Part shown: positions 1 through 7,486 of the stretch, piece after piece | How positions within the stretch are numbered: the stretch's first letter is position 1 | Layout: the number at the start of each line of letters is the position of its first letter | Origin: a virus | Taxonomy: Duplodnaviria > Heunggongvirae > Uroviricota > Caudoviricetes | Reading direction: 5' to 3' (one strand) | DNA length: 7,486 nucleotides | Virus record (IMG/VR): IMGVR_UViG_2540341028_000010 | Translations under genes and position numbers: made by a program | The notes under the pieces: generated by a model | The model's database searches: none | The model's input: the letters and a program-made list of their open reading frames with translations, nothing else | What the model was told of the DNA's origin: nothing

Positions 1-20
1 CCCGGCAATTCAACATTTCA

Positions 21-526
21 TTATTTTAATAACCGCACCCGGCACGTTTTTCCTTTAATCTTCCCGCCCTGTAACTGTTTCCATGCTTTATGAGCAACAG
101 CCTGACGGACCGCGACATAGACATGCGCCGGATGCACGGCGATTTTGCCAATATCTGCGCCATCAAGCCCGATATCTCCTGTCAGTGCACCTAATACATC
201 ACCCGGGCGCATTTTGGCTTTTTTCCCGCCATCGATACACAACGTTGCCATTTCTGCTTCCAGCGGCACAATGGAACTATTAGCTGGCGGCGTTTGCCAG
301 TTAAGTTTTATCTGCAACATGTCAGAAATGATATTGGCCCGCTGTGCTTCTTCCGGAGCACAGAAACTGATCGCCAGACCGCTATTTCCTGCACGAGCTG
401 TACGGCCGATGCGATGTACATGAACTTCAGGGTCCCACGCCAGCTCAAAGTTCACCACCAGCTCAAGCGATTTAATATCCAGACCACGCGCAGCAACATC
501 AGTCGCAACCAGTACACGGGCGCTAC
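21..526 (-). pseudogene. dbpA: 3' portion (~168 codons) of ATP-dependent RNA helicase DbpA gene; 5' part removed/displaced by IS insertion
   Basis: Minus-strand frame is open and continuous from 526 down to the stop at 21-23. Translation ...[46 protein letters not shown]... contains DEAD-box motif VI ([10 protein letters not shown]) followed by a C-terminal RNA-binding-like region. The reading frame runs straight into the IS terminal repeat that begins at 527. Assignment to dbpA is from recalled sequence, not a search. Confidence 0.8.
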
Positions 527-551
527 TGAACCGCCCCGGGAATCCTGGAGA
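527..551 (+). repeat. Left terminal inverted repeat of IS629-like element
   Basis: tgaaccgccccgggaatcctggaga; reverse complement of 1813-1837 with 2 mismatches; first 14 bp perfect. Confidence 0.8.
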
Positions 552-580
552 CTAAACTTCCTGAGAAAGAGGTAAACAGG

Positions 581-907
581 ATGACTAAAAATACTCGTTT
601 TTCCCCCGAAGTCCGTCAGAGGGCGATTCGTATGGTTCTGGAAAGTCAGGGCGAATATGACTCACAGTGGGCGGCAATTTGTTCCATTGCCCCAAAGATT
701 GGCTGTACACCGGAGACTCTGCGTGTCTGGGTACGCCAGCATGAGCGGGATACCGGAGGCGGTGATGGCGGGCTCACCACCGCTGAACGTCAGCGTCTGA
801 AAGAGCTGGAACGTGAAAATCGTGAACTGCGCCGCAGTAACGATATCCTTCGCCAGGCTTCCGCTTATTTTGCGAAGGCGGAGTTCGACCGCCTCTGGAA
901 AAAGTGA
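581..907 (+). CDS. IS3-family transposase OrfA (HTH DNA-binding subunit), 108 aa
   Basis: ATG at 581 preceded by a purine-rich SD (aaagaggtaaacagg). Protein [51 protein letters not shown]... has an HTH followed by a leucine-zipper-like C-terminus ([26 protein letters not shown]), typical of IS3 OrfA. Stop at 905-907 lies just after the A5G slippery run. Confidence 0.85.
899..904 (+). other. Putative programmed -1 ribosomal frameshift window (AAAAAG) at the orfA/orfB overlap of the IS629-like element
   Basis: orfA codons AAA(899-901) AAG(902-904) TGA(905-907); orfB is open in the -1 frame from this point (GTG 904, ATG 907). IS3-family elements make an OrfAB fusion by -1 slippage on A-rich heptamers. 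The run here is G AAA AAG, one A short of the canonical A AAA AAG. Confidence 0.45.
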
Positions 908-1795
908 TGCCACTGCTGGATAAGCTGCGTAAGCTGTACGGGGTCGGACCGGTATGCAGTGAACTACATATTGCCCCGTCAACGTATTACCACTGTCAGC
1001 AACAGCGACATCATCCTGATAAACGCAGTGCCCGTGCGCAGCGCGATGACTGGCTGAAGAAAGAGATACTGCGCGTATACGATGGGAATCATCAGGTATA
1101 CGGTGTGCGTAAAGTCTGGCGTCAGTTGTTACGGGAAGGTATCAGAGTGGCCAGATGCACTGTGGCACGTCTCATGGCGGTTATGGGACTTGCCGGTGTT
1201 CCTCCGGGGTAAAAAGGTCCGTACGACCATCAGCCGGAAAGCCGTTGCCGCAGGCGACCGCGTAAACCGTCAGTTCGTGGCAGAACGACCTGACCAGCTG
1301 TGGGTGGCTGATTTTACTTACGTCAGCACATGGCAGGGCTTCGTCTATGTGGCGTTCATTATTGATGTGTTTGCCGGATACATCGTGGGGTGGCGGGTCT
1401 CATCGTCCATGGAAACGACATTCGTGCTGGATGCTCTGGAGCAGGCGTTATGGGCCCGTCGACCGTCCGGCACGGTCCATCACAGTGATAAAGGTTCTCA
1501 GTATGTATCGCTGGCCTACACACAGCGGCTTAAGGAAGCCGGATTACTGGCATCAACAGGAAGTACAGGCGACTCGTATGACAACGCGATGGCGGAGAGC
1601 ATCAATGGTCTTTACAAAGCGGAGGTAATACACCGTAAGAGCTGGAAAAACCGTGCAGAAGTGGAACTGGCCACACTCACGTGGGTGGACTGGTATAATA
1701 ATCGACGATTGCTGGAAAGGCTGGGCCACATCCCTCCGGCAGAAGCAGAAAAAGCTTATTATGCTTCCATCGGAAACGATGATCTGGCAGCCTGA
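904..1795 (+). pseudogene. IS3-family transposase OrfB (DDE integrase-type catalytic subunit), interrupted by a frameshift near 1190-1205
   Basis: The N-terminal part (904-1212, ...YGVRKVWRQLLREGIRVARCTVARLMAVMGLAGV then PPG-stop) and the DDE catalytic part (frame of 1082-1795, ...LRGKKVRTTISRK...RPDQLWVADFTYV...HSDKGSQYVS...DSYDNAMAESINGLYKAEV...) lie in different frames. The switch point is the C-rich run gttcctccgggg around 1193-1203, consistent with a 1-bp indel. Confidence 0.7.
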
Positions 1796-1812
1796 GTTCA
1801 CAGATAAAACAC

Positions 1813-1837
1813 TCTCCAGGAAACCCGGGGCGGTTCA
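1813..1837 (+). repeat. Right terminal inverted repeat of IS629-like element
   Basis: tctccaggaaacccggggcggttca; reverse complement matches 527-551 at 23/25 positions. Confidence 0.8.
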
Positions 1838-2189
1838 GGGTGAGGGTGGTGAAGGCCATCTGAGTTCTTTCTTTGTCCAGACAGATAAAGCCAGTATTAA
1901 TGTTGCATACCATCATACAGTTAATCAACAAAAAGAACTTGGCACGTTTGGCGCATTCGACCATGACTGGCATACGCTTGCATTTAAATTTAAGGGCAGT
2001 AACAGCATTAATGTTACTCCGGTGCTTGATGGTGTGGATGGACAGGCGTTTGACCTGGTGAAATGGGCCAATACTGCTAATGGACTCAACAGGTTTGTCA
2101 TTACGGATATTACAGGTAGTGCAGAAACCTACCCTGTACTTATTGATACGGTGGAAGTTAAAGCAAACAAAGCTGGAGCAGCCGCATAA
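1838..2189 (+). pseudogene. 3' remnant (~116 codons) of an unidentified gene truncated by the IS629-like element; possibly a prophage late-region accessory gene
   Basis: Open frame runs from the IS right end to the stop at 2187-2189, encoding ...DKASINVAYHHTVNQQKELGTFGAFDHDWHTLAFKFKGSNSINVTPVLDGVDGQAFDLVKWANTANGLNRFVITDITGSAETYPVLIDTVEVKANKAGAAA. There is no start codon or RBS of its own; the track ORF 1653-2189 is a chimera that reads out of the IS. Identity not recognised. Confidence 0.4.
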
Positions 2190-2328
2190 TTGCTAAAAAA
2201 AGCCGCCAGCGGCAGGAATGGAAGCTGGCGGAGGTAATCCCAATGGAGAATGTAAAGAAAAGATGCTTTCGTACATTGGTTTTTTAAATGAAAACAATTC
2301 TCATTGTCAACCATAACGGTAAGAAATT

Positions 2329-2511
2329 ATGACATTTATTCATCAGGTGATGCTGTACTTCTGTACGGCGGTCTGTGTGCTGTATCTTCTTTCGGGTGGG
2401 TACAGGGCTGTGCGCGATTTCTGGTGCAGGCAGATTGATAAAAGGGCCGCTGAGAAAATCAGCGCCAGTCAGTCAGCCGGAAGCAAACCCGAAGAACCCG
2501 TTACTCCTTAA
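2329..2511 (+). CDS. Hypothetical small membrane protein (60 aa)
   Basis: ATG at 2329 with a weak purine-rich RBS (ggtaagaaatt). Hydrophobic N-terminal segment (LYFCTAVCVLYLL) followed by a basic/polar tail. Sits in the AT-rich region upstream of the holin. No recognised homology. Confidence 0.3.
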   Translation: MTFIHQVMLYFCTAVCVLYLLSGGYRAVRDFWCRQIDKRAAEKISASQSAGSKPEEPVTP

Positions 2512-2536
2512 CAACCCCTTTCAGCGAGAAAATCCC

Positions 2537-2782
2537 ATGTCAGAAATCACATCCCTGGTCACTGCAGAGGCAGTGAAGGAAGTCCTGCGCTCTGAAGAAG
2601 TCCGGAGCGCACTGAAACAGAAACTTCGCCAGAATCTTGAGTCGCGTCTTGATGCAGAAGTGGATGCCATTCTGGATGAGCTGCTGGGCGTAGCAGCGGT
2701 TCCTGAGCCGGAAGGTATCGCGGGTGACGGGAGTGCTTCAGATGGCGGTGAACCTACACCTGACAGCGACATGATGATGTAA
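2537..2782 (+). CDS. Hypothetical small acidic protein (81 aa)
   Basis: ATG at 2537, 26 nt after the preceding ORF stop. [81 protein letters not shown] is helical-looking with a strongly acidic C-terminus. The long track ORF 2375-2782 probably starts at this internal ATG. Function unknown. Confidence 0.4.
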
Positions 2783-2858
2783 GCATGCGCAAGGGACCAT
2801 CGGTGTGTGCCGGTGGTCTTTATATTGTTGTGAGCTTCCGGATTGCGGGAGACGGGGT

Positions 2859-3074
2859 ATGTACCAGATGGAAAAAATCACAACAGGTGTGTCATACACC
2901 ACGTCAGCGGTGGGAACGGGCTACTGGTTCCTGCAGTTGCTGGACAGGTTTTCCCCGTCTCAGTGGGCGGCAATAGGCGTGCTGGGGAGTCTGTTGTTTG
3001 GGCTGCTGACATATCTGACTAACCTGTATTTCAAAATCAGAGAGGACCGTCGTAAGGCGGCGCGGGGAGAGTAA
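2859..3074 (+). CDS. Class II holin (pinholin), phage 21 S-like, 71 aa with dual-start motif
   Basis: [71 protein letters not shown]: two transmembrane segments and the basic C-terminal tail [13 protein letters not shown], closely matching recalled S21/essD/essQ-type holins. Two in-frame ATGs (2859 and 2868, M1 and M4). GGGAG at 2847-2851 lies 7 nt upstream of the first ATG. Confidence 0.8.
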
Positions 3075-3078
3075 AGCG

Positions 3079-3423
3079 ATGAAGAAAAAATACGAACTGG
3101 TTGTTAAAGGGATAAATAATTACCCGAATAAGATTACTGTTACTGTGGCACTGGAAATTGGTGGGTATCCGTCACTGTTGTTGCCAGATGTGGCGATTAG
3201 TCTTGACCGTACTGAAGATGCCACGCTGGAGTTTTACGAAGCTGAGGCGAAAAAGCAGGCGAAGCAGTTTTTCATGGATGTTGCTGCCGGGTTATGTGAA
3301 GGGGATGGTCCGTTGCCGGAAAAGCGCCCCGTAATTTTAGAGGCGCAGGATGTGTTGATAACCTACAGAGGAAAACTACCGGGAATAATTACTGGTTCTC
3401 TGAAGACTCCACCGCTGGCCTGA
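3079..3423 (+). CDS. DUF1327-like prophage protein (YdfR-like), 114 aa, lying between holin and endolysin
   Basis: ATG at 3079 with SD gggagag 8 nt upstream; starts 4 nt after the holin stop, suggesting translational coupling. Protein MKKKYELVVKGINNYPNKITVTVALEIGGYPSLLLPDVAISL... matches my recollection of the ydfR-type gene found between essQ and rrrQ in Qin-like prophages. Not verified by search. Confidence 0.6.
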   Translation: MKKKYELVVKGINNYPNKITVTVALEIGGYPSLLLPDVAISLDRTEDATLEFYEAEAKKQAKQFFMDVAAGLCEGDGPLPEKRPVILEAQDVLITYRGKLPGIITGSLKTPPLA

Positions 3424-3473
3424 AGACTTAACATATCCAGGGATTTGAAATCGATAAACCCTGATAAATATCC

Positions 3474-4007
3474 ATGAACACCAAAATCAAATACGGCCTG
3501 TCGGCTGCCGTTCTGGCGCTGATTGCCGCAGGTGCGCCTGCGCCTGAAATCCTCGACCAGTTTCTGGATGAAAAGGAAGGTAACCACACCACGGCATACC
3601 GTGATGGCGCGGGTATCTGGACCATCTGCCGCGGTGCCATCCTGGTGGATAGTAAACCTGTCGTCCCGGGCATGAAGTTGTCGAAGGAAAAATGCGACCA
3701 GGTCAACGCCATTGAGCGTGATAAGGCGCTGGCATGGGTGGAGCGCAATATTAAAGTGCCGCTGACCGAACCCCAGAAAGCGGGTATCGCGTCATTTTGT
3801 CCCTATAACATTGGCCCCGGTAAGTGTTTCCCGTCGACGTTTTACAGACGGATTAATGCTGGTGACCGCAGGGGAGCATGCGAAGCGATTCGCTGGTGGA
3901 TTAAGGACGGTGGCAGAGACTGCCGTATCCGCTCAAATAATTGCTACGGTCAGGTATCCCGGCGAGACCAGGAAAGTGCGCTGGCGTGCTGGGACATCGA
4001 CAGATAA
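3474..4007 (+). CDS. SAR endolysin (phage lysozyme, T4-lysozyme-like fold), RrrQ/YdfQ-like, 177 aa
   Basis: N-terminal Gly/Ala-rich weakly hydrophobic segment (LSAAVLALIAAGAPAP), typical of signal-arrest-release endolysins. Catalytic spacing E35-x8-D44-x5-T50 (DEKEGNHTTAYRDGAGIWT) matches the T4 lysozyme E11/D20/T26 pattern. Positioned after the pinholin as in phage 21-type lysis cassettes. Confidence 0.85.
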   Translation: MNTKIKYGLSAAVLALIAAGAPAPEILDQFLDEKEGNHTTAYRDGAGIWTICRGAILVDSKPVVPGMKLSKEKCDQVNAIERDKALAWVERNIKVPLTEPQKAGIASFCPYNIGPGKCFPSTFYRRINAGDRRGACEAIRWWIKDGGRDCRIRSNNCYGQVSRRDQESALACWDIDR

Positions 4008-4096
4008 GCAGAATATTTTGCTGAAAATAAGGCATGAGCACGCGGACGGATAACACGAAATCCTGCGAACTGGCGAAACGTAAGTGAATAAAAGTA

Positions 4097-4136
4097 AAAA
4101 CCCCGTTTGTTGGCACCAGGCGGGGTTTTGTGTTTC
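4097..4136 (+). terminator. Putative rho-independent terminator / hairpin downstream of the endolysin gene
   Basis: aaaaccccg (4097-4105) pairs with cggggtttt (4121-4129) around a 15-nt loop, followed by a T-rich tract (ttgtgtttct). The loop is long, so strength is uncertain. Confidence 0.4.
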
Positions 4137-4162
4137 TGACCTTGAGTAAGGCAAGGGAGAAC

Positions 4163-4345
4163 ATGGCGAAGTATAAACGAATTCTGTTGAGGTTGACCAT
4201 GAAAAACGGCCTTGAACTGAAAGCGCCTGTAACTGATGACATCAGCAGAGCACTGGCTTTTGCCATTAAGTGGGTGGCGGTCGGTGTTGCTGTGTCCCCG
4301 ATGCTGTATGGGCTGGCAAAACTGGTCATTGCGTTGAAATCGTGA
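4163..4345 (+). CDS. Hypothetical small protein (60 aa) with C-terminal hydrophobic/amphipathic segment
   Basis: ATG at 4163 preceded by purine-rich aagggag. MAKYKRILLRLTMKNGLELKAPVTDDISRALAFAIKWVAVGVAVSPMLYGLAKLVIALKS. Located in a ~480-bp insert between the endolysin and Rz genes. Confidence 0.5.
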   Translation: MAKYKRILLRLTMKNGLELKAPVTDDISRALAFAIKWVAVGVAVSPMLYGLAKLVIALKS

Positions 4346-4359
4346 AGGGAGGATTAAGC

Positions 4360-4491
4360 ATGTCAGACAAACTCATAACGCTGGCGAAGATCCTCTGTGT
4401 AATTGTCGGCATTTCATTTTCACTAATGCTGGTTGCTCTTTTTCTTTCCATGGCCTGGATGATGTTGTCTTCGTCGGGGCTGCTGGGGTGA
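4360..4491 (+). CDS. Hypothetical single-pass membrane peptide (43 aa)
   Basis: Strong SD aagggagg 7 nt upstream of ATG 4360. MSDKLITLAKILCVIVGISFSLMLVALFLSMAWMMLSSSGLLG is almost entirely one transmembrane helix. Its stop (4489-4491) overlaps the GTG at 4488 and lies 11 nt before the ATG at 4503 of Rz. Confidence 0.45.
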   Translation: MSDKLITLAKILCVIVGISFSLMLVALFLSMAWMMLSSSGLLG

Positions 4492-4502
4492 ACATAAACC
4501 GA

Positions 4503-4886
4503 ATGCTTTCCGCGTTTACCGTTATTCTGCTGGTGGTCTGTGGTGCGCTGTGGCTGGCAACAGACCATTACCGTGATAACGCCATCACCTACAAAGCGCA
4601 GCGCGATAAAAAAGCCAGAGAGCTGGAGCTGGCAAACGCAACCATTACTGACATGCAGCAGCGCCAGCGTGATGTTGCCGCTGGTCGTAAGCGCCTGCGG
4701 ATCAACGCCACCTGCTCCGGTACCGTGCGTGAAGCCACCGGCACCTCCGGAATGGATAATGCAACCGGCCCCCGACTGGCAGACACCGCTGAACGGGATT
4801 ATTTCACCCTCAGAGAGCGGTTGATGACAATGCAGAAGCAACTGGAAGGGGCGCAGGAATATATCCGCACTCAGTGTATTAACTAG
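4503..4886 (+). CDS. Rz-like i-spanin (inner-membrane spanin subunit), apparently shortened (~127 aa)
   Basis: N-terminal TM (MLSAFTVILLVVCGALWLA) followed by HYRDNAITYKAQRDK... and the conserved C-terminal PRLADTAERDYFTLRERLMTMQKQLEGAQEYIRTQC, matching lambda-type Rz. An alternative GTG start at 4488 is in frame. About 25 residues of the central coiled-coil seem absent relative to recalled lambda Rz. Confidence 0.75.
   Translation: MLSAFTVILLVVCGALWLATDHYRDNAITYKAQRDKKARELELANATITDMQQRQRDVAAGRKRLRINATCSGTVREATGTSGMDNATGPRLADTAERDYFTLRERLMTMQKQLEGAQEYIRTQCIN
4672..4824 (+). CDS. Rz1-like o-spanin embedded in the +1 frame of Rz; signal peptide appears truncated (possibly non-functional)
   Basis: +1 frame encodes MLPLVVSACGSTPPAPVPCVKPPAPPEWIMQPAPDWQTPLNGIISPSESG: the proline-rich mature region and C-terminus match lambda Rz1. 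Only 8 residues precede the lipobox Cys, and the upstream in-frame sequence is polar with no ATG. Confidence 0.45.
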   Translation: MLPLVVSACGSTPPAPVPCVKPPAPPEWIMQPAPDWQTPLNGIISPSESG

Positions 4887-4909
4887 TATTTTTGTTATCC
4901 GGAGAATGC

Positions 4910-5134
4910 ATGAAGAAATTACTGGTAACCGTAAAGCCTTTTCAGGGAACAATTCCGTTCCGTATTTTGCAGCGTGGTCGTGTTCTTGTTGAAGGTTCGT
5001 TCAGTGGTAAATGTACGCAATTACACTCCCGGACCTTTCAGGTGAATGCCACGAATGAAGAGCTAACCGTTGAGTGTACGATGAATGCCGCTAAATGCCG
5101 CATGGTATCCGCTGCATTACAGCCAGTGTGTTGA
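4910..5134 (+). CDS. Hypothetical protein (74 aa) downstream of the spanin genes
   Basis: ATG at 4910 with GGAG 5 nt upstream. MKKLLVTVKPFQGTIPFRILQRGRVLVEGSFSGKCTQLHSRTFQVNATNEELTVECTMNAAKCRMVSAALQPVC. Occupies the post-Rz slot where lambdoid phages often carry accessory genes; no recognised homology. Confidence 0.45.
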   Translation: MKKLLVTVKPFQGTIPFRILQRGRVLVEGSFSGKCTQLHSRTFQVNATNEELTVECTMNAAKCRMVSAALQPVC

Positions 5135-5221
5135 GCGACCTTATTAACCATGCGCGGTATTGTCGCCGTATCCCCGCATTAACAGAGACCGCAGCCTGAG
5201 GTGTACTGGCAATAGCGGACA

Positions 5222-6058
5222 CTACCATTTGTTCTTTTTTTGAGCAGCCATCTGATGATATTTTTCCCTGAAGGCTGCCGGGGAGATATTCCCCAGACGA
5301 GAGTGACGACGCTGACGATTGTAGAAAATCTCAATGTATTCCCGTATTACTGAGATGGCTTCATCCCGGTTATTAAAACGATAGTGGCTCAGGCTCTCAT
5401 TTTTCAGCGTTCCCCAGAAGCTTTCCATCGGAGCGTTGTCGTAACAGTGACCTTTACGCGACATTGATGTTTTCAGACCAGACTGCTCCTGTATGACCCG
5501 GTAATCGTATGCGCAGTACTGTGAACCTCGATCAGAGTGGTGGATTAGCCCGGCAGGTGGGCGTTGGCTCCTGAGCGCCATAAACAGGGCTTTACCTGTC
5601 AGCTCTTTTGTCATGCGCTCTCCCATGGCGTAGCCGACAATTTCGCACGTATAAACATCTTTGATGCCAGCGAGGTACAACCATCCCTCCTGTGTGGCAA
5701 CATACGTCAGGTCCGCCACCCAGACCTGATTTGGTGCTGTAGGAGCGAACGTCTGGTTCAGCAGATTTGGCGCAACTGGAAGATTGTGGTTCGGGTTCGT
5801 AGTCGCTCTGAACTTGCGTTTCTGCTTACAGCGTAGCCTTAGCTCCTTACGAAGACGTGCCAGTCGGTCACGACCAACGATGATGCCATTCTCTGCCAGC
5901 TCCGTCTGGAGCCGCCGGGTTCCATATGTTTCGCGAGTGCGGATATGTGCCACCTTAATCTCCAGTTTTAGCCGCTCATCACTTTGTTTTCTGTCTGAGG
6001 GTTCATGCTGTACCCAGTTGTAATAACCGCTCCTGGATACACCAAATACCTGACACAT
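5222..6058 (-). CDS. IS3-family transposase OrfB (DDE catalytic domain), 278 aa from the first ATG; normally expressed as an OrfAB fusion
   Basis: Contains the DDE region ...PNQVWVADLTYVATQEGWLYLAGIKDVYTCEIVGYAMGERMT...HHSDRGSQYCA...DNAPMESFWGTLKNE.... The -1 frame is open from the slippery site at 6139-6145 through to the stop at 5222-5224 with no interruption. Confidence 0.85.
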   Translation of the reverse strand: MCQVFGVSRSGYYNWVQHEPSDRKQSDERLKLEIKVAHIRTRETYGTRRLQTELAENGIIVGRDRLARLRKELRLRCKQKRKFRATTNPNHNLPVAPNLLNQTFAPTAPNQVWVADLTYVATQEGWLYLAGIKDVYTCEIVGYAMGERMTKELTGKALFMALRSQRPPAGLIHHSDRGSQYCAYDYRVIQEQSGLKTSMSRKGHCYDNAPMESFWGTLKNESLSHYRFNNRDEAISVIREYIEIFYNRQRRHSRLGNISPAAFREKYHQMAAQKKNKW

Positions 6059-6093
6059 CGCTTCAATGGGAAATTGTTGTCGCCATTGTTCGA

Positions 6094-6396
6094 TTAACGC
6101 GTATTTTTCAGCGACTCCTGTGCAAAATACGCTGTTGCTTTTTTTAATATATCTCGCTCAAGGCGAGCTTCATTTAACGCCTTACGCAGTTGCAGAATTT
6201 CAGATTCCAGTTCAGCCACCGTGCGGGAACCAGGAGTACCGAGCCCTTTTCTGGCGGCGGTAACCCATTGTCCTAAAGTGCCTTCAGGAAGGGATAATCG
6301 GGAAGCGCCTTCACTGATCGAAAGTTGATTTTCAAGAACCGTTCTGACAGCTTCGGCTTTGAACTCTTTAGAGTAACGTTGGTTTTTTCTGCTCAT
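6094..6396 (-). CDS. IS3-family transposase OrfA (HTH plus leucine zipper), 100 aa
   Basis: MSRKNQRYSKEFKAEAVRTVLENQLSISEGASRLSLPEGTLGQWVTAARKGLGTPGSRTVAELESEILQLRKALNEARLERDILKKATAYFAQESLKNTR, with the classic ILKKATAYFA motif at the frameshift region. Confidence 0.85.
   Translation of the reverse strand: MSRKNQRYSKEFKAEAVRTVLENQLSISEGASRLSLPEGTLGQWVTAARKGLGTPGSRTVAELESEILQLRKALNEARLERDILKKATAYFAQESLKNTR
6139..6145 (-). other. Programmed -1 ribosomal frameshift heptamer (A AAA AAA, followed by G) linking orfA to orfB of the IS600-like element
   Basis: Plus-strand T7 run at 6139-6145 is A7 on the minus strand, then G at 6138. orfA frame reads TTA AAA AAA GCA; the -1 frame continues open into orfB (...KKSNSVFCTGVAEKYALIEQWRQQFPIEAMCQVFGVS...). 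Confidence 0.6.
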
Positions 6397-6707
6397 TATT
6401 AGCTCCTTCTGATGCCATTCTATTCAGGAAGGAGTGTCCGTTAAACTCAGGCTACCTCAGCCCGACCGGGAGACTCCTCTGCGCGAGTGTGCGGGGATAA
6501 TCAAAAACGATACACACCGGGGTTTACCGCGTTAACGGAGCGCGGCGTTGTCCCCTCATGGTCGCTGGTCCGGTGCGATGGTGGAAGAAACCGGACGATG
6601 TGTTACCTCGCAAGCTCTGTTATGTCATGTGTCTGATTTGTGATTTAAGTCGGATAATTGTCGTTGCCATTAAGCAGAGGATTGATGACCGACAGGGTGG
6701 CATTGTT

Positions 6708-6724
6708 AGAATAAGACTTATTCT
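6708..6724. promoter_or_regulatory. 17-bp perfect palindrome (AGAATAAG-A-CTTATTCT), candidate operator just upstream of the lipoprotein gene
   Basis: agaataagacttattct: 8-bp arms that are exact reverse complements around a single central base. Lies about 20 bp upstream of the ATGs at 6739/6745. Confidence 0.35.
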
Positions 6725-6744
6725 TATCTGTGCCGGGAATGAAA

Positions 6745-7071
6745 ATGAAAAGAAACCTTCCGTTAATTATTTTGTTGTCTTCTCTGGTTATGGGCTGTAC
6801 GCAACATAAAACAGATATGCCCCGACAGTTGGTTAAGGCATTACCACAATATCCGGCCTATGCAGCGGCAAATTATATAAAGGGACGGGTTGATGTGAAG
6901 TTTGATATTGGTGCTGATGGTACTGTCACCCGAATTGAGTTTATCCGTTCAGAGCCGCACCATTTGTTTGATGAGCAGGTTGTAAAGGCGATGGCAAAAT
7001 GGCGATTTGAGAAGGACAGGCCGTGTAAAGGCGTGAAGAAAACGTTTATCTTTAGTCCTTCTGCACCCTGA
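6745..7071 (+). CDS. Small lipoprotein with TonB C-terminal (TonB_C)-like domain, about 108 aa
   Basis: Signal peptide with lipobox-like LVMGC (MKRNLPLIILLSSLVMGC). Mature part LPQYPAYAAANYIKGRVDVKFDIGADGTVTRIEFIRSEPHHLFDEQVVKAMAKWRFEKDRP fits the TonB_C pattern (YP..A....I.G.V.V.F.I...G.V.........F.......A...WRF). GGGA lies 6 nt upstream of ATG 6745; in-frame ATG 6739 and GTG 6730 are alternative starts. Confidence 0.7.
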   Translation: MKRNLPLIILLSSLVMGCTQHKTDMPRQLVKALPQYPAYAAANYIKGRVDVKFDIGADGTVTRIEFIRSEPHHLFDEQVVKAMAKWRFEKDRPCKGVKKTFIFSPSAP

Positions 7072-7202
7072 TTATTTCATCAGAAATTAATTATCACTCT
7101 GTTGTTATTCTGTACATCCCGGCAGGGTAAGTCTTGTTCCGTCGGATATGAAGATGAAATATTGTTGGAGGACAGTGGGTACCTGCTCCTGTAACCGAAC
7201 GT

Positions 7203-7403
7203 TCATTTCTCGTTATTTTTCATGCTGGCCGGGCGCAGATGCGTTGCATCTGTTGCCAGCCTTCTCCTGCAGGCTTCAATAACCCACGCTGAAAAGTTTC
7301 CTGAACCTTTCAGATCAAGAGCGATGTTAATTTGTTCAATCATCTGGTTTGGAAATCGGATGTTGCGGGTTGTTGTTCTGCGGGTTCTGTTCTTTGATGA
7401 CAT
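7203..7403 (-). CDS. Small ribbon-helix-helix (Arc/MetJ/CopG-like) putative DNA-binding protein, 66 aa
   Basis: Minus-strand ATG at 7401-7403 with ggggaaa SD upstream. Basic N-terminus then IRFPNQMIEQINIALDLKGSGNFSAWVIEACRRRL, which looks like a beta-strand followed by two helices as in RHH folds. Convergent with the lipoprotein gene. Confidence 0.6.
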   Translation of the reverse strand: MSSKNRTRRTTTRNIRFPNQMIEQINIALDLKGSGNFSAWVIEACRRRLATDATHLRPASMKNNEK

Positions 7404-7486
7404 AATGTTTCCCCATATTCAGTGTTGCTGATTTGTATTATCTGAAGTTGCTTTTACGTTAATTTGATGCAGATCAATCAATACGA

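Follow-up and report, generated by a model that had tools for sequence, protein, structure and literature searches.

The window, by which we mean the whole stretch of 7,486 nucleotides analysed here (IMG/VR virus record IMGVR_UViG_2540341028_000010, Caudoviricetes), carries a lysis cassette with genes for a pinholin, a SAR-type endolysin and spanins (Table 1). It is part of a Shigella prophage in decay, and damage has already reached the spanin genes. The endolysin stop (4007) and the Rz ATG (4503) are separated by a gap of 495 bp, which holds a hairpin and two small genes, p60 and p43. An earlier note on this DNA, made from the letters alone, had drawn attention to the gap, and the positions it gave for the hairpin, both ORFs, the endolysin stop and the Rz start were borne out on recheck.

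Table 1. Features of the lysis cassette in the window
Feature	Position	Strand	Basis
Class II (phage 21 type) holin/pinholin S	2859..3074	+	Pfam Phage_holin_2_1 E = 3.7e-32; PHROG holin
DUF1327 (YdfR-like) gene, holin-endolysin interval	3079..3423	+	Pfam DUF1327 E = 2.4e-45
SAR-type endolysin R	3474..4007	+	Pfam Phage_lysozyme E = 2.8e-24; hydrophobic Gly/Ala-rich N-terminal segment
Hairpin 1 of the cassette leader, terminator-like, with T tract	4097..4139	+	Terminator scan; folding
Invariant leader segment TTTCTGACCTTGAGTAAGGCAAGGGAGAAC with Shine-Dalgarno	4130..4162	+	Core identical across variants
p60, 60-aa peptide	4163-4345	+	pN/pS, phrog_1115, AlphaFold2
p43, 43-aa single-helix membrane peptide	4360-4491	+	pN/pS, phrog_4906, AlphaFold2
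Rz i-spanin gene	4503..4886	+	Pfam Phage_lysis E = 9.9e-33, match split into two stretches
Rz1 o-spanin remnant	4672..4824	+	+1 frame; translation compared with intact locus

The start of S was placed by tblastn and gives the N-terminus MYQMEK. The DUF1327 gene is missing or swapped in related loci, so it is another variable occupant of the cassette. The SAR-like N-terminal segment of R, read from the sequence, is MNTKIKYGLSAAVLALIAAGAPAP, and homologues of this enzyme in Stx phages have been termed R21-like SAR endolysins (PMC8136144). The pN/pS of R is 0.12. The 88 nt 3' of its stop are not specially conserved (mean pairwise difference of 0.19 versus a synonymous diversity of 0.27 in R), and a consensus scan found no promoter-like site in them. 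Comparison with intact Rz reveals an in-frame deletion of 25 codons, which leaves 127 aa versus 152 aa; the identical 127-aa protein is recorded as 'lysis protein [Shigella]'. The Rz deletion also removed the start codon and the signal-peptide n-region of Rz1, which reads MRELKMKLFALTLPLVVSAC when intact and ..SSASVMLPLVVSAC in the window. An alternative Rz start, GTG at 4488, overlaps the p43 stop. In an Rfam search of the whole window (E <= 1) the hairpin gets a chance rimP-leader match only, and elsewhere there is only an IS3-type ALIL pseudoknot.

Two small genes and their leader

Both p60 and p43 are genuine genes, and in the frames of Table 1 they evolve under purifying selection. Their pN/pS values are 0.15 and 0.41, and in both cases this frame is the lowest of six and has no stop codons. 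Variable sites by codon position number 4/1/14 in p60 and 16/10/21 in p43. Each peptide is predicted to be mainly helical, with a hydrophobic segment of membrane-spanning length. The Kyte-Doolittle maximum over 19 residues is 1.88 for p60 and 2.89 for p43. AlphaFold2 models p60 as helices 2-16 and 23-59 (pLDDT 79), and p43 as one helix, 2-38 (pLDDT 89). The predicted layout of p60 is an N-terminal basic amphipathic helix followed by a C-terminal transmembrane helix. p60 is preceded by AAGGGAGAAC and has an alternative internal start (M13 at 4199), while p43 is preceded by AAGGGAGG.

The earlier note had recognised neither product, and profile searches give them no name. Pfam, NCBIfam and PADLOC have no match for p60, p43 or their 45-aa and 50-aa relatives. 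p60 matches phrog_1115 along the full peptide (E = 2.6e-42), with phrog_4493 and phrog_3246 as further families, and p43 matches phrog_4906 along its full length too (E = 2.1e-23). PHROGs places all of these in its category of unknown function, and RefSeq lists the two peptides as hypothetical proteins (WP_001151823.1 for p60, WP_001280932.1 for p43). The two are not paralogues, since hhalign gives a probability of 4.5% and all that is common to both alone is a short V.VG...S.ML motif. Nor is p43 a duplicated N-terminal anchor of Rz: there is no alignment at E <= 100 and no support from shuffles.

p43 has a direct homologue in E. coli O157:H7 Sakai, XECs191 (MMGWLMISDKLITLVKSLCVLVGISFLVMLVAIFFSTAWRVLTLSGLVG). 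XECs191 gave a weak RIBOseq signal of 12.6 RPKM in LB, with a coverage of 0.55, in uninduced cultures (Huecker et al. 2017, PMC5597208). It was also detected by RNA-seq and was described as a 'novel small gene' for a predicted inner-membrane protein with one TM helix (PMC5597208). Spontaneous induction in some of the cells could account for these low RNA and RIBOseq signals. That paper treats XECs191 as one among several hundred candidate ORFs and mentions neither its position upstream of Rz, nor its spread in Stx phages, nor a function (PMC5597208). Among the Sakai supplement entries listed there is none for a p60/p45-type peptide. The claim of the earlier note that these are two real small membrane-protein genes is thus upheld by pN/pS, by RIBOseq of the p43 homologue, by hydropathy and by the AlphaFold2 helices.

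p60, which has the invariant motif FAIKW..S...YG, is one of a family of peptides of 42-66 aa, all of them encoded behind the same conserved leader of ~85 nt. A scan of species-representative genomes with a p60 profile gave no relative; the family is accessory and missing from reference genomes. An exhaustive profile search returned only 22 cluster representatives, short peptides bar one, and no tie to a larger or known protein; the exception is a weak match, at the E-value threshold, to a protein of 928 aa.

In the leader, a hairpin with compensatory changes in its stem precedes an invariant segment that has the Shine-Dalgarno. The hairpin, which the earlier note had called terminator-like, was picked up by a terminator scan. 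It is a stem-loop of 13 pairs (4097-4129) followed by a T tract, TTTTGTGTTT, with a folding energy of -18.5 kcal/mol (z = -2.1). Across its variants 97.7% of cells are paired, and a 12-sequence alignment has compensatory changes at six pairs. G.U pairs occur at one stem position in 7/10 sequences, and the window has two. Because such pairs become C.A mismatches on the minus strand, the hairpin is favoured as a plus-strand RNA. Among leaders from E. coli and Salmonella phages, 43 distinct variants have an identical core in the invariant segment. RNAalifold places a second hairpin here that is predicted to pair the Shine-Dalgarno, at -9.4 kcal/mol and z = -0.9, which is not significant alone; its columns never vary, so covariation has nothing to act on as a test. 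The p60 ATG is 26 nt from the hairpin tail. No plus-strand promoter-like site was found in 2200-5300, and hence none from R to p60, in a simple sigma-70 consensus scan that a weak or non-sigma-70 promoter could escape. The earlier note had not seen that a conserved mobile leader has this hairpin as its 5' part.

Spread of the genes and content of the slot

The full 495-bp region is present in 990/5426 complete E. coli genomes, as well as in the plaque-forming phages PhiR5_2 and PhiR12_x. Of 674 phage records with an Rz homologue, 276 have p43 just 5' of Rz, and these are mostly Stx phages. An unrelated-looking 45-aa peptide is found in 53 more. Sorted by record name, the Stx2a-converting phages have p43 in 115 and the 45-aa peptide in 8, versus 124 with Rz. 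The corresponding numbers are 35 and 11 versus 47 for the Stx1a-converting phages, and p43 is in 15 versus 17 with Rz for the Stx2c-converting phages. Nearly every Stx phage record with the same Rz type has a conserved small membrane ORF adjoining Rz. In lambda, whose Rz is ~70% identical, p43 was not detected.

The distance from the p43 TGA to the Rz ATG is 11 nt in the window and in 131/157 loci, and 16 nt in a further 19/157. Homologues of p43 that are 57-98% identical keep its length of 43 aa, its hydrophobicity and the residues D3, K4, K10, C13, G17, S19, F20, W33 and G43. p43 is unannotated in 933W and VT1-Sakai. It must be noted that p43 is a near-constant and mostly unannotated companion of Rz in Stx phages, which the earlier note had missed.

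The endolysin-Rz slot varies in content and is mosaic. Stx phages have ant and p43 there. Elsewhere the slot is filled by p43 and, after it, a p60 remnant of 38 aa, or by a peptide of 45 or 50 aa. In Salmonella the slot has a p60 homologue alone, next to a different holin and a different SAR-like lysozyme. In K-12 Qin the slot is empty and rrrQ and rzpQ overlap. This agrees with the earlier note, which took the region for an insertion relative to canonical S-R-Rz cassettes. Its likening of the locus to Qin holds for the S, YdfR and R genes but not for the insert, which K-12 Qin lacks, nor for Rz, which is of another type there (DUF2514).

The leader cassette is single-copy and is shared by temperate phages of lambdoid, myovirus-like and other kinds. 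Among 120 IMG/VR stretches that bear the leader, ~90% have it in the endolysin-Rz slot and the rest have it at other late-gene junctions. Some p60/p45 family members are found remote from the lysis genes, at junctions of baseplate and tail-fibre genes, and are bracketed by hairpins; a Salmonella tail-fibre copy has a hairpin downstream too. XECs191, the RefSeq hypothetical proteins and the PHROGs of unknown function were already on record. New here are the Rz-adjoining spread of p43 in the 276 phage records, the shared leader of the p60 family and the slot preference of the promoterless cassette.

Candidate roles

Both ORFs are common yet unnamed and have no established function; modulation of lysis timing, superinfection exclusion and toxicity are the candidate roles that the earlier note offered. 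The outcomes it had named as fatal to its reading, that they are named components of established function or lack conservation and translation signal, were both not found. We found no functional study of the p60/p43 accessions, their PHROG families or the PhiR phages in the literature. We infer, tentatively, that p60 and p43 are accessory peptides of the inner membrane, expressed late, and that they tune the membrane step of lysis by pinholin and SAR endolysin. In a lambdoid prophage the two would share the late (lysis) transcription unit with pinholin, SAR endolysin and Rz/Rz1 spanin, and RNA polymerase would reach them solely through the leader hairpin. If entry is only via the hairpin and there is no sigma-70-like promoter from R to p60, the peptides would be made only under Q-modified, terminator-resistant polymerase. 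Their timing would be that of holin, endolysin and spanin, and translation would proceed from p60 to p43 to Rz by coupling. The target would lie in the inner membrane and may be pinholin triggering, or the retention or release of the SAR endolysin anchor. This would make them antiholin-like or timing modulators, not essential lysis proteins.

Several observations argue for lysis tuning: the coding and membrane character of the ORFs, the tight spacing to Rz, the lack of a promoter-like site in the scan, the compensated hairpin and the preference for the endolysin-Rz slot. The wide distribution of both genes, the weak translation of XECs191 and the precedents of small accessory genes beside SAR endolysins (P1 lydE, Mu gp25) also count in its favour. 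The Salmonella p60 homologue is in this slot too, with different lysis partners. A different small TM peptide in the same position is a pattern known for other lysis functions. By hydropathy and AlphaFold2 both p60 and p43 have the TM helix expected of a holin or antiholin, and both have the position in a lysis cassette. Neither matches a holin-family profile in Pfam, NCBIfam or the PHROG lysis category, and their C-termini (..LVIALKS in p60, ..SSSGLLG in p43) lack the charged hydrophilic tail typical of holins. Residues 35-51 of p60 weakly resemble pinholin TMD2, where 0.1-0.4% of shuffles score equally, which is borderline after multiple testing; the resemblance is absent in other p60 family members and in the Salmonella holin. 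Against lysis tuning, lambda and K-12 Qin cope without p60 and p43, and presumably phage 21 does too. The family members at baseplate and tail-fibre junctions are more in keeping with an accessory gene that stands by itself than with a component dedicated to lysis. In P1, moreover, loss of the analogous small gene lydE left lysis unaffected in a plasmid assay.

It is worth considering that these are moron-like membrane peptides in late operons, unrelated to lysis, that act on a host or competitor target. Such an accessory role is nearly as likely as lysis tuning, though we still think it somewhat improbable taken by itself. The peptides might serve superinfection exclusion, guard progeny from re-adsorption or injection, or modulate a host inner-membrane protein. 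The patchy presence and mosaic slot content point this way, as do the relatives between hairpins at tail-fibre and baseplate junctions, and a single-copy cassette with a conserved leader suggests horizontal movement. p60 and p43 also part genes that are neighbours in related phages (rrrQ and rzpQ of Qin). Pseudomonas phages have exclusion genes within or beside late operons (bioRxiv 10.1101/2024.03.05.583538). However, with no promoter-like site and with the hairpin upstream and not downstream, expression in the lysogen, where exclusion usually pays, is not expected. The cassette has no sigma-70 promoter that the simple consensus scan could pick up and no downstream terminator of its own, and p43 runs into Rz. 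Its slot preference and the tight coupling of p43 to Rz also count against a role apart from lysis, and the PADLOC defence profiles match no family at E <= 1.

One can also picture p43 as mainly a translational coupling ORF that feeds ribosomes to Rz after insertions of ant or p60 parted Rz from R, with a peptide of little function. The Rz ATG has no good Shine-Dalgarno of its own, the p43 stop is 11-16 nt from the Rz start in 150/157 loci, and BP-4795 has a one-base overlap of ant and p43. The pN/pS of p43 is relaxed as well. It is nevertheless below 1 and the lowest of six frames, and length, hydrophobicity and specific residues are kept. vB_EcoS-569R3 and PhiR5_1 have another ORF, not p43, beside Rz. 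We consider this reading improbable.

The least probable is that the ORFs encode small hydrophobic toxins, as in type I toxin-antitoxin or abortive infection systems, silenced by RNA structure or antisense RNA: size and hydrophobicity fit, the Shine-Dalgarno is predicted to be paired within the invariant leader hairpin, and a minus-strand promoter-like site at 4199..4170 could yield an antisense RNA across the p60 start that ends at the hairpin, but that site is a 9/12 match in a region with 2 such sites versus 2.7 expected from shuffles, there is no Rfam family match and no Pfam, NCBIfam or PADLOC similarity, and a separate toxin would be redundant in a lytic late operon. The unenriched site and the G.U pairs, which suit the plus strand only, rule out antisense RNA or a type I system as the main reading.

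Lysis timing in Stx phages governs the toxin and phage output of the induced STEC cell, and their lysis cassette has so far been regarded as S, R, (ant) and Rz/Rz1. The annotations of 933W and VT1-Sakai omit the small ORF adjoining Rz, and so the parts list for a lysis system of medical importance is probably incomplete. A bolder form of lysis tuning, which we put forward as speculation and think unlikely as a whole, is that the slot peptides (p43, p60 and the 45-50-aa ..IRWW forms) form a class, so far unrecognised, that regulates pinholin/SAR-endolysin lysis in trans. A mobile cassette, promoterless and dependent on Q, would carry them and throttle their translation through its structured leader, and in Stx phages they would help to set lysis time. 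If so, they would influence the amounts of Shiga toxin and phage released. If p60 and p43 have no measurable effect, they are hitch-hiking ORFs and the annotation is corrected. The hairpin-plus-leader cassette of the p60/p45 family is a compact and easily tested promoterless mobile late gene.

Comparison with known systems

Juhala et al. are said to have described the morons of lambdoid phages in 2000, with lambda bor and lom and HK97 gp15 as examples. Classical morons are expressed in the prophage from promoters of their own and have a terminator downstream. Like them, and like the late-operon exclusion genes of Pseudomonas phages, p60 and p43 are extra, variable, mobile and bordered by hairpins, and such genes often encode membrane proteins. 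Unlike classical morons, the p60/p43 cassette has no detectable promoter, its hairpin is upstream, and its last ORF leads straight into Rz.

The intragenic antiholins S107 of lambda and S21-71, reportedly the work of the Young laboratory, are alternative translation products of the holin gene. The likeness lies in an inner-membrane helix able to disturb holin helix packing, to which the weak TMD2 resemblance of p60 may be compared. p60 and p43 differ in being separate genes, and any interaction is putative.

The Mu releasin gp25 (DUF2730) is membrane-tethered with a cytoplasmic part, and serves a SAR endolysin whose short cytoplasmic N-terminus has two basic residues (PMC9239132). The R of the window likewise starts MNTKIKY. 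In gp25 the TMD is N-terminal, whereas p60 is reversed, with the cytoplasmic helix first and the TMD last. p60 has no Pfam match at E <= 1, DUF2730 included, and the cassette in the window has a pinholin whereas Mu has none.

Parallels in position come from P2 and P1. In P2, Ziermann et al. reportedly described in 1994 the membrane protein gene lysA, which lies between K, the endolysin gene, and lysB/lysC, the spanin genes, and has a mild timing phenotype. In P1, lydE is a small accessory gene beside a SAR endolysin gene whose removal had no effect on lysis in a plasmid assay (PMC9025707). Neither is related to p60 or p43 in sequence, and LysA is larger with several TM segments. What they have in common with p60 and p43 is a gene for a small or membrane protein directly after an endolysin or pinholin gene, inside the late lysis unit, and both lysA and lydE are non-essential and suspected of tuning lysis timing.

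Two small genes between the endolysin gene and Rz

Selection, membrane helices and the expression signal of a Sakai p43 homologue establish that p60 and p43, the 60-aa and 43-aa ORFs between the endolysin gene (R) and Rz, are both real genes. The earlier note had described a hairpin, these two ORFs and the Rz start, and each of them was found where it had been placed. The TGA of p43 ends 11 nt short of the Rz ATG (4503) and shares bases with an alternative GTG (4488). About 170 related loci were gathered from phage records, IMG/VR and genomes, with 18 distinct nucleotide versions of p60 and 14 of p43. p60 has a pN/pS of 0.15 and p43 one of 0.41; their frames are free of stops and have the lowest value among the six. 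The neighbouring endolysin has a pN/pS of 0.12, which means constraint on p60 is on par with the endolysin and constraint on p43 is weaker. Variable sites are distributed 4/1/14 over the codon positions of p60 and 16/10/21 over those of p43. By hydropathy, each protein has a hydrophobic segment of sufficient length to form a membrane helix. AlphaFold2 with family alignments models p60 as a helix (2-16), a short loop and a second helix (23-59), and p43 as one helix (2-38). The p43 homologue in E. coli O157:H7 Sakai is XECs191, a listed novel small gene with a predicted inner-membrane product; in LB it has 30.0 RPKM by RNA-seq and 12.6 RPKM by RIBOseq, at a coverage of 0.55 (PMC5597208). Some genomes have a single 83-aa ORF (P0213) in which p43 runs in frame into the C-terminal portion of p60. 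This fusion implies that small indels can join the two where p43 precedes a p60 remnant.

Features of the window
Feature	Position	Strand	Remarks
dbpA 3' end	21-458	-	RNA helicase, DbpA RNA-binding domain; truncated by left IS
Left IS (IS3-family)	581-1795	+	transposase domains; ALIL frameshift pseudoknot 862-978 (Rfam, 116 bits)
Class II holin (S), phage-21 type	2859-3074		N-terminus MYQMEK (2859-2870); TMD2 stretch compared with p60 2958-3005
DUF1327/YdfR	3079-3423		between holin and endolysin
Lysozyme (R)	3474-4007		SAR-like N-terminus
Leader hairpin	4097-4129		13 pairs, then TTTTGTGTTT
p60	4163-4345		preceded by AAGGGAGAAC
p43	4360-4491		preceded by AAGGGAGG
Rz	4503-4886		127 aa
Rz1	4672-4824		embedded lipoprotein gene
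74-aa ORF 3' of Rz	4910-5134		matches only positions 100-172, of 291, of phrog_2571 (unknown function)
Right IS (IS3-family)	5222-6396	-	transposase domains
113-aa protein	6730-7071	+	TonB_C domain; N-terminus lipoprotein-signal-like by eye (LVMGC)
DUF3950 gene	7203-7403	-	YnfO/YlcI-like

Both proteins are already in databases, yet they lack names, are often missing from annotations and have gone unstudied. RefSeq holds them as hypothetical proteins (WP_001151823.1 for p60, WP_001280932.1 for p43), the PHROGs families that match them are all of unknown function, and neither has a match in Pfam, NCBIfam or PADLOC. A full-text literature search by accession, PHROG number and descriptive phrase found no functional study of either. 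The cautious reading of the earlier note, small membrane-protein genes with unrecognised products, is therefore supported by selection, by the helices and by the lack of a named family. The family is narrow and accessory: an exhaustive p60-family profile search of 1.84 billion proteins returned no more than 22 cluster representatives, and the profile had no relatives in species-representative genomes. Among 5426 complete E. coli genomes, 990 contain the entire 495-bp spacer and 2121 contain parts of it. In E. coli, the best match to the studied region is 98.8% identical, not 100%. Exact p60 and exact p43 can each be found on roughly 1000 contigs or more, and the plaque-forming phages PhiR5_2 and PhiR12_x carry the spacer.

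The leader cassette and its slot

The first ~88 nt 3' of the endolysin stop are ordinary spacer with no special conservation in the DNA alignment. Two alternative hairpin types follow, one before small peptides and another before ant. The peptide-type leader is ~85 nt long and opens with an AT-rich stretch, after which come a 13-bp stem-loop, then the invariant TTTCTG(C)ACCTTGAnnAAGGCAAGGGAGAA and the start codon; 43 distinct versions were found. In the window its hairpin is among the terminator-like sites found by a scan, with a folding energy of -18.5 kcal/mol (z = -2.1). Changes in the stem are compensatory: a 12-sequence alignment has six pairs in which both bases differ, and 97.7% of cells are paired in the close set. 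G.U pairs are frequent, which places selection for the structure on the + strand RNA. RNAalifold predicts a second hairpin, in which the Shine-Dalgarno region pairs with upstream UUCU..CCUUG. Its energy by itself does not stand out (-9.4 kcal/mol, z = -0.9), and covariation offers no test of that pairing because its columns are invariant. At ~90-125 nt past the R stop, loci L005, L006 and L007 have the ant-type terminator-like hairpin (GGCACCGTAATGGTGCC, then a T tract). A hairpin 3' of the endolysin gene is retained whichever module comes next.

An exact scan of IMG/VR for the leader motif gave at least 120 stretches, and all but 8 of the matches listed give a callable ORF of >=25 aa, a 32-60-aa peptide. 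Intact peptides among the matches listed are built alike: the N-terminal segment is basic or amphipathic, a single hydrophobic helix follows, and the last residues read ..ALKS, ..AIKG or ..IRWW. The design fits p60 as well as a 45-aa and a 50-aa peptide found in the same slot. Again among the matches listed, ~90% of cassettes sit between endolysin and Rz and about ten lie elsewhere in late operons: at the baseplate spike/wedge junction of SEN34-like myoviruses, beside tail-fibre genes and at other late-gene junctions. A diverged p60 relative in Salmonella is 3' of a tail-fibre assembly gene, with hairpins on both sides. The comparison loci with the cassette or a diverged form outside lysis cassettes are L094 (2938-3260), L175 (1700-1932), L187, L189, L220, L246, L247 and L258. 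Each phage has a single copy (56 places in 56 records).

The earlier note compared the lysis cassette with Qin-like prophages, a comparison that needs qualifying. In K-12 Qin, rrrQ and rzpQ overlap, there is no insert and Rz is of a different type. Comparison of the R-Rz interval across related phages, which the note had proposed, gives a slot of variable content that is empty in Qin. It holds ant and then a p43 homologue in BP-4795, Lys19259Vzw, 933W and VT1-Sakai; a third small TM ORF, p43 and a 38-aa C-terminal p60 remnant in vB_EcoS-569R3 and PhiR5_1; the 45-aa ..IRWW peptide in CP-1639, H-19B and Stx2c phages; and a 50-aa hybrid peptide in GER2. p60 is the sole occupant in Salmonella, where the class II holin and the SAR-like lysozyme on either side of it both differ. 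The 153-bp ant-Rz gap that houses the p43 homologue is unannotated in both 933W and VT1-Sakai (2039-2191 in both L096 and L097), and most Stx-phage records list no feature at this position.

Of the phage records, 276 have a p43 homologue, 53 the 45-aa peptide and 674 an Rz homologue. When Stx phages are sorted by record name and counted against records with this Rz, p43 and the 45-aa peptide account for 115 + 8 of 124 Stx2a-converting and 35 + 11 of 47 Stx1a-converting phages, and either is present in 15/17 Stx2c-converting phages. Jointly they cover nearly every Stx phage that has this Rz. The distance from p43 to Rz is 11 or 16 nt in 150/157 loci. The p43 search of phage records found no homologue in lambda, whose Rz is ~70% identical. 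A review of 279 Stx phage genomes lists pinholin, SAR endolysin, Rz/Rz1 and often Ant as the parts of the cassette, and leaves the small ORFs unmentioned (PMC8136144). The leader cassette and the near-universal small ORF 5' of Rz in Stx phages appear to be previously undescribed.

The prophage remnant

The window (7.5 kb) is the lysis-region remnant of a lambdoid prophage, with IS3-family insertion sequences cutting both flanks. We take their transposases to resemble those of IS629 and IS600, both typical of Shigella. The dbpA 3' end left of the first IS implies that the remnant adjoins the dbpA locus. The phage part reads DUF6645 remnant, DUF1378, DUF826, holin, DUF1327/YdfR, lysozyme, the studied region and Rz. 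The DUF1327 position is a second variable slot of this lysis cassette; its product is 63-100% identical in related loci, or is missing with other sequence instead. The right IS starts shortly 3' of the 74-aa ORF, and an intact relative has a hypothetical protein of the same length (RefSeq, L001 4979-5203). The TonB_C protein and the DUF3950 gene beyond this IS are small cargo of a kind typical for prophages.

S, DUF1327, R, p60 and p43 are all intact. An in-frame deletion of 25 codons, located between two repeats that encode DVAA, shortens Rz to 127 aa vs 152 aa. The same deletion strips Rz1 of its start codon and signal-peptide n-region, so the spanin of this prophage is probably dead. The exact 127-aa Rz protein is on record as 'lysis protein [Shigella]'. 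Taken with the number of IS elements and a best E. coli match short of full identity, that record suggests a Shigella genome. The holin N-terminus MYQMEK is common to 121 related loci, and MKSMDK occurs in only 4. In lambda (MKM) and phage 21 (MKSM), the longer product owes its antiholin character to a lysine. The two-Met 'dual start' of the window holin does not have this lysine.

A proposed role in lysis

The finding bears on the cassette that releases Shiga toxin. A promoter scan found no promoter-like site on the + strand of the R-p60 interval, and a conserved terminator-like hairpin stands directly 5' of p60. We propose that p60 and p43 are transcribed only within the Q-antiterminated late transcript, so they would be made together with holin, endolysin and spanin. 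Ribosomes would pass from p43 into Rz through translational coupling, because the Rz ATG is without a good Shine-Dalgarno sequence. The two proteins may adjust the membrane step of lysis, either pinholin triggering or SAR anchor retention and release. We argue they are most simply explained as late, low-level inner-membrane modulators of this step. The most conserved part of p60, KWVAVGVAVSPMLYGL (residues 35-51, 4267-4317), resembles the start of pinholin TMD2. Equally high scores come from 0.1-0.4% of shuffles, which is borderline after about 25 comparisons, and the likeness was not seen in p43, in other family members or in the Salmonella holin. It is a weak resemblance and should be considered a lead only.

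The cassette is also found at tail and baseplate junctions, and lambda and Qin manage without it; both facts argue that the pair may instead have an accessory role unrelated to lysis, such as exclusion of other phages or progeny protection. Such genes are documented within late operons of Pseudomonas phages. However, no promoter was found for expression in a lysogen, and the cassette strongly prefers the endolysin-Rz slot. p43 might also be chiefly a coupling ORF for Rz, but this is opposed by the conservation of its length and of several residues, and by loci in which another ORF adjoins Rz. A type I toxin-antitoxin system is unlikely.

Modulation of lysis is our preferred reading, and we place p60 and p43 among the small accessory membrane proteins that phage late/lysis units encode. 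P2 lysA is a precedent for an accessory gene in a lysis unit. Two further precedents are P1 lydE, a suspected antipinholin, although it was phenotype-free in a plasmid assay (PMC9025707), and the Mu releasin gp25 (PMC9239132).

Follow-up and report, generated by a model that had tools for sequence, protein, structure and literature searches.

A 75-bp deletion between short direct repeats probably inactivates both nested spanin genes of a lambdoid prophage remnant in Shigella

Introduction

In phage lambda, whose Rz and Rz1 genes form an embedded spanin pair, the coiled coil CC1 of Rz comprises residues 27-87, and about 62% of the lysis-defective missense changes fall in Rz residues 57-88, the stretch L64-A73 being the most sensitive (Cahill et al., PMC5295617). 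The changes M1K and M12R in lambda Rz1 are lysis-defective as well (PMC5295617). Knockout of either Rz or Rz1 results in an absolute lysis defect with spherical cells that are bounded by the outer membrane (PMC6139136). The lipobox consensus quoted in the latter study is [LVI][ASTVI][GAS]C (PMC6139136). Lysis modules of cryptic prophages, for example that of DLP12, can stay expressed or active (PMC7918800), and for Shigella it has been suggested that the SRRz/Rz1 module of DLP12 was lost as a pathoadaptive step (Leuzzi et al., 2017, cited in PMC7918800).

Here we analyze a stretch of Shigella DNA of 7,486 nucleotides, hereafter called the window, whose Rz/Rz1 pair is shorter than that of its closest relatives. 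We regard it as highly probable that a repeat-mediated 75-bp deletion inactivated both nested spanin genes of a lambdoid, Stx-phage-like prophage, which is now an IS-riddled remnant in Shigella.

Results

A lysis cassette between two IS elements

The window is a complete Shigella draft contig, identical to AERO01000163.1 (GCA_000193935.2; locus L011), and contains a P21/Stx-phage-type lysis cassette that is flanked by two IS elements (Table 1). Its left part consists of a dbpA fragment, an IS3-family element, the 3' remnant of a DUF6645 gene, DUF1378, DUF826, and the class II holin gene; these are followed by DUF1327, lysozyme, two small ORFs, Rz, a 74-aa ORF, a second IS3-family element, TonB_C, and YlcI/DUF3950. 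The left IS element, which we take to be IS629-like, links the dbpA fragment to the remnant of the prophage DUF6645 gene, and the right one is presumably IS600-like.

Table 1. Coordinates of features in the window and the basis on which each was assigned
Feature	Position	Strand	Basis
Chromosomal dbpA, 3' fragment, cut by IS element	21..458	-	PF03880; K-12 dbpA context
IS3-family element	525..1838	+	blast boundaries vs other Shigella loci; Pfam calls on L011
Class II (P21-type) holin, 71 aa, full length	2859..3074	+	PF04971, 111.6 bits (cut-off 26)
DUF1327/YdfR-family ORF between holin and endolysin	3079..3423	+	PF07041, 153 bits; phrog_406
Phage lysozyme (endolysin), 177 aa, full length	3474..4007	+	PF00959, 86.3 bits (cut-off 22.3)
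Terminator-like GC-rich hairpin, 13 pairs, followed by a T run	4097..4129	+	
60-aa ORF	4163..4345	+	phrog_1115; hypothetical in L001 and L002; present in full-length relatives
43-aa hydrophobic ORF	4360..4491	+	phrog_4906; present in relatives
Rz (i-spanin) with internal 25-codon in-frame deletion	4503..4886	+	PF03245; phrog_13; alignments to lambda and full-length relatives
Deletion junction, one surviving copy of direct repeat TGATGTTGC	4670..4678	+	RM8385 parent: two copies 75 bp apart
Rz1 (o-spanin) remnant, +1 frame	4672..4824	+	translations; PF06085; phrog_3198; start-codon and Shine-Dalgarno scan
74-aa ORF 3' of Rz	4910..5134	+	phrog_2571
IS3-family element 3' of lysis cassette	5197..6459	-	Pfam and blast boundaries; missing at same site in L004-L008

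The IS3-family element found at 459-1838 of the window also interrupts the DUF6645 gene at the same site in several Shigella genomes (loci L004-L008, at about 2003-3336), where it lies in either orientation. Its other flank in the window is the interrupted dbpA, not the N-terminal part of the esterase gene, and this arrangement of dbpA, IS3-family element, and DUF6645 points to an IS-mediated inversion or rearrangement. The second transposase frame of the IS copy in the window (904-1795) is split into overlapping ORFs at 904-1212 and 1082-1795, and the copy is one indel apart from that in L004; either this IS copy is frameshifted and defective, or the draft contains a homopolymer sequencing error here.

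Beyond the cassette, terminase genes follow DUF3950 in the prophage of E. coli O103 RM8385 (L003). In L004-L008, the same position is instead taken by IS elements, a 31-aa tail-fibre-assembly fragment, and chromosomal ABC-transporter genes, which means that the terminase-to-tail region is gone in these Shigella genomes. On the other side, the DUF6645 remnant borders directly on an IS element, past which comes dbpA, and the cassette in the window is thus separated from any Q gene and late promoter. Expression of the lysis cassette from this contig is thus doubtful, considering both the heavy decay of the prophage fragment and the IS element that stands between the cassette and all upstream DNA.

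The genes for holin and endolysin, which an earlier note on this DNA had described as intact in appearance, are indeed full length and nearly identical to intact relatives. The holin shares 97-99% identity with E. coli relatives, while the endolysin, which aligns end to end, shares 92-93% with E. coli relatives and 86% with that of phage PhiR5_2. The N-terminus of the endolysin is hydrophobic and, judging by its sequence, the E-x8-D-x5-T motif (EGNHTTAYRDGAGIWT) is conserved; we take this to be the catalytic motif, as in T4/P21-type lysozymes. In comparison with three aligned relatives, substitutions private to Shigella are V31F in the holin and S22P, G60S, K91R, and G174D in the endolysin. 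The terminator-like hairpin is located inside the lysis cassette, after the stop codon of the endolysin and before the small ORFs ahead of Rz, and is presumably read through only under Q antitermination. We considered the 60-aa, 43-aa, and 74-aa ORFs as candidates for a replacement spanin and rejected them, as all three also adjoin full-length Rz/Rz1 genes and none has a lipobox.

A 75-bp deletion between two direct repeats

The window Rz is 127 aa long when translated from ATG 4503, or 132 aa with GTG 4488, and its frame at 4640-4720 reads ...ITDMQQRQRDVAAGRKRLRINATC... The earlier note had recognized in this stretch an in-frame deletion of about 25 residues between two DVAA direct repeats, and had proposed alignment with intact lambdoid spanin pairs as a check. 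In such alignments, 25 codons are missing from the window relative to both lambda and close relatives, which fully bears out the note, its residue count included. The closest full-length relatives contain exactly 75 bp (25 codons) more than the window. When positions 4350-4900 were compared with 5,426 complete E. coli genomes and 50,697 phage records, the best matches were two-piece alignments whose span in the record exceeded that in the query by 75 bp; plasmid matches to 4503-4886 likewise came in two pieces and were 75 bp longer in the record. Direct alignment with E. coli AF3 and phage PhiR5_2 revealed a clean 75-bp gap in the window.

The allele of E. coli O103 RM8385 defines the boundaries of the deletion, as both of its flanks are 100% identical to the window. 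Its extra 75 bp lie between TGATGTTGCTGC and TGATGTTGCCGC, two sequences 75 bp apart that match at 11 of 12 positions. Against phage lambda Rz, the gap amounts to exactly 25 residues and corresponds to D60-D84 or, equivalently because of the DVAA repeat, L64-A88. As the peptide encoded and the frame used are the same for both repeats, Rz stays in frame. Replication slippage or short-homology recombination is the likely mechanism, by which one copy of TGATGTTGC and everything between the 9-12-bp direct repeats (the DVAA codon blocks) would have been lost.

On the opposite strand, a 208-aa ORF (4326-4952) lies antisense to all of Rz; the codon composition of the nested genes probably gives rise to it.

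Distribution of the deletion allele

The protein encoded by the window Rz gene matches ABB66515.1 of S. boydii Sb227 without a difference, and likewise an entry named 'MULTISPECIES: lysis protein [Shigella]'. These records cover 268 and 113 contigs, among them complete chromosomes of 4.57-4.73 Mb that were sequenced in independent projects. The deletion allele is fixed in a Shigella lineage and found on hundreds of contigs. Since the window is a short contig of a draft assembly, one might suspect that two short repeats had been collapsed during assembly or misread in sequencing. Such an artefact is so improbable as to be practically negligible, given the complete chromosomes and independent projects just mentioned and a repeat of 9-12 bp, which is far too short for assembly collapse.

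To search for the allele elsewhere, we used a junction 45-mer with which a megablast hit can be seeded by deletion alleles alone. It was found in none of the 5,426 complete E. coli genomes and none of the 50,697 phage records. The earlier note had held that related functional phages with the same short Rz, an upstream non-canonical Rz1 start, and a verified signal peptide would argue against a spanin defect; no phage with the short allele was encountered in this phage collection. The exact 43-base junction had no match in a collection of contigs with one genome per species, a result that is uninformative as Shigella is filed there under E. coli. Among several Shigella genomes, the region 1838-5196 is 100% identical. 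This identity, together with the lesion-free holin and endolysin genes, fits recent decay and also fits retention.

Loss of the distal half of CC1 from Rz

The window Rz clearly belongs to its family, scoring 113.7 bits against PF03245 (cut-off 25.4) with the match in two stretches. Against phrog_13 (E = 5e-54), its residues 56-126 correspond to profile positions 84-153, an offset that is expected from about 25 missing positions; overall, the split profile matches are offset by about 25-28 positions. The N-terminal membrane segment, CC2, and both conserved cysteines (equivalents of lambda C99 and C152) are retained. The periplasmic architecture of a complete i-spanin is not, the missing part being the distal half of CC1, equivalent to lambda 60-84. 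Rz itself is therefore hit in the distal CC1, where the lysis-defective missense mutations of lambda cluster, and both spanin subunits appear compromised rather than Rz1 alone.

Loss of the start and signal sequence from Rz1

In the RM8385-type parent, Rz1 is a 61-aa protein, MRELKMKLCVLMLPLVVSAC-GSTPP..., encoded in the +1 frame of the full-length Rz and preceded by AAGGGA, for which anti-Shine-Dalgarno pairing is -5.3 kcal/mol. The +1 frame of the window reads ...CSSASVMLPLVVSAC... / ...LLTCSSASVMLPLVVSAC... Comparison of the two translations substantiates the earlier suggestion that the deletion took away the start codon and N-terminal signal of Rz1: the ribosome-binding site and the ATG are gone, and of the 19 signal-peptide codons the first 11 are missing, including the charged and the first hydrophobic parts. 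From ATG 4672, MLPLVVSA is all that is left before the lipobox Cys, which are the eight residues of the MLPLVVSAC that had been reported, with no Lys or Arg among them.

Downstream of this point, Rz1 is undamaged. The lipobox VSAC, which conforms to the consensus, the Cys codon (4696-4698), and the 42-residue mature part are intact. Residues 9-49 of the remnant match positions 1-40 of PF06085 with 70.7 bits, that is, the mature o-spanin domain from the Cys onward, and the match to phrog_3198 begins at profile position 12. The NCBIfam library had no match for Rz, Rz1, or the small ORFs, nor for the full-length parent proteins, and is non-discriminating here.

An o-spanin would have its own start, a ribosome-binding site, and a signal of about 19 residues with a charged n-region, a hydrophobic h-region, and a lipobox, a combination that the window lacks. 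We listed every possible start in the open Rz1 frame together with its anti-Shine-Dalgarno pairing. GTG 4669, ATG 4672, and TTG 4675 leave 9, 8, and 7 residues before the Cys, respectively, none of them Lys or Arg, and their pairing is about 0 kcal/mol; CTG 4648 yields a peptide of 16 residues without Lys or Arg, the first seven being mostly Ser, Thr, and Cys; and GTG 4540 and GTG 4543 place 52 and 51 residues with a charged interior ahead of the Cys. None of the starts scanned in this frame provides an N-terminus resembling a lipoprotein signal. The PROSITE PS51257-type rule places the Cys at positions 15-35, with K/R within the first 7 residues. Counted from the canonical starts of the window, which supply no K/R, the Cys has position 8-10; counted from GTG 4540 or 4543, it has position 53 or 52.

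One could nevertheless view the short allele as a natural, functional spanin variant, in which Rz1 is made from ATG 4672, GTG 4669, or the non-canonical CTG 4648 with a short or atypical signal, and in which Rz tolerates a shorter CC1. The deletion is in frame, and the VSAC lipobox, the mature Rz1 domain, and all conserved cysteines are preserved. NCBI moreover names the 50-aa product an 'Rz1 family lipoprotein'. Against this stand the N-termini described above, with their 7-9 residues from canonical starts or their beginning of mostly Ser, Thr, and Cys from CTG 4648, all lacking Lys and Arg, and the absence of Shine-Dalgarno pairing at the canonical starts. The Rz segment that is missing is, in addition, the one most sensitive to mutation in lambda (PMC5295617). 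Lambda Rz1 has in-frame ATGs at codons 6, 7, 11, and 12, and M1K is defective despite the 13-14-residue signals that these might provide (PMC5295617); an N-terminus of that length thus fails to rescue lambda Rz1, let alone one of 8 residues. Taken together with the phage records considered below, we judge a functional variant to be very unlikely.

The NCBI name, given as 'Rz1 family lipoprotein [Shigella flexneri]' for 190 contigs, is based on homology only. In the same cluster, some E. coli entries of 47-51 aa with the name 'Rz1 family lipoprotein' may be start-codon miscalls of full-length genes.

Similar deletions in other prophages

Five cluster representatives among the 120 best Rz homologues are without the same Rz segment (L010, L014, L015, L017, and L018). 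L010 (6001-6384) encodes the identical short Rz beside a holin-endolysin segment that is 94% identical to that of the window. L014 (2001-2420), an E. coli draft, also has the window junction, in a gene that has diverged: SNPs lie 18 bp from the junction on its left side and 31 bp from it on its right side. The backgrounds of L010 and L014 differ, although their junction does not. L017 (194-586) and L018 (216-608) are metagenome contigs with the junction CGCGATGTTGCTGCTGG in a different parental background; they were assembled with k = 119 and k = 141 and are consequently not repeat collapses. Their junction is found in none of the complete E. coli genomes and nowhere in the phage collection. 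These two contigs are no proof of a different crossover point, as some full-length alleles have a T in the second repeat copy, which makes the crossover point in L017 and L018 ambiguous. L015 (10001-10390) has a distinct 78-bp in-frame deletion, through which the lipobox is lost too.

L010 is a less decayed relative of the window with the layout of a stx-less Stx-type prophage. It has an intact 617-aa esterase-like gene (DUF1737-SASA-DUF6645) upstream of the lysis cassette, and positions 1-4200 hold a DNA-methylase-like ORF and three tRNA genes (Met-CAT, Arg-TCG, and Arg-TCT) and no stx genes.

Similar in-frame deletions thus seem to recur at this Rz site in other prophages, and the five loci suggest that the DVAA direct repeat is a mutational hotspot for deletion. 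Occurrence of the same or similar deletions in other prophages also counts in favor of a functional short spanin, one of these prophages, L015, with Q, terminase, portal, capsid, and tail genes called, looking structurally complete. Neither junction type is present in any phage record of the collection, which argues the other way.

Recurrence in separate backgrounds bears equally on the question of whether the inactivating deletion was selected rather than having drifted, either as pathoadaptive silencing of lambdoid lysis cassettes in Shigella or because disarming prophage lysis brings a general gain. Fixation of the allele across many Shigella assemblies would agree with selection, as would the pathoadaptive loss proposed for the DLP12 module by Leuzzi et al. 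in the form in which PMC7918800 cites it. Holin and endolysin, the proteins that would release peptidoglycan fragments, are untouched, and it is for this reason that we give the pathoadaptive reading a low probability. Far more of the prophage was lost through IS-mediated events, and hitch-hiking or drift in a clonal lineage suffices to explain fixation. The recurrence itself is also accounted for by the direct repeat acting as a mutational hotspot. As a protein search recovers in-frame alleles only, recurrence says nothing about selection and demonstrates no excess over other lesions. On balance, we consider selection of the deletion unlikely. The broader proposition that the DVAA...DVAA repeat is a recurrent hotspot at which both spanin genes are disabled in one in-frame step, and that the resulting alleles are perhaps favoured in resident prophages and in Shigella perhaps serve pathoadaptive silencing, is in our opinion quite unlikely. 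If true, it would mean that such prophages keep a holin-endolysin module with which explosive lysis is no longer possible.

Discussion

Our findings favor inactivation of both spanin genes by a single 75-bp deletion. The deletion deprived Rz of 25 residues in the distal half of the coiled coil CC1. Rz1 lost its ATG along with the Shine-Dalgarno site ahead of it, and of its signal peptide the charged and the first hydrophobic part. With these losses, Rz1 should no longer be efficiently translated, exported, lipidated, or targeted to the outer membrane, and the outcome would be a cassette without a working spanin. If the cassette were expressed, holin and endolysin would be expected to degrade the peptidoglycan and leave spherical cells with an intact outer membrane, the Rz/Rz1-null phenotype. 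Lambda genetics likewise predict that the spanin of the window would not disrupt the outer membrane (PMC5295617). By analogy with lambda, we infer that the Rz/Rz1 pair of the window is almost certainly non-functional. What speaks against loss of function is the intact state of the mature Rz1 domain, the lipobox, the Rz membrane segment, CC2, and the cysteines, on account of which residual function is formally conceivable.

The lesion is prophage decay of the ordinary sort in a Shigella genome rich in IS elements; it represents no new system and opens no new question. Its main value is as a caveat for annotation, as the names of the two ORFs in public records, 'lysis protein' or 'endopeptidase' for one and 'Rz1 family lipoprotein' for the other, come without any mark of a pseudogene. 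It also provides a natural example of the shared fate of nested genes, in which one deletion between short repeats disables both partners.

The closest relatives of the locus are Stx-type and lambdoid, namely the prophage of E. coli O103 RM8385 and the phages Lys8385Vzw and PhiR5_2, which show 95-100% identity on both sides of the deletion and share the neighbours DUF1378, DUF826, holin, lysozyme, small ORFs, Rz, TonB_C, and YlcI with the window. They differ in having the extra 75 bp, a complete 61-aa Rz1, and terminase and structural genes. The embedded spanin pair of lambda is similar in that its Rz and the window Rz agree at 75% of the aligned residues and have the N-terminal membrane segment, CC2, and the cysteines in common, and in that Rz1 is nested in the +1 frame, has a lipobox and a proline-rich mature domain, and stands with Rz at the end of the lysis cassette. 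Unlike lambda, the window has an Rz without the equivalent of residues 60-84 and an Rz1 without a ribosome-binding site, an ATG, and 11 of 19 signal residues.

With P21-type cassettes of pinholin and SAR-endolysin, among them essD-ybcS-rzpD/rzoD of DLP12, the window has in common a PF04971 holin ('Bacteriophage P21 holin S') and the succession of Rz/Rz1 after a lysozyme whose N-terminus is hydrophobic. It departs from them in its additional DUF1327 gene, the two small ORFs interspersed in the cassette, the defective spanin, and the IS element between the cassette and any upstream late promoter. The Rac prophage of K-12 also contains a lambdoid Rz/Rz1 pair (rzpR/rzoR) in a defective prophage, with one partner inactivated. 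There, Rz (rzpR) is truncated at its 5' end and flagged as a pseudogene, whereas the 61-aa Rz1 homologue rzoR is complete; in the window, by contrast, a single internal in-frame deletion strikes both genes, and neither is flagged in public annotation.

What the first reader, a model, noticed from the sequence alone, without database searches (positions are those of the whole stretch)
6730..7071. Stand-alone TonB_C-domain protein anchored as a lipoprotein
The ORF encodes a lipoprotein-type signal (MKRNLPLIILLSSLVMGC) followed directly by a single TonB C-terminal-like domain, without the N-terminal TM anchor and proline-rich spacer of genuine TonB. Such a periplasmic, lipid-anchored TonB_C module could bind TonB boxes of outer-membrane transporters or peptidoglycan, acting as a decoy or modulator of TonB-dependent uptake, or of colicin/phage entry. 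It sits immediately next to mobile DNA and is preceded by a perfect palindrome.
Basis: partly seen in the sequence, partly recalled or inferred. Interest (0 to 1): 0.5.

Follow-up and report, generated by a model that had tools for sequence, protein, structure and literature searches.

The report
Prophage lipoprotein copy of TonB's tip
A small prophage gene, found in roughly 30% of complete E. coli genomes, encodes only the receptor-binding tip of the energy-transducer TonB attached to an outer-membrane lipid anchor; it most likely acts as a non-energised decoy at TonB-dependent uptake gates, but nobody has tested its function.

Summary
The gene (probable start ATG 6745, stop 7071; 108 aa) encodes a lipoprotein signal peptide (lipobox LVMG|C18, Thr at +2), a 7-residue tether and one intact TonB C-terminal domain. 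It matches Pfam TonB_C at 54.8 bits, aligns without gaps to E. coli TonB 153-231 (39% identity), and its AlphaFold model superposes on solved TonB domains at 1.1-1.2 Å. It is not a fragment: relatives keep its length and an invariant Cys, and dN/dS is 0.13-0.19.

It is cargo of lambda-like prophages and always sits between the lysis cassette and the terminase. This clade occurs in 417 of 5,426 complete E. coli genomes. A 72%-identical clade (phage 21, UTI89, LF82-Perceval) occurs in 1,225. Published RNA-seq shows the Perceval copy is transcribed on its own in the lysogen.

New here: chromosomal and prophage relatives in Klebsiella, Raoultella, Pantoea, Erwinia, Serratia and Sodalis carry strong Fur boxes just upstream. 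The window's palindrome lies at the same position but matches the Fur consensus only 12/19.

The best reading, inferred and not shown, is an outer-membrane-tethered decoy for TonB boxes that dampens TonB-dependent entry of phages and bacteriocins. The gene is already annotated ("TonB family protein"); I found no functional study.

The parts
6745..7071 (+). Coding sequence of the 108-aa TonB_C lipoprotein, stop codon included. Alternative in-frame starts are GTG 6730 and ATG 6739.
   Evidence: ORF list. RefSeq annotation of the near-identical gene as 327 nt. The start is conserved in clade 2. dN/dS is 0.13-0.19.
6745..6798 (+). Lipoprotein signal peptide: MKR n-region, hydrophobic core, lipobox LVMG|C. 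The Cys18 codon TGT is at 6796-6798 and is followed by Thr, which predicts outer-membrane sorting.
   Evidence: Read from the sequence. Cys is invariant in 31 relatives and the +2 residue is never Asp.
6799..6819 (+). Seven-residue tether (TQHKTDM) between the lipidated Cys and the folded domain.
   Evidence: Alignment to TonB begins at P26. pLDDT is below 50 for residues 19-21. The tether is also short in most relatives, roughly 8-12 residues and up to about 17.
6820..7056 (+). TonB C-terminal domain (residues 26-104), equivalent to E. coli TonB 153-231.
   Evidence: Pfam and TIGRFAM matches. Ungapped alignment to PDB TonB chains. AlphaFold model and Foldseek matches.
6685..6712 (+). Sigma-70 promoter-like site: -35 ATGACC, 16-nt spacer, extended -10 TGtTAGAAT.
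   Evidence: Consensus scan, 9 of 12 matches plus TG. This is weak alone, because the count in the region equals the shuffle expectation. The -10-like element is kept in clade 2 as TGtCAGAAT / TAAAAT.
6708..6724 (.). Perfect palindrome AGAATAAG-A-CTTATTCT overlapping the -10 and the predicted transcription start. A possible operator.
   Evidence: Not conserved in clade 2.
6710..6728 (.). Weak Fur-box-like 19-mer AATAAGACTTATTCTTATC (12 of 19 matches to GATAATGATAATCATTATC). It ends 16 nt before the ATG, the same position as strong Fur boxes in relatives.
   Evidence: Scores of 12/19 or better occur upstream of 16% of control genes, so this site is inconclusive.
6735..6739 (+). Shine-Dalgarno-like GGGAA, 5 nt before ATG 6745.
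   Evidence: Read from the sequence.

Best explanation
The gene is prophage cargo (a 'moron') encoding an outer-membrane lipoprotein whose only folded part is a complete TonB C-terminal domain.

Proposed mechanism. The signal peptide is cleaved and Cys18 is lipidated. [quoted passage not shown] A 7-residue tether then holds the domain against the periplasmic mouths of TonB-dependent transporters. There it binds TonB-box strands by beta-augmentation as real TonB does. The strands could belong to the transporters themselves or to incoming TonB-dependent bacteriocins. Because the protein has no membrane helix, no spacer and no link to ExbB/ExbD, it cannot pull. It therefore acts as a competitive, non-energised decoy.

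Predicted benefit to the lysogen: lower sensitivity to TonB-dependent phages (T1- and phi80-like), group B colicins, siderophore-microcins and albomycin-type antibiotics, at some cost in siderophore and B12 uptake.

Shown here: domain identity, fold, lipoprotein features, family conservation, purifying selection, the conserved prophage position, and Fur boxes in relatives. Shown in the literature for a homologue: autonomous transcription in a lysogen. Inferred: lipidation and localisation, TonB-box binding, inhibition, and any protective phenotype.
For: (1) Domain identity. Residues 26-104 align without gaps to TonB 153-231, the fragment seen bound to the BtuB and FhuA TonB boxes. The model superposes on 2gsk_B and 2grx_C at rmsd 1.1 Å.

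(2) Conserved TonB features. The YP motif (Y36-P37, equivalent to Y163-P164) is kept. So are F53 (F180), G59 (G186), F75 (F202), W86 (W213), F88 (Y215) and F103 (F230). Leu33 stands at the Q160 position, and TonB Q160L is a functional allele that suppresses TonB-box mutations in FhuA and colicin M (PMC11658791).

(3) TonB-box binding needs no energy. It depends on strand pairing with beta3 more than on side chains (PMC11658791).

(4) Experimental precedent. Exporting TonB 33-239, 103-239 or 122-239 to the periplasm abolishes TonB-dependent transport (bioRxiv 10.1101/2020.01.05.895219).

(5) Anchoring. The lipobox Cys is invariant, the +2 residue is never Asp, and the tether is short across 31 relatives.

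(6) Selection and prevalence. dN/dS is 0.13-0.19. The gene is in 417 (this clade) and 1,225 (sister clade) of 5,426 complete E. coli genomes.

(7) Moron behaviour. The Perceval copy is transcribed 8-fold above prophage background while neighbouring lysis and terminase genes are silent (PMC9928086).

(8) Link to iron and TonB physiology. 14 of 23 non-E. coli relatives have a Fur-consensus match of 14/19 or better within 120 nt upstream. Only 1 of 253 control upstream regions does (Fisher p about 1e-16).

(9) Precedent for the strategy. Phage lipoproteins Llp and Cor inactivate FhuA from the periplasmic side of the outer membrane (bioRxiv 10.64898/2026.03.26.714494).
Against: There is no binding, localisation or phenotype data for any family member (literature searches found none).

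A Fur-induced inhibitor of TonB-dependent uptake looks paradoxical for the chromosomal copies in Pantoea, Klebsiella and Serratia, because those cells need that uptake most when iron is scarce. A positive or organising role would fit that regulation at least as well.

The published inhibition used over-expressed soluble fragments. The moron's expression is modest (log2 fpkm about 5-6.6), and TonB-dependent transporters are abundant, so stoichiometric blocking may not be reached.

Two basic TonB residues, R166 and R171, are Tyr in this protein. From memory, R166 contacts FhuA.

No PADLOC defence model matches.

The window's own Fur-like site is weak (12/19), and clade 2 has none.
Confidence: 0.45

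Rival explanations
1. It is a positive or organising accessory of the iron-starvation response, not an inhibitor. The outer-membrane-tethered TonB domain might dock onto transporters, periplasmic binding proteins or peptidoglycan to organise or prime uptake sites. It might bind a specific substrate, as the TonB homologue FusB binds ferredoxin. Phages would then carry it alongside sitABCD as an iron-acquisition benefit to the host.
For: Strong Fur boxes sit upstream of most non-E. coli members, including purely chromosomal ones in Klebsiella/Raoultella, Pantoea, Erwinia and Serratia. Co-induction with uptake systems is what one expects of a helper. Phage 21, UTI89 and Perceval prophages carry the gene together with the iron/manganese importer sitABCD. 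FusB structures (7zc8, 9hi3) are among the fold matches and show that a TonB_C domain can bind cargo.
Against: Without a link to ExbB/ExbD the domain cannot deliver energy. The only experimental precedent for free TonB C-terminal fragments is inhibition. I know of no helper of this kind. Both E. coli phage clades have weakened or lost the Fur box.
Confidence: 0.2
2. It is a decoy for the TonB machine rather than for TonB boxes. The domain would pair with the C-terminal domain of native TonB, which is known to dimerise, or with the ExbD periplasmic domain. That would hold TonB unproductively at the outer membrane. The outcome is the same as for the best explanation, but the target differs.
For: [quoted passage not shown] The best structural match, 1u07, is a two-chain (dimeric) TonB fragment crystal. 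TonB is far scarcer than its transporters (established knowledge), so titrating TonB needs fewer decoy molecules.
Against: A 7-residue tether to the outer membrane makes contact with inner-membrane-anchored ExbD unlikely (inference). Heterodimer formation was not tested. The residues conserved across the family include the Q160-region YP motif that contacts TonB boxes.
Confidence: 0.15
3. It is a lysis accessory or spanin-like protein, as the PHROG label 'Rz-like spanin' suggests. On this view it is expressed late to help disrupt the envelope or to stop progeny phage binding to debris.
For: PHROG 1267 matches at E 5.7e-43 and is categorised as 'lysis'. The gene always lies just downstream of holin-endolysin-spanin genes on the same strand. 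It is a predicted outer-membrane lipoprotein, as o-spanins are.
Against: Phage 21 has a complete i-spanin/o-spanin pair in addition, separated from this gene by bor on the opposite strand. The protein is a globular TonB fold, not a proline-rich o-spanin, and it lacks the C-terminal TM segment of a unimolecular spanin. Homologues exist in non-prophage chromosomal settings with Fur boxes. The Perceval copy is transcribed when the lysis genes are silent. The PHROG label most likely comes from position.
Confidence: 0.04
4. It is a functionless relic: a captured piece of a host tonB gene that persists by hitch-hiking. In this window it sits in a decayed, IS-ridden prophage. Some records call it 'TonB fragment' or 'partial tonB-like membrane protein'.
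For: Annotations in phages Perceval and ev017 call it a fragment. The window's prophage is degraded by two IS elements. Many truncated variants are in the databases.
Against: dN/dS is 0.13-0.19 at dS of about 1.1-1.4. The protein has acquired a lipoprotein signal peptide with an invariant Cys. Length is conserved across at least eight genera. It has its own regulated upstream regions and is transcribed in a lysogen.
Confidence: 0.06

Closest known systems
E. coli TonB (P02929), C-terminal domain residues about 153-239 (PDB 1u07, 2gsk_B, 2grx_C)
   Same: Same fold at rmsd 1.1-1.2 Å. 39% identity over 79 ungapped residues. The YP motif and the aromatic core residues are kept.
   Different: It lacks the N-terminal TM helix that couples to ExbB/ExbD and lacks the proline-rich spacer. 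It has a lipoprotein signal peptide and a 7-residue tether instead, so it would be anchored to the opposite membrane and cannot transduce energy. Q160 is Leu; R166 and R171 are Tyr.
Engineered periplasmic TonB fragments (33-239, 103-239, 122-239) exported with a cleavable signal peptide
   Same: A TonB C-terminal domain in the periplasm, uncoupled from the motor. These fragments dominantly inhibit ferrichrome transport and low-iron growth (bioRxiv 10.1101/2020.01.05.895219). From memory, the original work is Howard et al. 2001, J Bacteriol.
   Different: Those fragments are artificial, soluble and over-expressed. This protein is natural, shorter (only the 153-235 equivalent), predicted to be lipid-anchored to the outer membrane, and modestly expressed.
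Llp (phage T5) and Cor (phi80, N15, HK022): superinfection-exclusion lipoproteins
   Same: Small phage-encoded lipoproteins of the inner leaflet of the outer membrane. They act on a TonB-dependent transporter (FhuA) from the periplasmic side and block phage entry (bioRxiv 10.64898/2026.03.26.714494).
   Different: No sequence or fold relationship is evident: the best matches here are all TonB. Llp and Cor are specific for FhuA and act allosterically. A TonB-box decoy would be generic for all TonB-dependent gates.
Bor / Iss lipoprotein morons of lambda-like phages
   Same: Same genomic slot between the spanin genes and cos/terminase. Small outer-membrane lipoproteins expressed from the prophage. 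Bor/Iss lies next to the TonB_C gene in phage 21, UTI89 and Perceval.
   Different: The fold and function (serum resistance) are unrelated. Bor is on the opposite strand, whereas the TonB_C gene is always on the late-gene strand.
Specialised TonB paralogues such as FusB (Pectobacterium) and HasB (Serratia)
   Same: Divergent TonB_C domains dedicated to particular transporters or cargo. FusB structures are among the fold matches.
   Different: Those are full-length, inner-membrane-anchored, energised TonB proteins.

Membership tests
TonB_C domain (Pfam PF03544 / TIGR01352) | Profile match above the curated cut-off | tested here: met
   PF03544 scores 54.8 bits against 24.6. TIGR01352 scores 54.5 against 27.1.
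TonB_C domain (Pfam PF03544 / TIGR01352) | Fold of solved TonB C-terminal domains (three-stranded sheet packed on two helices) | tested here: met
   AlphaFold2 mean pLDDT is 86. Foldseek gives 1u07_A at E 1.5e-8, and 2gsk_B and 2grx_C at rmsd 1.1 Å with TM 0.91.
TonB_C domain (Pfam PF03544 / TIGR01352) | Conserved YP motif and aromatic core (TonB Y163, P164, F180, G186, F202, W213, Y215, F230) | tested here: met
   Y36, P37, F53, G59, F75, W86, F88 and F103 align to them. Most are invariant or nearly so in the family.
TonB energy transducer (full-length TonB; NCBIfam PRK10819 equivalogs) | N-terminal uncleaved TM helix that couples to ExbB/ExbD | tested here: not met
   The N-terminus is a lipoprotein signal peptide ending in a lipobox. 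Equivalog scores are 74 bits or less against cut-offs of 265-448, and matches cover only the C-terminal third of the models.
TonB energy transducer (full-length TonB; NCBIfam PRK10819 equivalogs) | Proline-rich periplasm-spanning spacer | tested here: not met
   Only 7 residues (TQHKTDM) lie between Cys18 and the domain.
TonB energy transducer (full-length TonB; NCBIfam PRK10819 equivalogs) | Binds TonB boxes of outer-membrane transporters | not testable with these tools
   Complex prediction and binding assays are not available here. This is inferred from domain conservation only.
Bacterial outer-membrane lipoprotein (Lgt/LspA/Lnt-processed, Lol-sorted) | Basic n-region, hydrophobic h-region, lipobox [LVI][ASTVI..][GAS]C | tested here: met
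   The sequence is MKR-NLPLIILLSSL-VMG-C18. Cys is invariant in 31 of 31 relatives.
Bacterial outer-membrane lipoprotein (Lgt/LspA/Lnt-processed, Lol-sorted) | No Asp at +2 (the inner-membrane retention signal in E. coli) | tested here: met
   The +2 residue is Thr here, and S, T, A or V in all relatives.
Bacterial outer-membrane lipoprotein (Lgt/LspA/Lnt-processed, Lol-sorted) | Actual lipidation and outer-membrane localisation | not testable with these tools
   This needs globomycin or palmitate labelling and membrane fractionation.
Prophage moron | Located in a prophage but not part of a lytic-cycle module; inserted between modules | tested here: met
   It lies between the lysis cassette and terminase/cos in E. 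coli (two clades), Klebsiella, Rahnella, Sodalis and Serratia prophages with otherwise different neighbours.
Prophage moron | Autonomous expression in the lysogen | tested here: inconclusive
   RNA-seq shows it for the 72%-identical Perceval copy (PMC9928086). For the window's gene there is only a promoter-like site at 6685-6712.
Fur regulon | Fur box (GATAATGATAATCATTATC-like) overlapping the promoter | tested here: inconclusive
   The window site at 6710-6728 matches 12/19, and 16% of control upstream regions score as well. Among relatives, 14 of 23 score 14/19 or better against 1 of 253 controls. Fur binding itself was not tested.
Spanins (PHROG 1267 label 'Rz-like spanin') | o-spanin: short proline-rich lipoprotein encoded within or next to an i-spanin gene; or u-spanin: lipoprotein with a C-terminal TM segment | tested here: not met
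   The protein has a globular TonB fold and no C-terminal hydrophobic segment. Phage 21 has a separate complete i/o-spanin pair.
Known anti-phage defence systems (PADLOC-DB 2.0) | Match to a defence-protein model | tested here: not met
   The only hit is a chance-level match (E 0.022, cyclase).

The most novel reading that the evidence does not exclude
This family could be a widespread, unrecognised class of outer-membrane-tethered TonB-box decoys. The chromosomal versions would be switched on by iron starvation through Fur. Lambda-like phages would have captured the gene repeatedly. It would act as a generic shield against everything that hijacks TonB, including T1- and phi80-type phages, group B colicins, siderophore-microcins and sideromycin antibiotics. 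In phage 21-type prophages it would be paired with the TonB-independent importer SitABCD, which could offset the cost in iron supply.
Probability: 0.3. Interest if true: 0.75.

Novelty: new variant of a known kind. Interest (0 to 1): 0.55.

Why it matters
If the decoy reading is right, roughly 30% of sequenced E. coli carry a simple, generic brake on TonB-dependent entry. That group includes uropathogenic UTI89, Crohn's-associated LF82 and strains carrying Stx1 phages.

This would affect three practical areas: phage-therapy host range, colicin- and microcin-based competition in the gut, and susceptibility to siderophore-conjugated antibiotics, which also enter through TonB-dependent gates.

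It would also add a new mechanism to phage superinfection exclusion: mimicry of the host's energy transducer rather than blocking of a single receptor. The Fur-box finding gives the chromosomal relatives a testable place in the iron-starvation response.

The experiments are cheap and decisive, and the gene is only 327 bp.

Tried and rejected
Fur box in the window itself. The best match is 12/19 at 6710. Eleven positions in the window score 12 or 13 of 19, and 16% of control upstream regions reach 12. It is kept only as a positional homologue of the real Fur boxes in relatives.

The palindrome as a significant feature. It is the only perfect 8+8 palindrome in the window, but chance expectation is 0.3-1.35, and its right arm is missing in clade 2.

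The spanin label of PHROG 1267. Rejected on fold, on architecture, and on the presence of complete spanins elsewhere in the same phages.

'Fragment of a longer gene'. Rejected.

Defence-system models. No match.

Rfam. Nothing near the gene; the only hit is the IS3 frameshift pseudoknot at 862-978.

RNA structure in the conserved upstream block 6454-6600. No excess stability on either strand.

Literature. Nine full-text searches found no functional study of this protein. One transcriptome paper lists the homologue as a moron.

Origin of the window. No complete E. coli genome in the collection has this exact IS600 junction as one contiguous match. The source organism (E. coli or Shigella) was not determined.

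Complex prediction with a TonB-box peptide. Not possible with the structure tool's input limits.
Full report
**1. What is in the sequence**

The window lists an ORF at 6730..7071 on the + strand. The biologically likely start is ATG 6745.
- RefSeq annotates the near-identical gene as 327 nt / 108 aa, "TonB family protein" (WP_000828068.1).
- The sister clade has no in-frame start further upstream.
- GGGAA lies 5 nt before this ATG.

The product begins MKRNLPLIILLSSLVMG|C18-T. That is a basic n-region, a hydrophobic core and a lipobox.

Residues 26-104 match Pfam TonB_C (54.8 bits against a cut-off of 24.6) and TIGR01352 (54.5 against 27.1). They align without a single gap to E. coli TonB 153-231, with 31 of 79 residues identical.

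An AlphaFold2 model built on 31 relatives has mean pLDDT 86. Block means are 95 or more from residue 31 to 100. Its best matches in the PDB are TonB C-terminal domains, including those crystallised on BtuB (2gsk_B) and FhuA (2grx_C), at rmsd 1.1-1.2 Å.

Full-length TonB models match only through their C-terminal third and fall far below their cut-offs. Only seven residues separate the lipidated Cys from the domain.

**2. It is a gene, not a fragment**

Some database records call it a "TonB fragment" or "partial tonB-like membrane protein". The evidence says otherwise.
- Thirty-one full-length relatives share the same length and the short tether. The Cys is invariant in all of them, and the +2 residue is never Asp, the inner-membrane retention signal.
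- Between the window's clade and the phage 21 clade, synonymous sites are near saturation (dS 1.1-1.4) while dN/dS is 0.13-0.19.

**3. Where it lives**

The window is a decayed lambda-like prophage. In order it contains:
- a dbpA 3' end;
- an IS3-family element;
- remnants of a DUF6645 gene, then DUF826;
- a phage-21-type holin, DUF1327, a lysozyme and Rz;
- an IS600-family element at about 5197-6453;
- the TonB_C gene;
- a convergent ylcI/DUF3950 gene.

Intact relatives show the real context. The gene sits between the lysis cassette and the terminase on the late-gene strand in:
- E. coli O103 and phage JLK-2012, with 99.6-99.8% DNA matches also in Stx1a-converting phages and Lys8385Vzw;
- phage 21 and its relatives ev017 and Perceval, which are 72% identical;
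- a Klebsiella phage;
- Rahnella, Sodalis and Serratia prophages at 33-49% identity.

These phages have different lysis and packaging genes, so the position itself is conserved. Bor/Iss occupies the same slot.

Prevalence: the window's clade is in 417 of 5,426 complete E. coli genomes. The phage 21 clade is in 1,225, including UTI89. The exact protein is recorded on at least 1,000 contigs.

An exhaustive HMMER search finds further stand-alone lipoprotein versions of about 110 aa. Alignment-based searches place them in Salmonella-labelled, Rahnella, Pantoea, Erwinia and Sodalis records. They also place them in Klebsiella, Raoultella, Serratia and Pseudescherichia genomes. Several of these are plainly chromosomal and not in prophages.

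**4. Expression**

A transcriptome study of E. coli LF82 lists the Perceval copy (LF82_160, "TonB fragment") as a moron transcribed 8-fold above the prophage background in LB. The paper's supplementary table shows log2 fpkm of 5.0-6.6 in every condition. The adjacent endolysin, spanin and terminase genes stay at 2.3-4.4. There is no significant change in macrophages (PMC9928086). At least the sister clade is therefore expressed in the lysogen independently of the late operon.

In the window there is a promoter-like site at 6685-6712 with an extended -10, TGtTAGAAT. Its -10 is kept in clade 2. The IS600 insertion 292 bp upstream would cut the gene off from late-operon read-through, so any expression here must come from that promoter (inference).

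**5. New finding: Fur boxes in the family**

I scanned the 120 nt upstream of each family member for the E. coli Fur consensus GATAATGATAATCATTATC. Matches of 13-17 out of 19 end 11-46 nt before the start codon in:
- Klebsiella/Raoultella (gtgataatattgagaattattatcaata);
- Sodalis (atgataatgattctcattaac);
- Erwinia typographi;
- two Serratia species;
- several Pantoea lineages.

In most of these the site is the best match in the whole 12-kb locus.

Fourteen of 23 non-E. coli members score 14/19 or better, against 1 of 253 upstream regions of other genes in the same loci (Fisher p about 1e-16). The members are not phylogenetically independent, but several genera with different box sequences are involved. 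Two of the Fur-boxed copies are in prophages (Sodalis L012, Serratia L027).

The window's palindrome AGAATAAG-A-CTTATTCT (6708-6724) overlaps the -10 and the predicted start point. It lies where the relatives have their Fur boxes: both end in TTATC, 16 nt before the ATG. It matches the consensus only 12/19, a score that 16% of controls reach. The phage 21 clade has lost it altogether. As a palindrome it is not beyond chance.

My reading is that the family is ancestrally Fur-regulated, and that the E. coli phage copies have a diverged operator or a constitutive promoter. Fur binding itself is untested.

**6. How it most likely works**

Established knowledge:
- TonB's C-terminal domain binds the TonB box of transporters and of TonB-dependent colicins.
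- Binding is by pairing the box with strand beta3.
- The interaction depends more on backbone geometry than on side chains.
- It does not need energised TonB.
- The region around Q160 contacts the box, and Q160L is a functional suppressor allele (review PMC11658791).

The phage protein keeps the whole structured domain, the YP motif and the aromatic core. It carries Leu at the Q160 position.

Exporting TonB periplasmic fragments, down to 122-239, abolishes TonB-dependent transport (bioRxiv 10.1101/2020.01.05.895219).

A lipid anchor with Thr at +2 and a 7-residue tether would hold the domain at the inner face of the outer membrane, where TonB boxes emerge (inference). Phage lipoproteins Llp and Cor act on FhuA from that same location.

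The simplest mechanism is therefore a non-energised competitor for TonB boxes. It would lower entry of TonB-dependent phages, colicins, microcins and sideromycins, at some cost in iron and B12 uptake. I give this 0.45.

Phage 21, UTI89 and Perceval prophages also carry sitABCD, a TonB-independent iron/manganese importer. That fits a cost-compensation idea but proves nothing.

**7. Rivals**

- *Helper of iron uptake (0.2).* Fur co-induction with uptake systems is what one expects of a helper, and is awkward for an inhibitor in chromosomal hosts. However, the domain cannot deliver energy, and the only precedent for free fragments is inhibition.
- *Decoy for TonB or ExbD rather than for TonB boxes (0.15).* Exported TonB domains also disturb the ExbD-TonB complex. 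The short outer-membrane tether argues against reaching ExbD.
- *Lysis accessory, as the PHROG label implies (0.04).* This is contradicted by the fold, by the separate complete spanins of phage 21, by the chromosomal Fur-boxed relatives, and by expression while lysis genes are silent.
- *Functionless relic (0.06).* This is contradicted by purifying selection and by the acquired, conserved lipoprotein signal.

**8. Comparison with the known, and novelty**

It is a member of the TonB_C domain family, and every feature tested was met. It is not a TonB energy transducer, because the TM helix and the spacer were tested and are absent.

It would work like the engineered dominant-negative TonB fragments. 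In strategy it would resemble Llp and Cor, but it is unrelated to them.

The gene has been annotated since early O157 genome records ([quoted passage not shown]). It has also been noted as a moron. The bare observation is therefore not new.

I could not find the following in the searchable literature:
- any functional study;
- recognition of the conserved lipoprotein anchoring;
- the breadth of the family;
- the Fur boxes.

I rate it a new variant of a known kind, with interest 0.55. It is not startling to a TonB or phage specialist. It is very common, uncharacterised, and open to a quick and decisive test.

Noticed in passing
window 6454-6600: A roughly 147-nt non-coding block just right of the IS600 end is better conserved between the two E. 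coli phage clades than the TonB_C coding sequence is. The alignment shows long invariant runs, whereas the CDS is 73% identical. The block occurs at 4,539 places in 1,911 of 5,426 E. coli genomes, up to 9 per genome, and none of the listed hits carries an annotated feature. It has no Rfam match and no excess RNA folding energy on either strand. Its role is unknown; it could be a small RNA, a protein-binding site or a recombination hotspot of lambda-like phages.
   Followed up: partly
L093 (phage 21, record 21967-24502) and L094 (UTI89, locus 27248-30697): Phage 21 and the related UTI89 and LF82-Perceval prophages carry the iron/manganese importer sitABCD. They also carry iss/bor and an extra porin (UTI89, Perceval) in the same prophage as the TonB_C lipoprotein gene. 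This makes an iron-themed set of cargo genes. The co-occurrence was not quantified across genomes.
   Followed up: partly
L023 3196-4278 (-) and 2873-3175 (+): In a Pantoea genome, a 360-aa ORF lies about 1.7 kb upstream of the Fur-boxed TonB_C lipoprotein gene, with an integrase-like ORF in between. The ORF has a glycine-rich N-terminus and a C-terminal hydrophobic hairpin, so by eye it looks like a pore-forming colicin. A 100-aa hydrophobic ORF next to it looks like an immunity protein. A link between the decoy and bacteriocins is possible. These ORFs were not run against any profile library.
   Followed up: no
window 5197-6453 (-): An IS600-family (IS3-like) element with orfA at 6094-6396 and orfB at 5222-6058 is inserted between the Rz region and the TonB_C gene. 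Phage sequence resumes on both sides (window 5153-5196 and 6454 onward match adjacent positions of intact prophages). O121 strains have an IS600 followed by about 140 nt of the same flank.
   Followed up: partly
window 21-458 (-), 581-1795 (+), 862-978: The C-terminal end of a DbpA-like RNA helicase ORF (identified by eye, not run against a profile library) abuts a second IS3-family element with orfA at 581-907 and orfB up to 1795. That element's frameshifting ALIL pseudoknot is the only Rfam hit in the window (116 bits). The phage DUF6645 gene to its right is truncated. The prophage has therefore lost everything upstream of its late region.
   Followed up: partly
window 7203-7403 (-): A YlcI/YnfO (DUF3950) gene lies convergent to the TonB_C gene, as in intact clade-1 phages. 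By eye its sequence resembles a ribbon-helix-helix DNA-binding protein. Similarity to the intact phages stops at 7403, so the downstream HNH/terminase region is replaced in this window.
   Followed up: no
window 4488-4886 (+) and 4130-4491: The Rz ORF matches the Pfam Phage_lysis profile only from about residue 61. The region between the lysozyme gene and Rz aligns to intact prophages in several rearranged pieces. The lysis cassette here is probably mosaic or damaged.
   Followed up: no
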